Shown here: positions 1-42,876 of the stretch, in pieces
How the letters are laid out: the number at the start of each line of letters is the position of its first letter
Numbering within the stretch: position 1 is the first letter of the stretch
Source of the DNA: a virus
Lineage: Duplodnaviria > Heunggongvirae > Uroviricota > Caudoviricetes
Strand: one strand, 5' to 3'
Virus record (IMG/VR): IMGVR_UViG_2541047698_000015
Length of the DNA: 42,876 bases
Program-made: the position numbers and the translations under genes
Notes under the pieces: generated by a model
What the model was told of the DNA's origin: nothing
The model's database searches: none
What the model saw: only the letters and a program-made list of their open reading frames with translations

Positions 1-1941
1 CTTCACCACCCGCGGCGTGTCCCATTTAGCCTGCGCCAGATACTGGCCGTCAGCTGCGCTCACCTCCACCGTCAGGTGCTGCACTGCCGGTGGGATAACG
101 CTGTTCAGGGTGCCTGACTGCGGCTCAAAGCGGGCCCCGTTATCCACGATGGCTTCTTTTTCAGGTACGTGCTGCACCGCCGTGATGGCAAAGGTGCCGT
201 CCGTGTTTTCCCGGATGGAGACACAGCGGAACAGGCGACGACGCAGTGACGGCAGGGAGAGTCCCCACACACCGTATGTCTCCACACCATCAGGCAGGGT
301 GCTGACCTGTATCCGGTCAGGCGCGGGGTGTGCGGTGATGGCCACGCTCGCCGGCTTACCGCTGCCGTTAATCAGATTAACAGTGGCCGTGCCGGTCTCC
401 GGCAGTGTCACCTCCCGGTCCAGCGTCAGGGTACGGCTGGCGGCATCGATGGACAGGACACGTCCGCCGGTCAGGGTCCCGGCATAGTCGTTATCACAGA
501 TTTCAATGATGTCACCGGGTGTGTGACGCAGCCCCTGTGACCCGAGCGTGAAATCCACCGTCTGCGTTTCCAGCAGTTCGGTCTTTATCACCCACAGCCC
601 GGCACGGTGGGCCTGACCGCGGCTGGTACAGCCGAACGCGTCCATCTTCAGCAGGTTGCGTCCGTAGCGCAGTATGGCTTCCGGGTCTTCCACCAGTTCC
701 GTGGAGGTCTGCCAGCCGTTCTGCGGGTCGGTGTAATTCACCTCCACCGCCGTGTGCCGGTCCTTCAGGGCACTGAAGCTGTAGCGGAAACCCACGCCGT
801 TATCATCCACCACCACATCGCTGCTGGTGTACGGCCACACCACATCCGACGGGCGGTCCTGAACGAACGTCAGCGTCTGACCGTTCCATACCGGCATACA
901 GCGCATCGCAGAGCAGAAATCACTGAGAACGTCCCACGCCTTACGCTGTTGTGCCAGGTACGCATTAAAGGTCATCCGCGGCTCGGTCCCCCCGAAACCA
1001 TCCGGGACCGTCTGGTCGCAGTACTGCCCGATGGCATACAGCGCCCACTTGTCCACATCCGCCGCCCCCAGACGTTTTCCCATGCCGTAGCGCGGGTGAG
1101 TCAGCATGTCCCACAGACACCAGGCCGGGTTGTTGCTGTATGCCGGTTTCAGGCTGCCGTCCCAGATACCACTGTACGTGCGTTTTTCCGGGTCATAGTT
1201 TGACGGCACCTGGATGATGCGACCGCGGATATGGTAGTTCACCGTCATCTGCTGGCCGCCGAACTGCTCCGCATCCACCTGCAGCCCCACAATGGCCGTG
1301 TTCGGGTAGCACTGTTTCACATCGATGATTTCGGTGTATGACGACCACAGCGTCTTATTCTGCAGCTGGTCCGTGGTGCTGTCCGCCGTCTCCCTGACCA
1401 TCCGGATGTTAAAGGGCCGGGGAGGCAGATTATCCAGAATCACCGAGGCCAGGAACTGCGAGGTGGTCTTGCCGTTAATGGTGACATCCTTTTCCGTCAC
1501 CCAGCGGCCATTACGCTGTAACTGAATCAGAATCCGGACAGAGGAAGGATTACGGTCGCCCTTTGACGTGGTCTGCACCAGTGACTGCACCCCGAAGGTA
1601 ACCCGCAGGCGGTCAATGTTCGCGGACGTAATGGTGCGCGTCACCGGTTTTGCCTTCGTCACTTCCACGCCCAGTCCGGTTTCAGCTCCGGAGGACTCAA
1701 AGCCTTCCGGTGGTGTCTGCTCCTGCTCCCCGGCACGCCAGACCGCAGTCACACCGTGTATCACGGGATTACCGTCCGTGTCCGTCAGCGGGGTTTTGTT
1801 CACCAGAATACTCTGCAGTCCCTTCACCGGACCTTCTATCGGTCCCTCACCAATCGCATCAATCACACTCATCATCTGCGTGGATTTGAGATTATCCTTC
1901 GCCTCACGAGGCGTGTGTGCCTTACCGCCACCTTTTCCCAT
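1..1941 (-). CDS. J: tail tip / host-specificity protein J, N-terminal ~647 codons (3' end runs off the window)
   Basis: Reverse complement from ~1941 reads MGKGGGKAHTPREAKDNLKSTQ..., matching the lambda gpJ N-terminus; AGGGGAAGG SD upstream; track shows no stop-bounded minus ORF here, consistent with a frame open to the edge. Confidence 0.85.
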   Translation of the reverse strand, partial: MGKGGGKAHTPREAKDNLKSTQMMSVIDAIGEGPIEGPVKGLQSILVNKTPLTDTDGNPVIHGVTAVWRAGEQEQTPPEGFESSGAETGLGVEVTKAKPVTRTITSANIDRLRVTFGVQSLVQTTSKGDRNPSSVRILIQLQRNGRWVTEKDVTINGKTTSQFLASVILDNLPPRPFNIRMVRETADSTTDQLQNKTLWSSYTEIIDVKQCYPNTAIVGLQVDAEQFGGQQMTVNYHIRGRIIQVPSNYDPEKRTYSGIWDGSLKPAYSNNPAWCLWDMLTHPRYGMGKRLGAADVDKWALYAIGQYCDQTVPDGFGGTEPRMTFNAYLAQQRKAWDVLSDFCSAMRCMPVWNGQTLTFVQDRPSDVVWPYTSSDVVVDDNGVGFRYSFSALKDRHTAVEVNYTDPQNGWQTSTELVEDPEAILRYGRNLLKMDAFGCTSRGQAHRAGLWVIKTELLETQTVDFTLGSQGLRHTPGDIIEICDNDYAGTLTGGRVLSIDAASRTLTLDREVTLPETGTATVNLINGSGKPASVAITAHPAPDRIQVSTLPDGVETYGVWGLSLPSLRRRLFRCVSIRENTDGTFAITAVQHVPEKEAIVDNGARFEPQSGTLNSVIPPAVQHLTVEVSAADGQYLAQAKWDTPRVVK

Positions 1942-2044
1942 ACAGCCTTCCCCTGAATAAATTAACCGCCACTTGCCATTCCGTACAGAAGTCGGATATC
2001 CTTCGCCCGAAAAGCATGAAACACATTTCTGCCATGCTAAAGAG

Positions 2045-2080
2045 AAACCCCGGTATCAGCAGATACCGGGGTTTTCTTTC
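2045..2080. terminator. GC-rich hairpin (ccccggtatc-agca-gataccgggg) with U-rich flank on both strands; possible bidirectional intrinsic terminator in the I-J spacer
   Basis: 10-bp perfect stem seen directly; followed by ttttctttc on plus and tttctcttt on minus. Confidence 0.4.
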
Positions 2081-2144
2081 ATGCCCACCGATAATCCTGT
2101 TGGTTAAAACCGGTAATGGCATAAAAATTCTGAATATCTTCACA

Positions 2145-2176
2145 TTTTCACAAACTGACTGTGGCGCGTATAATTT
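2145..2176 (+). promoter_or_regulatory. putative sigma70 promoter (-35 TTCACA, 16-nt spacer, -10 TATAAT) inside the I-J spacer
   Basis: Perfect TATAAT hexamer with 5/6 -35 match at canonical spacing; no CDS downstream before the terminator. Confidence 0.35.
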
Positions 2177-2180
2177 CTCT

Positions 2181-2278
2181 GCGTTAATTTTTTTGTCGTG
2201 ATATAAGAATAATTCCTTACACTTAATCTTCGTAACTCTCCCGCAGTTCCTGTCCGCGATCACTGCGGGATTTTTTTA
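2181..2278 (+). ncRNA. candidate small RNA (~95 nt) bounded by the promoter above and an intrinsic terminator; no ATG-initiated ORF
   Basis: Promoter-to-terminator unit with AU-rich body and no start codon; inferred only, not a recognised family. Confidence 0.3.
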
Positions 2279-2280
2279 TT
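2240..2280 (+). terminator. rho-independent terminator (cccgcag...ctgcggg followed by a T7 run)
   Basis: 7-bp GC stem plus tttttttatt on the plus strand, immediately downstream of I. Confidence 0.5.
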
Positions 2281-2284
2281 CTTT

Positions 2285-2965
2285 TTACCCCTGCCGCCCG
2301 ATAACCACGACCTTTCCGCCCCCGCCTTCATCACGGGTGCTGATGTCCTGGGATATACGGCGGGAGCCAACCAGCATTTCCCCGTAAGGCACCGGCATCG
2401 GGTTCCCCTGGGCAATCATGTTATCCAGCGAGGAAAAGTACGTGTTCTGTCTGCCGTTATCCGTTGCGCGGTAATCCGGTGTTTTTGCCTTCGGGGCCAG
2501 CATCTGGGCCACACCGCCCAGTATCATGCTGGCCCCCAGTGAAAACAGCATCGTGGTGGCAGAAAAACCGCCGGCACTCAGGGCTGTACCCCATAACACC
2601 ATCGAGGCACCGGCCGTGAAGAAAGAGCCCACGATGGCTGCCGCCCCCAGCACAATCTGCAGTCCACCCTTTCCGGCCCCGGCCAGTCGCGGCACAATGT
2701 GGATGACCGTTCCCTCACCCAGCTGTTCGTGAAGACGGGCGTACACCGCCTCCGGTGCCGTGTCATCACCGGCAATACGTATCTGGTACCAGCCTTCGTT
2801 CATCTGACGGCGAAAGCCCGGCATCTGCATCGACAGGGCGCGAATGGCTTCCGCTGCCGTGTTCACATACAGGCTGAGGCGGCGGCCAAATCGTTGTAAA
2901 TCCCCGTAAAGGCGGATGCGTGCCAGTGGCGGTGACGCCAGACAGAATGCGTTCGTCGTTGCCAT
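2285..2965 (-). CDS. I: tail tip assembly protein I
   Basis: 226-aa ORF (MATTNAFCLASPPLARIRLYGDLQRF...) closely matching lambda gpI in sequence and position. Confidence 0.9.
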   Translation of the reverse strand: MATTNAFCLASPPLARIRLYGDLQRFGRRLSLYVNTAAEAIRALSMQMPGFRRQMNEGWYQIRIAGDDTAPEAVYARLHEQLGEGTVIHIVPRLAGAGKGGLQIVLGAAAIVGSFFTAGASMVLWGTALSAGGFSATTMLFSLGASMILGGVAQMLAPKAKTPDYRATDNGRQNTYFSSLDNMIAQGNPMPVPYGEMLVGSRRISQDISTRDEGGGGKVVVIGRQG

Positions 2966-3606
2966 TTTTCGGAATACCTCTCCCGTTTACTCAGTTGTTC
3001 AGGAATATGGTGCAGCAGCTCGCCGTCACCACAGTAAACGGCGGCATGATTCGGCACCGATGAACCAAAGCAGCACAGCAGCACATCGCCTGCCTGTGCA
3101 GAGGACGGAGACACCCGGCAAAAGCCGTTTTCCGCCAGGTTGTCCAGGTACAGGTTCTGGCCGTTGCGCCACCAGTCATCCTCGCGATGAAAATCCGGCA
3201 TTTCAGTCCCCGCCAGATGATAAGCATCCCGGAACAGCGTGTAACAGTCCGTCACCCCGTGCTCAAAGCGCCGTCCCGTCAGATGTGGCACACAGCGGAA
3301 TTTGTGAATGTCACCCCGGCAGACCAGCCACCAGGGCAGTGCGCTTTTTATCTGCAGCCGCCGGTCAGCCTCGCTCAGCCAGGGCAGCCCACCGGGATGA
3401 CTGTGGACCAGTGCCACAATCTCCCCCTGCATCTCTGCCCGCAGCCAGTCTTCCGGTGCGATACGAAAATACGCCTCCGGCTCCGCGGAAATATTCACAC
3501 AAGGGATATACCGCTCCCCCTCCGGCGTGCTTATCACGAAGCCGCACGACTCCGCAGGCGCACACCGCCGGGCATGCGCCAGAATCGCTGATTCAGTCTG
3601 TGTCAT
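2863..3606 (-). CDS. K: tail tip assembly protein K (JAB/MPN plus NlpC/P60-like motifs)
   Basis: Start moved to internal MTQTESAILAHARRC (ATG ~3606) to avoid overlap with L; contains HSHPGG and a Cys/His pair typical of K. Confidence 0.85.
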   Translation of the reverse strand: MTQTESAILAHARRCAPAESCGFVISTPEGERYIPCVNISAEPEAYFRIAPEDWLRAEMQGEIVALVHSHPGGLPWLSEADRRLQIKSALPWWLVCRGDIHKFRCVPHLTGRRFEHGVTDCYTLFRDAYHLAGTEMPDFHREDDWWRNGQNLYLDNLAENGFCRVSPSSAQAGDVLLCCFGSSVPNHAAVYCGDGELLHHIPEQLSKRERYSEKWQRRTHSVWRHRHWHASAFTGIYNDLAAASACM

Positions 3607-3616
3607 AAACCGGGAT

Positions 3617-4315
3617 TTACTGCGAAAGTTTATTAATGGAAAGGAAACCGCCAAAATTGCCGACATTCCTGCGCAGTTCACACCCGCGCATGCACTTGCT
3701 GCATCTGTCCTTACGGATATCCGTGGTGGGTTTATCGAACTCATCCGCCACAGCCCCGCCCGTGTAACCACACTCATCAGAGCGGTAGGTCCACATACAG
3801 GTGTTCGCCAGCATGATACGACCGGGAAACAGCGCCCCGTCCGTCTCGGTCGGTGTGGCCAGCACAAACGAGGCCGTCATGGCTGTCAGCTGCGACATCT
3901 GCTCCACCACCCAGCGGTCACTCAGCTCCTGCTCCGGGTCCGCCTCCGGATTGCCCGCAACGAAATTCACCGCATCCAGAAAACGGGCATACACCCGGCG
4001 GCGGACCACCGTGGCCCCCACCAGACTCTGCAGGTCTTCCGCCATCCCGGTGACCAGACCAAACAGATTGGACACCGTCAGCGATGGTCTGGCACTGCTG
4101 CCCTTCCCGTTCATCTCAAAGCCACTCCCCTCAATCGGGTACGCCTGATATTCACGCCCCTGCCAGGTCACCGGCTCCCCTTTTTCATTCAGCTCATTGC
4201 AGAAAAAATACCGCTCACCGCCCTGCACCGTCAGGTCGATTTCCCAGAGTACCACCCGCGGTGACTGCTCTGACTTAACCGACTCGTTCAGACTTTCTTC
4301 GCGAATATCCTGCAT
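3617..4315 (-). CDS. L: tail tip protein L
   Basis: 232 aa, MQDIREESLNE...GNFGGFLSINKLSQ, near-identical in pattern to lambda gpL. Confidence 0.95.
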   Translation of the reverse strand: MQDIREESLNESVKSEQSPRVVLWEIDLTVQGGERYFFCNELNEKGEPVTWQGREYQAYPIEGSGFEMNGKGSSARPSLTVSNLFGLVTGMAEDLQSLVGATVVRRRVYARFLDAVNFVAGNPEADPEQELSDRWVVEQMSQLTAMTASFVLATPTETDGALFPGRIMLANTCMWTYRSDECGYTGGAVADEFDKPTTDIRKDRCSKCMRGCELRRNVGNFGGFLSINKLSQ

Positions 4316-4644
4316 CAGTTCACCACCTGCTTAAACTCCGCGCTGAACTCAACGCGCAACATCCCGACCCGCGCAGACCACCCGGCACAGGTCACCTTTA
4401 TCTGCCGGTATGCATAGGGTGGCTTCCACAAAAATGCCTTCCAGCCACCGTGCTCTGCCAGGAACGCTTCCAGATGCCGGGCCTCCTCCCGGGTCACGGA
4501 AAGCGTCACCCTGTATGTTTTCAGGTCAGCATTCAGCCCTGCCGCCATACGCTGTGAGTACCCGTAACCAAAACGCACTTCACGCACCGATGGCTGCGAG
4601 TTCACCTCCATATCCGGCTTCACTTTCCAGCGAAAGGTTTTCAT
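4315..4644 (-). CDS. M: tail tip protein M
   Basis: 109 aa, MKTFRWKVKPDMEVNSQPSVREVRFGYGYSQR..., matches lambda gpM. Confidence 0.95.
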   Translation of the reverse strand: MKTFRWKVKPDMEVNSQPSVREVRFGYGYSQRMAAGLNADLKTYRVTLSVTREEARHLEAFLAEHGGWKAFLWKPPYAYRQIKVTCAGWSARVGMLRVEFSAEFKQVVN

Positions 4645-7214
4645 CCACCGCTCCCTGATAACATACCGCCATCACGCAACTGCAGCCGGAGTTCATCCTG
4701 TGCCCCCTTGCGGGCCATCTCATACACCGCTTTCATCAGCTGCGGCCCTGCCCGCCCGTTGGGGCCGTCGTTCTGAATCACCACGTGATTGTTCTGATTA
4801 AAATTAATGCCTTCCGCCCGCCGCATCTGCGCCGGACTTCCGGCACCGCCGACATAACCACCTTCCGCATAGCCCCGCATCAGGCGGTACAGATTGCCGA
4901 CACCAATCCGGCTGGTCGCCTCCTTCGTGAAGACAAACTCCCCGCGATGAACAATCCCCGCAGGTTCATATTTGCCGCCGGTTCCCGTAAATCCTCCGGT
5001 CGCAAAATGGAAGTTCGCCGCCGCAGCCTGAATGGCTGTACCGCCTGACGCGGATGCGCCACCACCAACAGCCCCGCCAATGGCGCTGCCGATACTTCCG
5101 ACAATCCCCACCATTGCCTGCTTCAGAAAAATCTCTGTCAGCATGGAGAGCACGGAACGGGTGAAACCACGCCAGTTCTGCTCACTGCCGGTCAGCATCG
5201 CCGCCATATTCTGTGCAATACCGTCAAAGGTCTGCGTGGCCGCGTTTTTAACCTGCGAAAAACTGTCCGTCGCACTTTCCGCCCACTCGCCCCAGCCGGA
5301 CTTCATCCCGGCCATCCAGCTTCCACGAAGCTGCTCCTCCGCAGACCAGGTGTTCTTCAGTGCCGATGTGGCCTTCGCCAGCGCAGCCGGATTATCACCG
5401 TACACCTCACGAAGGCGCTGCTCTTCCGACTCCCGCTGCGCCTGACGGTCAGTGAGGCCGCGGGCTTTTGCGCTGATTGCCGCCTGCTTCGCGCTCTGCT
5501 GCTGTTCAAACCGCGCCGCCTGCTGTGCCAGCTCATTCAGCCGCTTCTGGTGTTCTATCTTGTCGCCCAGCTCAGCCAGCTGGCGTTTGTACTCCAGCGT
5601 TTCTTTCTCATGGGCCAGCAGGGATTTTTCCTGCTCAGATAACTGCCGTTTCGTGGCGGCCTCTTTCAGGACCACATACTGATTTTCCGCTTCCCATAAA
5701 TCCCGGCGCTGCTGGCTGATTTTCTCATTCACACCGCTGTGTTTTTCCAGCGTCCTGAGCTCGGTTTCAAGCGCCAGCATGGCTGCATGCGCCCGGTCTT
5801 CCTGGCGCTCACCGGCAGACACCTTCACACCTGACGGCTTTTTCAGCGTCGATTCATAATCCTTTTTTGCCGACGCCATCAGCGTGTTGTAATCCGCCTG
5901 CAGGATTTTTCCGTCTTTCAGGGCCTTATTCAGCTCTTTCTGACGGGCGGTATATTTATCCAGCGGCGTCTGCAGGCGCTCATACGCCTTCTGCGCCTCT
6001 CCGGTATACTTCAGCTGTGACGCCTCACGCTCAGCCCGGTCCCTTGCCGCCAGTTCACCGGCTTTTTCCATATCCGACTGCAGCGTGGCCGCTGCCAGAC
6101 CCAGACGGGCATTTTCCCGGTCATCCCATGCCCCCTGAAGGTTCGCACGAAAAGAGGAGGTCTTTCCCCGGCGCTGGCTCCGGCTCTGGTACCACTGCCA
6201 TTTTTTATCCGCCTCATCAAATGCCTTCTGCGCACTGGCGAGCATATCCGCTGAGGATTCCGGACGACCGATATCCAGAATGGCATCCCACATCGATTTG
6301 AATGCCTTCCCTGTTTTATCCGCCCAGGTCTCCAGTGTTCCCATGTTTTCTTTCAGGCGACGGGTCTGCTCATCAAAGCCTTTCGTGGCGATATCGTTCG
6401 CCGCCTGCAATGCCCCGGCCTCGTCTCCGGAACGCTGCAGCTGTGCAACATACGCAATCTGCTCTGCCGTCACGTTACGGAACTGGCGCGCCATCGCCAT
6501 CAGTCCCGACGTCGGGTCAGTGGTCAGCTTCCCGAAGGCTTCAGCGACTTTATCCACCTCCACACCGGATGCAGACGCAAAACGCGCGACACTCTGGTTG
6601 ATGGCATCAAACTGTTCACCACCACGCACACCGGCATTCACCATGGCTGCCAGTGACTCACTCGCCTGGTTAAACGTCAGCCCTGCTGCCTGCCCGGCTC
6701 TTGAGAGAGTCAGCATACGATCGGCAGTCAGTCCGGACTGATTACCGGAAAGAACCAGGGTTTTATTAAACGCTGAAAGCGTGGAATCTCCCTGGTACCA
6801 GGCGTACACCAGCGCACCTGTCGCCACCGCCAGCGAGGTGACCCCGACCATCGGCAGGGTGATCGCACCGGCAAGCCCCCTGAACATGGGGATCATCCCG
6901 CCGAAGGAGTCCTTCACCTGACCGCCCTGTTGCAGCAGGATCAGCCAGGGATTCTGACCACCGGCAAGCTGCGTGGCGATATCCGTAAACTGTGCGGGCA
7001 GGGTTCGCATGGCCGCTTTATACTGCCCGACGGAAATCCCTGCTTTTTGTGCAGCCAGCGCCTGGCGGCTCAGGCCCTGTTCAACAGCACTGGCGGTTTT
7101 TCTGGCGTCGGTATCCAGACCTGAAAAATGACGCCTTACCCGGCTCATCTGCTCATCGAAACGGACAGCATCCAGACTAAGGTCAATAACAAGATCACCA
7201 ACCGGCTGGGACAT
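4641..7214 (-). CDS. H: tail tape measure protein H
   Basis: 857 aa, coiled-coil rich with Gly-rich C-terminal region, between the G-T region and M as in lambda. Confidence 0.95.
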   Translation of the reverse strand: MSQPVGDLVIDLSLDAVRFDEQMSRVRRHFSGLDTDARKTASAVEQGLSRQALAAQKAGISVGQYKAAMRTLPAQFTDIATQLAGGQNPWLILLQQGGQVKDSFGGMIPMFRGLAGAITLPMVGVTSLAVATGALVYAWYQGDSTLSAFNKTLVLSGNQSGLTADRMLTLSRAGQAAGLTFNQASESLAAMVNAGVRGGEQFDAINQSVARFASASGVEVDKVAEAFGKLTTDPTSGLMAMARQFRNVTAEQIAYVAQLQRSGDEAGALQAANDIATKGFDEQTRRLKENMGTLETWADKTGKAFKSMWDAILDIGRPESSADMLASAQKAFDEADKKWQWYQSRSQRRGKTSSFRANLQGAWDDRENARLGLAAATLQSDMEKAGELAARDRAEREASQLKYTGEAQKAYERLQTPLDKYTARQKELNKALKDGKILQADYNTLMASAKKDYESTLKKPSGVKVSAGERQEDRAHAAMLALETELRTLEKHSGVNEKISQQRRDLWEAENQYVVLKEAATKRQLSEQEKSLLAHEKETLEYKRQLAELGDKIEHQKRLNELAQQAARFEQQQSAKQAAISAKARGLTDRQAQRESEEQRLREVYGDNPAALAKATSALKNTWSAEEQLRGSWMAGMKSGWGEWAESATDSFSQVKNAATQTFDGIAQNMAAMLTGSEQNWRGFTRSVLSMLTEIFLKQAMVGIVGSIGSAIGGAVGGGASASGGTAIQAAAANFHFATGGFTGTGGKYEPAGIVHRGEFVFTKEATSRIGVGNLYRLMRGYAEGGYVGGAGSPAQMRRAEGINFNQNNHVVIQNDGPNGRAGPQLMKAVYEMARKGAQDELRLQLRDGGMLSGSGG

Positions 7215-8066
7215 ATCTCACACCTCCCGGAATCCCCGCTGAAGCCATCATTAATGCGGCATCATCCACCATGACATCCGCCACATCCGCAGACGATAAA
7301 ATATCGCGCCCTCCGTCCCCACCGAACCGGACGCCTCCGGCAAGTCCTGCCGCTTTCTGCATCAGCATTTTGTCCTCATCCGGCCTCTCCACCTGCTCTT
7401 CCTCATGCCGGGGGACAAGCAGACTGAAATCAGAGGGATGCATATCCGGATCGCAAAAAAACAGGCTGAGTACAGCGTACGTCAGCCCGGAAAAATGCAT
7501 ATCCAGCTGGGTATCCTGAAAATAATGCGTGCGGTAAAAACGGTGCCAGTCGGCATATTCGGTGGATGTCATCCCGGCAAGCATGGCGCGCCAGTCGGGT
7601 CTCCCCATCTCACGCGCCAGTCTGAGGGCAAAGTTCAGCTCGCCGTCGAAGACTTTCCCGCAGAAAAATCATCATCAGTCAGCGTGTTATTTTTCGCCAC
7701 TTCAGTAATATCAGTATCCGGACGAACAGCTTCGATCATCCCGGACAGGCACAACACCACGTCTTCCGCCCGGGCAATGGCATCTGCAGGCCAGGTGGTG
7801 AGCACTTCCTGCTCTATCTTCATCACGGCCTCATTCATTGACGGTGACTGCGTTTTCTGTGGATGGTTATGCCACAGGGACATCGCCACCAGAAACGCGC
7901 CGGTTCTGACAAGATCTTCCACACTCACCTGCAGGTTGCCGCTGGCTTCAGCCTCTTCTGCCCGCCGTTTCAGGAGGGCAAGATGCTCAATACGCTGCAG
8001 CGCAGACAGCTCAGAAAGCGTGACGGATACACCGTTATATTCAAATTGTTCTGTTTTCAGGAACAT
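7195..8066 (-). CDS. T: tail assembly chaperone G-T fusion made by programmed -1 frameshift (G frame 7635..8066, T frame continues to 7195)
   Basis: T-frame ORF (MGRPDWRAMLAGMTSTEYADWHRF...) resembles lambda gpT; it is in the -1 frame relative to G and a GGGAAAG heptamer sits in the overlap. Confidence 0.7.
7635..8066 (-). CDS. G: tail assembly chaperone G
   Basis: 143 aa, MFLKTEQFEYNGVSVTLSELSALQRIEHLAL..., matches lambda gpG. Confidence 0.9.
   Translation of the reverse strand: MFLKTEQFEYNGVSVTLSELSALQRIEHLALLKRRAEEAEASGNLQVSVEDLVRTGAFLVAMSLWHNHPQKTQSPSMNEAVMKIEQEVLTTWPADAIARAEDVVLCLSGMIEAVRPDTDITEVAKNNTLTDDDFSAGKSSTAS
7653..7659 (-). other. slippery heptanucleotide G GGA AAG (G/G-T -1 frameshift site)
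   Basis: Plus strand ctttccc = minus GGGAAAG; in the G zero frame it reads X XXY YYZ, ~20 nt before the G stop. Confidence 0.7.
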
Positions 8067-8084
8067 CGCTTATCTCTCAGCTCT

Positions 8085-8831
8085 TTAGCCACCCGGCACA
8101 TTATTAACGGTAATTTCAGCCACCGCAGCAAACTGACCATTACCGGAAATCACAGGGATGCTGACTTTTCCATCCTTAACCCCCGTCACAGTAATCGTCA
8201 TATCTTTCACGCTAATGGTGGCTTTTGATGGATCGGCGGAAATCGCCCTGAATGTCTTATCCGTTGCATTTTCCGGTTCCACAGTAACGGTCAGGGTGGT
8301 TGTTTTCCCTTTTTCAACCGTACCTGTCGGCGTTACCTTAATCGCAGTGACCGGCGTAATTTTGCTGCGTTCTTCCGCTACAGAAGGTTTACCCACGTTA
8401 GTGACTTTCACCGTGCGGGTGATCACTTCTTTCGCCGTCACGGCCTTACCGATACTGCTGACCCAGCCACGAAACACATCCACCGTGCCATTCGGAAAAC
8501 GGATTTTATAGGCCCGGACATCGCCGCTTTCAAACCAGCCTATAAGCCCTTTCTGGCCTTCCTCTCCCGGTTTCCAGGCCAGCGTAAAACTGGTATCACC
8601 TGCAGATTTCTGTCCCTGCCCGGTCGCGGTCCAGTCCGCGTCTTCATCATCCAGGTAGTTATCATCGTAGGGTTCAGCCGTCATCTCGCCCGGCGTCAGA
8701 TCCTTCACCTTAGCCAGTCGCTGCCAGCCATCGTCTGACAACGGGTTTGCGTAAGCATCAGCCTTGCCGTTGTAAACCCACAGAGTGGTACCGGCACCTT
8801 TTACCGGCTCAAGGGGATTTGGTGTTGCCAT
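8085..8831 (-). CDS. V: major tail protein V
   Basis: 248 aa, [22 protein letters not shown]... with Ig-like C-terminal region, matches lambda gpV. Confidence 0.95.
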
Positions 8832-8838
8832 ATCGTCC

Positions 8839-9234
8839 TCACATCTCGTATGTAATGGAATAAGTCAGATCTGCAGAACTCCATAACGCCATATCGTCAT
8901 CACGACGATACTCATAGCCCTGCGTAACCATCGTGGTAATCAGTCCTGCCAGTGCCGGGATCGCGGTCATCGCCGGGTAAATCCGGCTTTCCATCCACTG
9001 ATCAAGCTCTGAATCCGGTACCTGTGCCGGTAAAAACACCTCAATATGCAGCGTGGCCCGCCAGGTATCTGCATCCAGCTCTTCACCGGTATACTCTGCA
9101 TCCGTCAGATAAACCGCGATCGCAGGAAAATCCTCTTCGTCAAAAACAACGGGGCGACCATCAAACAGCGTCGCCCCGTGTTCATGCTGCTCGAGTGCAT
9201 CCAGCACTGCGGCACGAATGTCAGTGTGTTTCAT
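8839..9234 (-). CDS. U: tail terminator protein U
   Basis: 131 aa, [33 protein letters not shown]..., matches lambda gpU. Confidence 0.95.
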
Positions 9235-9806
9235 CGTTTTATCGCAATCCTCAGTTGTTGTTTCAGCGCGTATGCCAGTTCTTTAGGCAGGCGTTCACGC
9301 CGGATACGGTCAACATTCTCATCAAATGCCTGTTTCAGTGGGGCCGCCATCGGGATTTTCACCACCTGAATGGGAAGGCGATTACGCTTTTTCCTTCCCT
9401 TGTCGTCATTGCCCTCCTCATATCTGGCCTGAGGAAGACGTTGCATAACATGCCAGCGCCCATTATTTAATCGCTGGATAAATGCCCGCTGATAACGATG
9501 CTGACCGGCTTTGAGTATGCTGTCCGGACGACGCCCCAGCATTCTGATCCCCAGCTTAATCACAGGGAGATCACCGCGGTTAACGATAATTTTTGCATTC
9601 GGATTTCTGACCGTGGCCCGTTTCAGTCTGGACCGTTCCTTAACCAGTTTCCGGCGTACCTTTGTCTCCCGGGCAACCTGTGATGAAGACTGATTAATCG
9701 CCGTTGTGGCCACGCGGTTAATCGTCATTGCTGAAGCCGCCGGAATGGCGTTTTTACGAACCCGGCTCAGATTATCAATCGCCTGATCAAGCCCTTTTAT
9801 CGCCAT
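9231..9806 (-). CDS. Z: tail completion protein Z
   Basis: 191 aa, MAIKGLDQAIDNLSRVRKNAIP..., matches lambda gpZ. Confidence 0.9.
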   Translation of the reverse strand: MAIKGLDQAIDNLSRVRKNAIPAASAMTINRVATTAINQSSSQVARETKVRRKLVKERSRLKRATVRNPNAKIIVNRGDLPVIKLGIRMLGRRPDSILKAGQHRYQRAFIQRLNNGRWHVMQRLPQARYEEGNDDKGRKKRNRLPIQVVKIPMAAPLKQAFDENVDRIRRERLPKELAYALKQQLRIAIKR

Positions 9807-9821
9807 AATTTCACCCTGCGT

Positions 9822-10175
9822 TTATCGTCGCCGGTTAACAGCGGGTGGTTGCCCACGGTTGAGCCAGAGATAACAGCTTCCCCCGTCATCCGGAGAAACA
9901 CGATCCACCCAGAACATCTCGCCGTTAATGGTCAGCGTGTCACCACGCCGCACGGCACGCACCGTATCCGTCCGCACAAATAATGACGGGCTGCTTCCTT
10001 CAATACGGACCCCGCCACCGGCAAAACCCAGCGACTCCGGATCGTCAAAAACCCCCTGAACTTCGCCGCCACGTTGTGCTCCGGAGGTGAACTGCGCACG
10101 GATCCCCATCACTTCAACGATCGTACTGTCCACCCCGGCGAGGGCAGCATCAAAGGCATTCTGAAAATCACGCAT
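9822..10175 (-). CDS. FII: head-tail joining protein FII
   Basis: 117 aa ending ...DRVSPDDGGSCYLWLNRGQPPAVNRRR, matches lambda gpFII. Confidence 0.9.
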   Translation of the reverse strand: MRDFQNAFDAALAGVDSTIVEVMGIRAQFTSGAQRGGEVQGVFDDPESLGFAGGGVRIEGSSPSLFVRTDTVRAVRRGDTLTINGEMFWVDRVSPDDGGSCYLWLNRGQPPAVNRRR

Positions 10176-10551
10176 GCTCAGCCGTTCCGTGCTGTATCAT
10201 GGCCGTTGCCAGTGATGATGGCACCAGAACACGCATACCCCGTAACGCCAGCTCAACGGGACGACCTGTCTCCGGGCAATACCCCATTACTTGCAGGCAC
10301 TTCCGTACCCGGACGGCTTTAACATCATCCGGAGCATCCGTGTTGTTCAACTGCTCACCATCGTCTGTGTGATTTTGATCAGCCCCGCTCTCATCAGAGT
10401 GCATAATGCCCTCCGGGGAAACAGCAAGCTCCTCTTCCCACTCAGACACACGTTGAGCAATATCCGCAGCACTCCCCGACATATCCGCCTCGCGCCCCAG
10501 CAGGCCAGCCAGTTGACGAAGACGATTCAGATTTTCTTCTTTTGTTGCCAT
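10168..10551 (-). CDS. FI: DNA packaging / head completion protein FI
   Basis: Start moved to internal MATKEENLNRL (AGGAGG SD 6 nt upstream); acidic middle and ...CLQVMGYCPETGRPVEL resemble lambda gpFI. Confidence 0.8.
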   Translation of the reverse strand: MATKEENLNRLRQLAGLLGREADMSGSAADIAQRVSEWEEELAVSPEGIMHSDESGADQNHTDDGEQLNNTDAPDDVKAVRVRKCLQVMGYCPETGRPVELALRGMRVLVPSSLATAMIQHGTAEHA

Positions 10552-10602
10552 CTCAGCCTCCTGTGAAAAAAGACACGGGGGCATTTCGCCCCCGCTCACG
10601 GA

Positions 10603-11631
10603 TTATTTCACCTGTACCACCACAAACTCATCCGGATCCGGCAGCACCATCAGCGGTGCGGACTGCGTCATGGTGAATTCACGGGCCGGATCGCCCACGG
10701 TCAGCCAGTGTTTCGGGTAACGGGAAGAGGCCACCACACCTTCGGACAACGCCTGCGCATCCTGAATGGCACCATAGCAACGAATGCCCTCTGCTGCCGT
10801 ATTCCCCAGGACCAGTGTGCCCTCCGGCAGATAACGTTTTTCGGTACCGTCTTCTGCCACATAAGACGTTTTCGCCACCACAATGGCCAGATCGCCGTAA
10901 TACCCCTTGAAGGACACCACCGCCCCCAGGTCTTTCACTGCCGTTTCGAGTTGTGAATTTGAGCCGCGACGGGTATCCAGTTTTTCGCGGAACAGCTTAA
11001 AGCCATTCAGCAGACGCCAGACCGTACCGTCCATAATGGCGATATTCACAAGGCCGCTGGCCTGATCGCAGTAGAGGTCAATATCATGCGTCGGATCAAA
11101 CGTATCACGGTCCTGCTCAGACCATTTTTTACCGTCAGCCTGCTCAATGTTATTTCCTTCAGAGCGCCCGAAATCCACCTCGACAGTATCAAACTGATCC
11201 CCTTCCATGGTGTATTTGCCATACAGCACGGCATTCACCGCCTGCATTTCTTCCACCTGGACAATGGCGTGCTCTTCCTGTTTGAGGTTATCGGTAATGA
11301 TACGCAGACGACGGTAGGCCGGGTCGTTCAGCTGAGCCGGATCTTCACCAGGAAGGCGCTCAACCGCCTGCTGGTAATTAAATTCGTGTTTGGGCTTGAC
11401 GTAGCCCGGACGTAACACGCGGGTTTCACCACCGCGATGGCGAAGCACTTTTCCTTCAACGATCGGGGAGACATAGGCCGCCACCGGCGTTTTTCCGGTA
11501 ATTTTGTCCAGCATCACCTCTTCGGTGTGGAAATTCACCGTACGGCGGAAAAACAGCTCCAGAAACAGCGCACGGAATTTAACTTTTTGTTCGGTATAAC
11601 CGAGTAACTGGCGGGTCGTAAACAATCCCAT
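10603..11631 (-). CDS. E: major capsid protein E
   Basis: 342 aa with long stretches matching lambda gpE (e.g. RRLRIITDNLKQEEHAIVQVEEMQAVNAVLYGKYTM). Confidence 0.95.
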   Translation of the reverse strand: MGLFTTRQLLGYTEQKVKFRALFLELFFRRTVNFHTEEVMLDKITGKTPVAAYVSPIVEGKVLRHRGGETRVLRPGYVKPKHEFNYQQAVERLPGEDPAQLNDPAYRRLRIITDNLKQEEHAIVQVEEMQAVNAVLYGKYTMEGDQFDTVEVDFGRSEGNNIEQADGKKWSEQDRDTFDPTHDIDLYCDQASGLVNIAIMDGTVWRLLNGFKLFREKLDTRRGSNSQLETAVKDLGAVVSFKGYYGDLAIVVAKTSYVAEDGTEKRYLPEGTLVLGNTAAEGIRCYGAIQDAQALSEGVVASSRYPKHWLTVGDPAREFTMTQSAPLMVLPDPDEFVVVQVK

Positions 11632-11688
11632 AAATCAGTTCCTTTCATTAAGAAATCAGTCAGGCCAACGCGGTGGCCTGATAACGTG

Positions 11689-12036
11689 TTACGGCAGCGC
11701 CGCGTGACTCAGGGCACTGCCGGTAAAGGCGTTGGCCTTTTTGTGTTCATCCACACTTTCAGGCCAGCGGATTGCCTCCGTCGCAAAGGTCCCCGACTTG
11801 TAATAGGTCAGCACCTCCTCTGTGCCTTCAAGCGGCAGTACCAGTATGCCAACCGCACTACCGGCTTTCTGTCCGTCCCAGACCACCAGTTTCCCGGTGG
11901 CCCCATCCAGCATCAGGGGTGTCAGTGCCGGTGTTGCCGAGGAAATCCCGCTGCTGCCTGTGGCGGTGTGAGCCGGATCATTACCGGCAAAAATACGTAC
12001 TTCCGCACGCTGTTCAGTGATGGTTTTCGTTACCAT
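11689..12036 (-). CDS. D: head decoration protein D
   Basis: 115 aa, ...NDPAHTATGSSGISSATPALTPLMLD...YYKSGTF..., matches lambda gpD. Confidence 0.9.
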   Translation of the reverse strand: MVTKTITEQRAEVRIFAGNDPAHTATGSSGISSATPALTPLMLDGATGKLVVWDGQKAGSAVGILVLPLEGTEEVLTYYKSGTFATEAIRWPESVDEHKKANAFTGSALSHAALP

Positions 12037-12072
12037 ATTGTAAAAACCTCATATTGATGGTCAGCACTGACT

Positions 12073-13578
12073 TCATGGCATGGCCATGAGCATTTTCACG
12101 TCCGCATCACCGTCTGCTGACGTCTGTGACACGCCACCCCGCACCGCTGCCGGTGAATGATTCGCCATGAAATGTTCAAACAGGGCGGTTGTGGATGCAG
12201 AGACCGGTTCTGCCTTACCTGATCCCGCAGCCAGCACAGCCCGGGCGCTCTCCACAGTCATTCCCGGGCAGGCAGCCAGCTGTTCAGCCTGCGCCTCAGC
12301 CCCTTTTGCCTCATCCAGTGCCATGATCTGATCACGGAGTGATGGTCCGGCATTCGCCTGCGGTGAAGCAGCCAGGATCGGGCGGGCTTTTTCCACCGTC
12401 ATCTCCGGCATCGCCGCCAGCGTTGCCGCCAGTTGTTCACGACCGTTCGCTTCTTCACACGCCATAATGCGATCGGCTTCACTCTGTGCGGATGCCACCG
12501 GCTGCTGCGGTGCCGCCGCGGCCAGAATCGCCCGGGCCTGTTCAACGCTCATGCCCTGTTGCCCTGCCAGCATCGTGGCAAGCTGTTCACGTCCTTTCGC
12601 TTCCTGGCATGTCAGGATCCCCATCACTCGCTGGTTCTCCTGCACGGCGGCTTCCGTTGCAGTTAATTGCGGCATAGTGCCTCCTCTGACATTACTGTTC
12701 AGCGCCGTGGCCATCACACTGATGGCATCCGACGCATTGATTAATTCATCCGCCAGCCCGGCCTCAATGCCGGACTGACCTTCAAAAACGGCAGCCTCTG
12801 TTCCCGTGACCGCATCAACAGACAGACCGGTATACATCGCCACTTTTTCGGCAAACATCCGGCGCGCCGCATCAATCCGCTGCTGCATGTCCTGGCGAAC
12901 CTCTGCCGGCAACGCTTCAAACTGATTGCCATCCACCTTGTGCGCTCCTGAGTAAATCAGCGTGATATCCACACCGGCCTGCGCCAGATGACCGGCATAG
13001 CTGACATGGCTCATCATCACGCCAATGGAGCCGATACGGGATGTCTGGGTAACCAGCCGTCGGGAGCAGGCCGACGCCAGCAGCATGGCTGCAGAACAGG
13101 CCGTGTCATTACACAGTGCCCAGACCGGCTTCTGCTGCCGGAGGCGGTAAATCATGTCAGCGCAGTCAAACGCGCCGGCGGCCTGCCCGCCCGGACTGTC
13201 AATGTCCAGCAGTATGCCCCGCACCTGGCTATCTGCCATTGCCTGCTGAAGACAGGCGACAATGCCGTCATAGCCAGTCATTCCGGAAAATGGCCGCATC
13301 CCCCCCAGCCGGTGCACCAGCGTGCCGGTCACCGGCAGTACCGCAATACCGTTCACCACCCGGTAAACACGGGCCGGTCGTTTACCTCCGGCCATGTACT
13401 CGTCCGTTTCAGCCAGCATCCCGGGAGCATCAAGCTGTACCTGCTGTTGCGGTACCGAAAGACTTGCTGCCCCCATCTCGCGCCCGAGCGCGCAAAAGAA
13501 AACCCGCGCATAGGCGGGCTCCAGAAGCAGCGGTTCATTGAATGCTGCGGCAATAATGTGTGAAAGATTACGTCTCAC
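12073..13578 (-). CDS. C: capsid maturation protease C (S49/ClpP-like) with C-terminal scaffold-like repeats
   Basis: 501 aa; N-terminus MRRNLSHIIAAAFNEPLLLEPAYARVFFCA matches lambda gpC; ~60 aa longer than lambda C (439 aa as I recall) because of extra C-terminal repeats. Confidence 0.9.
   Translation of the reverse strand: MRRNLSHIIAAAFNEPLLLEPAYARVFFCALGREMGAASLSVPQQQVQLDAPGMLAETDEYMAGGKRPARVYRVVNGIAVLPVTGTLVHRLGGMRPFSGMTGYDGIVACLQQAMADSQVRGILLDIDSPGGQAAGAFDCADMIYRLRQQKPVWALCNDTACSAAMLLASACSRRLVTQTSRIGSIGVMMSHVSYAGHLAQAGVDITLIYSGAHKVDGNQFEALPAEVRQDMQQRIDAARRMFAEKVAMYTGLSVDAVTGTEAAVFEGQSGIEAGLADELINASDAISVMATALNSNVRGGTMPQLTATEAAVQENQRVMGILTCQEAKGREQLATMLAGQQGMSVEQARAILAAAAPQQPVASAQSEADRIMACEEANGREQLAATLAAMPEMTVEKARPILAASPQANAGPSLRDQIMALDEAKGAEAQAEQLAACPGMTVESARAVLAAGSGKAEPVSASTTALFEHFMANHSPAAVRGGVSQTSADGDADVKMLMAMP
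12223..12627 (-). repeat. three tandem ~105-150 bp in-frame repeats in the 3' part of C, each encoding an I-M-x-x-E-A-x-G ... A-R-x-I-L-A-A module
   Basis: Repeated peptide modules VMGILTCQEAKGREQLATMLAGQQGMSVEQARAILAAA / IMACEEANGREQLAATLAAMPEMTVEKARPILAAS / IMALDEAKGAEAQAEQLAACPGMTVESARAVLAAG in the translation; DNA repeats visible. Confidence 0.6.
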
Positions 13579-15160
13579 GTGGTGTTGTCTCCTCTTCCGG
13601 CCTGCGACTCTCCGCTATCTGCTGCTGATACGCCTGCGCTATCCACACCGGACGTGAGAGTCCGGCTTTTTCCCGCTCTGCAGATTCCCTGACCTGCTGG
13701 CGGAAAATGTCCTGATAATCCTCGCCCATCAGCGCCAGCTCTTTCTCATACGTGCTCAGTCCGGCCTCAATGCGCATCACTGATTCCTGAACCTCCTTGA
13801 GCCCGTCAATGGCCATTCTTCCGGCTCCAATCCACTCAGCCCGTGACCAGGCTGATCGCGCCTGATAAAAATCAAAACGCGCCCGTGGCGGACGAATAAT
13901 CCCCCGAAGAAGTGCCTCTTCCAGCCAGCAGGAAAACATCTGCGTGGCCAGCCGGGACGCAATAAATTTTCGCCGCCCCATAAAATAGCGCCACGACTCA
14001 TTGGCGGATGCGCGGGCACTTGAATAACTGACCTTCGAGTAATCACGGGACAACTGTTCGTAGGAAACGCCAAGACCGGCGGCGATATACCGCAGCAGCG
14101 CCTGTTCAAGCGCCGAAAATCCATTGTCTGAATCCTGCGCGGTCTGAAGTTTCAGATCATCACCGGGGAAAAGGTGCGGAATTTTGACACCGCCCAGCGT
14201 CACGCTATTCGTGTCATACCAGGTGGAGAACTTCTCCAGAATATTAATAAGCGGATTATCCTTCTGCCCCTGCGGCGCACCGGCGATATATTCAAAGGCC
14301 TTTTCGGTATCAAGTTCACTTTCAATCGTCGCTGCATACATCGCCTTCACTATGGCCGACTGAAGCTGTGTTGCCTGCAGGGAATCGAGCATCTTCAGCC
14401 GTTCCATTACGCTGTAAAACTGATTGGCCCCACGGGTCTGCCCGTCCTCCACCGGCTCGAAAATATGCAGCATGGCCGGACGCCCGGTGGGAAGTTCACG
14501 CGGGATCCGTTCCCATCGTCCACTCCCGGAGCGAGGAAAATCATCCTCACAGATATGGTACGCAACGGCACGACCATATCGATCGACCTCCACACCGGCC
14601 CGCAGAAAACGGTTCCCCATACCGTGTCCTGGCGTGTCCACCCGTTTCGGACTCACGGCTTTAAAACGCGTACGAAACAGTTGCGTGCTCTCCGTATCCC
14701 AGACCGGCTGCACAAAGATTTCGCCGTTAAACGCATGAACGCCCACACCTTCACGGATAAATTCCGTAAACGTGCGTTTCCCTTCCACGTCGATCTCACC
14801 AAACATCCCTTCTGCGTATTCTGACCAGGCCGCCTCCACCTCATCGACAAAACTTTTTGCCGCGGTCTCCCGCATCCCCAGCCAGCGCCAGTTCGGACGG
14901 TAGCTAATCAGAAACATATGCCCGACAATGTGATCCTTATGCAGGGCCACCGCATTGGCCGCTATTCCGTTATTGCGCACCAGATCATCTGCACGGGCAT
15001 TCCCCAGACGCAACGCGGGCAGCAGGGCCGCATCGGCACTCTGCGAGGGTGGCAACCACTCTGCCATTTGCCCGCCAAATCCTGCACCGCCACCGTTGTA
15101 GCTGAGGCTCTCCCGAAGCGGAACGCCGTTCACATCAATCAGGACAGGCGTTCGTTTCAT
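13568..15160 (-). CDS. B: portal protein B
   Basis: 530 aa with extensive match to lambda gpB (e.g. GANQFYSVMERLKMLDSLQATQLQSAIVKAMYAATIESELDT). Confidence 0.95.
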   Translation of the reverse strand: MKRTPVLIDVNGVPLRESLSYNGGGAGFGGQMAEWLPPSQSADAALLPALRLGNARADDLVRNNGIAANAVALHKDHIVGHMFLISYRPNWRWLGMRETAAKSFVDEVEAAWSEYAEGMFGEIDVEGKRTFTEFIREGVGVHAFNGEIFVQPVWDTESTQLFRTRFKAVSPKRVDTPGHGMGNRFLRAGVEVDRYGRAVAYHICEDDFPRSGSGRWERIPRELPTGRPAMLHIFEPVEDGQTRGANQFYSVMERLKMLDSLQATQLQSAIVKAMYAATIESELDTEKAFEYIAGAPQGQKDNPLINILEKFSTWYDTNSVTLGGVKIPHLFPGDDLKLQTAQDSDNGFSALEQALLRYIAAGLGVSYEQLSRDYSKVSYSSARASANESWRYFMGRRKFIASRLATQMFSCWLEEALLRGIIRPPRARFDFYQARSAWSRAEWIGAGRMAIDGLKEVQESVMRIEAGLSTYEKELALMGEDYQDIFRQQVRESAEREKAGLSRPVWIAQAYQQQIAESRRPEEETTPRET

Positions 15161-15363
15161 AACCTCACTCCCAGCGGACGACGGCGACGGCGGGTTGTCC
15201 CCAGTACCGACTCCGCATCATTGATCGCCCGGTTAAGCTCATCCAGAGAAGCTGCCGTATATTCAATTCTGCGACCATCTTTCTGGACAGACACCACCCG
15301 TTTACCGGTTAATAAATCAAGGCGCGCCTGACGCAGCGCCTGCAGTTCAGCGACTGTAACCAT
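15157..15363 (-). CDS. W: head-tail joining protein W
   Basis: 68 aa, ...LLTGKRVVSVQKDGRRIEYTAASL..., matches lambda gpW. Confidence 0.9.
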   Translation of the reverse strand: MVTVAELQALRQARLDLLTGKRVVSVQKDGRRIEYTAASLDELNRAINDAESVLGTTRRRRRPLGVRL

Positions 15364-17275
15364 TCACTCCTCCGGACAGCTTCGCTGCCAGTTCTTTAAG
15401 GGTTGGCCGGGTCGTCTCTTCTTCCCGGGATTTTGCCAGTACAGCCAGATCAAGCTGCCAGCGTTGCACGGACACACGTAATGCCGCGTAGGCATACACC
15501 AGGCAGTCCAGCGCTTCGTTACGCCGCTTTTTGTTATCCCACAGCAGACGCATCTTTCCTTTTTCCCACTTCTCCACAAGCTCTTCCGCCACCAGTTGCT
15601 GCGCCTCTGTCTGCGAAAAAATCTCCGGATCATCAGGAAAACGGATGGCATACGACGTGGCTTCATCCGCAGGCGTGGGATCGGCTTTCATACGGGCATA
15701 GAGAATTTCTTTTGCGGTGTCCGTCCCCACTTCACACAGATAAACGCCCCGCTGATTGCGGGTTTTTGGCATGGTGATCACCGGCTTGCCATAAACAGAT
15801 GCACCTTTTACCGGCAGCACCCGGAAAACACCGTGTTTTTTTGACCTCTGATAGACAATTTCGCCATCGATCCCCCCGGTGTCCCAGCAGACACGGGAAA
15901 TGGTCATTTCGGTGCCATCTGCATGGCAGTATTTTTTGTTGATCGCCGCATCCACACGTAACAGCGTCTCTTCCTCATCAGGACGCCCCATAATGATGAT
16001 TTTATCCACCAGAAAAGCTTCCTCTCCCGGTGCCCATCCCCAGACATACATCTCAAAACGGTTTCGCTGCGAGTCAATGCCCGCCGTCAGATAAACCACC
16101 CGGGCAGGCACCGCCGCCGTGTAATGCACGACCTTATCCATCAGTACCTGGTGATCGAGTTTTTCGCCCACGGCCTCTTCCCAGGTCTCGCCCAGCGTGG
16201 TGTTCACAAAGGTTTTCAGGCCGTTGGGATCTTTCAGTGCATCCAGCCAGTCATAGACAATCTGTACCCAGGTGGTGAACGGACTGTACGCTGTCCAGAT
16301 ATGGAACGTGATGGAGCGCGGCGGCGGAATTTCATTATCCGCGGCGCTGAAAAACGTCAGACCGTCACGGGTCCACATCCCCGTGTTTTCACAGATCCAC
16401 CGCCCGTTGCTCTGGTCAAGCTCAGACTGATGGATCACGCAGCCATGATGTTCACAGAGGTAGAAAACGCTTTCGGGGCTGTCCTTCTCCCATTTAAGGC
16501 CAAAAGGCGTGGATTCATCGCCAAATTTCAGATACTGCTCCTCCCCACAGTGTGGGCAGGGCACATAAAAACGCATGAAATGCGCCGACTCGTTGGCCGC
16601 TTTTTCGATCTGGCAGGTGCCTTTGATTTTAGGCGTCGAGCCGCGAATGGATTTGGGCCATACAGAGCCCTCAATACGTTTATCCCCAAGCAGGGTTGGC
16701 GAACCCTCTTTTTCGACATCCGGTTCGAACGAGGAAAGTTCGTCATAGCAGACCACGTCCACGGATTTTTCACGGTAGTTTTTGGCGGCAGCGCCGCCCA
16801 GGCACCAGAAGCCCACACCCGATGAAAAGCGTTTCAGCGTGAGAGTATTGTCACGATGTTTACGCCCCAGCCATGGAGAAAGGTCTTTCAGACATGGCAC
16901 ATCCCGAATCGTCGCCTCCACGTGAGACTTCATAAAATCTTCAGCGGCAGAATCCGTGGGCTGAAAAAGCAGACTGTTTCGGGATTTATGCTCAATAAAA
17001 TACCCGACGACTCCCAGCAACATCTTTGTATAGCCAACACGGGCAGATTTAATCAGATTAACAGTCCGGATCTGATCATTCCCCATGCTGTTCATGATGG
17101 CGATCTGGAACGGCAGCGTTTTCCATTCTCCCTCACCATATGAAGATTCTTTAGGCAGATAATAATTTTGATCAGCCCATTCAACTGGCGTCACCGGCAA
17201 TGCCCTTATCAGGGGCTGTAATGCTGTTGTGACAGCACTCATCATATTATTCAGTTGTTGCTCTGATATATTCAT
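15347..17275 (-). CDS. A: terminase large subunit A
   Basis: Start moved to internal MNISEQQLNN; very strong match to lambda gpA throughout (e.g. KSARVGYTKMLLGVVGYFIEHK, CPHCGEEQYLKFGD). Confidence 0.95.
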   Translation of the reverse strand: MNISEQQLNNMMSAVTTALQPLIRALPVTPVEWADQNYYLPKESSYGEGEWKTLPFQIAIMNSMGNDQIRTVNLIKSARVGYTKMLLGVVGYFIEHKSRNSLLFQPTDSAAEDFMKSHVEATIRDVPCLKDLSPWLGRKHRDNTLTLKRFSSGVGFWCLGGAAAKNYREKSVDVVCYDELSSFEPDVEKEGSPTLLGDKRIEGSVWPKSIRGSTPKIKGTCQIEKAANESAHFMRFYVPCPHCGEEQYLKFGDESTPFGLKWEKDSPESVFYLCEHHGCVIHQSELDQSNGRWICENTGMWTRDGLTFFSAADNEIPPPRSITFHIWTAYSPFTTWVQIVYDWLDALKDPNGLKTFVNTTLGETWEEAVGEKLDHQVLMDKVVHYTAAVPARVVYLTAGIDSQRNRFEMYVWGWAPGEEAFLVDKIIIMGRPDEEETLLRVDAAINKKYCHADGTEMTISRVCWDTGGIDGEIVYQRSKKHGVFRVLPVKGASVYGKPVITMPKTRNQRGVYLCEVGTDTAKEILYARMKADPTPADEATSYAIRFPDDPEIFSQTEAQQLVAEELVEKWEKGKMRLLWDNKKRRNEALDCLVYAYAALRVSVQRWQLDLAVLAKSREEETTRPTLKELAAKLSGGVNGYSR

Positions 17276-17756
17276 CGAGTAAATCCGGTAATTTATCCCC
17301 CGCCCGCGCACACTGATTTGCCCCCTTCGCAATAAGGGTTTTCAGATGGTCAAGATGGCGCGGTGTTAAATCAGGAAACTGTCGCTGCATGGATAAAGGG
17401 ATGGAATCAAGCGTACTGGATAACGCCATTGCCAGCTTGCTGAGAGCAAAAATACAGAACCCGGTATCAATAAGTTTTCCTTTTGACACCTCATTTTTTA
17501 ACTGCTGTGTAACAGCCTGTTCTGCTGTCAGTTCCCATCTGGCAATAAGCAATTTCTCCTCATAGTCGTCTTCGCTATCGCCATCAGGCACATCGTTTTT
17601 ACTTCTTCTCAGATACGATATGTAAAAATCGCGCCAGGCATCCAGATCCAGTTGCCCTCGCTTATTCGATATCGGGGCACCCGGCAATTTCTGCAATCTG
17701 CGAAGCTGGCGATCGGTCAGACTTAAATGCCTGGCAACTTCAGTCTGCGTAGCCAC
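17247..17756 (-). CDS. nu1: terminase small subunit Nu1 (GTG start)
   Basis: 169 aa; C-terminal half TGFCIFALSKLAMALSSTLDSIPLSMQRQFPDLTPRHLDHLK... matches lambda Nu1; N-terminal HTH-like region. Confidence 0.9.
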   Translation of the reverse strand: MATQTEVARHLSLTDRQLRRLQKLPGAPISNKRGQLDLDAWRDFYISYLRRSKNDVPDGDSEDDYEEKLLIARWELTAEQAVTQQLKNEVSKGKLIDTGFCIFALSKLAMALSSTLDSIPLSMQRQFPDLTPRHLDHLKTLIAKGANQCARAGDKLPDLLDEYIRATTE

Positions 17757-17939
17757 TCCTCACCTCGCAAAAACTCTCACTTCACAATCACAACAAAACC
17801 GGTCATGTCCGGCTTACATGTCTATTTTTTGTGCATGTCCGGTTCACAGAAGACCTCTTTTTTTATTTTTCATATAGTTAACTTGAAGAGAAACCGGACA
17901 TGGTTCCCGGAAAATTTTCATAAATAGCGAAAACCCGCG

Positions 17940-17951
17940 AGGTCGCCGCCC
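17940..17951 (-). other. cos: cosN, 12-nt cohesive-end sequence GGGCGGCGACCT
   Basis: Plus strand aggtcgccgccc is the reverse complement of the lambda cohesive end; flanks resemble lambda cos, ~185 nt upstream of Nu1. Confidence 0.75.
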
Positions 17952-18099
17952 CGTAACCTGTTGGATCGACGGAAAGGACCCGAAAACGAGAATGATTATC
18001 ACTTACAGCAAGAATCGAATCTGATCTATTATGGTGCTTGCTATTATGTGCCGGCACAAGTGCGTCGTTTACCGTCATTTCACACAGAGGCATCATCAA

Positions 18100-18351
18100 A
18101 TGAAAATCAGAAATATTCTCGCTATCTCCCTTGCAACATCATCCTTCAGTTGCCTGGCATTTAAATCCTCGCCCAATGTGCTACCAGGACCAACGAATCA
18201 ACTAACTGCGGTAGAAAGTAAAATTATCGGACATTTTTATGCCCCACACAGTGCATTACCCGGAACAACCATCACAGGGACATGTGACGCCTCCCCCGTC
18301 CCGGGATGCACCTGTCCGTTTTGTACTATGCTGCGTAGCCAAAACCGATAA
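18100..18351 (+). CDS. small secreted protein: Sec-type signal peptide (MKIRNILAISLATSSFSCLA) plus ~63-aa mature part with a C-terminal 4-Cys cluster
   Basis: Internal ATG of track ORF 18031..18351; AT-rich island on the strand opposite all flanking genes; no family recognised. Confidence 0.4.
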   Translation: MKIRNILAISLATSSFSCLAFKSSPNVLPGPTNQLTAVESKIIGHFYAPHSALPGTTITGTCDASPVPGCTCPFCTMLRSQNR

Positions 18352-18412
18352 CATCCGCATTTACCTGGTATTACATGATGAGTTCACGCAGCGACTGATA
18401 GAGGAAGGAAAG

Positions 18413-18592
18413 ATGGTTAGTAAAAGCAAGGCGCATTGCCGCCGCATGCTGCAGGCATTGCAACAGACGAGAGCAGGTATTTTTGACCAGTTGGAAAACT
18501 GCCAGCATACTTTGCCCGAGTATATCGCCATCTCATCGGAAACCAGTGCAACTCTTATTCATCGGGTTCCACCAGAGAAAAAGAAGAAATGA
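18413..18592 (+). CDS. small hypothetical protein (59 aa, basic C-terminus KKKK)
   Basis: Internal ATG of track ORF 18239..18592 with strong SD (AGGAAGGAAAG); 60 nt downstream of the secreted-peptide ORF; hairpin follows. Confidence 0.35.
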   Translation: MVSKSKAHCRRMLQALQQTRAGIFDQLENCQHTLPEYIAISSETSATLIHRVPPEKKKK

Positions 18593-18602
18593 ACAGTGAG
18601 GC

Positions 18603-18632
18603 GTTGTGTGGCATACAACGCCTTCTTCCATC
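18603..18632. terminator. hairpin ggcgttgt-gtggcata-acaacgcc between convergent gene sets
   Basis: 8-bp perfect inverted repeat followed by ttcttcc on plus. Confidence 0.35.
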
Positions 18633-18714
18633 ATTCCTCGTCAGCCATGACAAAAATATAACCGCTGGCTCTTTCATTTTTCTCCTGCGTCCAGCCCCTC
18701 TCTACCTGGAAGCA

Positions 18715-19041
18715 TCAGGGACGTGACGGCGTAAAGATAAATTGTCTCTTCACTCCCTGACAGGGGCGATTCTTTTCAAATCGCCATTTCGCCATGGCCT
18801 TCACCACTTCATCACGAAACAAATTATGAGGCTCTGAGCGGAGAAAAACGATCCGTGTCACAGTCCCATCAGCACCAATATCGAACTTAACCTCAACCAG
18901 CCCCTTGATATAATTTGCTGCAGCATATTCCGGATATCGTGGATACACCGTCACTAATTGCCGGGGCTCATCAGCTTTTTGCTGCGAGCATCCCACTGCC
19001 AGGACAGATAACAGAAAAAGTAGTAAAAGGCGTCTTTTCAT
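18715..19041 (-). CDS. lipoprotein with TonB C-terminal-like domain (moron in the bor position)
   Basis: Start moved to MKRRLLLLFLLSVLAVGCSQQ (lipobox LAVGC); body YPRYPEYAAANYIKGLVEVKFDIGADGTVTRIVFLRSEPHNLFRDEVVKAMAKWRF fits the TonB_C pattern. Confidence 0.6.
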   Translation of the reverse strand: MKRRLLLLFLLSVLAVGCSQQKADEPRQLVTVYPRYPEYAAANYIKGLVEVKFDIGADGTVTRIVFLRSEPHNLFRDEVVKAMAKWRFEKNRPCQGVKRQFIFTPSRP

Positions 19042-19351
19042 TTTTATTCCTACGGGTCTTATTCTGACAATATATCCTGTGTTCCAGACTGCCACATCAC
19101 CACATCCTGTGCCATTATCTGACTCACATTACATACATCGCATCGGGATACAGTAGTAGCACTTTCTGTAATACAGCTTCCTGTTTCTTCCACCATCGCA
19201 CCGGGATAAACCCGCGAATCATTAACGCGGTAAAAACCCGGTGTGCATCGTTTTTAATTATCCCCGCACACTCGCGCAGAGGAGTCTCCCTGTCGGGCTG
19301 CGGTCTCTGTTAATGAGGGAATATAGCGACGATACGGCGCATCAACAAAAC

Positions 19352-19825
19352 TTATTTCAGGCACTGAGTGCGGATATAGTCCTGTGCCCCTTCCAGTTGC
19401 TTGTGCATCGTCATCAGCCGCTCTCTGAGGGTGAAATAATCCCGTGTAACGGTGTCTGCCAGTTGGGGGCCGGTTGCATTATCCACGCCGGAGGTGGTGG
19501 GGGCTTCACGCACGGAGCCTGGACAGGTGGCGTTGATCCGCAGGCGCTTACGACCAGCGGCAACGTCAGCGCGAAGAGTTTCATTTTCAGCTCTCGCATC
19601 GGCTAATTCCCTCGAGTATTTTGCATCGAGCGCAGCAACATCGCGCTGGCGCACCTGCATATCAGTAATGGTTGCGTTCGCCAGCTTCAGTTCACTGGCT
19701 TTGTTATCGCGCTGCGCTTTGTAGGTAATCGCGTTATCACGGTAATGGTCTGTTGCCATCCACAGCGCACCACAGGCCACCAGCAGAATAACGATAAACG
19801 CGGAAAGCATTCGGTTTATGTTCAC
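19352..19825 (-). CDS. Rz: i-spanin Rz
   Basis: 157 aa, N-terminal TM then coiled-coil ([31 protein letters not shown]...), downstream of endolysin. Confidence 0.9.
19414..19599 (-). CDS. Rz1: o-spanin Rz1, embedded in Rz in the +1 frame
   Basis: 61 aa, lipobox LVVSAC then Pro-rich [21 protein letters not shown], as in lambda Rz1. Confidence 0.8.
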
Positions 19826-19953
19826 CCCAGCAACCCCGACGAAGACAACATCATCCAGGCCATGGAAAGAAAAAGAGCAACCAGCATTAGTGAAAATGAA
19901 ATGCCGACAATTACACAGAGGATCTTCGCCAGCGTTATGAGTTTGTCTGACAT
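19822..19953 (-). CDS. small membrane protein (43 aa, one TM), stop overlaps Rz start
   Basis: [43 protein letters not shown]; strong SD AAGGGAGGA 7 nt upstream; internal start of track ORF 19822..20043. Confidence 0.4.
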
Positions 19954-19967
19954 GCTTAATCCTCCCT

Positions 19968-20150
19968 TCACGATTTCAACGCAATGACCAGTTTTGCCAG
20001 CCCATACAGCATCGGGGACACAGCAACACCGACCGCCACCCACTTAATGGCAAAAGCCAGTGCTCTGCTGATGTCATCAGTTACAGGCGCTTTCAGTTCA
20101 AGGCCATTTTTCATAGTCAACCTCAACAGAATTCGTTTACACTTCGCCAT
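19968..20150 (-). CDS. small membrane protein (60 aa, C-terminal TM)
   Basis: [60 protein letters not shown]; SD AAGGGAGAA; internal start of track ORF 19968..20183. Confidence 0.4.
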
Positions 20151-20306
20151 GTTCTCCCTTGCCTTACTCAAGGTCAGAAACACAAAACCTCGCTTGGTGC
20201 CAACAAACGGGGTTTTTACTTTTATTCACTTACGTTTCGCCAGTTCGCAGGATTTCGTGTTATCCGCCCGCGTGGCCATACCTTATTTTTCAGCAAAATA
20301 TTCTGC

Positions 20307-20840
20307 TTATCTGTCGATACCCCAGCACGCCAGCGCGCTCTCCTGGTCACGACGGGATACCTGACCGTAACAGTTGTTTGAACGAATACGGCAGTCTCTG
20401 CCACCGTCCTTAATCCACCAGCGAATCGCTTCGCAGGCACCTTTTCGATCACCAGCATTAATTCGTCTGTAAAACGTCGACGGGAAACACTTACCGGGAC
20501 CAATGTTGTACGGACAGAATGACGCGATCCCCGCTTTCTGGGGTTCGGTCAGCGGCACTCTGATGTTTTTCTCCACCCACGCCAGCGCTTTATCACGCTC
20601 AATGGCGTTAACCTGGTCGCATTTTTCCTTCGACAACTTCATGCCCGGAACGACAGGTTTGCCATCCACCATGATGGCACCACGGCAGATGGTCCAGATA
20701 CCTGCACCATCACGGTATGCTGTGGTGTGGTTGCCTTCCTTTTCATCCAGAAACTGGTCGAGAATGTCAGGCGCAGGCGCACCAGCGGCAATCAGCGCCA
20801 GAACGGCAGCCGACAGGCCGTATTTGATTTTGGTGTTCAT
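20307..20840 (-). CDS. R: SAR-type endolysin (lysozyme R)
   Basis: 177 aa with hydrophobic N-terminal signal-anchor-release segment (MNTKIKYGLSAAVLALIAAGAPAP), resembling P21/RrrD-type endolysins. Confidence 0.9.
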   Translation of the reverse strand: MNTKIKYGLSAAVLALIAAGAPAPDILDQFLDEKEGNHTTAYRDGAGIWTICRGAIMVDGKPVVPGMKLSKEKCDQVNAIERDKALAWVEKNIRVPLTEPQKAGIASFCPYNIGPGKCFPSTFYRRINAGDRKGACEAIRWWIKDGGRDCRIRSNNCYGQVSRRDQESALACWGIDR

Positions 20841-20876
20841 GGATATATTAAATATTCAGCCGCTGTCCCTGGCCCA

Positions 20877-21770
20877 CTAAATACGCACTTTAAGATAAGT
20901 CAGCCCCGGATGAAGCCAGTAAGCCGGCACTTTTTTAAAGGGTGGAGTATTAAAATCACGAAGAAGAGCCTCCCGCACAATTGCATCCTTATCAGCACCA
21001 CTGGCCAGCGCTTCAATCTCAGCGGCTACCTGAAGATATCCCATGCAACGGCCAACGCGCTTCATCAGCCCCTGCTTTTTATTGTTCTTCAGGTAATCAA
21101 TGGCAAATTCAATGAGCTCCTCACTGTGCTGGTGCGATGGAGGTGTTACTTTCCCATTTTCTGAGATGGTTATTTTCCCAGCATCACCGGATACAACAAA
21201 GGATGGCCGGTTACACTCCCATTCCAGCTCACTGAAATTATCATTATGAATACTGAAACACTCTGCGAGATTTCTGCTCATCACTTTCCGACAATAATCG
21301 TCAAACGCAGCAAACTGCTTTTCATCGCCAGAAGGCACCAATATCGACCATTTCTTATTCAGCTCAACGACGTAGCTCTCCAGTTTTTCAATACGTGATT
21401 CAACATCATCTTTTTCTGACCGCAGTGTTGACGGCGGCATCTTCAGAGAACAAGTAATTCTTCCCGGTAGCTTTCCTTTGTAGGTTATCAACACATCCTG
21501 CGCCTCTAAAATTACGGGGCGCTTTTCCGGCAACGGTTCGTTCCATTCACATAACCCGGCAGCAACATCCATGAAAAACTGCTTCGCCTGCTTTTTCGCC
21601 TCAGCTTCGTAAAACTCCAGCGTGGCACCTTCAGTACGGTCAAGACTAATCGCCACATCTGGCAACAACAGCGACGCTTGCCCGTCACCTTCCGGCTTCA
21701 CAGTAACAGTAACCTTATCCCCGTAATTATTTATCCCCTTAACAACCAGTTCATATTTTTTATTCATCAC
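20877..21770 (-). CDS. hypothetical 297-aa protein between holin and endolysin (no family recognised)
   Basis: Continuous ORF starting 2 nt after the holin stop; no TM or signal peptide; somewhat AT-richer than neighbours; in Qin this slot holds the ~100-aa ydfR. Confidence 0.7.
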   Translation of the reverse strand: MMNKKYELVVKGINNYGDKVTVTVKPEGDGQASLLLPDVAISLDRTEGATLEFYEAEAKKQAKQFFMDVAAGLCEWNEPLPEKRPVILEAQDVLITYKGKLPGRITCSLKMPPSTLRSEKDDVESRIEKLESYVVELNKKWSILVPSGDEKQFAAFDDYCRKVMSRNLAECFSIHNDNFSELEWECNRPSFVVSGDAGKITISENGKVTPPSHQHSEELIEFAIDYLKNNKKQGLMKRVGRCMGYLQVAAEIEALASGADKDAIVREALLRDFNTPPFKKVPAYWLHPGLTYLKVRI

Positions 21771-21771
21771 T

Positions 21772-21987
21772 TTACTCTCCCCGCGCCGCCTTACGCCGGT
21801 CCTCTTTGATTTTGAAATACAGGTTAGTCAGGTACGTCAGCAGCCCAAACAGCAGACTCCCCAGCACGCCTATTGCCGCCCACTGAGACGGGGAAACCCT
21901 GTCCAGCAACTGCAGGAACCAGTAGCCCGTTCCCACCGCTGACGTGGTGTATGACACACCTGTTGTGATTTTTTCCATCTGGTACAT
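21772..21987 (-). CDS. class II holin (EssQ/S21-like)
   Basis: Start moved to [30 protein letters not shown]... (71 aa, two TM), GGGAGA SD upstream; matches the Qin EssQ holin as I recall it. Confidence 0.85.
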
Positions 21988-22063
21988 ACCCCGTCTCCCG
22001 TTATCCGGAAGCTCACAACAATATAAAGACCACCGGCACACACCGATGGTCCCTTGCGCAGGC

Positions 22064-22312
22064 TTACATCATCATGTCGCTGTCAGGTGTGGGTTCACCG
22101 CCATCTGAAGCACTCCCGTCACCCGCGATACCTTCCGGCTCCGGAACCGCTGGTACGCCCAGCAGCTCATCCAGAATGGCATCCACTTCTGCATCAAGAC
22201 GCGACTCAAGGTTCTGGCGGAGTTTCTGTTTCAGTGCGCTCAGGACTTCTTCAGAGCGCAGGACTTCCTTCACTGCCTCAGCAGTGACCAGGGATGTGAT
22301 TTCTGACATGGG
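22064..22312 (-). CDS. hypothetical acidic protein (82 aa from internal ATG)
   Basis: [51 protein letters not shown]..., just upstream of holin; start uncertain. Confidence 0.4.
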
Positions 22313-22346
22313 ATTTTCTCGTTGAAAGGTGTTGTCAAGAAAGTGA

Positions 22347-22529
22347 CTACGGAATGAGCGGATCTTCGGGTTTGCTTCCGGCTGACTGACTGGCGCTGAT
22401 TCTCTCAGCGGCCCTTTTATCAATCTGCCTGCGCCAGAAATCGCGCACTGCCCTGTACCCACCCGAAAGAAGATACATAACACAGACTGCCATACAGAAG
22501 TACAGCATTACCTGATGAATAAATGTCAT
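22347..22529 (-). CDS. possible small membrane protein (60 aa)
   Basis: N-terminal hydrophobic helix (MTFIHQVMLYFCMAVCVMYLLSGGY); weak RBS. Confidence 0.25.
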   Translation of the reverse strand: MTFIHQVMLYFCMAVCVMYLLSGGYRAVRDFWRRQIDKRAAERISASQSAGSKPEDPLIP

Positions 22530-22665
22530 AATTTCTTACCGTTATGGTTGACAATGAGAACTGTTTTCATTTAGAAATGATTGATGTCGAAAGCATCTTT
22601 TCTTTACATTCTCCATTGGGATTACCTCCGCCAGCTTCCATTCCTGCCGCTGGCGGCTTTTTTTA

Positions 22666-24627
22666 TCATGCCGCGATGTCCGCGTTGTTCACTTCCACCT
22701 TCACACTGTCAATCAGCAGCGTATATGTCGCCGCCTTTGATATGCCTGTCAGTTGCAGTTTGTCCGCCGCCCCTGATGCCGGAGATTTCACCAGTGTGAA
22801 CGGCGTCCCCCGTTTCTCATCCAGTACCGGCGTCACCTGAATGCTGTTGTTTCCGGCAAACTCAAAAGCCAGTGTGTGCCATCCGTTATCAAAGACCCCG
22901 AACGTTTCCAGCTTCGCATTCGGCTTCTTGTGGTGCATCGCGTTCAGGTTCGTCGCATCCGTCTGCAGAAAGAAGGACATCAGCATGTCGTTGCCTTCCT
23001 CTGCCAGCGTCACTCCCTCCGGCAGGGACGACAACTGCCAGTAAATGCCCAGGGCAAACTGATTCGGCACCAGTGAACCCGGCAACTTAAACCGTACGCT
23101 CACACGTCCCCCCTTCTTCAGTAACTCCACTCCCTGTCCGGCTGCATCATGCTCCAGAAACCAGATGTGGTTTTCCGGTTTATTCAGTTGCAGGGCCTTA
23201 CCTCCCGTAGCCCCCGCATCACTGACCACCGCTTCAGCAATGTTTTTGTTAACATTGTCTCCGCTCGCCGGTTTGTGATAATAGCGCCAGCCCTGTGATG
23301 CCAGGTCTTCGCCGGACGCCAGCAGACTCATCAGGGTTCGGTTACTGACCGGGGCTTCCGGCTCTCTCTCCGTACCTTCACCGGAAGGTCCGGTGGGCTT
23401 CACCGTATCAGGCTGTTTTCCGGTAATGAATTCAGCGTTTCTCCCGGCATGCACAAGAATCGCCGTTGCCAGACGGTCGGAAATAATCCCACGACGTGCC
23501 CATGATCCAAAATGCGTTTTACGGTCGGCCGTCGTCCAGGTTTTGGCGTCCGTTCGACCACCGGCTCCGTAATACCCAATATCCGCAACATCCGGATCTT
23601 CTGACGGCTCGTTGGTACCCACATTTCGCCCGTTTTCATCCGTCATAAACGGCACAAAGAAGATTTTTTTTGCGGATTTCGTCTTGTATGCACCATACAC
23701 CGCATCGTATTGCGAAGAATAAGTCTGCTTCCAGTAGTAGGTCGTGTCGCCACAAATCCAGGGAACCGATGACGGAGAGCCCCCGAGACACTGACCTCCG
23801 AATTCCGACAGGTCAGAACGATATTTTTCCACCATGGAATCAAACAGCCCCGGCTGAGTGGCGTATGCACCCTGTTTCAAATCAAACTCGCCCTGCATCC
23901 AGACCACTGCAAGCAGAATATTTTTAGGGTTGGCCTTCAGTGCGGCCTGAGTACGGGTAAGCAGGTCCTTGTACAGTGGCTTATCAACACCCCAGCGTGC
24001 CGAGGTCTCGCTTGCGCCGGTGGATTCGCTGAAGGTACCTTCATCGCCCGCCAAAAATGCAGAACCACCACGGCAGCACGGAACCAGAAGAATACCGGCA
24101 TTCGCCGGAATAAACGGCAACAATTTCTTCGCGATATGTAATCCCTGCCCCACGCATCCATACTGAGCTGCGCTGGCTTTCGGGTGTGAAAACTTACTCA
24201 AATCCTGAACATCATGCAGGCAGTGGTCCGCAGGAATAATGTCATTGTAGTTACAGGACGCACCACCCGGCGTGACAGTGCTGCGACGCGCCAGCTGTTT
24301 AATACGCGGGTCCGGACGGTCATATGTCTCCGGCAGCGGAAGCCCTTCACCATACGCCATACCGTTTGACTGCCCGGCCAGGGCAACAACAAAGTAATAC
24401 TCCGGGTTGCTGGTGGTGCTGATAACTGCGCCTTCTCCATCCGACGGCTTCACCACCACAGGTGTGGTGACATCACCTTCCGCCGCAATGGCCTGCATCA
24501 GGGTATAAGGCGTGATGGCCACCGGACTGCCAAATGGCTGCCACCCCTCCTTCAGTTTTTGTGTCAGTCGTTTCGCAAGGTCTGACGGCGATGCCGCCCT
24601 GACAACATCATAGTGTTTAAATGCCAT
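22666..24627 (-). CDS. nanS-p: prophage sialate O-acetylesterase (nanS-p / YjhS-like SGNH hydrolase)
   Basis: ~653 aa from MAFKHYDVVRAAS...; GQSN motif (FVVALAGQSNGMAYGEG); position between the Q-tRNA-cargo slot and holin, as for nanS-p in Stx2 phages. Confidence 0.8.
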   Translation of the reverse strand: MAFKHYDVVRAASPSDLAKRLTQKLKEGWQPFGSPVAITPYTLMQAIAAEGDVTTPVVVKPSDGEGAVISTTSNPEYYFVVALAGQSNGMAYGEGLPLPETYDRPDPRIKQLARRSTVTPGGASCNYNDIIPADHCLHDVQDLSKFSHPKASAAQYGCVGQGLHIAKKLLPFIPANAGILLVPCCRGGSAFLAGDEGTFSESTGASETSARWGVDKPLYKDLLTRTQAALKANPKNILLAVVWMQGEFDLKQGAYATQPGLFDSMVEKYRSDLSEFGGQCLGGSPSSVPWICGDTTYYWKQTYSSQYDAVYGAYKTKSAKKIFFVPFMTDENGRNVGTNEPSEDPDVADIGYYGAGGRTDAKTWTTADRKTHFGSWARRGIISDRLATAILVHAGRNAEFITGKQPDTVKPTGPSGEGTEREPEAPVSNRTLMSLLASGEDLASQGWRYYHKPASGDNVNKNIAEAVVSDAGATGGKALQLNKPENHIWFLEHDAAGQGVELLKKGGRVSVRFKLPGSLVPNQFALGIYWQLSSLPEGVTLAEEGNDMLMSFFLQTDATNLNAMHHKKPNAKLETFGVFDNGWHTLAFEFAGNNSIQVTPVLDEKRGTPFTLVKSPASGAADKLQLTGISKAATYTLLIDSVKVEVNNADIAA

Positions 24628-24887
24628 GGTTCTTTCCACCATCTGAAAAATAATTCTTTAAAATACCTGACATGTAATACAGAAAAAACACAAAACCATA
24701 CCTTAAATAAAAACCTCATCATCAAGCAGATATGCATGGATAAACTACAAGACGAGATATAAACCACCCTGCATTTAAATAAACAATAAACAACATCAGA
24801 AAAATAATTCTGCTCTATGGTTTACATTCAAAAATATCATTTATACTTTTCAGAACATCACCAGCAAGACATAAACAAGGAAACTAA

Positions 24888-25223
24888 ATGAAGTGGATTG
24901 TGATTGATACAGTTATCCAGCCATCATGCGGAATATCTTTTTCAGTCATATGGAGTAAAATAAAATTAATAATCTGGTATCAATCGGATGCTTTCTTACC
25001 TCCTGAAAGTATATTTACACTGACTCACACAGGTATCATGCTCAATAACAAAGTGCTACCTGTAACCATTTACAACGTAGCACCATTCAATAAAACATTC
25101 TGGAATTTAATCAAAAACAGCCAGGAATGTCCTACAAATACAGATAACGTATTGAATGAATGCTTTAATAACCGTTGCACTCTGCAAATATGTCCTTATG
25201 GACTAAAACAACAAAGTCCATAA
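24888..25223 (+). CDS. hypothetical protein, 111 aa, in a ~33% GC island
   Basis: Good SD (AAGGAAA, 5 nt spacing); markedly AT-rich versus flanks; convergent with the late operon; Trp/Cys-containing, no family recognised. Confidence 0.45.
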
Positions 25224-25670
25224 GGAGTTTACTCACATCTGACAAAATCAATATAAACAGCCCCTCCGGAGAGGGGCTGGAGAGTGGCGCTATGTGCCAT
25301 TGCATGGTGCCGGGTGCCTCCCGGTGAATTCAGTACCAGCACCTGAATCCGCGATTATCCCATATACCTACTCGCTGATTGCCCCTCCGCACAGGGGGAT
25401 TCACCATGCCAGTTTCTTTTAACAAACTCCCCGCAAACCAGACAACAGTCAACCGCCTGAATTGTGAAGTATTTAAAAATTTCTCCCGCTAACTGATACC
25501 CGGCTAACAGTCTGGCGTTTTCTTTTTCAGCAACGGGAAAGCAACAACCACCACACCCGCCACCAGCACACCGTCAGCCAGCACTGACATTATCCGGCTG
25601 CTGCAATGCCACTCACAAAAACAGTAAGCAATCACTTTTTACCGTAACAAGTGATAATCCAGATATGTAT

Positions 25671-26024
25671 CTACCCCAGATGAGTAATCCGAAGTTCATC
25701 CATACCACAGGTCCTGGCTATTCTGTTGTACTCCTGAACAAGAGCAAATAATTCTGAATTAGCAACCATGAACTCATCGCAAACCCTCTGAATAGCATCA
25801 CTATTCAGAATAATAACGTCTCTTCCCGAAAGACGATCAGGAGTACAGAACAAAACTGTCAAACGGCTGAAGGCCTTTGCTCGTGCTGCATTGACTATAT
25901 CAATACGCTGCCTAAGGATGAAACACCCCGACGCCTCATCAATATTCACTCTACCCACACCATATGAATGATAAATATTTAATGCTGAAAAAACCATTAG
26001 ACCGTATAACAAACACTCAATCAA
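25671..26024 (-). CDS. hypothetical protein, 117 aa, first gene after the phage tRNAs on the late transcript
   Basis: ORF ...VFSALNIYHSYGVGRVNIDEASGCFILRQRIDIV...; sits where stxA is in Stx phages; no family recognised; start ambiguous. Confidence 0.5.
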   Translation of the reverse strand: MIECLLYGLMVFSALNIYHSYGVGRVNIDEASGCFILRQRIDIVNAARAKAFSRLTVLFCTPDRLSGRDVIILNSDAIQRVCDEFMVANSELFALVQEYNRIARTCGMDELRITHLG

Positions 26025-26137
26025 TACTTAACAGAACTTTTATTTTTGACAAACATATAATATTTTCAACAATATCCTGAGCCAGGTATATTTCAGTATA
26101 AGGCTCTGCCGGAAGGAATCTGGAAGAATGAATATAG

Positions 26138-26211
26138 CGCGCTGTACTGGATTCGAACCAGTGACCGATTGCTTAGAAGGCAATTGCTCTGTCCGGCTGA
26201 GCTAACAACGC
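26138..26211 (-). tRNA. tRNA-Arg (anticodon UCU), argN/argO-like; CCA end not encoded
   Basis: Cloverleaf readable by hand: acceptor GCGUUGU/ACAGCGC, D-arm AGCTCAGCCGGACAGAGC, anticodon loop CUUCUAA, T-arm ACTGG-TTCGAAT-CCAGT. Confidence 0.8.
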
Positions 26212-26311
26212 TGAATACCGATAATGGACCGCCATCGGGGACCCGCCCCCGCACCAACAACCCTGTTATCGCGTCGTCTGCTCTTCCTGATAAGCTAATG
26301 GCGGTTTGTGA

Positions 26312-26387
26312 TGGTGGCCCTTGCTGGATTTGAACCAGCGACCTGGCGATTATGAGTCGCTCGCTCTCACCACTGAGCTAAAGGGCC
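26312..26387 (-). tRNA. tRNA with CAU anticodon (Ile2-lysidine type, ileZ-like; Met not excluded)
   Basis: GGCCCTTTAGCTCAGTGGTGAGAGCGAGCGACTCATAATCGCCAGGTCGCTGGTTCAAATCCAGCAAGGGCCACCA on minus; anticodon loop CUCAUAA; CCA encoded. Confidence 0.8.
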
Positions 26388-26423
26388 GGGAGCAGAATAA
26401 TAACGGTCCGTAATTAATTCCGC

Positions 26424-26452
26424 AATAAAAAACCCGCTCGGCGGCGGGTTGT
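26424..26452 (-). terminator. tR'-like intrinsic terminator downstream of the late promoter
   Basis: Minus reads acaacccgccgccgagcgggttttttattg: GC stem plus U-run, ~45 nt after the promoter -10. Confidence 0.6.
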
Positions 26453-26497
26453 AGAAACTCTTCTAACGTCAGGCATAAAAGGCCCATCGTTATGACG

Positions 26498-26525
26498 AAT
26501 TTACCACAGATTCCGGAAAAATCAA
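26498..26525 (-). promoter_or_regulatory. late promoter pR'-like (-35 TTGATT, 16-nt spacer, -10 TAAATT); Q-utilisation region
   Basis: Hexamers read on minus between the Q stop and the tRNAs; arrangement matches lambdoid pR'-qut-tR'. Confidence 0.5.
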
Positions 26526-26530
26526 CCTTG

Positions 26531-27352
26531 TTACCTAGTTACCTTTTTTAACTGCCGCTCAGCCCATGCTTCTTCAATATCAAACCGGGTCACCAGCGCA
26601 TCATAGAATTTCTTAACTGTTTTTTCCCATGACGCGCGTGTTATCTGGTTTGTCACCTCGCATATAGCATTAAATGCCTCCGTTGATGGTAGTCTTTCAT
26701 AGCCACGACCACCACAACGCTGGCAGTCTCTGATAACAGGCATACCACGTTTTACCGACTCTTCACGGTGAATGGCGACACCACGCCCACGGCAATCCTT
26801 ACAGGCGGTGGAAACCTCACCCTTTCCGCCACACTCCGGACAGGCAACTTTTACCACCTCCCTGACTTTTTTCCATTCTTCCCAGTAAGACGGATACACA
26901 CCTTTCGTACACTTTGCCCATACCGGCGGCTTACCATCCGGATACTGGACCTTGTTTGTAAAAACTATGCTTTCAATAAATTTTTCCCCATAGCAACAAG
27001 GGCACTGCTTTTTACTCGCTGCGCTGCGGGCATAATCCTCAAAAGCGTACGAAGCCATAATGCGCATCACTACCGGTTTTATTTCTGCCGGAAGTTTTCT
27101 CAACGCCGCCACACGATCGCACCGACTGAGTGCATAATCTGCCAGTAATTCTGTTGCCCGCACCCTGTCATTCATACTGATGCCCATTTTCCCCAGGAAC
27201 GCAGAAAAACCCATCTCAGCCCGATTCTGTGTCATGCCCTGCGCGGCCATCACATCAGTGATACTCAGCGCATCTTTTGACGTTGAGGCCGATGCATCGG
27301 TCAGGCCAGGGGATTTTGGGGAGTAGTATTTCGGTAAATCTTCCAGTTTCAT
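26531..27352 (-). CDS. late antiterminator Q-like protein with three CxxC-G-G/R-G zinc motifs
   Basis: 273 aa with CPECGGKG, CKDCRGRG, CQRCGGRG; immediately upstream of pR'/tR'; assignment is mainly positional. Confidence 0.6.
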   Translation of the reverse strand: MKLEDLPKYYSPKSPGLTDASASTSKDALSITDVMAAQGMTQNRAEMGFSAFLGKMGISMNDRVRATELLADYALSRCDRVAALRKLPAEIKPVVMRIMASYAFEDYARSAASKKQCPCCYGEKFIESIVFTNKVQYPDGKPPVWAKCTKGVYPSYWEEWKKVREVVKVACPECGGKGEVSTACKDCRGRGVAIHREESVKRGMPVIRDCQRCGGRGYERLPSTEAFNAICEVTNQITRASWEKTVKKFYDALVTRFDIEEAWAERQLKKVTR

Positions 27353-27723
27353 TTTTTGACCTGCTCTTCATGCATTATGGGGTAAATCTTCACCCCCAGA
27401 CGTCCACCAGATACTGGCTGACCACGAACGATATTGATTTCATCAAACTGCTCATCGTCCATTAACACTCCCGCATGCGTCAGCGCATCCAGCGGTGCTT
27501 TCAGGATATTGTCCAGGTCGCGACGACGCTTATCCGGTGGCTCTGCAATCACCTTTATCGCCAGCCTTCCGGACAGGCTTAATTTCAGCCGCTGCTGGCG
27601 AACAATAAGCGCCACAGCCCGGCGATAACGCTTTCCCTCCTCCGAGATAAAATATGTGCTGCCACGGCGTCGCCAGTAAGTGTTCACCGTCGGCGGGTAA
27701 GGTAAAACCAAATCTATGAGCAT
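27349..27723 (-). CDS. rusA: Holliday junction resolvase RusA
   Basis: 124 aa, ...LPYPPTVNTYWRRRG...PDKRRRDLDNILKAPLDALTHAGVLMDDEQ... matches RusA motifs. Confidence 0.85.
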   Translation of the reverse strand: MLIDLVLPYPPTVNTYWRRRGSTYFISEEGKRYRRAVALIVRQQRLKLSLSGRLAIKVIAEPPDKRRRDLDNILKAPLDALTHAGVLMDDEQFDEINIVRGQPVSGGRLGVKIYPIMHEEQVKK

Positions 27724-27735
27724 CAGTCACCTCTT

Positions 27736-28782
27736 TTACCCAAGCACGCCAGTTGCAAAGGCGTGATCAAGAAAACGAAAAATTAAATCAACCTGAGAAC
27801 CATGCTTTTCTTCGAACGCCAGAGGATCCGCATGAAGCTCGTTGTGATGCTCCCGACACAGCGGTAGCGTGAAAATATCGTGAGATTTTGTCCCCATTCC
27901 GCCCTGACCATGACCAATCAGGTGATGGGGATCGTCGGCTGGCTTACCACAACACGCACACGGCTGTGTCTTCACCCAGCGTGTGTATTTCTCGTTAACC
28001 CAGCGGCGACGTTTAGGTCGTTTCATGAAAGATTCCGGAGACTCAGGATCAACGGCAATGCTGACCACCGTCTCTTCCTGTGGCGGGTTTTGCTGGTGGG
28101 CGTGAGGCAGCGGCGCAAGATTTTTTGTGCGCTGCTTCAGTATGCTGGTGGCGGTCTGCTCTCCCGGTACGATGTCGCTTTCACGGTACATTGAGCGGAT
28201 TTTTTCCGCACGCAACCCCAGCGAACGACGTAATACCGCTTCCGGTAGCGCGTCCGCCACCTGATTGCGGACCGCCCACCAGGATAATTCAGCCAGCGAT
28301 AATTCCCGCTCCTGCGAGCCATTCATTGCATGGCGTATGACGTCAATCATCCATGCAGACAGGTTTTGGTGAGCAAGTTGCCCGAGTGATTCGGAGGTCT
28401 GGTCGCGCAGCTGGTTGTCGCAGTGCCAGCACAACACCATTGCGCCGGTACCATAACGGTGAATGACGGTTTCACTGTGGTGATAATCGCCGTGTGGCCA
28501 CTGGCAGGATTTAACATGGCGCAGTAACCAGTCAGACAATGCGCCAGCGCCACCAGCAGCACGAATCACTCGTTCGTCGCTGAAAAATGGCAGTAATGAT
28601 TTATCCTCCGCCAGCGGCTGGCGAACGGCAGGAACGACCCCGGACGGCAGATTACGCATGCTTTTCGGTTCCGGCTCCACCAGTACCCGGGTATTGTGGA
28701 ATACCGGCATGGATTCACTGCCCGGCTTAACGATCACCAGCCCGAGTTCCGGTACCAGAACAGGTCGAAGTAATACCCGCAC
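27736..28782 (-). CDS. DUF968-family protein (YdfU-like) with C-terminal HNH-like Cys/His motif
   Basis: 348 aa; C-terminus CACCGKPADDPHHLIGHGQGG...LPLCREHHNELH; same position relative to hok as ydfU in Qin. Confidence 0.7.
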   Translation of the reverse strand: MRVLLRPVLVPELGLVIVKPGSESMPVFHNTRVLVEPEPKSMRNLPSGVVPAVRQPLAEDKSLLPFFSDERVIRAAGGAGALSDWLLRHVKSCQWPHGDYHHSETVIHRYGTGAMVLCWHCDNQLRDQTSESLGQLAHQNLSAWMIDVIRHAMNGSQERELSLAELSWWAVRNQVADALPEAVLRRSLGLRAEKIRSMYRESDIVPGEQTATSILKQRTKNLAPLPHAHQQNPPQEETVVSIAVDPESPESFMKRPKRRRWVNEKYTRWVKTQPCACCGKPADDPHHLIGHGQGGMGTKSHDIFTLPLCREHHNELHADPLAFEEKHGSQVDLIFRFLDHAFATGVLG

Positions 28783-28783
28783 G

Positions 28784-29062
28784 TTACCTCCAGATGCGTT
28801 GCTGGAATGTGCGGGACAGACGCGGTGGGCGTTCGGAGTAAGGAAGCCTGACGGAGATTATCCAGTGACGGTAGTCGAGGCTAAGGGCTTTTTTAACCTC
28901 GCATCCGCGCCTGCGGTAACACTGAATGAGCCATTCGGCCTGTTCTTCAGTGCATGGGGGATGCTGGTACCAGTCTGACTTAAATGCGTGAGAATACCGC
29001 TCGTGCGTGTGGGCAAGAACGGTCGAATTATCATGTTTGTAATATTTTGCGTTGCGTGCCAT
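28784..29062 (-). CDS. hypothetical protein (92 aa)
   Basis: ORF abutting the DUF968 gene; no family recognised. Confidence 0.45.
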   Translation of the reverse strand: MARNAKYYKHDNSTVLAHTHERYSHAFKSDWYQHPPCTEEQAEWLIQCYRRRGCEVKKALSLDYRHWIISVRLPYSERPPRLSRTFQQRIWR

Positions 29063-29128
29063 CGGTTTTCTCCGGTGGCACGGTGTTACTCAGCGGGAGT
29101 TCAGCCCCGCGCAAGATTGTAGATGAGT

Positions 29129-29380
29129 TTATTCTTCTGAAAAAGCAGAAAAGCCAGCTTTTATTCCGATCTCTTTCAATACCTGTAATGAAGTGACAAA
29201 CTCACCGTCGCGCAAGATAAATCCGTCCGTCACTCGGGCATCCACAAAATTAATTAACGCAGCCCCATTTTTTTGCAAACACACAATGCGGTAATGACTA
29301 ACAATATTTCCATTTTCAACGCACACAGCATAGAGGCCATCTTCACAAAAAATTTTACGCAGTTCTTCGATGTTCATCAT
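29129..29380 (-). CDS. hypothetical protein (83 aa; size and position as Rem in Qin)
   Basis: MMNIEELRKIFCEDGLYAVCVENGNIVSHYRIV...; name by position only. Confidence 0.4.
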   Translation of the reverse strand: MMNIEELRKIFCEDGLYAVCVENGNIVSHYRIVCLQKNGAALINFVDARVTDGFILRDGEFVTSLQVLKEIGIKAGFSAFSEE

Positions 29381-29496
29381 CAGAATCCTTCCGGATAATT
29401 AGCTCTCCCCTTTAAGGGACCATCCCTCTTATCCCTGCGCGCTACTTAAGTATTTTTGATTCTATTCCGGCACCGTCCAGAACTTCAAACGCGTTG

Positions 29497-29528
29497 AAAA
29501 TAAAAACAAAAACCCGCCGAAGCGGGTT
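29497..29528 (-). terminator. intrinsic terminator at the 3' end of hok mRNA
   Basis: Minus reads aacccgcttcggcgggtttttgttttt: GC stem, UUCG loop, U-run. Confidence 0.7.
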
Positions 29529-29596
29529 AAGTGCGGGTGCGTTGAGGATGCCTGCCACATCAGAGGTGGCGAGGGATTTCTCCCCCGCCGGGTCTC

Positions 29597-29752
29597 TTAC
29601 TCCTCAGGTTCGTAAGCTGTGAAGACAGCGACCTCCGTCTGGCCGGTTCGGATTCGTACCTCGCAGAGGTCTTTCCTCGTTACCAGTGCCGTCACTATGA
29701 CGGTTAAACAGATGACGATCAGGGCGATTAACATCGCCTTTTGCTGCTTCAT
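29597..29752 (-). CDS. hok: Hok-family type I toxin (51 aa)
   Basis: Hand translation of minus strand gives MKQQKAMLIALIVICLTVIVTALVTRKDLCEVRIRTGQTEVAVFTAYEPEE, a canonical Hok; not in the ORF track because it is under 60 aa. Confidence 0.9.
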   Translation of the reverse strand: MKQQKAMLIALIVICLTVIVTALVTRKDLCEVRIRTGQTEVAVFTAYEPEE

Positions 29753-29990
29753 AGCCTGCTTCTCCTTGACCTTTCGGTCCGTAAGAGGCTAATCTCTATG
29801 TGTCGCATAGATATGGCCTCAGATTAATGTTAAGCGTCTTGCAGGACGCGTAATGTTAACTGGGGCTTTTCTCTATCTGCCTTTTGGTGTTCATGCCTGA
29901 GACAGATAGCCTCAAGCACCCGCAGTTATTCTACTTAACTAAGATTTCCCCGCAAACCGTTTTTGTCCGGCACAGTAAATATCCAACTAA
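29753..29990 (-). promoter_or_regulatory. hok leader region with short upstream leader ORF whose TGA overlaps the hok ATG (mok-like coupling); an antisense Sok-like RNA is expected here but not delimited
   Basis: Leader ORF MRHIEISLLRTERSRRSRL ends in cTATGAag; inverted repeats in the leader. Confidence 0.45.
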
Positions 29991-30010
29991 ACCAATGGCG
30001 TTCGCTGTAT

Positions 30011-30190
30011 TTACCGCCAGTATTCAATGCACATGACCGCCATGAACACCCCTAAAAAAAGGGCATTTATATGTCCAAACATTAATATCAAAACATCAAT
30101 TTTTTCCATATACCTTGCTGTGAAGATGATGGGCATACATGATGCGAACAACCAGAACGCAACAAACAAAAACTGCAATGCGTTTTTCAT
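30011..30190 (-). CDS. small two-TM membrane protein (59 aa)
   Basis: MKNALQFLFVAFWLFASCMPIIFTARYMEKIDVLILMFGHINALFLGVFMAVMCIEYWR; G-rich SD (AGGGGGAA); in the AT-rich segment upstream of hok. Confidence 0.4.
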   Translation of the reverse strand: MKNALQFLFVAFWLFASCMPIIFTARYMEKIDVLILMFGHINALFLGVFMAVMCIEYWR

Positions 30191-30310
30191 TATTCCCCCT
30201 ACAATCAATGTGCAATAACATTTAAACACACCTCAATTTGGCCGGACATATAAATATCTAAACCAGAAAAAATCACTTACATAGCGTTACAAACTCTTTA
30301 GTCTAAATAT

Positions 30311-30826
30311 TCATCGTAAAACATCCTCCACGCTTATCAGTCCATTTCGTTTCAGGTAATCCATCGCCTTCTCCGGTAATTTGCAGTCCGGCTGAGCTTT
30401 TTTCAGTTGACTGACCAGTCGTTTAACCCACATTGTTAATTCGCTAACCTGATTGCCGGATGCTGGTGGATTGTCGGCTTTACCCAGAATGGCAGCGCAG
30501 CAGGCCTCTCTGAGCACCCAGTCAACAGCATCCTTCCATGCTCCTGTTTCGACTGGCGGATTCTCACGCTTTACCTGTTCATAAAAGCGCACGGCTTTAA
30601 CCAGTCCTTCTGATGTCACCGGGACTGGCGGGCCGATGAATAAGGCCTGAATTTCATAGTTCGGCCTGTCGTTACAATCCTCTTTTGTCGGTACATATTT
30701 CCAGTCACCAGCCCACGGCTTCCCCTGAAAGTCTGTAACGTCTTTTTTCACGTAGCGATATCGCCATGCAACTGGTTTTGCCTGCCCTGCCGTTTCATGC
30801 CCTTCCTGATAATTAATCTCGCTCAT
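30311..30826 (-). CDS. hypothetical protein (171 aa)
   Basis: Clean ORF, start overlaps the stop of an upstream 37-codon ORF (ATGA); no family recognised. Confidence 0.55.
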   Translation of the reverse strand: MSEINYQEGHETAGQAKPVAWRYRYVKKDVTDFQGKPWAGDWKYVPTKEDCNDRPNYEIQALFIGPPVPVTSEGLVKAVRFYEQVKRENPPVETGAWKDAVDWVLREACCAAILGKADNPPASGNQVSELTMWVKRLVSQLKKAQPDCKLPEKAMDYLKRNGLISVEDVLR

Positions 30827-30936
30827 TCATCGCCCCACTCATCACAATATGCTTCGACCGGAGTTTTTCCTGCTTCATAATCATCACGCCATGCTTCAAA
30901 ACTGACGTTGTATTTAGTTGAACCAAAATAAGCCAT
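30823..30936 (-). CDS. small ORF (37 aa, MAYFGSTKYNVSFEAWRDDYEAGKTPVEAYCDEWGDE)
   Basis: Translationally coupled (ATGA) to the 171-aa gene; under the track size cutoff. Confidence 0.3.
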   Translation of the reverse strand: MAYFGSTKYNVSFEAWRDDYEAGKTPVEAYCDEWGDE

Positions 30937-31111
30937 TTTGCTCTTCCTCTTCGTCTTTTATTTCGTGATATGAGTAATTGCAGTAGTTAAAGAAAATATC
31001 TTTTGCTTCGTCATGTATTTCATCAGGCGTCGCATCATCATCCACTTCGAATTCATCCTCGAAATCTCCACCGGCTATTCCCGTTTCAATAATTATTTTA
31101 AACTTTCGCAT
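30914..31111 (-). CDS. small acidic hypothetical protein (65 aa)
   Basis: Track ORF; highly acidic (DFEDEFEVDDD...EEEEQ); weak RBS, hairpin just upstream. Confidence 0.3.
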   Translation of the reverse strand: MRKFKIIIETGIAGGDFEDEFEVDDDATPDEIHDEAKDIFFNYCNYSYHEIKDEEEEQNGLFWFN

Positions 31112-31263
31112 TTAACTACCGCCCTTTCGGGCGGCCTCCTGATGTTCTGAGGGTGCAGAAATCCCTCCGGTTAAGGATTTGATTTTATTTACAGTGCTAA
31201 ATTTAATTATTCAGTTCTGGATTTTGTCGCCCTGCATATCCGCGCTTTCGCGTTACGCTCAAT

Positions 31264-31563
31264 CTAAATTAACTTTTCTATATTTTTCCGCCTTTCCTGT
31301 TCCTCCTGGCGCAATAGCCTTACATCATCTGCCAGTCTGGTTTCTCTTTTCGCCACAGAGAGCATCCAGTCAAACGGCTCCACAACTGCACCGCAGATTT
31401 TACAGCGGACCTGACGCTCTTTTTCGTCAACCCGAACAGAGGCGTGATGACAATATGGTCTTTCCGATGGCTCATAAAGAAAATTAACCTGATTACGAGG
31501 GTCATCCTCTTTTACCGGAAATAAAACGATATTGCTTAACTCATCCTCTGGTTTTATTTCCAT
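31264..31563 (-). CDS. small zinc-finger-like protein (99 aa, CHH...CKIC)
   Basis: Track ORF with Cys/His cluster; nin-like region. Confidence 0.5.
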   Translation of the reverse strand: MEIKPEDELSNIVLFPVKEDDPRNQVNFLYEPSERPYCHHASVRVDEKERQVRCKICGAVVEPFDWMLSVAKRETRLADDVRLLRQEEQERRKNIEKLI

Positions 31564-32002
31564 GCTCCTCTCCTTTGATGCGAATGCCAGCGACGCGTAA
31601 TGCGTGTTCTAAGTCAATCAGGTAAAGCCAACTGCCATTTTCTTTAGGTATCATGACATGTCGCTCATCTGCATTTATCGGGTGTCCATATCGAAGGTCG
31701 TAGCGAGTCGGTAATTGAACTTCCCGCGCTTCCAGTTCAGCAATACGCTTGCTCCCATCAGAGATAACGCCTTCGTAATACTCACGCTGCTCGTTGAGTT
31801 GTGATTTTGCTTCTTCCAGTCCATCCAGCAAATCAGCGATAATATCCGCTTCCCGATGACGGATGTGACGCTTAAACGCAGCAAGAGCCGCATCACAATC
31901 CCGTTCAGCATTTGGGCTGTCCGGGATAGCCTGATACCACGCCAGCGTCGACTGATAGTTTTGTGCTGCCTCACGAAGCGCCTCATAGTTAACCTCTCTC
32001 AT
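31541..32002 (-). CDS. Ead/Ea22-like protein
   Basis: 153 aa, MREVNYEALREAAQNYQSTLAWYQAIPDSP... resembles Ea22-like prophage proteins (from memory). Confidence 0.5.
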   Translation of the reverse strand: MREVNYEALREAAQNYQSTLAWYQAIPDSPNAERDCDAALAAFKRHIRHREADIIADLLDGLEEAKSQLNEQREYYEGVISDGSKRIAELEAREVQLPTRYDLRYGHPINADERHVMIPKENGSWLYLIDLEHALRVAGIRIKGEEHGNKTRG

Positions 32003-32290
32003 TGAGCCACCTCCTGATAAATCACTGCATGCCCCAGTTTCTCCGCCAGTGCCAGCTCTGCCTTAGCGCCCGCTGACCGCTGCCAGCCATTCAGCATGTA
32101 AATCGCATCCACACAACGAATCATTGCCATGCAAATATCCATGTAGTGCGGCTGTGTCAGCCCGTCCGGAAGTACTGCCGGGTTTAAGACGGTATGCCCT
32201 TCCCGTTTCAGTTCCTCTTCCGCCTTGTGAAACGCCTCACGGTTGAAATTTTCATATCCCGTCATTGGACCGGCAATATAAACTCTGACC
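31999..32290 (-). CDS. DUF4406-like protein (nucleoside 2-deoxyribosyltransferase-like fold), probable GTG start overlapping upstream stop
   Basis: YIAGPMTGYENFNREAFHKAEEELKREGHTVLNPA motif; the track's longer ATG start (32364) would overlap the upstream gene by 72 nt. Confidence 0.55.
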
Positions 32291-32291
32291 C

Positions 32292-32684
32292 TCACTCCAT
32301 CACCTCCTGAAAGTTTCCCCGATAGAACGCCAGCACACGCTGCATAACTTCGCTCTGGCGGCACTCACGACAAATTATGTTCTGCCGTCTGTTGTAACGA
32401 CGTATTTCTCCGTCAGGTAACTTTCGAATCAGTGTCGGGTCAGCAGCCTTCTCCGGTGTCTTACGCCATACGCGATACGCCTGCTCTGATGGAAATACCC
32501 CGCAACCAGAGAGCCAGACATCACCACTGGCCGCAAGCGCACCAGATAAACGACGAATAGCGGTCTTACTGACACCCGTTTTATCTGCCAGTTGTCGAAA
32601 AGTTTCTCGTCCGCTCAGGCGCACGAATTCCACAATGCGCGCCTTCACTTCTTCCCGCTCTTCTGGTGTAAATACTTTTGCCAT
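32292..32684 (-). CDS. putative HTH DNA-binding protein (130 aa)
   Basis: FRQLADKTGVSKTAIRRLSGALAASG resembles a helix-turn-helix; start at MAKVFTPEE assumed. Confidence 0.5.
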   Translation of the reverse strand: MAKVFTPEEREEVKARIVEFVRLSGRETFRQLADKTGVSKTAIRRLSGALAASGDVWLSGCGVFPSEQAYRVWRKTPEKAADPTLIRKLPDGEIRRYNRRQNIICRECRQSEVMQRVLAFYRGNFQEVME

Positions 32685-32699
32685 AAGCGCCTCCGGCAA

Positions 32700-33488
32700 T
32701 CACTTTTCCGATACAACACGGCGGGAAGAATCAGTAATCTGTCGAACAATATCCCGGTGCTTGTTCAGCTCCCGCAGCGCGGCGCAGACTCGCTCCCACT
32801 TCTGAACATCACTTTTCGCCCTGCGCAGCGCCAGGTTTGCCCTGCGAAGGGACGGAAAAATCAGCTCATCTGCTTGCGTTTCGGTAAACGATGGCAACGG
32901 CTGCACAATGTCCGCCACAGTTTCTGTTTTAATTTCTTCCTGTGTTGCGGCTTCCCGGACTGGTAACGCAGCACCTGCTGGCTGAGGAAAGGCCTTACCA
33001 TCACTTTCCGTTACCAGCGCGGCTTTCGGCTCTGCTGGTAAATTATCGCCCGGCATGCAGTAACGAAATTTACCGTTCTGATTAACGCGTGCCAGCCGCC
33101 CCGTTGCGGTTACCACCGCCAGCGTGGAAGCAACCTTGCGAGTACTGACACCGAACTTACCCGCCAGTTCCTCACACGTTTTAGCCCCATCCTGACCGAT
33201 AAACTCAATCATCATGTCTGCGGTAACTTTTTGTTCGACCTCCCCGGTCAGCATATCCTGTGCTTCAGATTTTACTGGCCGCTCTTCGGTTACCCGGGAT
33301 TCACCTTCGCCAGCCAGAAACCAGGTGTGACCAGTTTTATCAACGACGCCATTTCTTTTGAGTTCCCACAGCTCGTTGAGAACCTCTTCACGACTGATAT
33401 CAAGTCGCGCGGCCAGTTCTACCGATGTGGCTTTTCCCATTGCTTTCAGTGCGTCAAATACGGTTTCCATTAAAATTTCCTCCGACAA
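32700..33488 (-). CDS. hypothetical protein with winged-helix-like N-terminus (262 aa)
   Basis: Track ORF between P-like gene and nin region; N-terminal ...[26 protein letters not shown]... Confidence 0.55.
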
Positions 33489-33503
33489 AATCGTTTCTCA
33501 GAT

Positions 33504-34169
33504 TCAAATAAAACCAGCTGCCTTCCGGCGTTCGTATTCCTGTTTCAGCCGTTCAATTGGCGTTGGCCCTTGCGGGTGTTTCGCCCCTTCCAGTTGTCGT
33601 CGCACTGGCGGAACACTCATCCCGTTACCAACATGCTTTGCCCATTTCGTCAGTTGCCGTTCCGCAAGTCGTTTTAACTCACCCTGCGTCATCTGGCGCT
33701 CAATCCCTCTGGTGCGCATTTCGAGGCAGATGTGGTACAGCACAGGCTGAGGCCACGGATATTTGTCGCTTCCGTCATATCGCCAGGACTCATCACGCCA
33801 GCGGCGGTACTCCTCCATCACAGCATCCACCGTCAGGCCAAATGGATTGGCCCCGCTTTCTGAAATCAGCGCCACAAACTCAGCCAGGTCCGGAGGCCAT
33901 GTTTCACCCGCCCGGCAGCGGTCCATGCACTGGCGGCAGACCTGTCGGATTTGCTGCTCAGTCATCGCGCCAATCTGTGCAATCCAGAGCTTCGAAGGTG
34001 CGGCCCCGTTCTTCTGGGTCCAGCGGTTCGAATAAACCTCCCCCATGAGTTCCCACAGCTTCCAGACCGTTTCCGTCGCTGATAAATCCGTTTTCACGTT
34101 CCCACTGCTCACGTGCTGCCCGAATTTCCTGAACTGCCCGTGATGCGGTGCCACCTGGTGCTGCTGCAT
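33504..34169 (-). CDS. replication protein P-like (helicase-loader family); start uncertain
   Basis: C-terminal part (YPWPQPVLYHICLEMRTRG...LKRLAERQLTKWAKHV) resembles lambda P; alternative starts at ~34046 or ~33965 (ATGA-coupled to O-like stop). Confidence 0.65.
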   Translation of the reverse strand: MQQHQVAPHHGQFRKFGQHVSSGNVKTDLSATETVWKLWELMGEVYSNRWTQKNGAAPSKLWIAQIGAMTEQQIRQVCRQCMDRCRAGETWPPDLAEFVALISESGANPFGLTVDAVMEEYRRWRDESWRYDGSDKYPWPQPVLYHICLEMRTRGIERQMTQGELKRLAERQLTKWAKHVGNGMSVPPVRRQLEGAKHPQGPTPIERLKQEYERRKAAGFI

Positions 34170-34998
34170 GGTTTACCCCCTTGCTGACTGGTTTAACCTG
34201 CGCCCTGACGTGATTTACGTGACGGGCGAATTTCTGCTCCCACTGAATCTGCGTAAACACTTTCCCCTCCGCTGCCCAGTAGTCCCGGAAGGCGGCAAGT
34301 TCAGCAGGTGTAAATTCTGTCTCCGGCAAAGCCATCCCCCACAACGCAGCCCGTCGTCGAAAATCCCGTGACGGATACCAGCTATCGGTCATCGGAAATT
34401 TTCCGATGGGTTCGCTCAGGCCATCCAGGAATACAAGGGGTGCTGCCTGTAACGACAAAACTTCCTGCTCACTGGTCGGAGCACTCTCGCGTGCGTTATG
34501 TGTGGGGTTTAGATCTTTGGGTTCCTTTGGGTTCCGTGATCCGTTTTTGGGTGTCTTTGATGGAAAATTTGGGTGTCTTTGGTTATTTTCCATGCAGCTA
34601 AGAGTTCCGTTTTTGGGTCTGTTTTGTGCTGAAACATAACCATTTTCGGTACTGTTTTTATTAACAGCACCAATTTTACCCACCTTTAAAGACTCCCGTT
34701 TTTGGGTGTATTCAGGCTCGGCAACACTTTCTTCTACACCGATAAGTCGGTACACCACAATTTGCTTTGTTCTGCCTTTTCTCTCACCGGTATCAACAAT
34801 TAACCCAATCTCCATCAGGTGTCGTAAGCTGTCCTGCACAGTCTTTTTGTTTAGTTCCGTTACTTCTGCCAGTGCAGATACAGACGGGTATGCACACAAA
34901 TCGGCACCGCACATATCAGCAAGCCAGGTCAATACAGACTTACTGGATGAACTGCCGGTTTTCACCTTTTTAGCCCATCGTAGTGCATCGATACTCAT
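33958..34998 (-). CDS. replication initiation protein (O-like position; N-terminal HTH)
   Basis: Start moved to MSIDALRWAKKVKTGSS...; directly upstream of the P-like gene in the cro-side operon. Confidence 0.6.
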   Translation of the reverse strand: MSIDALRWAKKVKTGSSSSKSVLTWLADMCGADLCAYPSVSALAEVTELNKKTVQDSLRHLMEIGLIVDTGERKGRTKQIVVYRLIGVEESVAEPEYTQKRESLKVGKIGAVNKNSTENGYVSAQNRPKNGTLSCMENNQRHPNFPSKTPKNGSRNPKEPKDLNPTHNARESAPTSEQEVLSLQAAPLVFLDGLSEPIGKFPMTDSWYPSRDFRRRAALWGMALPETEFTPAELAAFRDYWAAEGKVFTQIQWEQKFARHVNHVRAQVKPVSKGVNHAAAPGGTASRAVQEIRAAREQWERENGFISDGNGLEAVGTHGGGLFEPLDPEERGRTFEALDCTDWRDD

Positions 34999-35521
34999 AC
35001 AAACCCCTGGCAGACATTTGTTTATCTGCAAAGTAATATTGATATTGCTGACGATACGCATGCTTGAAAGCAATAGCTTTTTCTATAAGCTCGTCAGTCT
35101 CACGTTCCACAACAGCTGGATCCGCAAAAAGCAGCCCGGACTCCACCACATCGCCATATTCTTTGTTTAATCCGGCGATCATGTACGTAATGCTTTTTCC
35201 ATCACTGATCTCACGATACAACCTGAAATCACTAATTCGGATAGCCTCCATAATTGCCGGAATCAGCGCCGTGAATTTTTTCCGCTTATCCCTGGTGTCG
35301 ATAGCTTTCCAGCGTTCGAATATCTTCACCCGGTTAACGCCCAGCGCCCGTTGATCAACCTCGCCATCATTAAACGTGACGCGTTGAACATCGATGTTCG
35401 GGCGTTCTTTCAGAGCCCAGAATGCTTCCGTGATTAATATCGTCGCTTGCTCCTGTGTCATTCCTGGTCGACATACCCAGGCATCCAGAGCCTCACAAAC
35501 CTGTTCAGGGGTGATTTTCAT
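34970..35521 (-). CDS. hypothetical regulatory protein in the cII position (183 aa)
   Basis: Track ORF immediately downstream of the cro-like gene; no family recognised. Confidence 0.5.
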   Translation of the reverse strand: MKITPEQVCEALDAWVCRPGMTQEQATILITEAFWALKERPNIDVQRVTFNDGEVDQRALGVNRVKIFERWKAIDTRDKRKKFTALIPAIMEAIRISDFRLYREISDGKSITYMIAGLNKEYGDVVESGLLFADPAVVERETDELIEKAIAFKHAYRQQYQYYFADKQMSARGLYEYRCTTMG

Positions 35522-35732
35522 TGTTCAACCGCCCCGCCCGCTTTGCCTTACGATATTCGTCATAAACTTTGGGGTCGTACTGAAGTTCCCCGCCGGATGC
35601 CTCTTGCAGGCGCATCGCGCGACCTTCAGGAACCAGTTCCCCCCATTGAGAAACAGCAGATGGATCAACACCAGCAGCTTTCGCTACTTTGGCTTTCGTC
35701 CCATAAAAATTAATTACGTCTGATTTAAACAT
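35505..35732 (-). CDS. dicC: Cro-like small regulator (DicC-like)
   Basis: Start moved to MFKSDVINFYGTKAKVAKAAGV... (HTH); divergent from the DicA-like repressor; resembles Qin DicC from memory. Confidence 0.6.
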   Translation of the reverse strand: MFKSDVINFYGTKAKVAKAAGVDPSAVSQWGELVPEGRAMRLQEASGGELQYDPKVYDEYRKAKRAGRLNNENHP

Positions 35733-35809
35733 CACCCCTCCAAAGTTGAGTTTTCTCAATAGTAATCATTCAAGGAATCTCAAGTCAAGGGTTATTAAGA
35801 TATCTAAAT
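35733..35809. promoter_or_regulatory. divergent promoter/operator region between the Cro-like and DicA-like genes; contains palindrome TTGAGTTTTCTCAA
   Basis: 14-bp palindrome in the 77-bp spacer; related copies near 36277 and (inverted) 36313. Confidence 0.5.
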
Positions 35810-36217
35810 ATGAACGAGAAAACTTTAGGTCAACGAATTAGAGAAAGACGCAAACAGGTTGGTTTAAGTCAAAACGATTTAAGCAAAGCCGCTGGCGTAT
35901 CTGGCTCATCAATTTCACTATGGGAAAGCGACCATACAGCCCCGCGCGGGCAAAATTTGCATCGCCTGGCTGAGGTATTGCAATGTTCACCAACTTGGAT
36001 ACTGTTTGGTGACGAGGATAAAACACCAGATCCACCAGTAGCACTCAACAGCGCCTTAGACTTATCGGAAGATGAGTTGGAGATGTTGCGATTGTATCGC
36101 GCACTTCCAAAATCAGAGCAGCAAGCACAAATCAGCGAACTCCGTGCCCGCGTTGAGAATTTTAATCGCCTATTCACCGAGCTACTAGAAGCTCGCAAAC
36201 GTAACAAACATCAGTAA
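35810..36217 (+). CDS. dicA: DicA-like HTH (XRE) repressor, 135 aa, no S24 peptidase domain
   Basis: MNEKTLGQRIRERRKQVGLSQNDLSKAAGVSGSSISLWE...LQCSPTWILFGDEDK; same length and conserved C-terminal motif as DicA of Qin. Confidence 0.85.
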   Translation: MNEKTLGQRIRERRKQVGLSQNDLSKAAGVSGSSISLWESDHTAPRGQNLHRLAEVLQCSPTWILFGDEDKTPDPPVALNSALDLSEDELEMLRLYRALPKSEQQAQISELRARVENFNRLFTELLEARKRNKHQ

Positions 36218-36410
36218 CCCCCTTCACAAATTTTAAAGCCTTACATTTCAATGTATTGGCTTTATTTTGCATTAAATATTGAGTTTTCTCATTAAAAATG
36301 CTTGACCAACATTCATGAGAAAACTAAATTACCACCCATCAAGACACCGCACGGTGTTCTCAGCAAACAGTTCCGCTACCCGGCGTTAAGGGGAAACAGA
36401 GGATTTCTCA

Positions 36411-36767
36411 GTGGGCGAAGTCAAACATCAGAATGGAAGGCATCCCGGGATCGGCAAAGAAGCAGCAATGGCGCTTTATATTGACATCAGCGCCATTGCC
36501 GGACAGGTAAGAATTATCAGAGCGGTAACTAAGCGGTATGCGCCTTTACTTCAGAAAGTCTCTGGTGAGTGCACCGAAGATATTGTCAACGATTTCGTCA
36601 TCGAACTGCGAGGACTCATCTTCAGTTACAAGGTGACCACAATTTTTGCAGATGGCTCCCGCGAAACTGTCAGAGCCCTGCGGCTTAAAGGATGTGTCAA
36701 AGACTTCGCCACCACATTCTGGGCAAGAAAACTTGATTGTACTCATAACCAATTTCCTCTCGAGTAA
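36411..36767 (+). CDS. possible hypothetical protein (GTG start, 118 aa) on the immunity-operon strand
   Basis: Track ORF with GAGGA SD; antisense to a zinc-ribbon ORF, so only one of the two is likely real. Confidence 0.3.
   Translation: MGEVKHQNGRHPGIGKEAAMALYIDISAIAGQVRIIRAVTKRYAPLLQKVSGECTEDIVNDFVIELRGLIFSYKVTTIFADGSRETVRALRLKGCVKDFATTFWARKLDCTHNQFPLE
36546..36746 (-). CDS. possible small zinc-ribbon protein (CPECGG...CKNCGH)
   Basis: Two CxxC pairs at zinc-ribbon spacing; AGGAAA SD before internal ATG; antisense to the 36411..36767 ORF. Confidence 0.35.
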   Translation of the reverse strand: MSTIKFSCPECGGEVFDTSFKPQGSDSFAGAICKNCGHLVTEDESSQFDDEIVDNIFGALTRDFLK

Positions 36768-36838
36768 CAGACCCCTCAGAGGATACCACCTCGCCTGACG
36801 TGGTTAAAAGCAGGCAACGCTAACCACAAGGAGCCGAC

Positions 36839-37057
36839 ATGCAGAAACGAGAACCTGTCATCATCGCGCCAGACTATACCGATGATGAACTTTATGAGTG
36901 GATGCGCCAGAAAATTAATGCAGCGCAGGATCTGAAATGGGCCAATGAAGCCAGGGCTAAGCAGGCTGAAAATCTGTCCGCTCTGGAGCAGGATATCACC
37001 AGGCTGGAAAAAGCAGCGGCATTAAGCATTGCCAGAATGATTACATACCAGCGTTAA
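36839..37057 (+). CDS. small coiled-coil protein (YdfC-like, 72 aa)
   Basis: MQKREPVIIAPDYTDDELYEWMRQKINAAQDL...; strong SD (AAGGAG); same size and position as ydfC in Qin. Confidence 0.55.
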   Translation: MQKREPVIIAPDYTDDELYEWMRQKINAAQDLKWANEARAKQAENLSALEQDITRLEKAAALSIARMITYQR

Positions 37058-37379
37058 TAGCTAACCAACGAAGCTAAGGTTGGTAATTAAGGAGTTCTCC
37101 ACGGGTGAGGTGGAGTGCGTGCGCCGGACACGGGTGAGCATCCGGCACTGACAGTTTACTGAAAGGATATTTCCATGAAAAGTCAGACCATAACGCGAAA
37201 GTACACGGAGAAGCTCGTCTCTCTGTACTTTGTCGTTAAATTTAATTCGACCGTGCGCTTCCGGTTGTGGCAATCCGCGAAATGGCGCGGCGGTAAGTAT
37301 GGCGGGGTTATTCCTTCCCCTTGAGGACACCGGGTTGTCAGGCTGACCATACGCTTAAGTGACAGCCCCGCCACAATAT

Positions 37380-37438
37380 CCATGTGTAGTCTTTGGTGGC
37401 ATCAGTTCTACTCCGTGACTGCTCTGCCGCCCTTTTTA
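37380..37438 (+). ncRNA. dicF: DicF-like small RNA (ftsZ-targeting sRNA family) with terminator-like 3' end
   Basis: TCTTTGGTGGCATCAGTTCTACTCCGTGACTGCTCTGCCGCCCTTTTT matches the 3' two-thirds of E. coli DicF as I recall it; 5' seed region differs. Confidence 0.6.
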
Positions 37439-37612
37439 AAGTGAATTTTGTGATGCGGTGAATGCGGCTCAGCGCACGCGGAACAGTTAAAACAAGCGGT
37501 CTTTTACGGGCGTAACGGGAATGCTCTGTATCCGGCGTTAATTGTTAACTGGTTAACGTCACCTGGAGGCACCAGGCACCGCATCACAAAATTCATTGTT
37601 GAGGACGCGATA

Positions 37613-37801
37613 ATGGAAACGTTATTACCAAACGTTAATACGTCTGAAGGTTGTTTTGATATTGGTGTTCTGCTCAGTAACCGGGAGTTTACGGAAGATG
37701 CCATTAAGATGAGAAAATATGAACCTTATCTTCTCAATGATAATTCCATACTTTCCAGAATTGCCCTTCTTGAACTTGGTATTATCGGAGAACAGCAGTG
37801 A
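37613..37801 (+). CDS. dicB: cell-division inhibitor DicB
   Basis: 62 aa, METLLPNVNTSEGCFDIGVLLSNREFTEDAIKMRKYE..., N-terminus as in Qin DicB. Confidence 0.85.
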   Translation: METLLPNVNTSEGCFDIGVLLSNREFTEDAIKMRKYEPYLLNDNSILSRIALLELGIIGEQQ

Positions 37802-37986
37802 CTTCAGCATTTGCGCTGGTGATGACCGTTTTTCTTATAACGGGTGAGCCACAAAATGTGATTACCGGAATTTATGACAGTAAGTCATCCTGCATTCAGG
37901 TAAGGGACGAACAAAAAATCCCCGGTGAATGCCTCCCGTTAAAAAAAGTATCGCTGAACCTGAATAACGAAATACCGGCTGGATAA
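37798..37986 (+). CDS. ydfD: YdfD-like small membrane (lysis-type) protein
   Basis: 62 aa, MTSAFALVMTVFLITGEPQN...EQKIPGECLPLKKVSLNLNNEIPAG, resembles Qin YdfD; ATGA overlap with dicB. Confidence 0.7.
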   Translation: MTSAFALVMTVFLITGEPQNVITGIYDSKSSCIQVRDEQKIPGECLPLKKVSLNLNNEIPAG

Positions 37987-38081
37987 CCCGCCAGCCATAT
38001 TAACGCCATACCAACGGATTAAAAATGCCAGCAATGGCAGGGATTCGTTCACCCTGAAATCTGTAATGAGGTTAAAACACA

Positions 38082-40556
38082 ATGAGTAAAATCTTTATTT
38101 GCGCTGCTATTCCTGACGAACAGGCCATAAAAGAAGATAGCGCTGTTGCGGTGGCCACTGCCATTGAAGCCGGTGATGAACGTCGCGCCCGCGCAAAATT
38201 TCACTGGCAATTCCTGGAACATTATCCGGCTGCTCAGGACTGCGCTTATAAATTTCTTGTTTGCGAGGATAAACCCGGTATACCCCGCCCTGCCCTCGAT
38301 TCCTGGGATGCTGAATATATGCAGGAAAACCGCTGGGATGAGGAATCCGCTTCCTTTATTCCGGTCGAACCAGAATCCGATCCGATGAACGTCAATTTTG
38401 ACAAGCTGTCCCTTGAAGTACAGAACGCGGTCCTGGTTAAGTTCGGTACATGTGAAAACATCACCGTTGATATGGCGATTGACGCGCAGGAATTACTGCA
38501 GGAAGACGTTGCTACCTTTGACGGGCATATCGTTGAAGCACTGATGAAAACGCCTGAAATTAACGCTATGTATCCGGAACGCAAACTGTTCGCTATCGGA
38601 TGGGTTAAACACAAATGTAATCCGGGTGCCAAATGGCCAGAAATTCAGGCTGAATTACGTAACTGGAAAAAACGGCAGGACGCAGAGCGCAAAGAGACTG
38701 GAAAATACACGTCTGTTGTTGATCTCGCCCGCGCCAGAGTCAATCAACAGCACACTGAAAACTCAGCAGGAAAAATCAACCCAGTCACTGCCGCCATTTG
38801 TCGCGAATACAAGCAGACATGGAAAACGCTGGATGAAGAACTGGCCTACGCTCTCTGGCCTGGCGATATTGATACCGGAAACATTGACGGCAGCATCCAT
38901 CGCTGGGCAAAAAATGAAGTTATCGACAAAGATCGCGAAGACTGGAAGCGCATTTCCGCATCAATGCGCAAACAACCCGATGCCGTTCGCTACGACCGTC
39001 AGACTATTTTTGGCCTTGTCCGTGAGCGTCCGATCGACATTCACAAAGATCCCGTAGCACTGAACAAATACATCACTGAATACCTGACTACCAAGGGCGT
39101 GTTTGAAGATGACGAAGGAACAAATCAGGGCACAGCTGGTACTCTCCCGTCACCAGTACCAGAAACTGATGCAGTGGAAACGGCAATGCCGGACAACGAA
39201 AAAACCGAATGCGAAGTGGAAGACGAACCATCTGTAGAGCGTGAGGGACCGTTCTACTTCCTTTTCACCGATAAGGACGGCGAAAAATACGGTCGCGCAA
39301 ACAAACTTTCTGGTCTGGAAAAAGCACTGGCCCTGGGAGCTACGGAAATCACAAAAGAGGAATACTTCGCACGTAAAAACGGCACGTACTCAGGTTCACA
39401 ACAAAATACTGGTGCATCTGACACGATCGCACAACCAGAGCCGGTAAAAGTTACCGCTGACGAAGTAAACAAAATTATGCAGGCAGCCAATATCAGCCAG
39501 CCTGACGCCAATAAGTTGCTTGCTGTATCACGTGGTGAATTTGTTGCAGGGATTAGCGCCCCGAATGATCCGAAATGGGTGAAGGGGATTGAAACCCGCG
39601 ATTCAGTGAATCAGAACCAGCAAGAAACGGAACAGAACGGCCAGAAAGCGGAACAAAACAGCCCAAATGCGTTACAAAACGAGCCAGAAACGAAACATCC
39701 TGAACCAGTGGCGCAACAGGAAGTGGAAAAAGTCTGCACCGCCTGCGGTCAGACCGGCGGCGGCAACTACCCTGATTGTGGCGCGGTGATGGGCGACGCA
39801 ACATACCAGGAAACATTCGATGAAGAGTATCAGGTTGAAGTTCAGGAAGATGATCCGGAGGAAATGGAAGGCGCTGAACATCCACACAAGGAGAACACTG
39901 GCGGCAATCAGCATCACGATAGCGATAATGAAACTGGCGAGACGGCAGATCACTCAATTAAGGTGAACGGTCATCAAGAAATCACATCCACCAGCAGGAC
40001 GTGTGACCATCTAATGATCGACCTTGAAACCATGGGAAAAAATCCTGATGCCCCGATCATCTCAATAGGTGCAATATTTTTCGATCCGCAAACCGGAGAT
40101 ATGGGACCGGAATTTAGTAAGACTATCGATCTGGAAACTGCTGGCGGAGTCATTGATCGGGACACCATTAAATGGTGGCTTAAGCAATCACGCGAAGCGC
40201 AATCTGCCATTATGACCGATGAAATCCCGTTAGATGATGCACTGTTACAATTGCGGGAATTTATCGACGAAAACTCCGGTGAATTTTTTGTTCAGGTCTG
40301 GGGAAATGGAGCCAACTTCGACAACACGATTTTGCGCCGTTCATACGAACGGCAGGGGATCCCCTGCCCGTGGCGTTACTACAACGATCGCGATGTACGC
40401 ACAATCGTTGAGCTGGGGAAGGCCATAGACTTCGATGCCAGAACGGCTATTCCATTCGAAGGTGAGCGCCATAATGCACTTGATGACGCCCGTTACCAGG
40501 CAAAATACGTTTCAGCTATCTGGCAAAAACTGATCCCGAGTCAGGCTGATTTTTAA
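38082..40556 (+). CDS. 824-aa RecE-N-like / YdfE-like protein with C-terminal DEDDh (DnaQ-like) 3'-5' exonuclease domain
   Basis: N-terminus MSKIFICAAIPDEQAIKEDSAVAVA... as in Qin ydfE; central LLAVSRGEFVAGISAPNDPKWVKGIETRD resembles the Rac RecE N-region; C-terminus has Exo I (MIDLETMG), Exo II (VWGNGANFD) and Exo III (HNALDDARY) motifs. Confidence 0.8.
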   Translation: MSKIFICAAIPDEQAIKEDSAVAVATAIEAGDERRARAKFHWQFLEHYPAAQDCAYKFLVCEDKPGIPRPALDSWDAEYMQENRWDEESASFIPVEPESDPMNVNFDKLSLEVQNAVLVKFGTCENITVDMAIDAQELLQEDVATFDGHIVEALMKTPEINAMYPERKLFAIGWVKHKCNPGAKWPEIQAELRNWKKRQDAERKETGKYTSVVDLARARVNQQHTENSAGKINPVTAAICREYKQTWKTLDEELAYALWPGDIDTGNIDGSIHRWAKNEVIDKDREDWKRISASMRKQPDAVRYDRQTIFGLVRERPIDIHKDPVALNKYITEYLTTKGVFEDDEGTNQGTAGTLPSPVPETDAVETAMPDNEKTECEVEDEPSVEREGPFYFLFTDKDGEKYGRANKLSGLEKALALGATEITKEEYFARKNGTYSGSQQNTGASDTIAQPEPVKVTADEVNKIMQAANISQPDANKLLAVSRGEFVAGISAPNDPKWVKGIETRDSVNQNQQETEQNGQKAEQNSPNALQNEPETKHPEPVAQQEVEKVCTACGQTGGGNYPDCGAVMGDATYQETFDEEYQVEVQEDDPEEMEGAEHPHKENTGGNQHHDSDNETGETADHSIKVNGHQEITSTSRTCDHLMIDLETMGKNPDAPIISIGAIFFDPQTGDMGPEFSKTIDLETAGGVIDRDTIKWWLKQSREAQSAIMTDEIPLDDALLQLREFIDENSGEFFVQVWGNGANFDNTILRRSYERQGIPCPWRYYNDRDVRTIVELGKAIDFDARTAIPFEGERHNALDDARYQAKYVSAIWQKLIPSQADF

Positions 40557-40614
40557 TGTTCAACCCTAATTGCCGCTAACCGTATATAGTTAGCGGCGGT
40601 TATGAGATATAGCT

Positions 40615-40818
40615 ATGAGTAGCTTATTTTTAACCGAAGATGAATTGCTAATATTAACGGGCTGCAAATATGCAAGCCACCAGCGAAAATGGTTAACGGA
40701 AAACGGGCTTCCGTTCTATACCAATCGTAGTGGCAAACCGATTGTCAGCCGGGATCTATTTACCTGCAATAAAACTTTACCACCACGCGAGGTAGAGCCG
40801 AATTTTGGTGCAATCTGA
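40615..40818 (+). CDS. xis: excisionase (Xis-like small DNA-binding protein)
   Basis: 67 aa directly upstream of int with TGATG stop/start overlap; sequence unlike lambda Xis, call is positional. Confidence 0.65.
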   Translation: MSSLFLTEDELLILTGCKYASHQRKWLTENGLPFYTNRSGKPIVSRDLFTCNKTLPPREVEPNFGAI

Positions 40819-41843
40819 TGGGAAGACGAAGGAAAAATCCTGAACACGAAAAACTACCTCCAAATGTATATCCAAATAAATATAGTTATGTATGGAAACC
40901 AACATCCAGAGAATCTGTCACACTAACCGCCATCAAGGATGGTTTAGCTGCTTTATGGAAAAGGTATGAGGAAACTGTAAATAATCGCGATCGCGCAATG
41001 ACATTCGGTCGCTTGTGGGAAAAATTCCTCGCCAGCGCCTATTACAGTGACCTCAGTCCAAGAACACAAAAAGATTATCTGCAACATCAAAAAAAGTTGC
41101 TTGCCGTATTCGGTAAGGTGCCGGCAGATTCCATAAAACCAGAACACATCCGTCGATACATGGACCAGAGAGGGGGGCAGAGTAAAACGCAAGCCAACCA
41201 TGAAAAAAGCAGTATGTCCCGCGTTTACAGTTGGGGATATGAGCGAGGGTACGTGAAGGCTAACCCATGTGCAGGTGTAAGTAAATTCAAGGCCAAAAAC
41301 CGCGAACGATATGTAACCGACAAAGAATACCAGGCAGTATTAAGCGTTGCACCTCTTCCTGTTTTTATCGCAATGGAAATTGCCTATCTGTGTGCAGCGA
41401 GGGTTTCCGATGTGTTATCGCTGAAATGGGAGCAGATTGGAAACGACGGGATCTTTATCCAGCAAGGGAAAACAGGGAAAAAACAGATAAAAGCATGGAG
41501 TCCACGATTACAGGCGGCGATCGAAAAAGCAAAACAGTTACCAACATCCGCCTATGTAATCAGCAATCAATACGGCAACCGATATATGTACAAAGGCTTT
41601 AACGAAATGTGGGTAGAAGCAAGAAATCGCGCAGGCAAAATTTCAGGTATTTTAACCGACTTCACCTTTCATGATCTGAAGGCGAAAGGAATTTCAGACT
41701 ATGAAGGAAGCAGCCGGGATAAGCAACTTTTCTCTGGTCACAAAACCGAGGGGCAAGTGCTAATCTATGACAGGAAGGTTAAAGTTTCACCGACACTTGA
41801 TGTCCCGTTACCTGAAAATATTCCAAGAAAATATTCCAAGTAA
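40818..41843 (+). CDS. int: tyrosine-type site-specific integrase
   Basis: 341 aa with C-terminal catalytic region (…HDLKAKGISDY…GHKTEGQVLIYDRK); adjacent to the tRNA-Ser 3' end. Confidence 0.9.
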   Translation: MGRRRKNPEHEKLPPNVYPNKYSYVWKPTSRESVTLTAIKDGLAALWKRYEETVNNRDRAMTFGRLWEKFLASAYYSDLSPRTQKDYLQHQKKLLAVFGKVPADSIKPEHIRRYMDQRGGQSKTQANHEKSSMSRVYSWGYERGYVKANPCAGVSKFKAKNRERYVTDKEYQAVLSVAPLPVFIAMEIAYLCAARVSDVLSLKWEQIGNDGIFIQQGKTGKKQIKAWSPRLQAAIEKAKQLPTSAYVISNQYGNRYMYKGFNEMWVEARNRAGKISGILTDFTFHDLKAKGISDYEGSSRDKQLFSGHKTEGQVLIYDRKVKVSPTLDVPLPENIPRKYSK

Positions 41844-41895
41844 TTCCAAGTGTGATTTTTGTCACTGACTTAATGATGTGTAAGTGATTGAATTT

Positions 41896-41985
41896 TGGCG
41901 GAGAGAGGGGGATTTGAACCCCCGGTGGAGTTGCCCCCACTCCGGTTTTCGAGACCGGTCCGTTCAGCCGCTCCGGCATCTCTCC
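41896..41985 (-). tRNA. serU: tRNA-Ser (anticodon CGA), serU-like; integration target
   Basis: Minus strand reads GGAGAGATGCCGGAGCGGCTGAACGGACCGGTCTCGAAAACCGGAGTGGGGGCAACTCCACCGGGGGTTCAAATCCCCCTCTCTCCGCCA (90 nt, long variable arm, CCA encoded). Confidence 0.9.
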
Positions 41986-42078
41986 GTTCAGATGGTTGCC
42001 ATGATGTCAGGAAATTTGGCATTTTAACAGTCCCTGTCCGTGCAATTTTGTTCAAGTGACGAGTTTGCGAGCAAAACG

Positions 42079-42876
42079 ATGATTAAGTGGCCCTGGAAAG
42101 TACAAGAATCAGCACATCAAACTGCCCTTCCCTGGCAGGAAGCACTATCGATCCCCCTTTTAACGGGTCTGACGGAACAGGAACAAAGCAAATTAGTCAC
42201 TCTTGCCGAACGTTTTTTACAGCAAAAGCGGCTTGTTCCTTTACAGGGCTTTGAACTGGATTCATTAAGAAGCTGCCGGATAGCACTTCTATTTTGCCTA
42301 CCCGTTCTGGAGTTAGGACTGGAATGGCTGGATGGTTTTCATGAAGTCTTAATTTATCCTGCGCCATTTGTGGTCGATGATGAATGGGAAGACGATATCG
42401 GTCTGGTGCATAACCAACGTATTGTTCAGTCAGGTCAGAGCTGGCAGCAAGGGCCTATCGTTTTGAACTGGTTGGATATACAAGATTCTTTTGATGCATC
42501 TGGTTTTAACCTGATTATTCATGAAGTCGCTCATAAGCTGGACACCCGTAACGGCGATCGCGCCAGCGGAGTTCCCTTTATTTCGTTGCGTGAGGTTGCT
42601 GGCTGGGAACACGATCTTCATGCTGCAATGAACAACATTCAGGAAGAAATCGAATTAGTTGGTGAGAATGCGGCGAGCATTGATGCTTATGCTGCCAGTG
42701 ATCCTGCTGAATGTTTTGCCGTACTTTCTGAATATTTCTTTAGCGCCCCAGAACTTTTTGCTCCTCGTTTCCCTTCATTGTGGCAACGTTTCTGTCAATT
42801 TTATCAACAAGATCCTTTGCAGAGACTGCATCACGCTAATGATACAGACTCGTTTTCGGCGACGAATGTTCATTAA
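42079..42876 (+). CDS. mtfA: MtfA (Mlc titration factor A, zinc-dependent peptidase); host gene
   Basis: Internal ATG of track ORF gives [23 protein letters not shown]... (265 aa) with HEVAH zinc motif; adjacent to serU as in E. coli. Confidence 0.85.

What the first reader, a model, noticed from the sequence alone, without database searches (positions are those of the whole stretch)
1942..2284. ~340-bp insertion between I and J with a promoter-terminator unit and no ORF: candidate sRNA
In lambda I and J are contiguous. Here the spacer contains a near-consensus sigma70 promoter (TTCACA-16-TATAAT) firing away from J, a ~95-nt AU-rich body without a start codon, and an intrinsic terminator, plus a second 10-bp GC hairpin usable on either strand. 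That architecture is typical of Hfq-type trans-acting sRNAs.
Basis: partly seen in the sequence, partly recalled or inferred. Interest (0 to 1): 0.55.

Follow-up and report, generated by a model that had tools for sequence, protein, structure and literature searches.

The report
Divergent PasB prophage small RNA gene
The gap between tail genes I and J holds a real small-RNA gene from the PasB/EcOnc22 family, which is already known to bind the RNA chaperone Hfq in pathogenic E. coli; this copy is a diverged, unannotated version that published surveys could not have detected.

Summary
A 343-bp spacer (1942-2284) separates I and J, which lie on the - strand. On the + strand it has an 11/12 sigma-70 promoter (2147-2174), a predicted 97-nt RNA with no ATG (2181-2277), and an intrinsic terminator with a U7 tail. 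A 10-bp GC hairpin lies at 2048-2071.

The unit is not new in kind. It lies at the same position and in the same orientation as PasB of EPEC E2348/69, which is an 83-nt, Hfq-dependent RNA with a northern blot and 37 RIL-seq partners. It also matches EcOnc22/23/24 of EHEC Sakai (Hfq-CRAC peaks; EcOnc22 is ~85 nt and destabilised in delta-hfq). A profile built only from canonical PasB alleles hits the window once, end to end (E = 1e-10).

The window's allele is only 73% identical to PasB. The differences are concentrated in the single-stranded body, where the seed is proposed to lie. It is invisible to the published search settings (blastn, word size 28). This body type is in 800 of 5,426 complete E. 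coli genomes, against 956 for the canonical type, and no RefSeq record annotates it.

Most likely it is an Hfq-dependent, trans-acting sRNA made in the lysogen, with a target set that differs from canonical PasB. No targets are known for any allele. The second hairpin corresponds to a hairpin in lambda's own I-J gap.

The parts
1942..2284 (.). I-J intergenic spacer, 343 bp. It is modular: a left-half slot (1942-2135) and a PasB module (about 2126-2277).
   Evidence: Boundaries. The left half comes in two forms that combine freely with the RNA body types. A sodC cassette can occupy the left slot.
2129..2144 (+). Conserved inverted half-sites TCTGA-N6-TCACA, just upstream of and overlapping the -35 region. 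CRP-like at 9 of 10 core positions. Possible operator; function untested.
   Evidence: Kept in 46 of 48 distinct upstream segments, with a variable N6. Kept even where the -35 hexamer is lost. Its centre is about -44.5 from the predicted start, not the canonical -41.5.
2147..2174 (+). Sigma-70 promoter: -35 TTCACA (2147-2152), 16-bp spacer, -10 TATAAT (2169-2174).
   Evidence: 11 of 12 consensus positions. The same promoter stands in front of E2348/69 PasB. The -10 varies only at its first base across alleles: T, A or G followed by ATAAT.
2181..2277 (+). Predicted primary transcript: a PasB-family sRNA of window type 'B', 97 nt. The position equivalent to the 5' end reported for E2348/69 PasB would be about 2196, giving ~82 nt.
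   Evidence: The start is inferred from the -10 position. A profile of canonical PasB alleles aligns here end to end, E = 1.1e-10, and this is its only hit in the window. The PasB northern probe matches 2250-2272 on the - strand at 20 of 23 positions, with 0 matches expected by chance. MFE is -19.4 kcal/mol, z = -2.1.
2188..2194 (+). 5' U-run (U7), conserved in all alleles.
   Evidence: Alignments.
2205..2213 (+). (A-R-N)3 motif AAGAAUAAU, a candidate contact for the distal face of Hfq.
   Evidence: All 41 alleles have a run of at least 3 A-R-N triplets at the same place, although the sequence there differs. In mononucleotide shuffles of this allele's body, 4.9% reach 3 triplets.
2214..2239 (+). 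C/U-rich single-stranded stretch UCCUUACACUUAAUCUUCGUAACUCU, the candidate seed. The shared cores are UCCUUA (anti-Shine-Dalgarno-like) and AAUCUUC. The rest differs from canonical PasB.
   Evidence: No conserved pairing in the consensus fold. The preprint places the PasB seed just upstream of the terminator. Allele differences are shown.
2240..2277 (+). Intrinsic terminator: 7-bp stem CCCGCAG/CTGCGGG, 16-nt loop, then A and U7. It ends 7 nt before the stop codon of I. On the tail strand it has no T-tail.
   Evidence: The stem is invariant and the loop varies in length across alleles.
2048..2071 (.). 10-bp GC hairpin with T-rich tails on both strands (+ strand: TTTTCTTT, 2072-2079; - strand: TTTCTCTTT). 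It corresponds in position to a tail-strand hairpin in lambda's own I-J gap and in the short-form spacers. Probably a feature of the junction, not of the sRNA.
   Evidence: Fold energies. Lambda hairpin AAACCGCC-TGCG-GGCGGTTTT. The short-form hairpin shows a C-G to T-A change in its stem (read from the sequences; not formally tested). One locus, L206, has a clean deletion of the hairpin.
1973..2080 (+). Unresolved second candidate unit: a weak promoter-like site, TTGCCA-18-TATCCT (1973-2002), followed by about 70 nt that fold as a 5' hairpin plus the 2048-2071 terminator.
   Evidence: The promoter matches only 9 of 12 positions. The fold is -31.9 kcal/mol, z = -6.9. The long left half is at least 99% identical in 1,442 of 1,451 records. 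There is no expression evidence and no Rfam match.
2285..2965 (-). Tail assembly gene I, flanking the spacer.
   Evidence: Annotated as such in homologous records.
1..1941 (-). 5' part of the tail-tip / host-specificity gene J, flanking the spacer. It runs off the window edge.
   Evidence: Annotated as such in homologous records.

Best explanation
The spacer carries a moron-type small-RNA gene of the PasB/EcOnc22 family.

A host-type sigma-70 promoter (2147-2174) fires in the lysogen, independently of phage late control and against the direction of the tail operon. It makes a terminator-ended RNA of about 97 nt (2181-2277), or possibly ~82 nt if the 5' end is trimmed as reported for PasB. The RNA has the build of an Hfq-dependent base-pairing sRNA: a 5' U-run, an (A-R-N)3 motif, about 26 nt of C/U-rich single strand, and a GC hairpin followed by U7. 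It most likely binds Hfq and pairs in trans with host and prophage mRNAs through the single-stranded stretch.

The window's allele ('type B') shares its promoter, first 6 nt, U-run, two short core motifs and terminator with canonical PasB ('type A'). The rest of the body differs, so its target set is expected to differ too.

Shown here: the anatomy, homology and synteny with PasB and EcOnc22-24, the lack of a coding frame, and the allele distribution. Taken from published work on homologues: transcription, size, Hfq dependence and the presence of many RNA partners. Inferred: expression and Hfq binding of this allele, the seed location, and different targets.
For: - Same locus and orientation as PasB. 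In E2348/69, PasB (1466343-1466261, - strand) lies between I (ends 1466255) and J (starts 1466496).
- The two spacers align with the promoter and terminator conserved.
- The PasB probe matches at 20 of 23 positions, with 0 matches expected by chance.
- A type-A-only profile hits 2181-2276 end to end, E = 1.1e-10, as its single hit in 42.9 kb. With the terminator removed it still gives its single hit at the same place, E = 0.037.
- PasB is abundant where the flanking tail genes are silent: baseMean 482 and 1082, against 4.8 for I and 15 for J. It falls by log2 6.8 and 2.4 in delta-hfq and has 37 RIL-seq interactions.
- EcOnc22/23/24 Hfq-CRAC peaks map, after coordinate calibration, inside identical 91-nt PasB-like RNAs in the I-J spacers of Sakai Sp15, Sp14 and Sp11. 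EcOnc22 gives a ~85-nt northern band and is destabilised in delta-hfq.
- All 41 distinct alleles keep the U-run, an A-R-N run, AAUCUU and the terminator. Only the terminator is predicted as structure.
- No ATG in the window's RNA, and no frame is conserved. Indels between alleles are 4, 5 and 7 nt.
- All 67 of 67 I-J spacers chosen through protein I alone carry the module.
- The type B body is in 800 of 5,426 genomes and the type A body in 956.
Against: - No transcript, Hfq-binding or target data exist for this allele. Everything functional is borrowed from homologues that are 68-73% identical.
- No function or validated target is known for any family member. No common target motif was reported for PasB.
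- The reported PasB 5' end lies 15 nt downstream of the start predicted from the promoter, so the 5' end is uncertain.
- There is no covariation support. The only conserved helix is invariant, and its 3' arm was fixed by my search pattern.
- Body-only homology is weak (E = 0.037).
- Some loci keep the body without its promoter, where sodC has replaced it (L006, L201, L203). The sequence can therefore persist without its own promoter.
Confidence: 0.75

Rival explanations
1. The main role is in cis. The RNA is perfectly complementary to the I-J intercistronic part of the late tail mRNA, and its promoter fires head-on against the late operon. It could therefore limit or process J (tail-tip) expression, by RNase III cleavage of the duplex or by transcriptional interference. 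It might do this to its own prophage, or to an incoming or co-resident phage that carries the same allele. This could coexist with a trans role.
For: - The gene lies antisense to the tail operon at every locus examined.
- The position is fixed between I and J.
- The alleles are diverse and mosaic, as expected if matching or escaping an antisense partner mattered.
- A hairpin always lies on the tail strand between the module and J, and could cap a processed J mRNA.
Against: - The overlap covers neither coding sequence nor the J ribosome-binding site. The module lies about 240 nt upstream of the J start here.
- In the lysogen the tail genes are essentially silent, so the antisense partner is absent.
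- PasB's Hfq dependence and its 37 partners elsewhere in the genome point to trans action.
- No chimeras with E2348C_1436 or E2348C_1437 appear in the stored part of the RIL-seq table, though that file is truncated.
- Lambda manages without the module.
Confidence: 0.15
2. It is a decaying moron skeleton. The promoter and terminator are left over from a cargo cassette, such as the sodC cassettes found at this junction. They persist by hitch-hiking with the tail genes, and the RNA has no selected function.
For: - sodC cassettes occupy the same spacer in the same orientation.
- The long left half also looks like a promoter-plus-terminator shell.
- No target or phenotype is known for any allele.
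Against: - The module is in about a third of complete E. coli genomes, with promoter, U-run, A-R-N run and terminator all retained across at least 41 alleles.
- Homologues are abundant, stabilised by Hfq and engaged with many RNAs.
- sodC cassettes bring their own terminator and sit beside the module rather than inside it.
Confidence: 0.07
3. The spacer encodes a small protein: either a short ORF inside the transcript, or one of the 94-aa (+ strand) and 113-aa (- strand) ORFs that span the spacer.
For: Mechanical ORFs exist at 1917-2201 (+) and 1922-2263 (-). One phage record annotates a hypothetical protein over the spacer (H12).
Against: - The window's transcript has no ATG, and its longest ORF is 2 codons.
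- ORF length in the other alleles ranges from 2 to 31 codons, with non-ATG starts.
- Indels between alleles are not multiples of three.
- The spanning ORFs cross the terminator hairpins and the promoter.
- They cannot be conserved, because the left half is swapped for unrelated sequence in other loci.
- RefSeq annotates nothing here.
Confidence: 0.01

Closest known systems
PasB (pathogenicity-associated sRNA B) of EPEC O127:H6 E2348/69; Pearl Mizrahi et al. 2021 (PMC8550237); surveyed by Zhu, Shabalina and Storz 2026 (bioRxiv 10.64898/2026.05.13.724894)
   Same: - Lies in the I-J spacer of a lambdoid prophage, antisense to the tail operon, with its 3' end next to the stop codon of I.
- Same promoter (TTCACA-16-TATAAT) and the same first 6 nt.
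- Same U-run, UCCUU and AUCUUC cores, 7-bp terminator stem and U7 tail.
- The last 25 nt are identical.
- The profile match is end to end.
   Different: - Only 76 of 104 aligned columns are identical.
- The A-rich segment, the stretch just before the terminator (the proposed seed) and the terminator loop all differ. The loop has 5 extra nt.
- It is not recovered with the published search settings, and the preprint describes PasB variants as differing by 'only a few nucleotide differences'.
- E2348/69 has the short 92-nt left half rather than the 194-nt one.
EcOnc22/EcOnc23/EcOnc24 of EHEC O157:H7 Sakai (Stx1 phage Sp15, Sp14, Sp11); Tree et al. 2014 (PMC4104026, table S2)
   Same: - Same junction and strand.
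- A PasB-like RNA with the same U-run, AAUCUUC core, CUCUCCCGCAG and terminator.
- Bound by Hfq in vivo. EcOnc22 gives a ~85-nt northern band and is destabilised in delta-hfq.
   Different: - A fourth body type: 70 of 100 aligned columns identical to the window's RNA.
- The promoter region has diverged: the -35 hexamer is lost and the -10 is AATAAT.
- The EPEC paper's table lists no EHEC homologue for PasB. The equivalence is my inference. It rests on synteny, sequence and a coordinate shift of about +137 nt between genome versions.
Prophage anti-sRNAs AgvB and AsxR (Tree et al. 2014; Rfam RF02702 and RF02703)
   Same: They are prophage-borne, Hfq-binding short RNAs made in the lysogen from moron-type units. 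Family members share conserved 3' parts and have variable target-recognition parts.
   Different: - Their locus differs: downstream of PR', near the lysis and stx genes.
- They are smaller, at 51-60 nt.
- There is no sequence or Rfam match here.
- PasB met the EPEC study's criterion that more than 67% of an sRNA's partners be CDS or 5'UTR regions, so it behaves as a regulator of mRNAs rather than as a sponge (table S6 legend).
Protein-coding morons at the same junction: prophage sodC cassettes (from my own knowledge, compare sodCI of Salmonella Gifsy-2)
   Same: They are a promoter-gene-terminator unit inserted between I and J in the antisense orientation, and are expressed from the prophage.
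   Different: Their cargo is a periplasmic Cu/Zn superoxide dismutase, not an RNA. They sit beside the PasB module or replace its promoter. They are not homologous to it.

Membership tests
PasB sRNA family | Encoded in the I-J intergenic spacer of a lambdoid prophage, antisense to the tail genes, with its 3' end next to the stop codon of I | tested here: met
   The window's RNA ends at 2277 and the stop codon of I is 2285-2287. E2348/69 PasB ends at 1466261 and I ends at 1466255.
PasB sRNA family | Sequence homology to E2348/69 PasB over the full length of the RNA | tested here: met
   nhmmer with a type-A-only profile: model positions 1-97 align to 2181-2276, E = 1.1e-10, single hit. 76 of 104 columns identical. 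Probe match 20 of 23. The body alone is weak, E = 0.037.
PasB sRNA family | Recoverable by the published operational definition (blastn, word size 28, query coverage above 75%) | tested here: not met
   Word size 28 gives no hit. Word size 11 finds only the 25-nt 3' end. The allele therefore lies outside the variant set of the 2026 survey, although it is homologous.
PasB sRNA family | Own sigma-70 promoter shared with PasB | tested here: met
   The -35, the 16-bp spacing and the -10 are the same as upstream of E2348/69 PasB.
PasB sRNA family | Conserved seed, proposed to lie just upstream of the terminator | tested here: inconclusive
   AAUCUUC is shared. The following 10-12 nt differ: GUAACUCU in the window against AUUUGUCUGU in PasB. 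The seed has not been mapped experimentally in any allele.
PasB sRNA family | Transcript of about 83 nt that accumulates in the lysogen and depends on Hfq | not testable with these tools
   Known only for E2348/69 PasB and for EcOnc22.
Hfq-dependent trans-acting sRNA (general class) | Rho-independent terminator hairpin followed by a U-tail of at least 6, with a single-stranded region upstream | tested here: met
   7-bp GC stem plus U7. The body is unpaired in the consensus fold.
Hfq-dependent trans-acting sRNA (general class) | A-R-N repeat for the distal face of Hfq (class II type) | tested here: inconclusive
   (A-R-N)3 lies at 2205-2213. A run of at least 3 triplets is present in all 41 alleles at the same place. 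However, a run of 3 arises in 4.9% of shuffles of a single sequence this A-rich.
Hfq-dependent trans-acting sRNA (general class) | Physical binding to Hfq and base-pairing with target mRNAs | not testable with these tools
   Shown for homologues only.
AgvB/AsxR anti-sRNAs | Match to Rfam RF02702 or RF02703, a size of 51-60 nt, and a location at the PR' moron site | tested here: not met
   No Rfam match in the spacer at the gathering threshold or at E up to 10. The locus and size differ.
Moron (promoter-cargo-terminator unit inserted between two phage genes) | Autonomous promoter and terminator flanking a cargo, inserted between genes that are adjacent in related phages | tested here: met
   Lambda has only 60 bp between I and J. 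Here a promoter-RNA-terminator unit is added. The cargo is non-coding.

The most novel reading that the evidence does not exclude
The I-J junction may be a swappable sRNA cassette. A fixed promoter and a fixed Hfq-binding terminator frame a body that recombines among at least four sequence types. Prophages could thereby re-target host genes. Alternatively, because the RNA is a perfect antisense to the late tail mRNA of any phage carrying the same allele, it could act as an allele-specific brake on the tail production of related incoming or co-resident phages. In that case allele diversity would reflect escape from such targeting.
Probability: 0.1. Interest if true: 0.65.

Novelty: new member of a known kind. 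Interest (0 to 1): 0.33.

Why it matters
The kind of element is already known, so this is not a discovery of a new system. Three points are useful.

1. The window's body type is as common as canonical PasB (800 against 956 of 5,426 complete genomes). It is present in reference and clinical strains such as ATCC 25922 and IAI39, and in O26, O111 and O145 STEC. It is not annotated in any RefSeq genome record examined, it is absent from Rfam, and it is out of reach of the published search settings. The family's reach is therefore roughly twice what was reported, and it extends well into non-EPEC/EHEC strains.

2. PasB (EPEC, 2021) and EcOnc22-24 (EHEC, 2014) appear to be one family. I did not find this link in the papers I read.

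3. The alleles differ mainly in the single-stranded body. Strains that 'have PasB' may therefore regulate different genes. This matters for anyone trying to assign the RNA a function.

Tried and rejected
- **Rfam:** no family matches the spacer at the gathering threshold or at E up to 10. The sub-threshold hits only reflect the 2048-2071 hairpin.
- **AgvB/AsxR identity:** rejected. Their locus is the PR' moron site.
- **EcOnc10/11/12:** they looked like a repeated prophage sRNA but lie at the lysis-terminase junction. They were useful only for calibrating coordinates.
- **Covariation:** RNAalifold on 30 distinct alleles predicts only the terminator stem. That stem is invariant, and its 3' arm was fixed by my search pattern, so there is no covariation evidence either way.
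- **A 5' hairpin pairing the U-run with the A-rich segment:** considered, but the consensus fold does not support it.
- **PasB seed from RIL-seq:** the target-motif table has entries for PasA, PasD1 and PasD2 but none for PasB in the part read. The full partner table is too large and is truncated in the held copy, so I did not extract the partners.
- **Preprint variant sequences (PasB-2 and others):** available only as images. I tested detectability by re-running the search settings instead.
- **Verbatim sequence search of the literature:** nothing found for either body type or for the probe.
- **GTDB species-representative scan:** only E. albertii and one probable contaminant matched. The pattern was strict and each species has one genome there, so this says little about host range.
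- **Small-protein reading:** rejected.
- **Genome-wide target prediction for the window allele:** not possible, because no host genome is available to the tools.
- **Left-half candidate RNA (2009-2080):** left unresolved.
Full report
**1. The observation**

The tail genes lie on the - strand: H at 4641-7214, M, L, K, then I at 2285-2965. J begins at 1941 and reads MGKGGGKAHTPREAKDNLKSTQ.... I ends with ...VVVIGRQG and a stop codon at 2285-2287. The spacer is therefore 1942-2284, 343 bp.

On the + strand the consensus scan finds TTCACA-16-TATAAT at 2147-2174, matching 11 of 12 positions. It also finds a terminator-like hairpin at 2253-2269 followed by a T-run. In the 1.3-kb region scanned there are 3 promoter-like sites against 0.9 +/- 1.2 in shuffles, and 4 terminator-like sites against 1.4 +/- 1.3. 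Read by eye, the full terminator stem is CCCGCAG (2240-2246) paired with CTGCGGG (2263-2269), then A and T7 (2271-2277).

A start 7 nt after the -10 gives an RNA of 2181-2277, 97 nt. It has no ATG and its longest ORF is 2 codons. Its first 58 nt are 71% A+U.

The second hairpin is CCCCGGTATC-AGCA-GATACCGGGG at 2048-2071. It is very stable on both strands, at -25.3 and -27.1 kcal/mol (z = -7 and -9), with T-rich tails on both sides.

Lambda itself has a 60-bp I-J gap, so its two genes are not strictly contiguous.

**2. What it is**

Rfam has nothing for the spacer at the gathering threshold or at E up to 10. No RefSeq E. coli record annotates anything under it, although it occurs in 1,662 of 5,426 complete genomes.

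The literature gave the identification. Pearl Mizrahi et al. 2021 (PMC8550237, table S6) describe PasB in EPEC E2348/69. It is an 83-nt RNA at NC_011601 1466343-1466261 on the - strand, in prophage PP6, between E2348C_1436 and E2348C_1437. In that genome the two genes are I (ending at 1466255) and J (starting at 1466496), both on the + strand. PasB therefore sits in the I-J spacer, antisense to the tail genes, and ends just beside the stop codon of I. The window has the same arrangement.

Three comparisons tie the window to PasB:
- The PasB northern probe matches 2250-2272 on the - strand at 20 of 23 positions, with 0 matches expected by chance.
- Aligning the two spacers shows the same promoter and the same terminator, but a diverged RNA body. 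From predicted start to U-tail, 76 of 104 columns are identical.
- A profile built only from 14 canonical ('type A') alleles hits the window once, end to end at 2181-2276, E = 1.1e-10. With the terminator removed it still gives its single hit there, but weakly, at E = 0.037.

**3. A second, older identification**

Table S2 of Tree et al. 2014 (PMC4104026) lists EcOnc22, EcOnc23 and EcOnc24 as homologous Hfq-CRAC peaks in Sakai prophages Sp15 (Stx1), Sp14 and Sp11. EcOnc22 gave a ~85-nt northern band and was destabilised in delta-hfq. In the current Sakai record, all three coordinates fall in I-J spacers on the strand antisense to the tail genes.

The published coordinates refer to NC_002695.1, so I calibrated the shift to NC_002695.2 in two ways:
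- AgvB1 was published at 1941783-1941835, and Rfam places it at 1941920-1941981. This gives a shift of +137 to +146.
- EcOnc10 and EcOnc11 are mirror-image repeats inside identical 362-bp gaps. Requiring the same relative position gives 74 + S = 349 - S, so S = 137.5 at 2.23 Mb.

With that shift, each peak begins 13-24 nt into an identical predicted 91-nt PasB-like RNA and ends 6-17 nt before its 3' end. With no shift, the peaks would fall on the left-half hairpin, which has no promoter or terminator on that strand.

I therefore take EcOnc22-24 to be EHEC members of the same family. The EPEC paper's table lists EHEC homologues for PasA and PasD but none for PasB. A 2021 review lists EcOnc22-24 with unknown targets.

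**4. Allele diversity**

I scanned with a pattern anchored on the promoter core and the 3' arm of the terminator. It returned at least 120 viral-contig stretches. With the other loci this made 131 copies and 41 distinct sequences, and the window's exact allele was the commonest, with 23 copies.

The alignment shows several conserved features: the start (GCGUUA), a U-run, an A-rich segment, UCCUU-like and AAUCUU cores, the 7-bp terminator stem and the U-tail. Between these, the sequence falls into alternative blocks that occur in mosaic combinations, and the terminator loop varies from 4 to 16 nt. I distinguish these body types:
- Type A: canonical PasB.
- Type B: the window.
- Type C: locus L007.
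- Type D: EcOnc22-24.

The window's RNA is 73%, 68% and 70% identical to types A, C and D respectively.

The published survey (bioRxiv 10.64898/2026.05.13.724894) used blastn with word size 28 and query coverage above 75%. It reports that PasB variants show 'only a few nucleotide differences'. Re-running those settings, the 83-nt PasB query does not hit the window at all. At word size 11 it finds only the 25-nt 3' end.

The type B body is nevertheless in 800 of 5,426 complete E. coli genomes, including ATCC 25922, IAI39, and O26, O111 and O145 STEC. Type A is in 956.

For a sample chosen without reference to the spacer, I took the 80 viral loci whose I protein is at least 96% identical to the window's. 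All 67 spacers that could be resolved carry a PasB-family module: 56 of type B, 9 of type A and 2 like type D.

Caveats: the pattern-based sample fixes the promoter core and the terminator arm, so their invariance there carries no information. The I-based sample covers only close relatives.

**5. How it most likely works**

Published results for homologues:
- In the E2348/69 lysogen, PasB is abundant (baseMean 482 and 1082) while I and J are nearly silent (4.8 and 15).
- Its level falls by log2 6.8 and 2.4 in delta-hfq.
- It has 37 RIL-seq interactions and met the study's criterion that most partners be CDS or 5'UTR regions.
- EcOnc22 is bound by Hfq in vivo and destabilised without it.

Shown here for the window's allele: it has the same promoter, an unstructured C/U-rich body, an (A-R-N)3 motif at 2205-2213, and a GC hairpin followed by U7. 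A run of at least 3 A-R-N triplets is present at that place in all 41 alleles, even though the sequence there differs.

Inferred: the RNA is made from its own promoter in the lysogen. It binds Hfq through the U-tail and possibly the A-R-N run. It pairs with mRNAs through 2214-2239. The preprint proposes the seed just upstream of the terminator. In that stretch the window shares AAUCUUC with PasB but differs afterwards (GUAACUCU against AUUUGUCUGU). The shared UCCUUA is complementary to a Shine-Dalgarno-like UAAGGA. I therefore expect an overlapping but distinct target set. No target has been validated for any allele, and no target motif was reported for PasB.

The 5' end is uncertain. The reported PasB start lies 15 nt downstream of the start predicted from the only plausible promoter. 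This may reflect processing, or the limits of estimating an end from read coverage.

**6. Rival explanations**

- *Cis-antisense role.* The RNA is a perfect antisense to the I-J intercistronic part of the late mRNA, and its promoter faces the late operon. A cis role (RNase III processing or transcriptional interference) is possible and could coexist with trans action. However, the overlap avoids coding sequence and the J ribosome-binding site, the partner is absent in the lysogen, and lambda lacks the module.
- *Functionless relic of a cargo cassette.* This is hard to reconcile with the retention of all the functional parts across 41 alleles and about a third of E. coli genomes, or with the abundance and Hfq engagement of the homologues.
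- *Small protein.* Excluded for practical purposes.

**7. The rest of the spacer**

The left half comes in two forms. One is 194 nt, as in the window, and is at least 99% identical in 1,442 of 1,451 records. The other is 91-92 nt, as in E2348/69. Both forms combine with both the A and B bodies.

Each form carries a hairpin that looks like a terminator on the tail strand. The short-form hairpin differs between copies by what looks like a compensatory C-G to T-A change in its stem; I read this from the sequences and did not test it formally. Lambda's own 60-bp gap has such a hairpin 22 nt upstream of J.

One locus has lost it by a clean deletion (L206). Its function is unknown. It might stop RNA polymerase that lacks Q modification before J, or cap a processed J mRNA.

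The window's long form also contains a weak promoter-like site (9 of 12 positions) followed by about 70 nt that fold like an sRNA. I found no evidence that it is expressed.

The same slot can hold a sodC cassette. In some loci the cassette sits beside an intact PasB gene, and in others it replaces the PasB promoter.

**8. Verdict**

The element is a new, diverged member of a known and experimentally validated prophage sRNA family, not a new kind of system.

Interest is modest. The useful results are:
- a common allele class is unannotated and out of reach of the published search;
- PasB and EcOnc22-24 appear to be one family;
- the alleles differ in the region most likely to choose targets.

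Noticed in passing
window 25249-25438 (-), 29750-29921 (-), 37381-37432 (+), 26138-26211, 26315-26387 and 41899-41985 (-): The same prophage window also carries STnc100 (a relative of PasD), a hok/sok-type Sok RNA, DicF and three tRNA genes. Together with the PasB-type gene, this makes it a prophage unusually rich in regulatory RNAs.
   Followed up: no
window 2129-2144 (+): Inverted half-sites TCTGA-N6-TCACA, CRP-like at 9 of 10 positions, lie just upstream of and overlapping the -35 region. They are kept in 46 of 48 distinct upstream segments with a variable N6, even in alleles that have lost the -35 hexamer. The centre is about -44.5, not the canonical -41.5. PasB is higher in LB than in DMEM in the EPEC study, which fits catabolite control but does not test it.
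   Followed up: partly
L006:889-1416; L194, L195, L201 and L203 I-J spacers: A sodC (Cu/Zn superoxide dismutase) cassette with its own terminator can occupy the left-half slot of the I-J spacer, in the same orientation as PasB. In the 903-nt spacers the PasB promoter is intact. In the 851-nt spacers the cassette replaces it, leaving a promoterless type B body and terminator.
   Followed up: partly
window 1973-2080 (+): The long left half contains a weak promoter-like site (TTGCCA-18-TATCCT) followed by about 70 nt that fold as a 5' hairpin, an A-rich linker (AAAGAGAAA) and the 2048-2071 terminator (-31.9 kcal/mol, z = -6.9). This stretch is at least 99% identical in 1,442 of 1,451 E. coli records, far more uniform than the adjacent PasB body. 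It could be a second small RNA or a cassette remnant. No expression data were found.
   Followed up: partly
L135:760-790 (lambda 15459-15489); L002:1930-1960; window 2048-2071: Lambda, the short-form spacers and the long-form spacers all have a GC hairpin with a T-rich tail on the tail-gene strand shortly upstream of J. The hairpin sequences are unrelated, and the short form shows what looks like a compensatory change in its stem. A terminator-like hairpin inside the late operon, just before J, seems to be a conserved but unexplained feature.
   Followed up: partly
L011 (NZ_JBHTEB010000006.1, 'Streptomyces flavalbus', 3.4-kb contig), 2133-2271: A complete PasB-type module sits in a short contig of a Streptomyces assembly. 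This is almost certainly contamination with E. coli or coliphage DNA.
   Followed up: no
L007:672-1190: An IS66-family tnpB and a truncated J fragment are inserted between J and the spacer in E. coli 1604D011, next to a third PasB body type with a GATAAT -10.
   Followed up: no
NC_002695.2 against NC_002695.1 (Sakai): Coordinates in Tree et al. 2014 table S2 are shifted by about +137 nt relative to the current Sakai record between 1.9 and 2.9 Mb. Anyone mapping EcOnc sRNAs onto the current record will misplace them unless this is corrected.
   Followed up: yes

Follow-up and report, generated by a model that had tools for sequence, protein, structure and literature searches.

The short interval between the cos site and the lysis genes of this prophage raises the question of which of its small open reading frames are genes and what they do for the host. 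The window, meaning the whole stretch of 42,876 nucleotides that was analysed, holds here two plus-strand frames, named ORF-A and ORF-B, among genes that all lie on the minus strand. The original prediction had taken 17960-18640 as one AT-rich island of two genes on the strand opposite to all neighbours: an 83-aa precursor with a Sec-type signal peptide and a C-terminal cluster of four cysteines, then about 60 nt later a basic 59-aa protein with a Shine-Dalgarno sequence and a hairpin after it, the whole resembling a toxin- or bacteriocin-like peptide with its partner. Both frames with these properties were present, as were the hairpin and the opposite orientation relative to the small terminase, TonB_C and Rz genes. 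The AT-richness was weakly true: 17960-18640 has 46.8% GC against 51.8% in the whole window, but the adjacent TonB_C gene has 47.1%. The features of the locus are as follows (a slash within a peptide sequence marks the cleavage site).

17247-17756, minus strand: small terminase gene
17940-18016: cos flank, outside the island, containing cosN, cosQ and a Fur-box-like sequence
17940-17951: cosN, aggtcgccgccc
17975-17981: cosQ, mapped from the phage 21 annotation
17982-18006: Fur-box-like sequence, 15/19, the sole site in the window at 15/19 or better
18017-18099, plus strand: 5' flank of the ORF-A moron, where its promoter would be expected
18039-18047, plus strand: possible extended -10 element, TGcTATTAT, found by eye
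18048-18059, plus strand: perfect palindrome TGTGCCGGCACA, 5' of ORF-A
18086-18090, plus strand: Shine-Dalgarno sequence AGAGG of ORF-A
18100-18351, plus strand: ORF-A, 83 aa, MKIRNILAISLATSSFSCLA/FKSS...TGTCDASPVPGCTCPFCTMLRSQNR
18413-18592, plus strand: ORF-B, 59 aa, basic, pI 9.7, 61 nt 3' of ORF-A
18598-18624, plus strand: stable hairpin downstream of ORF-B
18715-19041, minus strand: TonB_C lipoprotein gene, a late-strand gene of the module 18348-19178 (context only)
19352-19825, minus strand: Rz gene

The limits of the insertion were marked by phages that carry no island at this place or a different one. In two island-less phages, PhiR12_1 and an Stx1 phage, the match to the window breaks off at 18011-18016 and is taken up again at 19179, and L023-type prophages keep ORF-A with the next module swapped; mosaic joints thus lie at 18016/18017 and 18347/18348. 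Relative to its sister phages, ORF-A is a discrete insertion between conserved flanks, as a moron should be, and runs opposite to the late operon. As judged from these joints, the window copy is a moron of one gene (18017-18351), placed in the lysis-cos hotspot of a phage-21-like E. coli prophage. The island was therefore not one unit of two genes, as the joint at 18347/18348 separates the two frames and ORF-A often occurs without ORF-B, and the start first placed at 17960 falls inside the cos flank. This flank (17940-18016) has 85-96% identity to phages without ORF-A. Because the Fur-box-like sequence lies in a flank common to such phages, it is not specific to ORF-A, and an ORF-A-specific control by Fur through 17982-18006 was rejected.

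ORF-A is a real protein-coding gene. We found 22 homologues with 55-99% identity, almost all of 83 aa, and a profile search gave 30 cluster representatives, in which A20, F21, C62, G69, C70, C72 and C75 were invariant. Across Klebsiella, Salmonella, Citrobacter and Buttiauxella the synonymous sites were saturated, with pS of 0.65-0.89 against pN of 0.2-0.3 and dN/dS of about 0.1-0.25. On these substitution patterns, ORF-A is shown to be under purifying selection in four genera, and its length is conserved. The expected conservation of the reading frame was also upheld in E. coli and phages, where it was intact in 79 of 79 copies examined; within E. coli the polymorphisms (4 synonymous vs 5 non-synonymous) indicated only a weak recent constraint. 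It belongs to an uncharacterised family of about 80-85 aa that extends across Enterobacterales, and literature searches gave no description of this family. No match was obtained in Pfam or NCBIfam at E <= 1, in the PHROG families searched, in the PADLOC families at E <= 0.1, or in a sequence and profile search of the PDB at E <= 10, and no enterotoxin, microcin or bacteriocin family appeared in Pfam, NCBIfam, PADLOC or the PDB; Pfam presumably includes enterotoxin and microcin families. Two AlphaFold runs gave poor models (pLDDT 46.6 and 61.2), so ORF-A obtains no structural support, and Foldseek of the better, still weak model (pLDDT 61.2) found 0 matches in the PDB. The supplements of an EHEC translatome paper list neither an ORF-A nor an ORF-B peptide.

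The predicted product begins with a Sec signal peptide (residues 1-20) with cleavage at C-L-A/F, leaving a mature protein of 63 aa, about 6.6 kDa and pI 8.5. Its C-terminal part carries the cluster G-x-C-x7-C-x-C-x2-C-x2-L-R, in which the invariant cysteines C62, C70, C72 and C75 have the spacing C-x7-C-x-C-x2-C, and one amphipathic helix is predicted. A predicted helix at residues 73-81 follows the C-x-C-x-x-C spacing. A lipoprotein read from S-F-S-C18 was considered and rejected, as most distant members have Ala, Val or Ser in place of C18. The clade of the window has Cys at position -3, and distant members mostly have Ala or a similarly small residue there; their cleavage sites read ALA/FQ, AMA/FQ or AAA/FQ, and the family keeps an invariant A (-1) and F (+1). 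Since -3 varies while A20 and F21 on the two sides of the cut do not, C18 is the -3 residue of a signal peptidase I site, not a lipobox cysteine. An extended form of 106 aa starting at the ATG at 18031 was likewise rejected, being unconserved in L023-type and other homologues; the family start is MK[IV].

Members of the family travel singly. ORF-A stood alone in more than 10 different genomic contexts, its neighbours differed in every lineage, and no conserved neighbour suited to immunity, modification or export was found in these contexts. One homologue adjoins an aztABCD zinc importer within an island of zinc-importer and zinc-sparing genes; the AztD neighbour scored 457 bits (cut-off 400) and is accompanied by a ZnuA-family ABC importer. 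In four Salmonella subspecies, the homologue lies 95 nt downstream of pliG (E = 1.7e-57 to PDB 4dy3) with no predicted intervening terminator. In Salmonella the gene is also found beside bor, an omptin gene and SPATE/NEL effector genes. Further relatives occupy the bor/iss position of ExPEC prophages or lie on about 64 Klebsiella plasmids, a virulence plasmid among them.

The 5' flanks of the homologues were compared with the Zur box, GAAATGTTATA-N-TATAACATTTC, with the core TGTTAT-N3-ATAACA (PMC4219657), a match being counted when at least 10 of the 12 specified bases agreed. Cores of 10-12/12 were located 35-180 nt 5' of the unit in about ten chromosomal or prophage lineages. For example, they reached 12/12 in Buttiauxella noackiae and 10/12 in B. 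warmboldiae, 11/12 in Citrobacter koseri and 10/12 in another Citrobacter sp., 11-12/12 in the azt island of Enterobacter and Klebsiella, and 10/12 in Serratia. Two metagenomic lineages had 12/12, with a further site of 11/12 in one of the two, and in the four Salmonella subspecies a 12/12 core lay upstream of the pliG-ORF-A pair. Such a core was often the sole match within a locus of 8-12 kb, and at locus L029 the only additional match precedes the azt zinc-importer operon. The background amounted to 19 matches in 167 kb, about half of which were the ORF-A-associated sites themselves. With a Zur operator directly 5' of them, the chromosomal members should be Zur-regulated and switched on by zinc starvation. 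Taken together, the boxes of the family and the zinc-uptake genes beside it indicate a place in the physiology of zinc starvation and not in the production of a toxin.

The copy in the window departs from this pattern. No core match of at least 10/12 was present near 18100; the ORF-A copy reached 7/12 by eye and at best 14/20 against the structure-based Gilston pattern. The palindrome at 18048-18059 aligns to the Zur-box position of the chromosomal homologues, and the box of this copy has decayed. It is also absent from several other mobile copies, on Klebsiella plasmids and on a Salmonella conjugative element. As the window copy has no credible Zur box, its link to zinc comes by homology only. 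A consensus scan of the window found neither a convincing sigma-70 promoter nor an intrinsic terminator for ORF-A. In distant plasmid copies, by eye, there appear to be a promoter-like TTGCAT...TATAAT sequence and a hairpin directly after the stop codon. For the hairpin at 18598-18624 the plus strand gave a folding energy of -16.4 kcal/mol (z = -2.76) and the minus strand one of -14.4 kcal/mol (z = -1.68); a proper U-tract is lacking, and the terminator scan did not pick the hairpin out. It may be the end of the ORF-A transcript and is not a canonical intrinsic terminator.

We give a probability of roughly 0.6 to the reading that the locus holds one real gene, ORF-A, a single-gene moron encoding a periplasmic mini-protein with four cysteines that belongs to the zinc-starvation response. 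We infer its chemistry (zinc binding or a disulfide knot), its physiological role and the promoter of the phage copy as follows. Sec export and cleavage by signal peptidase I after C-L-A would release a periplasmic protein of 63 aa. There the four cysteines, possibly together with the nearby His50, would most likely form a knot, either Zn-binding or disulfide-locked, that acts when zinc is limiting; the product would capture zinc or pass it on, or help the envelope to adapt, next to ZnuA, ZinT, AztD and PliG. As the operator in the window has decayed, a lysogen would probably make this copy under a different control, perhaps constitutively, and the host would thereby gain an additional supply of a zinc-starvation factor. 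Against the zinc reading stands the fact that zinc sites made of thiolates are unusual in the periplasm, an oxidising compartment.

The comparison with known periplasmic proteins agreed in part. ZinT, ZnuA, PliG and AztD are exported and stand behind a Zur box, as predicted for the ORF-A family, though the window copy has lost that box. However, ORF-A shares no homology with these proteins and is far smaller (63 aa mature), and its conserved residues are Cys-based whereas theirs are His-based. The C-x-C-x-x-C spacing with the following helix recalls the Cys-rich metal sites of the metallothionein-like and zinc-knuckle type; however, ORF-A has only four cysteines, would be periplasmic and shows no detectable homology or fold match.

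It is unlikely, in our estimate, that the product is a disulfide-knotted periplasmic inhibitor or decoy which is tied to Zur as a signal of being inside a host and handles no zinc. Exported proteins whose cysteines are even in number, as in ORF-A, normally have them paired in disulfides by DsbA. The homologues are carried on virulence-associated elements (in Salmonella, on the Klebsiella plasmid and in ExPEC prophages), and in Salmonella pliG and ORF-A are paired behind a shared Zur box 5' of pliG. PliG, an experimentally proven Zur-regulon gene product without a zinc-handling role, offers a precedent (PMC4219657). ORF-A would shield the envelope from an enzyme of the host or of a competitor, much as PliG shields it from g-type lysozyme. 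However, ORF-A resembles no known inhibitor family in Pfam or the PDB, no target can be named, most characterised members of the Zur regulon serve zinc uptake or sparing, and one homologue resides within the zinc-importer and zinc-sparing island. As the case of PliG illustrates, Zur-regulon membership need not mean zinc handling.

The DNA 3' of ORF-A was different in character. Its features are:

18348-18714: stretch of about 365 nt without demonstrable coding capacity on either strand
18371-18508 (18326-18508 in other copies), minus strand: antisense ORF of public annotations
18555-18677, minus strand: antisense ORF of public annotations

Of 5426 complete E. coli genomes, 1224 carried the stretch 18348-18714, in every case with at least 95% identity, and it adjoined the TonB_C gene in 5 of 5 annotated records inspected; no homologue beyond these near-identical copies and no Rfam match were found for it. 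Over 17000-20000, Rfam yielded nothing but a chance match of snoRNA type (E = 0.47). The TonB_C gene itself is well supported (Pfam TonB_C, 7e-13; solved TonB C-terminal domain, 1e-14) and its variation, 9 synonymous vs 4 non-synonymous changes, carries a coding signature. ORF-B lies at the 3' flank of this gene and is part of the TonB_C module.

ORF-B had been taken as a gene, and here the conservation check failed. Its database matches numbered only 4, all E. coli-like; no homologue was found outside E. coli, and it was missing beside every non-E. coli ORF-A. Its variation comprised 2 synonymous changes against 7 non-synonymous ones, the three codon positions sharing them 3:3:3, and frameshifts occurred at 18427 (+A) and 18578 (-A). 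The insertion at 18427 puts the ATG out of frame, and a 48-aa ORF from an internal Met of this variant (P0024) was recorded on 486 contigs. No Pfam or NCBIfam match was found, and a diverged DUF3950 was rejected, as BLASTP against the DUF3950 protein in the same slot of L023 gave no similarity. ORF-B has a full-length PHROG match (phrog_4843), but the antisense ORF on the same DNA has a PHROG of its own (phrog_3744), so the match is not evidence for ORF-B as a gene. The antisense frames fared similarly: in 24 of 79 copies, the window included, the 60-aa minus-strand ORF is interrupted by a stop at 18373, its changes were 1 synonymous and 7 non-synonymous, and the 40-aa ORF has one nonsense and one frameshift variant. 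ORF-B is probably not protein-coding, and together with the annotated antisense ORFs it most likely represents chance frames in the non-coding tail of the TonB_C module.

That ORF-B, or an antisense ORF in 18326-18677, is instead a genuine, very young small protein specific to E. coli phages, so that 18348-18714 would be coding, seems quite improbable to us. Most of the 79 copies keep the ORFs of the stretch intact, gene callers and the two PHROG families detect them, the ribosome-binding site of ORF-B (GAGGAAGGAAAG) is strong, and the neutral pattern of ORF-B comes from only 9 substitutions. On the other side, every candidate frame showed a non-synonymous excess and an even codon-position spread, frameshift and nonsense alleles have appreciable frequencies (the stop at 18373 and P0024 among them), and the stretch, without homologues beyond the copies of at least 95% identity, is more variable (21 sites in 363 nt) than the flanking genes (9 in 252 and 13 in 327).

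The model in which ORF-A is a bacteriocin precursor, an enterotoxin-like peptide or another secreted toxin, with ORF-B as immunity protein, regulator or chaperone, is largely refuted and very improbable, as its attractions (a pre-pro, Cys-rich C-terminus loosely like the heat-stable enterotoxin prepropeptide; a basic ORF-B with a good Shine-Dalgarno sequence and a full-length PHROG match) stand against an ORF-A without Pfam or NCBIfam family at E <= 1 that occurs in more than 10 contexts with neither immunity gene nor exporter, a Sec export that by itself stops in the periplasm, and a supposed partner, by no means conserved, that lies across a mosaic joint, is missing by all non-E. coli homologues, has lost its frame in common variants and shows neutral evolution. 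The STa prepropeptide and class II microcins resemble ORF-A in being small precursors that start with an export signal and have cysteines in their C-terminal part. However, ORF-A has no Pfam match at E <= 1, has another Cys spacing and carries a Sec signal, not a double-glycine leader, with no exporter or immunity gene nearby.

A parallel for the single-gene moron is given by the morons of the lambda Bor and Iss type, which share with ORF-A the niche between Rz and cos, the orientation against the late operon and a small exported envelope protein as product. Sister prophages bear iss or bor within a few hundred bases, and the Salmonella homologue adjoins bor. The sequences are nevertheless unrelated (no Pfam Lambda_Bor match), and Bor is a lipoprotein whereas ORF-A carries a site for signal peptidase I and lacks a conserved lipobox cysteine. 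Conserved, Sec-exported and opposed to the late operon, ORF-A is in these respects like a lysogenic-conversion moron.

More tentatively, and less likely than not, ORF-A could found a new class of Zur-regulated, Sec-exported Cys4 mini-proteins that capture or hand off periplasmic zinc or protect the envelope during zinc starvation. The gene would then have been picked up repeatedly by temperate phages, by conjugative plasmids and by virulence islands and uncoupled from Zur. The known Zur regulon of E. coli is tiny (znuABC, zinT, ykgMO and pliG), and the family would add a widespread single-gene Zur-box unit to the zinc-starvation biology of Enterobacterales. As the mobile copies are common (1224 of 5426 E. 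coli genomes, about 64 Klebsiella plasmids), a lysogenic-conversion trait is suggested that would be relevant to the zinc limitation imposed by calprotectin. If so, about a fifth of sequenced E. coli, including many human clinical isolates, would carry a deregulated phage-borne zinc-starvation factor, and this factor would affect fitness under host nutritional immunity. The locus also bears on annotation. ORF-A is missing from the phage 21 reference and from the RefSeq records inspected, which annotate antisense ORFs without a coding signature, and the two PHROG families phrog_4843 and phrog_3744 cover mutually antisense ORFs on one stretch of DNA.

The window is a phage-21-like (Jouyvirus) prophage of E. 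coli with its late genes on the minus strand, and positions 17952-18720 show 99.2% identity to phage 21. Of 5426 complete E. coli genomes, 1218 contain 80% or more of a 961-nt query that covers the finding. The features of this region are:

15347-17332, minus strand, large terminase, late gene
17247-17756, minus strand, small terminase, late gene
17940-17951, cosN, aggtcgccgccc, the reverse complement of GGGCGGCGACCT
17975-17981, cosQ, mapped from the phage 21 annotation
18048-18059, perfect 12-nt palindrome TGTGCCGGCACA, exactly where chromosomal homologues have their Zur box
18100-18351, plus strand, ORF-A, 83 aa
18326-18677, minus strand, antisense ORFs of 60/45 aa and 40 aa, called by the phage 21 reference annotation and by RefSeq PGAP (375-557 and 604-726 in the compared locus L001)
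18413-18592, plus strand, ORF-B, 59 aa
18598-18624, hairpin
18715-19041, minus strand, TonB C-terminal-domain lipoprotein (TonB_C), late gene
19352-19825, minus strand, Rz, late gene
20307-20840, minus strand, lysozyme, late gene

The original prediction placed here an AT-rich, toxin- or bacteriocin-like unit of two genes, and as an observation it was partly confirmed. ORF-A carries the signal peptide and Cys cluster described, ORF-B is basic (pI 9.7) and starts 61 nt past ORF-A behind GAGGAAGG, and the hairpin was recovered (-16.4 kcal/mol, z = -2.76), though it has no proper U-tract and was not called by the terminator scan. The AT-richness was marginal (GC 46.8% vs 51.8% in the whole window), and the interpretation was only partly supported.

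Our results revealed that ORF-A is a real gene. The protein has an MKIR n-region, a hydrophobic core, C-L-A|F and the Cys cluster TGTCDASPVPGCTCPFC. Searching a large protein collection gave 22 homologues with 55-99% identity, almost all of 83-84 aa, from E. coli, Salmonella, Citrobacter and Klebsiella, to which a genome scan added Buttiauxella. In codon alignments pS was 0.65-0.89 (saturated) against a pN of 0.2-0.3, and dN/dS was about 0.1-0.25 where dS could be estimated, a pattern of purifying selection. When 1.84 billion cluster representatives were searched with a profile, 30 family representatives were obtained, mostly of 79-85 aa, the several longer ones being truncated or fused calls and three repeat proteins. 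A20, F21, C62, G69, C70, C72 and C75 were invariant in the wider family. Residue 18 is Cys in the window's clade and, in other members, mostly Ala or a different small residue (ALA|FQAK, AMA|FQ, AAA|FQ), indicating that C18 is position -3 of a signal peptidase I site; the same replacement ruled out C18 as a lipobox cysteine. Sec export followed by signal peptidase I cleavage would leave a 63-aa periplasmic protein of about 6.6 kDa, in which AlphaFold placed helices at 34-47 and 73-81 with low confidence. No match, to a toxin or bacteriocin family or to any other, was found in Pfam, NCBIfam, PHROGs, PADLOC or PDB sequences, and all source names in the family read 'hypothetical protein'. Of the repeat proteins, P0045 and P0047, Asn-rich and about 600 aa long, carry four to five copies of ORF-A's C-terminal motif (P-[IL]-P-G-C-N-C-P-K-C-T-x-L-R) behind an apparently ubiquitin-like N-terminal domain, and seem eukaryotic.

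The boundaries of ORF-A are those of a moron. PhiR12_1 and an Stx1 phage, both without the island, align with the window as far as 18011-18016 and again from 19179. In a second prophage type, ORF-A is 72% identical in protein and 17232-18347 is common at 82.6% DNA identity, a DUF3950 gene replaces the ORF-B region and the TonB_C gene, and the match returns at 19179. The two comparisons thus define an ORF-A moron (18017-18347) and a second module (18348-19178) with the ORF-B region and the TonB_C gene, in place of the one unit predicted; outside E. coli, ORF-B never follows ORF-A. Since the neighbours of ORF-A are completely different gene sets between lineages, the unit is a single gene. In the second prophage type (L023-L025, 6644-6835), the slot after ORF-A encodes, on its strand, a 63-aa DUF3950 protein (phrog_949) that looks like a ribbon-helix-helix DNA-binder from its sequence. 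The TonB_C gene and the 365-nt ORF-B stretch always move together. The lipoprotein (Pfam TonB_C, 7e-13; solved TonB C-terminal domain, 1e-14) belongs to a family labelled 'Rz-like spanin' in PHROGs, by its look a misnomer; as an idea, it is a candidate decoy or blocker of TonB-dependent receptors.

ORF-B is probably a non-gene. It had four database matches, all E. coli-like, and its DNA was found, never below 95% identity, in 7 phage records and in 1224 of the 5426 complete E. coli genomes. Among 79 sequences (30 haplotypes), nine substitutions were spread 3:3:3 across codon positions (2 synonymous, 7 non-synonymous), and there were two frameshifts. One of these, an added A at 18427, throws the ATG out of frame; a 48-aa ORF from an internal Met of this variant (P0024) is recorded on 486 contigs. 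The control, the TonB_C gene, showed 9 synonymous vs 4 non-synonymous changes. The antisense ORFs had no coding signature in variation either: in 24 of the 79 copies, the window's included, a stop at 18373 cuts the 60-aa ORF short, and nonsense as well as frameshift variants occur in the 40-aa ORF. ORF-B (phrog_4843) and the antisense ORF (phrog_3744) are each a full-length PHROG family on the same DNA, and PHROG matches here therefore reflect gene calling, not function. The annotated ORFs on both strands beside ORF-A look spurious; public annotations call the antisense ones yet omit the real gene, which is unannotated in the phage 21 reference and in the RefSeq records inspected.

The ORF-A family is associated with Zur boxes and zinc-uptake genes. 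The core TGTTAT-N3-ATAACA, part of the 23-bp consensus for gamma-proteobacteria that PMC4219657 cites, was found directly upstream of ORF-A relatives in B. noackiae (12/12), B. warmboldiae (10/12), C. koseri (11/12), Citrobacter sp. (10/12), Serratia plymuthica (10/12), an Enterobacter/Klebsiella island (11/12) and its metagenomic relatives (12/12), and two further metagenomic lineages (12/12, one with a second site of 11/12). Within 12 kb of the island there is only one other core match, ahead of the genes for an AztD-AztCBA zinc importer (AztD scored 457 bits, cut-off 400). Four Salmonella subspecies have a perfect 12/12 core some 36 nt before pliG (E = 1.7e-57 to PDB 4dy3), which lies 95 nt ahead of ORF-A with no terminator predicted between them. 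In E. coli, membership of PliG in the Zur regulon has been demonstrated experimentally, and its operator is placed 34 nt upstream (PMC4219657). As background, 19 core matches of at least 10/12 occurred in 167 kb of non-redundant loci, about half of them ORF-A upstream sites; with roughly 0.007 expected in each 120-nt upstream stretch, the association cannot be due to chance.

We favour, tentatively and with a probability of about 35-40%, a role of ORF-A in periplasmic zinc handling or in envelope adaptation to zinc starvation via the Cys cluster. The main rival, suggested by the pliG neighbour in Salmonella, is a PliG-like protective inhibitor; it appears unlikely, and the zinc importer of the island speaks against it. 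A toxin with ORF-B as partner is essentially excluded. ORF-A represents an unannotated, conserved family of exported mini-proteins, probably linked to zinc starvation, with widespread phage- and plasmid-borne copies.

Copies on mobile elements (phage-21 type, Klebsiella plasmid types, Salmonella conjugative-element type) tend to be without the Zur box. Promoter alignment with chromosomal homologues gave [A]TTATGTGCCGGCACAAG in the window against GTTATGTTATTACATAAC in the others: the left half-site is kept and the palindrome takes the place of the right one, leaving 7/12 on the core (by eye) and 14/20 on the structure-based Gilston pattern. The phage-21 lineage thus appears to have lost Zur control of ORF-A, and the palindrome may serve a different regulator as its operator. 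At the same position the second prophage type has a different palindrome, GGTTACGTGTTAACGTAACA, which scores better (17/20). A possible extended -10 of the ORF-A promoter, TGcTATTAT, was seen by eye at 18039-18047. Phage-borne copies under predicted Zur control seem to exist, as the neighbour of one Buttiauxella copy whose box is perfect is an ORF that by eye looks tape-measure-like. The Klebsiella plasmid copy has a decayed cosN/cosQ just upstream, indicating its capture from a phage. This 64%-identical copy (L003/L143, e.g. pINF237_01-VP) is found on about 64 plasmids, mostly conjugative and including one virulence plasmid; at a distance of about 1-2 kb are genes for a ZigA-like COG0523 GTPase and for a Fur-family repressor.

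Directly after cosQ, a Fur-box-like sequence (17982-18006) matches GATAATGATAATCATTATC in two overlapping registers, each 15/19, and is the sole site of at least 15/19 in the 42.9-kb window. A phage without ORF-A (L111) also has such a sequence in its cos flank (about 16/19 by eye), which assigns it to the cos region. In C. koseri (L026, 6001-6300), the homologue with its Zur box stands tail-to-tail with icd, the attachment gene of phage 21 and e14, and is possibly all that is left of a decayed phage-21-like prophage.

What the first reader, a model, noticed from the sequence alone, without database searches (positions are those of the whole stretch)
18715..19041. Prophage lipoprotein with TonB C-terminal-like domain in the bor position
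Downstream of Rz, where lambda carries bor, is a lipoprotein (lipobox LAVGC) whose mature part matches the TonB C-terminal fold signature. A periplasm-facing TonB-C mimic could interfere with TonB-dependent transport and therefore with TonB-dependent phages or colicins.
Basis: partly seen in the sequence, partly recalled or inferred. Interest (0 to 1): 0.5.

Follow-up and report, generated by a model that had tools for sequence, protein, structure and literature searches.

The report
Prophage lipoprotein carrying TonB's C-terminal domain
A very common E. coli prophage gene (also in classical phage 21) encodes a small lipoprotein, predicted to sit in the outer membrane, that is essentially only the receptor-docking domain of TonB; it probably acts as a decoy that jams TonB-dependent uptake, but nobody appears to have tested this.

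Summary
Window 18715-19041 (minus strand) encodes a 108-aa protein with a lipoprotein signal peptide (Cys18, Ser at +2). A tether of about 8 residues follows, then a complete TonB C-terminal domain. Pfam TonB_C gives E=7e-13 and E. coli TonB in the PDB gives E=1e-14. An AlphaFold model (pLDDT 86) lies 1.1 Å from TonB as bound to BtuB.

The protein lacks TonB's membrane anchor and proline-rich spacer, so it cannot transduce energy.

The gene is real. dN/dS is 0.10-0.14 between two alleles whose synonymous sites are saturated. Every phage-borne homologue sampled keeps a lipobox. Across Enterobacterales phages with unrelated endolysins, spanins and terminases, the gene keeps one slot: after the lysis cassette, before the terminase, on the late strand.

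It occurs in 1617 of 5426 complete E. coli genomes, in phage 21 and in Stx1a phages.

"Bor position" is only roughly right. Bor sits next to it on the other strand in phage 21, and the window simply lacks bor.

Databases already call it "TonB family protein", and PHROGs mislabels it as a spanin. I found no functional study.

The decoy mechanism is plausible and has precedent: exported TonB fragments block the TonB system, and Llp and Cor block FhuA. It remains untested, and when the gene is expressed is unresolved.

The parts
18715..19041 (-). Coding sequence of the 108-aa TonB_C lipoprotein precursor, stop codon included (RefSeq WP_000830178.1 'TonB family protein'; identical to phage 21 CPT_21_73)
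   Evidence: ORF and translation. Identical protein in phage 21, ev017, Perceval and the PhiR phages. RefSeq annotation. dN/dS 0.10-0.14 against the 72%-identical allele.
19048..19051 (-). Ribosome-binding site AGGA, 6 nt before the ATG
   Evidence: Read directly from the sequence. The phage 21 record annotates the same site.
18988..19041 (-). Lipoprotein signal peptide (residues 1-17) and the lipidated Cys18, with lipobox L-A-V-G-C. Residue +2 is Ser, which predicts sorting to the outer membrane.
   Evidence: Sequence. G17 and C18 are invariant in E. coli alleles. A lipobox is present in all 48 distinct phage-borne homologues, with Ser, Thr, Ala or Val at +2 and never Asp.
18967..18987 (-). 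Short flexible tether (residues 19-25, SQQKADE) between the lipid anchor and the folded domain
   Evidence: Low pLDDT at residues 17-21 in the model. The alignment to TonB starts at residue 23-26. This segment varies across the family.
18718..18966 (-). TonB C-terminal domain (residues 26-108, equivalent to E. coli TonB 153-235), including the Y36-P37 'YP' motif. The aromatic core is F53, F75, W86, F88 and F103, and the β3 edge strand is residues 94-103.
   Evidence: Pfam, NCBIfam and PDB sequence matches. AlphaFold model pLDDT 95-98. Foldseek TM 0.89-0.93 to TonB bound to BtuB and FhuA.
18599..18623 (-). Stable GC-rich hairpin about 90 nt downstream of the stop codon (GGCGUUGU-loop-ACAACGCC). 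It may be a weak terminator or RNA-stability element for the gene.
   Evidence: RNA fold -20.3 kcal/mol, z = -4.0 against shuffles. It fails the strict terminator scan because the T-run is interrupted.
19165..19345 (-). Conserved non-coding block between the Rz stop and the gene. It is not specific to this gene; it is the widespread 5' flank of bor/iss, here left without bor.
   Evidence: Alignment of the upstream regions of both alleles. The block occurs in 4582 of 5426 E. coli genomes, next to bor in DLP12 and next to iss on a plasmid. No Rfam match and an unremarkable fold energy.

Best explanation
The gene encodes a free-standing TonB C-terminal domain that has been re-anchored as an outer-membrane lipoprotein.

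Proposed mechanism: after export, lipidation at Cys18 and Lol sorting (Ser at +2), the domain hangs on a tether of about 8 residues from the inner leaflet of the outer membrane. That is the level at which TonB-dependent transporters present their Ton boxes. There it would dock to Ton boxes by the same β-strand addition onto strand β3 that TonB uses. It has no membrane anchor, no proline-rich spacer and no link to ExbB/ExbD, so it can deliver no force. It would therefore act as a competitive, dominant-negative decoy that uncouples transporters, and possibly incoming Ton-box-bearing colicins, from the host's energised TonB.

Expected outcome in an expressing cell:
- resistance to TonB-dependent phages (T1/phi80 type) and to group B colicins and microcins;
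- reduced siderophore and B12 uptake as the cost.

Shown here: the gene is real and under purifying selection. It has a lipoprotein signal and a TonB C-terminal fold in the transporter-bound conformation. It lacks the energy-coupling parts, and it holds a conserved late-operon slot in many phages.

Inferred: outer-membrane localisation, Ton-box binding, the phenotype, and whether it acts in lysogens or only late in lytic growth.
For: - Fold and extent: residues 23-103 align to TonB 150-230 at E=1e-14. The model superposes on TonB from the BtuB and FhuA complexes at 1.1 and 0.9 Å, not on the intertwined dimer 1ihr (rmsd 18 Å).
- The protein ends 5 residues after F103 (equivalent to TonB F230) with two prolines, so the β3 edge has no C-terminal strand of its own to cover it.
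- It cannot be an energy transducer. It scores 45-69 bits against cut-offs of 265-448 for the five TonB equivalog models. Genuine TonBs recovered in the same scan are 243-278 aa with an N-terminal transmembrane helix, unlike the 108-118-aa lipoproteins.
- The lipobox is kept in all 48 distinct phage-borne homologues, never with Asp at +2.
- Purifying selection: dN/dS is 0.10-0.14 while dS is 1.4-2.1.
- The slot after the lysis cassette and before the terminase is conserved. This holds in phages with GH24, GH19 or Phage_lysozyme endolysins, Phage_lysis or DUF2514 spanins, and GpA, Terminase_3 or HNH-type packaging.
- Precedent 1: TonB periplasmic fragments 33-239, 103-239 and 122-239 exported to the periplasm inhibit the TonB system, and TonB(33-239) abolishes ferrichrome transport (bioRxiv 10.1101/2020.01.05.895219).
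- Precedent 2: T5 Llp and the prophage Cor proteins are outer-membrane inner-leaflet lipoproteins that shut FhuA from the periplasmic side (bioRxiv 10.64898/2026.03.26.714494).
- Phage 21 uses LamB (bioRxiv 10.1101/2024.04.15.589635). Any exclusion would therefore be directed at other phages or toxins, as the decoy idea predicts.
Against: - There is no experimental evidence of any kind. Ten literature searches found no functional study, and there is no PADLOC defence model.
- By my recollection, Q160 is the site of Ton-box suppressor mutations, R166 contacts FhuA, and R158 also contacts transporters. All three are replaced: Q160 by Y33 (Leu in the other allele), R166 by Y39, and R158 by T31. 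The partner could therefore differ.
- Shutting down iron and B12 uptake would be costly to a lysogen.
- The gene lies on the late strand, and no sigma-70-like promoter scoring 9 of 12 or better lies upstream in the window. Promoter-like sites in other lineages do not exceed chance. It may therefore be made only shortly before lysis, when the benefit of exclusion is less obvious.
- Transporters are abundant, so stoichiometric blocking needs substantial expression.
Confidence: 0.42

Rival explanations
1. The net effect is the same (TonB system poisoned) but the target differs. The outer-membrane-anchored domain would bind the host's own TonB C-terminal domain by heterodimerisation, or bind the ExbD periplasmic domain. 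This would trap or divert the few hundred TonB molecules instead of occupying the many transporters.
For: [quoted passage not shown] TonB C-terminal domains crystallise as dimers, as 1ihr and 1u07 appear among the hits. Replacement of the transporter-contact residues Q160, R166 and R158 would not matter for this mechanism. Titrating a scarce protein needs less expression.
Against: The model matches the monomeric transporter-bound form and not the intertwined dimer. Identity to E. coli TonB is only about 40%. The C-terminal strand that I recall mediating the 1u07-type dimer is missing. The short tether holds the domain at the outer membrane, far from ExbD.
Confidence: 0.13
2. An envelope or virulence accessory gene unrelated to TonB function. 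Like its neighbour Bor/Iss, it would be an outer-membrane lipoprotein made in lysogens that alters envelope properties such as peptidoglycan tethering, serum resistance or adhesion. The TonB_C fold would serve only as a peptidoglycan- or protein-binding scaffold.
For: It sits beside bor in phage 21 and in 50 of 76 loci with the same allele, in the classical accessory-gene region of the late operon. One lineage has a canonical terminator right after the gene and the window has a stable hairpin there, as expected for an independent transcription unit. Non-phage, plain-signal-peptide relatives occur in Erwinia chromosomes, and similar non-lipoprotein forms occur in Serratia, so the free domain has cellular uses too. 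A peptidoglycan affinity of the TonB C-terminus has been reported (from memory, not checked here).
Against: There is no similarity to Bor. The fold is specifically TonB-like, with TolA-type domains scoring TM 0.42 or less. No convincing promoter was found.
Confidence: 0.17
3. A lysis accessory protein. Made with the lysis cassette, it would bind an outer-membrane or peptidoglycan partner to help or time outer-membrane disruption or progeny release. The PHROG label 'Rz-like spanin' would then be close to the truth.
For: The gene lies immediately after the spanin genes, on the same strand, in every phage lineage examined despite unrelated lysis proteins. phrog_1267, labelled 'Rz-like spanin' in the lysis category, matches at E=5e-43. 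No independent promoter was detected in the window.
Against: The window already has a complete two-component spanin: Rz (PF03245, E=2e-47) and the embedded Rz1 (PF06085, E=4e-20). The protein has neither the proline-rich short form of an o-spanin nor the C-terminal transmembrane helix of a unimolecular spanin. Gaps of 100-300 nt separate it from the spanin genes, so there is no translational coupling. The group that curated the phage 21 record annotated Rz and Rz1 as the spanins and this gene only as a 'TonB C-terminal domain protein'. This slot is a general accessory-gene hotspot; DLP12 carries bor, ybcV, ybcW and ylcI there.
Confidence: 0.08
4. A functionless fragment of a captured tonB gene, as in the early EDL933 annotation 'partial tonB-like membrane protein'.
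For: It covers only the last third of TonB. Old annotations describe it as partial or truncated.
Against: It has its own start codon, ribosome-binding site and an acquired lipoprotein signal. dN/dS is 0.10-0.14 across saturated synonymous divergence. Length and lipobox are conserved down to about 31% identity in other genera. Intact copies occur in about 30% of complete E. coli genomes.
Confidence: 0.02

Closest known systems
TonB (E. coli P02929), C-terminal domain residues 150-239
   Same: Same Pfam domain and same fold: 38-42% identity, rmsd 0.9-1.5 Å. The YP motif, G174, the aromatic residues F180, F202, W213 and F230 (Y215 becomes Phe), and the β1-β2-α2-β3 order are all kept.
   Different: There is no N-terminal transmembrane anchor with its His motif, no proline-rich rod, and hence no ExbB/ExbD coupling. 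Instead there is a lipoprotein signal and a tether of about 8 residues. The last strand of TonB (residues 231-239) is missing. Q160, R166 and R158 are replaced by Tyr, Tyr and Thr. The gene is encoded by phages, not at the tonB locus.
Engineered periplasmic TonB fragments (signal sequence fused to TonB 33-239, 103-239 or 122-239)
   Same: These are free TonB periplasmic or C-terminal domains without the energy-coupling anchor. They inhibit the TonB system, and TonB(33-239) was shown to abolish ferrichrome transport (bioRxiv 10.1101/2020.01.05.895219). This is the closest mechanistic precedent.
   Different: They are laboratory constructs, soluble in the periplasm, overexpressed, and identical in sequence to host TonB. 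The phage protein is natural, lipid-anchored, minimal (equivalent to TonB 153-235) and about 60% diverged.
T5 Llp and the Cor proteins of phi80, N15 and HK022
   Same: Small phage-encoded lipoproteins of the outer-membrane inner leaflet that act on a TonB-dependent transporter from the periplasmic side to exclude phages (bioRxiv 10.64898/2026.03.26.714494).
   Different: They are unrelated in sequence and fold; no Llp chain appears among the 50 listed Foldseek PDB hits. They are specific for FhuA and work allosterically on its plug and loops. The proposed decoy would instead address the Ton box common to all transporters.
Lambda Bor / plasmid Iss
   Same: A small lipoprotein accessory gene in the same Rz-to-cos region of lambdoid phages, often the direct neighbour of this gene.
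   Different: There is no sequence similarity. Bor is on the opposite strand with its own expression in lysogens, and it is linked to serum resistance rather than to TonB.
Rz1 and other o-spanins (the PHROG label)
   Same: Outer-membrane lipoprotein signal, and a gene next to the lysis cassette.
   Different: It has a globular 83-residue domain instead of a short proline-rich peptide. It is not embedded in Rz. A true Rz/Rz1 pair is present in the window.

Membership tests
TonB_C domain (Pfam PF03544 / TIGR01352) | Profile score above the curated threshold | tested here: met
   PF03544 scores 49.2 bits against 24.6. TIGR01352 scores 47.4 against 27.1.
TonB_C domain (Pfam PF03544 / TIGR01352) | α/β fold of solved TonB C-terminal domains | tested here: met
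   Model pLDDT is 86.3. TM normalised to the target is 0.89-0.93 and rmsd 0.9-1.1 Å to 2grx_C and 2gsk_B.
TonB_C domain (Pfam PF03544 / TIGR01352) | Conserved YP motif and aromatic core | tested here: met
   Y36-P37 aligns to Y163-P164, and F53, F75, W86 and F103 align to F180, F202, W213 and F230. These positions are invariant or nearly so in the family.
TonB energy transducer (NCBIfam TonB equivalogs) | Whole-protein score above the equivalog cut-off | tested here: not met
   45-69 bits against cut-offs of 265-448; only the last third of each model is matched.
TonB energy transducer (NCBIfam TonB equivalogs) | N-terminal uncleaved transmembrane anchor (His-containing) that couples to ExbB/ExbD | tested here: not met
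   The N-terminus is a cleavable lipoprotein signal ending in Cys18. Genuine TonBs from the same scan start with a ...SV..HG....LLYAS... helix.
TonB energy transducer (NCBIfam TonB equivalogs) | Proline-rich periplasm-spanning spacer | tested here: not met
   Only 7-8 residues (SQQKADE) separate Cys18 from the domain.
Bacterial outer-membrane lipoprotein | Signal peptide with a basic n-region, a hydrophobic core and a lipobox ending in Cys | tested here: met
   The sequence is MKRR-LLLLFLLSVLAV-GC. It fits the PROSITE PS51257 pattern as I recall it. Ala at -3 is atypical. The lipobox is conserved in all 48 phage-borne variants.
Bacterial outer-membrane lipoprotein | No inner-membrane retention signal (Asp at +2) | tested here: met
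   Residue +2 is Ser here and Ser, Thr, Ala or Val in homologues. The rule itself is established knowledge for E. coli.
Bacterial outer-membrane lipoprotein | Actual acylation, signal peptidase II cleavage and outer-membrane localisation | not testable with these tools
   Needs globomycin sensitivity, palmitate labelling and membrane fractionation.
Spanins (o-spanin or unimolecular spanin) | Small proline-rich lipoprotein encoded within or overlapping the i-spanin gene, or a lipoprotein with a C-terminal transmembrane helix | tested here: not met
   The gene is separate, 311 nt downstream of Rz. It has a globular domain and no C-terminal hydrophobic segment. Rz (PF03245) and Rz1 (PF06085) are both present.
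Bor/Iss lipoproteins | Sequence homology to lambda Bor | tested here: not met
   tblastn of Bor finds nothing significant in the window (best E = 6.2, elsewhere in the window) but finds bor in the phage 21 locus.
Llp/Cor-type superinfection-exclusion lipoproteins | Homology to Llp or Cor | tested here: not met
   No Llp or Cor chain appears among the 50 Foldseek PDB hits listed. No exclusion family was hit in PHROGs or PADLOC.
Llp/Cor-type superinfection-exclusion lipoproteins | Blocks a TonB-dependent transporter from the periplasmic face and excludes phages | not testable with these tools
   Needs plating, uptake and binding assays.

The most novel reading that the evidence does not exclude
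This is a natural 'pan-Ton-box' inhibitor. One small prophage lipoprotein, carried by about 30% of E. coli genomes, by phage 21 and by Stx1a phages, would dock on the Ton box shared by all TonB-dependent transporters and by group B colicins. It would thereby switch off the whole TonB import pathway at once. That would be a receptor-independent form of superinfection exclusion and colicin or microcin immunity. It may be timed to protect the phage factory during SOS-induced lytic growth, when neighbouring cells are also releasing colicins.
Probability: 0.3. Interest if true: 0.75.

Novelty: new variant of a known kind. Interest (0 to 1): 0.55.

Why it matters
If the decoy reading is right, a large share of E. 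coli strains carry a prophage-borne switch. These include ExPEC and Shiga-toxin lineages. The switch could change three things together:
- sensitivity to TonB-dependent phages;
- sensitivity to colicins, microcins and siderophore-antibiotic conjugates;
- iron and B12 acquisition.

That bears on phage-therapy host range, on 'Trojan horse' antibiotics such as siderophore conjugates, and on competition in the gut.

The protein would also be a natural minimal Ton-box binder. Its divergent contact residues could show what is really needed for the TonB-transporter contact.

It would extend the known phage strategy of shutting one receptor (Llp and Cor on FhuA) to shutting the shared energy coupling of a whole receptor class.

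If the reading is wrong, the gene is still among the commonest uncharacterised accessory genes of lambdoid phages, and it sits in a classical model phage where genetics is easy.

Tried and rejected
1. The conserved 180-nt block upstream (19165-19345) looked like a gene-specific leader or riboswitch, because it is far better conserved than synonymous sites of the gene. I rejected this. There is no Rfam match. Fold energy is ordinary, z = -1.06. RNAalifold stems are mostly invariant with little covariation. The tiny ORF in the block is not conserved. The block also occurs in 4582 of 5426 genomes next to bor or iss without this gene.

2. I looked for the gene's own promoter. The window has no sigma-70-like site scoring 9 of 12 or better on the gene strand. 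Four other lineages gave two weak upstream sites, one strong downstream terminator, and counts no higher than in shuffles. This is inconclusive. A hand-checked Fur-box resemblance around the conserved GATAAT matched only 10-11 of 19 positions, so I dropped it.

3. Opposite-strand ORFs between the gene and Nu1 (18100-18351 and 18414-18592) have no family support. Only the same-strand 45-aa ORF at 18371-18508 matches a phage family of unknown function, phrog_3744.

4. The first AlphaFold run, with 6 close sequences, gave pLDDT 60.8 and weak TM scores. It was superseded by the 22-sequence run.

5. The BFVD viral fold library gave no hit at E <= 1e-3, so it added nothing.

6. The 17-sequence alignment was too diverse for the search for related loci. 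Sub-family alignments worked.

7. Ten literature searches found no study of this protein.

Full report
**What is there**

The finding's coordinates are exact. On the minus strand, ATG 19041 to stop 18715 encodes 108 residues: MKRRLLLLFLLSVLAVGCSQQKADEPRQLV...FIFTPSRP. An AGGA ribosome-binding site lies 6 nt upstream.

The gene lies 311 nt downstream of a complete spanin pair. Rz is at 19352-19825 (PF03245, E=2e-47), and Rz1 is embedded at 19414-19599 (PF06085, E=4e-20). A phage lysozyme lies further upstream at 20307-20840. The terminase small subunit Nu1 (17247-17756) and the large subunit follow downstream. All of these are on the same strand.

The window is a mosaic lambdoid E. coli prophage. 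No single phage record covers more than half of a 24-kb sample of it.

**Domain and fold**

The mature part is a TonB C-terminal domain beyond reasonable doubt.
- Pfam TonB_C gives E=7.3e-13, at twice the gathering score. TIGR01352 is also above its cut-off.
- phmmer against the PDB finds E. coli TonB C-terminal domain entries at E of about 1e-14. Residues 23-103 align to TonB 150-230 without gaps.
- A first AlphaFold run on six near-identical sequences was weak, with pLDDT 60.8.
- I then recruited 22 homologues down to about 30% identity. With these the model reached mean pLDDT 86.3, with 95-98 across the domain.
- Foldseek places this model on TonB from the BtuB complex at TM 0.93 and 1.1 Å over all 81 residues. 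On TonB from the FhuA complex it gives TM 0.89 and 0.9 Å, and on TonB from the FoxA complex TM 0.84. The intertwined dimer 1ihr does not fit, at 18 Å.
- TolA-type domains score TM 0.42 or less.

**What it is not**

It is not a TonB.
- The five NCBIfam TonB equivalog models score 45-69 bits against cut-offs of 265-448, and only their last third is matched.
- The N-terminus is a cleavable lipoprotein signal, not TonB's transmembrane anchor.
- Only SQQKADE separates Cys18 from the domain, where TonB has a spacer of about 120 residues.
- Genuine TonBs picked up by the same genome scan are 243-278 aa and begin with the typical His-containing helix.
- The protein stops five residues after F103 (TonB F230) with two prolines, so TonB's last segment (231-239) is absent.

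It is also not a spanin, despite a match to PHROG phrog_1267 ('Rz-like spanin', E=5e-43). The window has its own Rz and Rz1. This protein has a globular domain and no C-terminal transmembrane segment. The curated phage 21 record calls it 'TonB C-terminal domain protein' and annotates Rz and Rz1 as the spanins.

**Is it a real, selected gene?**

Yes.
- The identical protein is in phage 21 (OL657228, CPT_21_73), ev017, Perceval and several PhiR phages. A 72%-identical allele is in Stx1a-converting phages and JLK-2012. A 41%-identical one is in a Klebsiella phage.
- Between the two E. coli alleles, dS is saturated (1.4-2.1) while dN is about 0.19, giving dN/dS of 0.10-0.14. Within the second allele dN/dS is mostly 0.10-0.17, rising to 0.24 and 0.28 in the two pairs with the fewest substitutions.
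- A search of 1.8 billion representative proteins, and then a profile search, recovered a family of 105-135-aa proteins.
- In 170 loci fetched from viral contigs and annotated records there are 48 distinct versions. Every phage-borne version has a lipobox (LAVGC, LVMGC, LLGC, LMGC, LNAC, LSAC, LTGC), with Ser, Thr, Ala or Val at +2 and never Asp.
- The coding sequence is present in 1617 of 5426 complete E. coli genomes. Of these, 1202 match at 99% identity or more and 392 carry the divergent allele.
- Short lipoprotein relatives occur in Raoultella, Klebsiella, Serratia, Erwinia, Pantoea and Rahnella.
- Erwinia also has a relative with a plain signal peptide in a non-phage chromosomal context, and Serratia has similar non-lipoprotein forms.

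**Position**

In every phage lineage examined, the gene sits directly after the lysis cassette and before the terminase small subunit, on the late strand. The neighbouring genes are not homologous between lineages:
- phage 21: SAR endolysin and Rz/Rz1, then lambda-type packaging (cos);
- JLK-2012: HNH endonuclease plus terminase;
- Klebsiella phage;
- Rahnella prophage: GH19 endolysin, Phage_lysis spanin, GpA terminase, protein at 31% identity;
- three more lineages with GH19 plus DUF2514, or Phage_lysozyme plus Terminase_3, or GH19 plus GpA.

Gaps of 100-300 nt separate the gene from the spanin genes.

In phage 21, bor lies between Rz and this gene on the opposite strand. Fifty of 76 sampled loci with the window's allele have bor there, none of the 36 loci with the divergent allele do, and the window has none. 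In K-12 DLP12 the same slot holds bor, ybcV, ybcW and ylcI.

**Expression**

This is unresolved.
- No sigma-70-like site scoring 9 of 12 or better lies upstream on the gene strand in the window.
- Two of four other lineages have a weak upstream site. One has a textbook intrinsic terminator right after the stop. None of the counts exceed shuffled controls.
- The window has a stable hairpin 90 nt downstream, at -20.3 kcal/mol with z = -4.0.

At first the 180-nt block upstream (19165-19345) looked like a dedicated leader. It is 77-100% identical between alleles whose synonymous sites are saturated. It is in fact a separate and far more widespread element. It occurs in 4582 of 5426 genomes at 11,723 places, including plasmids. 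It lies on the 5' side of bor in DLP12 and of iss on a plasmid. It has no Rfam match and ordinary fold energy. The window therefore keeps bor's flank without bor.

**Mechanism**

The anatomy points to interference with TonB. It consists of a TonB docking domain in the transporter-bound conformation, stripped of everything that couples TonB to ExbB/ExbD. A short leash holds it at the inner leaflet of the outer membrane.

Two lines of published work make this credible.
- TonB fragments 33-239, 103-239 and 122-239 exported to the periplasm inhibit the TonB system. TonB(33-239) abolishes 55Fe-ferrichrome transport and also disturbs the ExbD-TonB interaction (bioRxiv 10.1101/2020.01.05.895219).
- Phage lipoproteins of the outer-membrane inner leaflet (T5 Llp and the prophage Cor proteins) are known to silence the TonB-dependent transporter FhuA from the periplasmic side (bioRxiv 10.64898/2026.03.26.714494).

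Phage 21 adsorbs to LamB (bioRxiv 10.1101/2024.04.15.589635). The protein is therefore not protecting against the phage's own kind. Its targets would be heterologous: T1/phi80-type phages, group B colicins and microcins.

Several points count against this reading.
- Three residues that I recall as transporter contacts are replaced: Q160, the site of Ton-box suppressor mutations, R166, which contacts FhuA, and R158. Q160 becomes Tyr here and Leu in the other allele. R166 becomes Tyr and R158 becomes Thr. β-strand addition is mostly a backbone interaction, and Q160L is, from memory, a functional TonB variant.
- Blocking iron uptake is costly to a lysogen.
- The gene may be expressed only late in lytic growth.
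- There are no data at all on binding, localisation or phenotype.

I therefore put the decoy-at-the-Ton-box model at about 0.4. A variant in which TonB or ExbD is the target gets about 0.13. A TonB-unrelated envelope or virulence role like that of its neighbour Bor gets about 0.17. A lysis-accessory role gets about 0.08. The old 'partial tonB remnant' reading is essentially excluded.

**Novelty and verdict**

The sequence feature is already in the databases. EDL933 has 'partial tonB-like membrane protein encoded within prophage CP-933N', RefSeq has 'TonB family protein', and phage 21 has 'TonB C-terminal domain protein'.

Ten full-text searches found no paper that discusses or tests it. It is absent from PADLOC. 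The TonB_C fold has no counterpart in the BFVD viral structure library at E <= 1e-3.

I class it as a new variant of known kinds: a TonB_C domain turned into a phage outer-membrane lipoprotein. Functionally it sits closest to Llp and Cor, and to dominant-negative TonB fragments.

Interest is moderate to good. The hypothesis is simple and directly testable in phage 21 with standard assays. If true, it concerns about 30% of E. coli genomes.

Noticed in passing
window 19165-19345 (minus-strand sense); also L171:2501-2608 (K-12 DLP12) and L172:2501-2595 (plasmid pHNAH212872-1): A non-coding block of 110-180 nt occurs in 4582 of 5426 complete E. coli genomes, at 11,723 places of which 694 are on plasmids and up to 11 per genome. 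It lies on the 5' side of bor or iss and carries no annotation. Here it is left right after the Rz stop without bor. It is conserved far better than synonymous sites of the adjacent gene, has no Rfam family, and has ordinary fold energy. It may be the bor/iss promoter region or a recombination linker between lambdoid modules.
   Followed up: partly
PHROG phrog_1267 (matches window 18715-19041): The PHROG family that holds this protein is labelled 'Rz-like spanin' in the lysis category. That label looks wrong and will propagate into phage annotations made with PHROGs-based tools.
   Followed up: yes
window 18887-18914, plus strand: The strongest sigma-70-like site in the region (TTAACC, 16 nt, TATAAT with an extended -10 TG; 10 of 12) lies antisense inside the coding sequence, pointing towards Rz. 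The TATAAT overlaps the conserved Asn43-Tyr44-Ile45 codons, so it may be a by-product of coding.
   Followed up: no
L005-L007 (Erwinia rhapontici chromosome, gene at 6001-6342); proteins P0184 and P0186 (Serratia): Free-standing TonB_C proteins of 113-119 aa have an ordinary signal peptide instead of a lipobox. The Erwinia one sits in a non-phage chromosomal neighbourhood between an Fe-ADH gene and a GH3 glycosidase gene. Soluble periplasmic TonB domains therefore also exist as cellular genes.
   Followed up: partly
L014:4318-4337: In one phage lineage (lipobox SLNAC) a canonical intrinsic terminator (8-bp GC stem plus a T-run) follows the gene's stop codon directly. This is the hallmark of an independently transcribed accessory gene inside the late operon.
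   Followed up: no
window 18371-18508, minus strand: A 45-aa ORF downstream on the same strand matches phrog_3744 (unknown function, E=1e-31) and is annotated in RefSeq and in phage 21. It travels with the TonB_C gene in these prophages.
   Followed up: partly
window 1-4600: Downstream of the tape-measure gene (4641-7214, minus strand), the ORF pattern changes to short plus-strand ORFs (17-487, 607-1203, 1568-1960). No room is left for a J-type tail-tip gene, so the tail module may be cut by the window edge or the prophage may be truncated.
   Followed up: no

Follow-up and report, generated by a model that had tools for sequence, protein, structure and literature searches.

In Stx phages, the late region runs from the antiterminator gene Q through pR'/tR'-like signals and the genes for tRNA-Ile2 and tRNA-Arg to a cargo position, which is followed by the small RNA STnc100, nanS-p, holin and lysozyme. 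In Stx2 phages, an STnc100 copy closely follows stx2, at a distance of 75 nt (PMC12370729). STnc100 copies are transcribed in EHEC EDL933, as a Northern blot confirmed for one of them (PMC5331693), and STnc100/PasD sRNAs have been associated with Q and esterase genes (bioRxiv 10.64898/2026.05.13.724894). In phage vB_EcoP_phi296 (PV189400), the cargo position contains only STnc100-like sequence, in the order tRNAs, STnc100, NanS.

Several RssB anti-adaptors that stabilize RpoS belong to one protein family, NF007393, including IraM of Escherichia coli K-12 (e14-adjacent; structure 8TWD), RssC of Salmonella and IraL. Over their full lengths, IraL and IraM are approximately 59% identical. IraM is induced by Mg2+ starvation via PhoPQ. 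IraL was described in uropathogenic E. coli CFT073 (Hryckowian et al., mBio 2014, PMC4045071), and that report attributes to it sigma-S stabilization, RssB binding and activity from its native promoter in K-12. It also describes RssB binding that differs from that of IraM and activity in unstressed log-phase cells, and its authors suggest that the iraL promoter is sigma-70 dependent.

We examined the position equivalent to that of stx in a lambdoid prophage, within a window of 42,876 nt (the whole stretch of DNA analyzed). The minus strand is the reading direction of the prophage, which tRNA-Ser(CGA) adjoins. Using profile, tRNA and terminator searches, we located every element of the Stx-phage-like order proposed in a preliminary description of this DNA, namely Q, a terminator, tRNA-Ile2/Arg, cargo, nanS-p and holin/lysozyme (Table 1), and its view that cargo sits after the Q/tRNA region and ahead of nanS-p agrees with the arrangement in phi296 and Stx2 phages. 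Unlike Stx phages, however, this slot lacks toxin genes. We conclude that it is very probably a mosaic accessory-gene ("moron") cassette of a lambdoid prophage late operon, consisting of iraL, STnc100, and an open reading frame that we call ORF92 together with a short DUF3927 peptide. The slot is ordinary overall and mostly already known, and only ORF92 among its contents remains truly uncharacterized.

Table 1. Features of the cargo slot and its flanks, listed in the reading direction of the prophage (positions in the window)
Feature	Coordinates	Strand	Evidence
Q-type late antiterminator, 273 aa, DnaJ-like zinc-finger region	26531..27352	-	PF03589 Antiterm, 182 bits; PF00684
pR'-like promoter, putative	26498..26525	-	TTGATT-16 nt-TAAATT, inferred from sequence only
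tR'-like intrinsic terminator, directly downstream of putative pR'	26431..26450	-	AACCCGCCGCCGAGCGGGTT then TTTTATTG
Phage tRNA, CAT anticodon (Ile2 type)	26312..26387	-	ARAGORN; Rfam tRNA, 72.5 bits
Phage tRNA-Arg (TCT)	26137..26211	-	ARAGORN; Rfam, 68 bits
ORF92, uncharacterized, 92 aa (MNIDE...HLG), probable GTG start	25671..25949	-	phrog_2873
DUF3927/TciB-like small membrane peptide, 43 aa, GTG start	25504..25635	-	PF13064; WP_000562553.1
STnc100-family prophage sRNA gene, including intrinsic terminator	25249..25438	-	Rfam RF02076
12-bp hairpin over iraL stop codon	25193..25226	+	RNAfold, -17.5 kcal/mol for 25186-25250
iraL, IraM/IraL-family RssB anti-adaptor, 111 aa, convergent to late transcript	24888..25223	+	NF007393; phrog_4407
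iraL promoter, putative: -35 TTTACA (24821-24826), -10 TATACT (24842-24847)	24821..24855	+	Read from sequence
nanS-p type sialate O-acetylesterase, 658 aa, downstream slot boundary	22666..24642	-	DUF1737 + SASA + DUF6645

The boundaries of the slot are annotated in an identical RefSeq locus, where Q is labeled "antitermination protein," the CAT-anticodon tRNA is called tRNA-Ile by PGAP and nanS-p is a "SASA family carbohydrate esterase"; downstream of nanS-p lie a holin gene, a DUF1327 ORF and a lysozyme gene. Of the pR'/tR' pair reported earlier, the terminator-like hairpin was recovered, whereas the putative pR' matched at 8 of 12 positions and fell under the threshold of our promoter scan. 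That scan returned 6 matches when 5.1 ± 2.3 were expected by chance, and we therefore left promoter-like sites near ORF92 out as evidence. We dismissed a Trp_leader match in Rfam (26424-26530; 25 bits; threshold, 41), taking it for a sequence that resembles a terminator.

The preliminary description placed two mutually unrelated, uncharacterized genes in the slot, neither matching a recognized family, and considered it a candidate location for a new function. We found both ORFs where they had been reported, one of 111 aa and one of 117 aa when read from TTG (25671-26024, minus strand), and they are indeed unrelated to each other. By sequence, however, the 111-aa gene is IraL, which has already been published. 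Its product passed the NCBIfam IraM model NF007393 (162.4 bits; cutoff, 121; residues 1 to 110 covered), matched the IraM crystal chain 8TWD_A with an E value of 2.2e-32 and was identical to CFT073 IraL at 110 of 111 residues, the sole substitution being A65V. K-12 IraM is identical at 52 of the N-terminal 78 residues (67%). Our gene also lies within the IraL subtype, as distinct from iraM, at the cutoff of at least 95% identity to CFT073 iraL that is used in PMC4045071. The proposal of a new function is thus wrong for the main cargo, a 99% identical version of an experimentally characterized protein. Other features ascribed to this gene held up: it lies in a low-GC island (coding sequence, 34%; upstream spacer, 29%; window, 52%), it has its own Shine-Dalgarno sequence (AAGGAA) and it is oriented against the minus-strand late transcript.

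The similarity to CFT073 extends well beyond the gene itself. In an alignment, the iraL coding and flanking DNA was approximately 99% identical, as was the whole 1.5-kb slot when compared to the potB-prophage locus of CFT073. Both loci show the order Q, tRNAs, DUF3927, iraL and DUF1737/nanS-p, with iraL inside the late region of a lambdoid prophage. They differ in that the CFT073 prophage sits at potB and ours beside tRNA-Ser(CGA), in that nanS-p is truncated in CFT073 and full length here, and in that only CFT073 has an IS200 element and a third tRNA upstream. In 2014, iraL was assigned to a "potB genomic island"; being an accessory gene of lambdoid phages that occupies the toxin position, it is phage-mobile.

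We mapped the start of iraL transcription onto position 24855, where the 5'-RACE sequence of the CFT073 iraL mRNA, as given in PMC4045071, matched at 30 of 32 bases, leaving a 5' untranslated region of 33 nt. Three bases differ from CFT073 iraL between -1 and +33, and the putative -35 and -10 hexamers are identical in the two alleles. These hexamers, which are separated by a 15-nt spacer that is short for a sigma-70 promoter, are our own reading of the sequence; PMC4045071 presents its own -10/-35 predictions in Fig. 1A. The hairpin over the iraL stop codon may possibly serve as the 3' end or terminator of the transcript. The same hairpin can form on the minus strand too, where it lies downstream of STnc100.

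The 99% identity to the CFT073 allele suggests that IraL of this prophage would likewise bind RssB and lengthen the half-life of RpoS. In a lysogen, iraL would be transcribed from its own promoter and its product would bind the adaptor RssB, so that RpoS would not be handed to ClpXP. Sigma-S could thereby be raised in growing cells, which would constitute the lysogenic-conversion function of the slot. Because iraL runs convergent to the late genes from a promoter of its own, at a site downstream of the sRNA, it is not a passenger of the late transcript as stx2 is. During lytic induction, RNA polymerase carrying the Q modification should pass the terminator of STnc100 and then continue antisense across iraL, and judging from gene order, such read-through would be expected to damp iraL expression.

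Between iraL and the sense-strand ORFs lies STnc100, which, like the DUF3927 peptide, had been overlooked. The match to RF02076 scored 132.4 bits (gathering score, 47) and spanned model positions 1 to 206, the full length. A hairpin with a 9-bp GC-rich stem (25258-25279), CAGCCCCTCTCCGGAGGGGCTG followed by TTTAT, forms its terminator, and the whole RNA folds at -74.6 kcal/mol (RNAfold). We predict a structured sRNA of approximately 190 nt with its own terminator. It resembles the STnc100/PasD sRNAs of EPEC and EHEC prophages, which are multicopy in pathogenic E. coli, in its full-length covariance match, its terminator and its placement between the Q/tRNA region and a sialate esterase gene; this class assignment is at the level of the RF02076 family. 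Five related loci (L002, L003, L004, L008 and L009) have a copy at the corresponding position. In lambdoid and Stx phages, STnc100 is the constant occupant of this site, marking the junction around which neighboring cargo modules are exchanged.

The presence of this sRNA also bears on several plus-strand reading frames. A possible 28-codon ORF (25406-25492) does exist mechanically but is probably no gene, as it runs antisense to the 5' end of STnc100 and to a conserved region upstream of it. We rejected the ORF in both its 28-codon and its 37-codon form (25379-25492), and likewise a pseudogene called by PGAP at 25294-25419, because the conservation in each case is explained by the sRNA on the other strand. 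The pseudogene call, antisense inside STnc100, is an annotation problem.

The second ORF of the preliminary description is the one whose uncharacterized status we could uphold: ORF92 matched phrog_2873 with 234 bits, a family labeled "unknown function." Its length of 117 aa is probably overextended. The mechanical ORF does reach a TTG at 26024, but the conserved start is the GTG at 25949, which yields 92 aa; AGGAG precedes the homologous GTG in one relative (L017), and in another (L008) in-frame stops lie upstream of it. Relatives of 91 to 95 aa with 32 to 63% identity occur in E. coli, Shigella and Citrobacter, and the family is tiny, comprising approximately 30 enterobacterial clusters. An alignment of ten members showed R22, V31, P36, N63, Y73 and N74 to be invariant. 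The exact 92-aa sequence is found on 210 contigs as a "hypothetical protein."

Searches of Pfam, NCBIfam, PADLOC and PDB sequences with ORF92 and its family gave nothing consistent. An AF2 model predicted a helical hairpin with a pLDDT of 90, and Foldseek searches with it returned prefoldin beta as the best match in the PDB (E value, 0.03) and a best E value of 0.16 in BFVD. Since all of the fold matches were generic helical hairpins, we rejected the prefoldin-like and DksA/TraM-like resemblances as uninformative. A conserved P-D at the hairpin tip led us to consider ORF92 as a binder of the RNA polymerase secondary channel (Gre/DksA/TraR type), and we set this candidate aside as well: ORF92 has no zinc-finger cysteines, and in the model the tip is formed by a beta-hairpin, not by a tight turn, such that this role would be speculation only. 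We consider ORF92 a real, selected and soluble helical-hairpin protein, most likely working by binding another protein.

The 43-aa peptide follows ORF92 after a gap of only 35 bp. It scored 95.6 bits against PF13064 (cutoff, 25), matched phrog_1470 ("TciB-like") with an E value of 7.8e-13 and, in this form, is a widespread RefSeq protein present on approximately 1,000 contigs. Members of the ORF92 family are usually located ahead of TerB-like/DUF3927 genes: in related loci (L011 to L013, L017 and L018), ORF92 sits upstream of a TerB-like gene, DUF3927 and holin, with the TerB-like gene, of 141 to 165 aa, between ORF92 and DUF3927. The present slot has no TerB-like ORF in that interval, and its DUF3927 gene lacks the overlap with the end of an upstream TerB-like gene that characterizes TciA pairing. 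Although the peptide follows ORF92 as in relatives, it also differs from the 50-aa TciB relatives in that the first hydrophobic segment is not conserved and a Cys/Trp-rich stretch appears instead. We therefore view ORF92 and the short peptide as a probable reduced form of a recurrent module of ORF92, TerB-like (TciA) and DUF3927 (TciB), which in relatives stands directly ahead of the holin genes. The function implied by "Tci" is an annotation label, and our literature search on TciA and TciB found no experimental paper, yielding only unrelated work on Trypanosoma. As sense-strand genes downstream of the tRNAs, ORF92 and DUF3927 would, on gene order, be expressed from the Q-antiterminated late transcript.

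One explanation for ORF92 is that it is a chance ORF in an AT-rich spacer, conserved through recent spread or a role at the nucleic acid level. PGAP omits it in RefSeq, its Shine-Dalgarno sequence is weak in the present allele (GTGGG) and it occurs in only 1 of 50,697 phage records. Moreover, when blocks of the slot were shuffled, ORFs of at least 92, 111 and 117 codons arose in 25%, 9% and 6% of trials. Since length alone is within chance, the case for coding rests on homology and the substitution pattern, and both argue against a chance ORF. Compared to a relative at 65% nucleotide identity, ORF92 showed differences of 33, 32 and 53 by codon position, an excess at third positions, as well as an in-frame 6-nt indel and zero stops. 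Its dN/dS was 0.35 overall and 0.285 in the core, versus 0.8 to 1.1 in three other frames and the mirror antisense frame, the latter with seven stops. Homologues of the same length and 32 to 44% identity exist in Citrobacter prophages and on plasmids, intact variants predominate, with clusters of hundreds of members versus 1 to 5 for broken ones, AGGAG precedes the homologous start in L017 and the confident AF2 model was obtained from only 10 sequences. We thus consider a chance ORF quite improbable; ORF92, a phrog_2873 member under protein-level constraint, is most likely a gene evolving as a protein, and its omission by PGAP is an annotation problem.

Alternatively, ORF92 could be a genuine gene that no longer matters here. 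With the TerB-like partner absent, ORF92 and DUF3927 may represent a functionless remnant in decay of the ORF92-tciA-tciB module that hitchhikes with iraL and STnc100, and the shortened peptide and the genomes that carry iraL and STnc100 without either ORF are consistent with this. We nevertheless find it somewhat unlikely, as hundreds of genomes have the two ORFs in intact form, the 43-aa peptide is itself widespread and scores far above the Pfam cutoff and the functional phage mEp460_ev081 retains both; the near-identity of the copies fits selection or recent spread alike. At the other extreme, ORF92 could be the founder of an unrecognized family, acting as a partner or regulator of the TciA/TciB membrane module located ahead of the lysis genes in many enterobacterial lambdoid phages, with Q read-through silencing iraL. 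This combined proposal strikes us as improbable; if true, the ORF92 family would be one that automated annotation largely misses, and the silencing would have the prophage raise host sigma-S only while lysogenic. Finally, the slot could carry a pair of novel cargo genes whose function is new, such as a toxin, an anti-phage defense or another conversion factor. The position is a known cargo position, and ORF92 is without a Pfam, NCBIfam or PDB match, yet this reading is already refuted for the 111-aa gene, and no PADLOC model matched ORF92, IraL, DUF3927 or a TerB-like relative with an E value better than 0.05. The slot is also far from rare, and includes among its carriers the very strain in which iraL was characterized. 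We regard two novel cargo genes as highly improbable, and continue to favor the mosaic accessory cassette.

The distribution of the slot is consistent with such a mosaic. It was present in full, in identical or near-identical form, in 863 of 5,426 complete E. coli genomes (16%), CFT073 among them. What occupies the position equivalent to that of stx in this very common type of E. coli prophage is thereby settled, namely published IraL and STnc100, which leaves current understanding unchanged. In other E. coli genomes, the sub-modules occur apart from one another. Phages share different parts of the slot as well: in mEp460_ev081, positions 1 to 1260 of the slot are shared at 99% before the sequences diverge, and vB_EcoS-640R1 shares slot positions 1094 to 2001.

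The cargo slot between the Q/tRNA region and nanS-p amounts in essence to the published iraL locus together with catalogued families, and it is thus already known. The preliminary description had placed two unrelated uncharacterised genes here; as an observation this was confirmed in part, and its interpretation was supported in part. Both ORFs, of 117 and 111 aa, lie where it had put them, and the 111-aa gene does sit in a low-GC island (29-34% GC versus 52% for the window) with its own ribosome-binding site, AAGGAA. In block shuffles of the slot, 25%, 9% and 6% of trials produced an ORF of at least 92, 111 and 117 codons, respectively; ORF length by itself is not beyond chance here, so homology and substitution patterns have to carry the case for coding.

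The 111-aa protein scores above the NCBIfam cutoff for NF007393 (IraM; 162.4 versus 121 bits), matches the crystallised IraM chain 8TWD_A (E 2e-32) and is named "anti-adapter protein IraM" by RefSeq in an identical locus. IraL was described in UPEC CFT073, where it raised the log-phase level and stability of RpoS and bound RssB, and iraL was active in K-12 from its native promoter after transfer (PMC4045071). The 5'-RACE sequence of iraL mRNA from that study is found at window 24855, with 30/32 bases matching, and the likely promoter hexamers, separated by a short spacer of 15 nt, are both identical in the CFT073 alignment. The potB prophage of CFT073 has the same order as the window (Q, tRNAs, DUF3927, a PGAP pseudogene fragment, an IraM-family gene, DUF1737), its DUF3927 protein has the identical WP accession, and the entire 1.5-kb slot aligned at ~99%. 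Together with the NF007393 match, the 110/111 identity between the two proteins marks the 111-aa gene as IraL, so the best prospect for a new function put forward earlier turns out to be an already characterised gene.

What remains novel is one small uncharacterised protein, ORF92, which tends to escape automated annotation. It is unannotated by PGAP in both the identical RefSeq locus and the CFT073 locus, and 210 contigs carry its exact 92-aa sequence under the name "hypothetical protein". It matches phrog_2873 (unknown function, 234 bits), and searches of Pfam, NCBIfam, PADLOC and PDB sequences returned nothing for the family. In two database searches, its relatives formed only ~30 clusters, all from E. 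coli, Shigella and Citrobacter, and most were 91-95 aa long. We compared it with the related locus L010 (DNA 65% identical) and found no stops, a single 6-nt indel and 33/32/53 differences at codon positions 1/2/3. The dN/dS was 0.35 overall, 0.285 over codons 26-117 and 0.75 over the first 25 codons, while other frames gave 0.8-1.1 with 10-20 stops, except the mirror antisense frame, with 7 stops. By these patterns the protein is real, although shorter than the 117 aa first described. The starts of distant relatives coincide with GTG 25949, AGGAG precedes the homologous GTG in the E. coli locus L017, and stops close the upstream extension in locus L008, which together make a 92-aa gene starting at this GTG most likely. 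In one clade (L004-L007), an IS3-family element inserted immediately upstream of the homologue has replaced the N-terminal extension of the ORF, leaving the 92-aa core intact.

An AlphaFold2 model of ORF92 from a 10-sequence alignment (pLDDT 90) predicts a helix (2-34), a short beta-hairpin (38-45) with the invariant P36-D37 region, and a second helix (49-80). In Citrobacter (L011-L013) and E. coli (L017, L018), its homologue is followed, in order, by a TerB-like gene (phrog_632, "tellurite resistance"), a 50-aa DUF3927 peptide and holins; in L008-L010 and L004 it comes after an AraC-like regulator and before one or two STnc100 copies and nanS-p. A 34%-identical, 91-aa relative on Rep3 plasmids (L014-L016) has a K88-like fimbrial operon, including a PapB regulator, on one side and a cation-efflux gene on the other, which places it outside any phage context. 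Our best guess, held with low confidence, is that ORF92 is a small protein-binding factor tied to a TerB-like/TciB membrane module.

The preliminary inventory omitted a 43-aa DUF3927 ORF (95.6 bits versus 25), which also matches phrog_1470, "TciB-like". The TerB-like gene is missing from the window's slot, with only 35 bp between ORF92 and DUF3927, and the DUF3927 peptide falls 7 residues short of the length of its relatives, with a first hydrophobic segment that is not conserved. Both a reduced pair that still functions and a remnant are possible readings of the two genes, and the near-identity of many copies fits either.

Also omitted was a full-length copy of the prophage sRNA STnc100 (132.4 bits versus a gathering score of 47, Rfam), with a GC-rich terminator. 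STnc100 is multi-copy, with eleven transcribed copies in EDL933, one confirmed by Northern blot (PMC5331693); Stx2 phages have one 75 nt downstream of stx2 (PMC12370729), and a 2026 preprint ties STnc100 to the PasD sRNAs and to neighbouring Q and esterase genes (bioRxiv 10.64898/2026.05.13.724894). The possible 28-codon ORF of the preliminary description overlaps this sRNA and the conserved stretch upstream in antisense, and we take it as an artefact of RNA conservation. A PGAP pseudogene in RefSeq genomes ("hypothetical protein, missing C-terminus"), antisense inside the STnc100 gene, is probably an annotation artefact of the same RNA-level conservation. Something similar happens in phage phi296, where PHANOTATE places three small ORFs antisense to the sRNA.

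The functional phage mEp460_ev081 is 99% identical to the slot over positions 1-1260, from the end of Q to STnc100, beyond which the two diverge, and vB_EcoS-640R1 has positions 1094-2001 in common (STnc100, iraL, start of nanS-p); at this place in vB_EcoP_phi296 there are only tRNAs, an STnc100-like sequence and NanS. At least 80% of the slot is present in 863 of 5,426 complete E. coli genomes. Some of the other genomes have just ORF92, DUF3927 and the 5' part of the sRNA, some just the sRNA and iraL, and some no more than the sRNA, with as many as 12 matches per genome, which are mostly to the sRNA segment in EHEC strains. From this sharing, STnc100 is the constant element, with variable cargo on both sides, and likely a recombination junction. 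Several related prophages and phages have two STnc100 copies in one late region, separated by a few hundred bases up to 3 kb, so tandem duplication or repeated insertion of modules appears common at this sRNA.

The 99% identity to the CFT073 allele, for whose promoter sigma-70 dependence was suggested (PMC4045071), implies that iraL would be expressed in lysogenic cells from a promoter of its own and that IraL would bind RssB and stabilise RpoS, as demonstrated elsewhere. In the window, the prophage reads along the minus strand. Gene order suggests that ORF92 and DUF3927 would be made on the Q-antiterminated late transcript from the putative pR', which fell below the pass mark of our promoter scan, and that upon induction Q-modified polymerase would pass the STnc100 terminator and run antisense across iraL.

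Features of the slot, its surroundings and related loci (window positions unless another locus is named)
Feature	Position	Strand	Remarks
Q-type antiterminator	26531-27352	-	PF03589, 182 bits
Putative pR'	26525-26498	-	
Terminator-like hairpin	26450-26431	-	
tRNA(CAT)	26312-26387	-	tRNA-Ile in PGAP, identical RefSeq locus
tRNA-Arg(TCT)	26137-26211	-	
ORF92 (most likely extent)	25671-25949	-	92 aa
DUF3927 ORF	25504-25635	-	43 aa
28-codon ORF	25406-25492	+	probable artefact
PGAP pseudogene	25294-25419	+	probable artefact
STnc100	25249-25438	-	RF02076
STnc100 terminator	25279-25258		
iraL	24888-25223	+	111 aa
Putative iraL -10	24842-24847		TATACT
Putative iraL -35	24821-24826		TTTACA
nanS-p esterase	22666-24642	-	DUF1737 + SASA + DUF6645
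DUF1378, DUF826, P21-type holin, DUF1327 ORF, lysozyme			beyond nanS-p, downstream side
297-aa ORF	20877-21770	-	between holin (21772-22041) and lysozyme (20307-20840)
hok/sok module	29597-29921	-	type I toxin-antitoxin
sok RNA	29750-29921	-	RF01794, 106.7 bits
HokD-like ORF	29597-29752	-	51 aa
DicF sRNA gene	37381-37432	+	RF00039, 58.3 bits
Integrase-sized ORF	40818-41843		
tRNA-Ser (CGA anticodon)	41896-41985	-	near right end of window
L002 STnc100 copies	3165-3358 and 3634-3822		
L004 STnc100 copies	2344-2556 and 5650-5839		
L008 STnc100 copies	5352-5547 and 5612-5718		
L004 IS3-family element	3762-4990		
L014-L016 ORF92 relative	5001-5276		Rep3 plasmids

Residues 2-101 of the 297-aa ORF form an N-terminal DUF1327/YdfR domain, followed by a C-terminal extension of ~200 aa; phrog_1085 (unknown function) matches the ORF over its full length (630 bits), and its PGAP label in the identical RefSeq locus is that of a truncated YdfR pseudogene. 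Elsewhere, the prophage carries a hok/sok module and, in its early region, a DicF sRNA gene. The integrase-sized ORF adjoins the tRNA-Ser (CGA) gene, which is likely the attachment site, consistent with the earlier "serU-integrated" remark.

What the first reader, a model, noticed from the sequence alone, without database searches (positions are those of the whole stretch)
29480..30200. Hok-type toxin locus plus an adjacent small two-TM protein gene
A canonical 51-aa Hok is encoded with its 3' terminator and a short leader ORF coupled by an ATGA overlap; it is missed by the ORF track because of size. Just upstream on the same strand is a 59-aa two-TM protein with a strong SD. Unlike Qin, where hokD follows relBE, no relBE is present here, so the regulatory logic may differ.
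Basis: partly seen in the sequence, partly recalled or inferred. Interest (0 to 1): 0.45.

Follow-up and report, generated by a model that had tools for sequence, protein, structure and literature searches.

The report
Prophage hok/sok toxin locus plus small membrane gene
This is an ordinary, already-annotated Hok/Sok toxin–antitoxin locus in a lambda-like prophage, and the 59-codon gene just upstream is a real but unannotated small membrane protein of unknown function that nearly always travels with hok.

Summary
The 51-aa Hok (29597-29752) is identical to RefSeq HokD. It has an intrinsic terminator and a 19-codon leader ORF whose TGA overlaps the hok ATG. A 59-aa two-helix ORF (30011-30190) lies upstream, and the window holds no relBE.

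The hok part is a complete canonical hok/sok/mok type I toxin–antitoxin locus. The Rfam hok-leader/sok model matches full length. The 5' tac and 3' fbi elements pair in the predicted fold. An antisense Sok gene sits where expected. The locus lies between the replication genes and Q of a Qin-like lambdoid prophage. K-12 Qin's relBE-hokD is the derived state, in which the whole leader has been replaced. The closest tested relative is hokW-sokW of phage Sp5.

The 59-aa ORF is probably a real gene. A 44%-identical, gap-free paralog of the same length exists, with pN 0.33 against pS 0.72 (p=1.6e-4) in that frame only. About 98% of its copies sit directly upstream of a hok locus. It matches no known family, and PGAP annotated nothing over it in any of the 40 genome hits listed. 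Recent polymorphisms are all nonsynonymous. Its function is unknown. Overall the finding is known biology with a small annotation gap.

The parts
29928..29955 (-). Putative hok promoter: -35 TTGCGG (29955-29950), 16-nt spacer, -10 TAGAAT (29933-29928), 6 nt before the inferred mRNA start
   Evidence: Read from the sequence. It matches 8 of 12 consensus positions, so the strict scan did not call it. The block AAAAACGGTTTGCGG...GTTAAGTAGAAT is conserved in every leader-bearing locus aligned. Inferred, not mapped.
29501..29921 (-). Full-length hok mRNA, about 420 nt; 5' end placed by position 1 of the Rfam model, 3' end at the terminator T-run
   Evidence: MFE -168.9 kcal/mol, z = -7.35 against shuffles, with the 5' and 3' ends paired.
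29750..29921 (-). hok mRNA 5' leader, matching Rfam RF01794 'sok antitoxin (CssrC)' over model positions 1-157 and ending at the hok AUG
   Evidence: 106.7 bits against a gathering score of 59, E=2.1e-23.
29910..29921 (-). tac element (GGGUGCUUGAGG) at the 5' end of the mRNA
   Evidence: Pairs with 29535-29547 in the MFE of the full-length RNA. Forms a local hairpin instead when the 3' end is removed.
29817..29820 (-). mok Shine-Dalgarno (GAGG), 8 nt before the mok AUG
   Evidence: Sequence. It corresponds to the GAGG mok SD described for R1 (PMC9841398).
29749..29808 (-). mok-type leader ORF of 19 codons; its stop TGA overlaps the hok ATG (ATGA)
   Evidence: The same configuration occurs in 14 of 88 loci chosen by Hok and in 46 of the 79 ORF59-linked loci scored for mok offset.
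29762..29766 (-). hok Shine-Dalgarno (AGGAG), 9 nt before the ATG
   Evidence: Sequence. It lies inside the last 14 nt that K-12 Qin still shares with the window.
29597..29752 (-). hok (HokD-type) toxin CDS, 51 aa, with one N-terminal transmembrane helix, Cys15 and Cys30
   Evidence: Also matches PHROG 251 at E=2.8e-33.
29611..29614 (-). UACG motif at Tyr47 (TAC 29614-29612), a candidate TadA A-to-I editing site that would recode Tyr to Cys
   Evidence: Sequence. Editing at this cysteine position in hokD mRNA is stated in bioRxiv 10.1101/2025.08.07.668861. Not tested here.
29535..29547 (-). fbi element (CCUCAACGCACCC), complementary to tac with a one-base bulge
   Evidence: Paired with 29910-29921 in the MFE.
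29501..29528 (-). Intrinsic terminator of hok mRNA: 7-bp stem, 4-nt loop, T-run
29766..29795 (+). Putative Sok promoter: -35 TTGACC (29766-29771), 18-nt spacer, -10 TAATCT (29790-29795)
   Evidence: Read from the sequence. Placed by homology to the R1 Sok promoter as I recall it. The strict consensus scan did not call it. Inferred.
29802..29872 (+). Predicted Sok antisense RNA, about 70 nt: a single-stranded 5' end complementary to the mok AUG and SD, then a long hairpin and GGGGCUUUUCUCU
   Evidence: Fold -29.8 kcal/mol, z = -4.41. It is fully complementary to the hok leader by position. The ends are not mapped.
30011..30190 (-). ORF59: gene for a 59-aa helical-hairpin (two-TM) protein, MKNALQFLFVAFWLFASCMPIIFTARYMEKIDVLILMFGHINALFLGVFMAVMCIEYWR
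   Evidence: Its stop lies 89 nt upstream of the hok mRNA start.
30195..30199 (-). Shine-Dalgarno of ORF59 (GGGGG; GGAGG in 5 of 12 alleles), 4 nt before the ATG
   Evidence: variable site at 30197.
30054..30060 (-). T7 homopolymer run inside ORF59 (codons 44-46), a frameshift hotspot
   Evidence: 55-aa frameshift variants P0020, P0023 and P0025 diverge exactly here. The run is one T shorter in the decayed copy L008.

Best explanation
Window 29501-29955 (minus strand) is a complete hok/sok/mok-type type I toxin–antitoxin locus of the HokD/HokW lineage. It sits in the early-right (nin) region of a Qin-like lambdoid prophage, between the replication genes and the Q antiterminator.

Mechanism, inferred from the R1 paradigm and from hokW-sokW rather than shown for this locus:
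- A modest promoter makes a hok mRNA of about 420 nt. Pairing of its 5' end (tac) with its 3' end (fbi) keeps it translationally silent.
- Slow 3' trimming removes fbi. The 5' end refolds locally, and the SD and AUG of a 19-codon leader ORF (mok) become available.
- Ribosomes translating mok run through the hok SD and stop at a UGA that overlaps the hok AUG (AUGA). Hok synthesis is therefore coupled to mok translation.
- A Sok RNA of about 70 nt, made from the plus strand, pairs across the mok SD and AUG. This blocks mok, and so hok, and marks the duplex for cleavage.
- When Sok falls, the 51-aa Hok inserts into the inner membrane and depolarises the cell. Sok could fall through loss of the element, a transcription stop, or prophage induction, as was shown for hokW-sokW.

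Directly upstream (30011-30190, same strand) is a genuine but unannotated gene for a 59-aa two-helix membrane protein, ORF59. It moves with hok as one mosaic module. It would be transcribed with the early-right operon on induction. Its function is unknown, and a direct role in Hok biology is possible but untested.
For: Shown here for the hok locus:
- Hok matches Pfam HOK_GEF at 82.9 bits and is identical to RefSeq HokD.
- The Rfam RF01794 match is full length at 106.7 bits.
- tac and fbi pair in the MFE with z = -7.35. The 5' end forms an alternative local hairpin once the 3' end is removed.
- The terminator is present.
- The 19-codon leader ORF ends in ATGA.
- The antisense hairpin plus U-run folds with z = -4.4.
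- The context is lambdoid: HTH (HTH_3) repressor, P22-type Cro, YdaT, protein P, DUF1627, then DUF968, RusA and Q, all in hok's direction apart from the divergently transcribed repressor.
- No relBE is present, and K-12 homology ends 14 nt before the hok ATG.

From papers:
- In R1, mok translation is needed only up to the hok SD. R1 mok has 19 codons upstream of the hok AUG (PMC9841398).
- HokD peptide is toxic (bioRxiv 10.1101/2025.08.07.668861).
- hokW-sokW of Sp5 is a working type I TA. sokW RNA disappears on mitomycin C induction, and HokW then appears in the inner membrane and helps phage release (PMC8621323). Hok here is 46/51 identical to the Hok of Stx2 phage I, which I take to be HokW, a label from memory.

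For ORF59:
- A gap-free 59-aa paralog is 44% identical.
- pS is 0.72 against pN 0.33, Fisher p=1.6e-4. Only this frame is stop-free and gives the signal.
- AlphaFold2 predicts two helices.
- The SD is kept as GGGGG or GGAGG.
- 103 of 105 sampled copies are intact, and 90 of 92 are followed by a hok leader.
Against: - No transcript, protein or toxicity data exist for this locus, so every mechanistic step is by homology.
- Both promoters are weaker than the scan's consensus threshold and were not called. The Sok -10, TAATCT, matches only 3 of 6 positions, and the spacer is 18 nt.
- Chromosomal hok loci of K-12, E. coli C and ECOR24 were reported unable to mediate post-segregational killing (cited in the bioRxiv paper).
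- MFE folds of the truncated mRNA did not clearly show the mok SD being freed.
- For ORF59, all 9 polymorphisms seen within E. coli are nonsynonymous.
- ORF59 matches no Pfam, NCBIfam, PHROG or PADLOC family.
- PGAP annotated nothing over it in the 40 genome hits listed.
- It is frameshifted in L008 and at its T7 run in some assemblies.
- Only 22 of 88 hok loci carry it.
Confidence: 0.85

Rival explanations
1. The hok/sok locus is sequence-intact but functionally silent. It would be a passenger relic like the K-12 chromosomal hok loci, contributing neither killing, prophage stabilisation nor lysis.
For: [quoted passage not shown]
- Both promoters here fall below the scan's consensus threshold.
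- Copies in some genomes are split by an IS or truncated, so loss is tolerated.
Against: - Every regulatory element is intact and in register.
- In loci chosen by ORF59, not by Hok, 80 of 92 have an intact 51-aa hok, mostly with the identical protein.
- The closely related hokW-sokW is experimentally active in its native prophage (PMC8621323).
Confidence: 0.12
2. ORF59 is not a gene. It would be a chance open frame in an AT-rich spacer between the upstream 171-aa gene (PHROG 660) and the hok promoter, conserved only because the whole module is young.
For: - Within E. coli there are 9 nonsynonymous and 0 synonymous polymorphisms.
- No family matches in four HMM libraries.
- PGAP annotated nothing over it in the 40 genome hits listed.
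- The T7 run gives frameshifted variants, and the ORF is broken in L008.
- No promoter of its own was found.
Against: - The paralog P0042 is 59% identical in DNA and 44% in protein. It has the same start, the same stop and no indels, while the flanks cannot be aligned.
- pN/pS is 0.46 uncorrected and dN/dS about 0.19 after Jukes-Cantor correction, with p=1.6e-4, in this frame only. The other five frames have 2-10 stops.
- Replacements are conservative, and a two-helix hairpin is predicted.
- 103 of 105 copies are intact.
Confidence: 0.2
3. ORF59 is a functional partner of Hok, for example a membrane modulator or antagonist of Hok insertion, or a second membrane-active effector. The prophage module would then be a three-part system.
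For: - 90 of 92 ORF59 copies are followed within 200 nt by a hok leader.
- The diverged paralog also sits directly upstream of a hok fragment, so the linkage is old.
- Other prophages carry different small one-TM ORFs of 27 and 34 aa in the same slot just upstream of the hok promoter.
Against: - Only 22 of 88 hok loci with the identical Hok protein carry ORF59, so Hok does not need it.
- The paralog remains intact in 1045 genomes beside a truncated, dead hok.
- Linkage can be explained by common descent of one mosaic block.
- No sequence link to any toxin or immunity family was found.
Confidence: 0.12

Closest known systems
hokW-sokW of Sakai prophage 5 (Stx2 phage), E. coli O157:H7 (PMC8621323)
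   Same: - Both are lambdoid prophage-borne hok/sok loci.
- The 51-aa Hok is 46/51 identical to the Hok of Stx2 phage I. I take that to be the HokW type; the label is from memory.
- The leader aligns base for base except for a short variable block.
- The promoter block, tac and fbi are the same.
- By inference the role is the same: Sok is lost and Hok is made on prophage induction.
   Different: - The last five Hok residues differ: TAYEPEE against VDYESEK.
- The upstream AUG lies at -57 in the Stx2 phage and is in frame with hok, giving a 70-aa ORF that is annotated as such. Here it lies at -56 and gives a 19-codon ORF ending in ATGA.
- The block around the mok start, which is the Sok target, has a different sequence.
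- The upstream neighbour is a 27-aa one-TM ORF there, not ORF59.
hok/sok/mok of plasmid R1 (the paradigm; PMC9841398)
   Same: - The architecture is shared: hok mRNA with tac/fbi, a GAGG mok SD, a mok AUG with 19 codons before the hok AUG, antisense Sok over the mok start, and a terminator after fbi.
- The Rfam model built on this family matches full length.
   Different: - R1 mok is 70 aa and overlaps hok in the +1 frame. Here mok stops at the hok AUG.
- R1 is on a plasmid and acts in post-segregational killing. This locus is on a prophage.
hokD (relF) of the K-12 Qin prophage, third gene of the relBEF operon
   Same: - K-12 Qin and the window share about 90% DNA identity from ydfU through rem and hokD to 14 nt upstream of the hok ATG.
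- Qin-type relE-hokD loci (L040, L044) encode the identical Hok protein.
- The flanking rem and DUF968 genes are the same.
   Different: - K-12 lacks the hok promoter, tac, mok and the Sok gene. relBE lies there instead.
- ORF59 is absent from the K-12 Qin segment examined.
- In ATCC 8739 Qin, the ORF59-promoter-leader part survives as an orphan. It is separated from hokD by an ISNCY element, ydfW, flxA, ydfV and relBE.
ORF59 paralog P0042 in the ttcA-uspF prophage remnant of E. coli
   Same: - It is 59 aa, 44% identical and gap-free.
- It shares the motifs W..SC.PII.T, LMFGH.NAL and IE.WR.
- It lies on the same strand directly upstream of hok sequence.
- Nothing was annotated over it in the 12 genome hits listed.
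   Different: - It sits in a decayed remnant, with a partial integrase and a partial DUF1627 gene.
- The adjacent hok keeps only codons of about 23-45 and has no leader or Sok.

Membership tests
hok/sok/mok type I toxin–antitoxin (Hok/Gef family) | Toxin ORF of about 50 aa belonging to the Hok/Gef protein family | tested here: met
   PF01848 at 82.9 bits against a cut-off of 22. PHROG 251 at E=2.8e-33. Identical to RefSeq HokD. NCBIfam Hok models are hit below their curated cut-offs (48.5 against 73), and PGAP still names the protein HokD.
hok/sok/mok type I toxin–antitoxin (Hok/Gef family) | Conserved structured 5' leader of hok mRNA | tested here: met
   RF01794 matches model positions 1-157 of 157 at 106.7 bits, against a gathering score of 59.
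hok/sok/mok type I toxin–antitoxin (Hok/Gef family) | Long-range tac (5') and fbi (3') pairing that closes the full-length mRNA | tested here: met
   29910-29921 pairs with 29535-29547 in the MFE, z = -7.35. This is in silico only.
hok/sok/mok type I toxin–antitoxin (Hok/Gef family) | Leader ORF (mok) with its own SD that is translated at least up to the hok SD | tested here: met
   GAGG lies 8 nt before an AUG, and 19 codons run through the hok SD to a UGA overlapping the hok AUG. The R1-style long overlap with hok is absent, but PMC9841398 shows it is dispensable.
hok/sok/mok type I toxin–antitoxin (Hok/Gef family) | Antisense Sok RNA gene with its own promoter and terminator, covering the mok translation start | tested here: inconclusive
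   A hairpin plus U-run is predicted on the plus strand, and the -35/-10 were placed by homology. The consensus scan called no promoter, and no transcript data exist.
hok/sok/mok type I toxin–antitoxin (Hok/Gef family) | Hok kills when Sok is removed, and Sok neutralises | not testable with these tools
   Literature only: HokD peptide is toxic, and hokW-sokW is active.
relBEF (relBE-hokD) operon arrangement of K-12 Qin | relB and relE immediately upstream of hokD, replacing the hok leader | tested here: not met
   tblastn of RelB and RelE gives no hit better than E=3.5. The window has a full leader where K-12 has relE.
Class II holin / pinholin (considered for ORF59) | Two TM helices plus a charged C-terminal tail, encoded in the lysis cassette next to the endolysin | tested here: not met
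   ORF59 lies in the early region upstream of Q. The near-identical prophage in strain EBJ003 (L001) has a separate class II holin and a lysozyme downstream of Q. The tail after helix 2 is at most 4 residues. There is no Pfam or PHROG holin match.
Type I toxin (considered for ORF59) | Small hydrophobic toxic peptide controlled by a cis- or trans-encoded antisense RNA | tested here: inconclusive
   The protein is hydrophobic (GRAVY 1.2). No antisense promoter or terminator was found over it, and no Rfam hit was found there. Toxicity was not tested.

The most novel reading that the evidence does not exclude
ORF59 and its paralog would define a new family of 59-aa two-helix inner-membrane proteins that are dedicated partners of prophage hok loci. 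They might tune or antagonise Hok insertion, or act with Hok in the early, pre-holin membrane damage seen for HokW. Many prophage hok/sok modules would then be three-gene systems. The other small one-TM ORFs found in the same slot in other prophages would be analogues.
Probability: 0.12. Interest if true: 0.6.

Novelty: already known. Interest (0 to 1): 0.27.

Why it matters
The hok/sok locus adds no new biology. It is a textbook type I toxin–antitoxin system in a place where such loci are known to be enriched.

Three smaller points have some value:
- ORF59 and its paralog are present in about 29% and 19% of complete E. coli genomes respectively. RefSeq annotated nothing over either in the hits listed, so this is a concrete annotation gap for small membrane proteins.
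- The intact arrangement here, together with the split one in ATCC 8739, shows how K-12's odd relBE-hokD operon arose. A segment carrying relBE was inserted into the hok leader.
- The leader ORF occurs in all three frame relations to hok among near-identical loci. This is natural-variation support for the R1 result that only translation up to the hok start matters.

Tried and rejected
- **Family searches for ORF59.** Pfam, NCBIfam, PHROGs and PADLOC gave no hit.
- **Word-indexed protein search.** It found only near-identical E. coli and Shigella copies. The exhaustive HMMER search was needed to find the paralog.
- **Fold search.** Searching the AlphaFold2 model against viral structures gave nothing at E<=1e-3, only generic helical hairpins. 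The afdb50 library was not available.
- **Within-species syn/nonsyn tests.** They were uninformative or pointed the other way: ORF59 showed 5:0 and then 9:0 nonsynonymous, and the paralog had 2 variable sites in 180 nt against 18 in 720 nt of flank.
- **Promoter scan.** It found no promoter for hok, Sok or ORF59 at its threshold, so promoters are placed by homology only.
- **RNAalifold on 44 distinct leaders.** It gave only 2 pairs with compensatory changes, because the variable block misaligns. I therefore rely on the Rfam covariance-model score, not on my own covariation count.
- **Truncated mRNA fold.** It did not cleanly show release of the mok SD.
- **Literature search.** ORF59 and paralog peptide strings gave 0 papers.
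- **Rejected ideas.** ORF59 as a holin: wrong location, no charged tail. Similarity between the ORF59 C-terminus and the 27-aa ORF of Stx2 phage I: too weak to call homology.
Full report
**Observation**

The ORF at 29597-29752 encodes a 51-aa protein. It matches Pfam HOK_GEF at E=1.2e-23 and PHROG 251 at E=2.8e-33. A genome that is 100% identical over 29400-30320 annotates it as hokD, WP_000813254.1.

A 7-bp GC-rich hairpin with a T-run at 29528-29501 is the only terminator-like site in the region. Upstream of hok, an AUG at 29808 opens a 19-codon frame (MRHIEISLLRTERSRRSRL). Its UGA overlaps the hok AUG, giving ATGA. Further upstream, 30011-30190 encodes a hydrophobic 59-aa protein preceded by GGGGG. 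RelB and RelE have no counterpart anywhere in the window.

**What the hok part is**

Rfam family RF01794, named 'sok' but modelling the hok-sense leader, matches 29750-29921 over its full length. The score is 106.7 bits against a gathering score of 59, and the match ends exactly at the hok AUG.

Folding the 422-nt RNA from 29921 to 29500 pairs the first 12 nt (GGGUGCUUGAGG, tac) with CCUCAACGCACCC at 29535-29547 (fbi), just before the terminator. The z-score is -7.35. Without the 3' end, the 5' end instead forms a local hairpin.

On the plus strand, 29802-29872 folds into a long hairpin followed by GGGGCUUUUCUCU, with z = -4.4. Its 5' part is complementary to the mok AUG and its GAGG. This is the expected Sok RNA.

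The hok promoter (TTGCGG-16-TAGAAT, 29955-29928) and the Sok promoter (TTGACC-18-TAATCT, 29766-29795) are placed by position and homology. The strict scan did not call either.

Neighbouring genes show a lambdoid prophage. They are an HTH (HTH_3) repressor, P22-type Cro, YdaT, protein P and DUF1627 upstream, and Rem, DUF968, RusA and Q downstream. All but the divergently transcribed repressor run in hok's direction. hok therefore lies in the early-right operon between replication and Q.

**Relation to Qin**

K-12 Qin matches the window at about 90% from ydfU through rem and hokD. Homology stops at 29766, which is 14 nt upstream of the hok ATG, and relE follows there.

In ATCC 8739 Qin, ORF59, the hok promoter and the entire leader are still present; Rfam scores the leader at 104 bits. 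They end at ...GGAGAAGCAGGCTAT and abut an ISNCY element, followed by ydfW, flxA, ydfV and relBE. The relBE-hokD arrangement is therefore derived, by insertion into the hok leader. The window shows the uninterrupted form.

**The leader ORF**

I examined 88 loci that encode the identical Hok protein.
- In 70, the homologous upstream AUG lies 57 nt before the hok AUG and is in frame. This gives a 70-aa ORF, as in the Stx2 phage I copy, which I take to be HokW.
- In 14, including the window, it lies at -56 and gives the 19-codon ATGA form.
- In one it lies at -58, the R1-like overlapping frame.
- Three lack the leader.

Among the 79 ORF59-linked loci scored for mok offset, the -56 form is the commonest, at 46 against 32 for -57. 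In R1, saturation mutagenesis showed that mok must be translated up to the hok SD but not beyond the hok start. R1 mok also has 19 codons before that start (PMC9841398). The window's short leader therefore fits the known mechanism and is not a new kind of control.

**ORF59**

*Evidence against coding.*
- It matches no Pfam, NCBIfam, PHROG or PADLOC family.
- PGAP annotated nothing over it in any of the 40 hits listed, although the region occurs in 1568 of 5426 complete E. coli genomes.
- All polymorphisms seen are nonsynonymous: 5:0 among 12 alleles, then 9:0 in a larger set.
- A T7 run gives frameshifted variants.
- It is broken in the decayed copy L008.

*Evidence for coding.*
- An exhaustive HMMER search found a second lineage, P0037/P0042. 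It is also 59 aa, 44% identical and gap-free, with the same start and stop.
- At the DNA level the two are 59% identical. pS is 0.72 and pN is 0.33, with Fisher p=1.6e-4 and Jukes-Cantor dN/dS of about 0.19.
- Only this frame is free of stops and gives the signal, and the flanks cannot be aligned.
- AlphaFold2 predicts two helices, 2-27 and 30-58, with pLDDT 73.6.
- The SD is GGGGG or GGAGG in all alleles.
- 103 of 105 sampled copies are intact.

I conclude it is a real gene (about 0.8). Its recent evolution looks relaxed or diversifying rather than strongly constrained.

**Linkage of ORF59 and hok**

Starting from hok, only 22 of 88 loci carry ORF59. Other prophages have a 27-aa or 34-aa one-TM ORF, or nothing, in that slot. 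Starting from ORF59, 90 of 92 loci with enough downstream sequence have a hok leader within 200 nt. Eighty have an intact hok about 258 nt downstream. Most of the rest are the IS-split Qin type.

The paralog lies in a decayed prophage remnant between ttcA and uspF in 1045 genomes. It is followed 55 nt later by a hok fragment covering codons of about 23-45 at 80% identity. So ORF59 almost never occurs without hok next to it, while hok does well without ORF59. Common descent of one mosaic block explains this. A functional tie is possible but unproven.

**Mechanism**

The most likely mechanism is the R1/hokW scheme set out under best explanation.

One inference of my own: hok and ORF59 point the same way as the induced early-right transcript. 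Read-through after induction would therefore supply extra sense leader RNA and collide with Sok transcription. That would fit the reported disappearance of sokW and the appearance of HokW about an hour before endolysin (PMC8621323).

A UACG at Tyr47 (29614-29611) matches the TadA editing context reported for hokD. It was not tested here.

**Novelty**

hok loci are known to be enriched in prophages (bioRxiv 10.1101/2025.08.07.668861). This exact locus is annotated in RefSeq, and its lineage has been tested (hokW-sokW). I rate it as already known. The only fresh element is ORF59, a small unannotated membrane-protein family of unknown function.

Noticed in passing
window 29790-29815 (mok start / Sok 5' end); loci L001-L089: Among loci with the identical Hok protein, leader variation is concentrated in the block around the mok AUG (the highest-entropy columns are the bases just after it), which is the target of Sok's 5' end. 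There are 15 sequence variants of the ~13-15 nt after the AUG. Genomes carry a median of 2 and up to 9 matches to the 921-nt query. This may mean Sok specificity classes limit cross-talk between co-resident copies. In one of two genomes with two sampled copies, the copies had different variants.
   Followed up: partly
window 29749-29808; L091 1573-1785; L008 3371-3577: The mok-equivalent AUG occurs in all three frame relations to hok among near-identical loci: -56 (19 aa, ATGA), -57 (in frame, 70-aa extended Hok, including the Stx2 phage I copy that I take to be hokW) and -58 (68-aa overlap, as in R1).
   Followed up: yes
L002 2640-2960 (E. coli ATCC 8739 Qin) against window 29751-29766: An orphan hok promoter with the sok/mok leader ends at GGCTAT and abuts an ISNCY element. 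hokD lies several kb away behind relBE. The 15 nt GGAGAAGCAGGCTAT occur at both break points. This looks like the insertion that created the relBE-hokD operon. The same junction is seen in about 9 metagenome or viral contigs.
   Followed up: partly
L093 5001-5180 and L099 (ttcA-uspF region of many E. coli): A 59-aa paralog of ORF59 stays intact in 1045 of 5426 genomes. It sits inside a decayed prophage remnant with a partial integrase, a partial DUF1627 gene and a truncated hok. Nothing was annotated over it in the 12 hits listed.
   Followed up: yes
L091 1939-2022; L042, L011 and L054 just upstream of hok; L038, L018, L033: Other prophages carry small one-TM ORFs in ORF59's slot. One is 27 aa (MTWPEA...), with its ATG overlapping the stop of the upstream PHROG 660 gene. 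Another is 34 aa (MSDDISLAMEG...). They match no family.
   Followed up: partly
window 25249-25438 (-): A full-length match to the Rfam sRNA STnc100 (132 bits against a gathering score of 47) lies downstream of Q and the tRNA genes.
   Followed up: no
window 37381-37432 (+): A DicF sRNA (58.3 bits against a gathering score of 48) lies in the early-left region, as in Qin.
   Followed up: no
window 26137-26211, 26312-26387 (-); 41896-41985 (-): tRNA-Arg(TCT) and tRNA-Met(CAT) genes lie just downstream of Q, as in Stx-type phages. A tRNA-Ser(CGA) lies next to the integrase gene (40818-41843) and is probably the attachment site.
   Followed up: no
window 29459-29488 (-): The only promoter-like site the scan called in the region (TTGAAG-18-TAGAAT) lies just after the hok terminator and upstream of rem (29129-29380). 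It may be a rem promoter.
   Followed up: no
phage records ON470619.1 and ON470612.1: In two GenBank phage records the feature annotated under the ORF59 match is named 'hornerin', an obviously spurious name.
   Followed up: no
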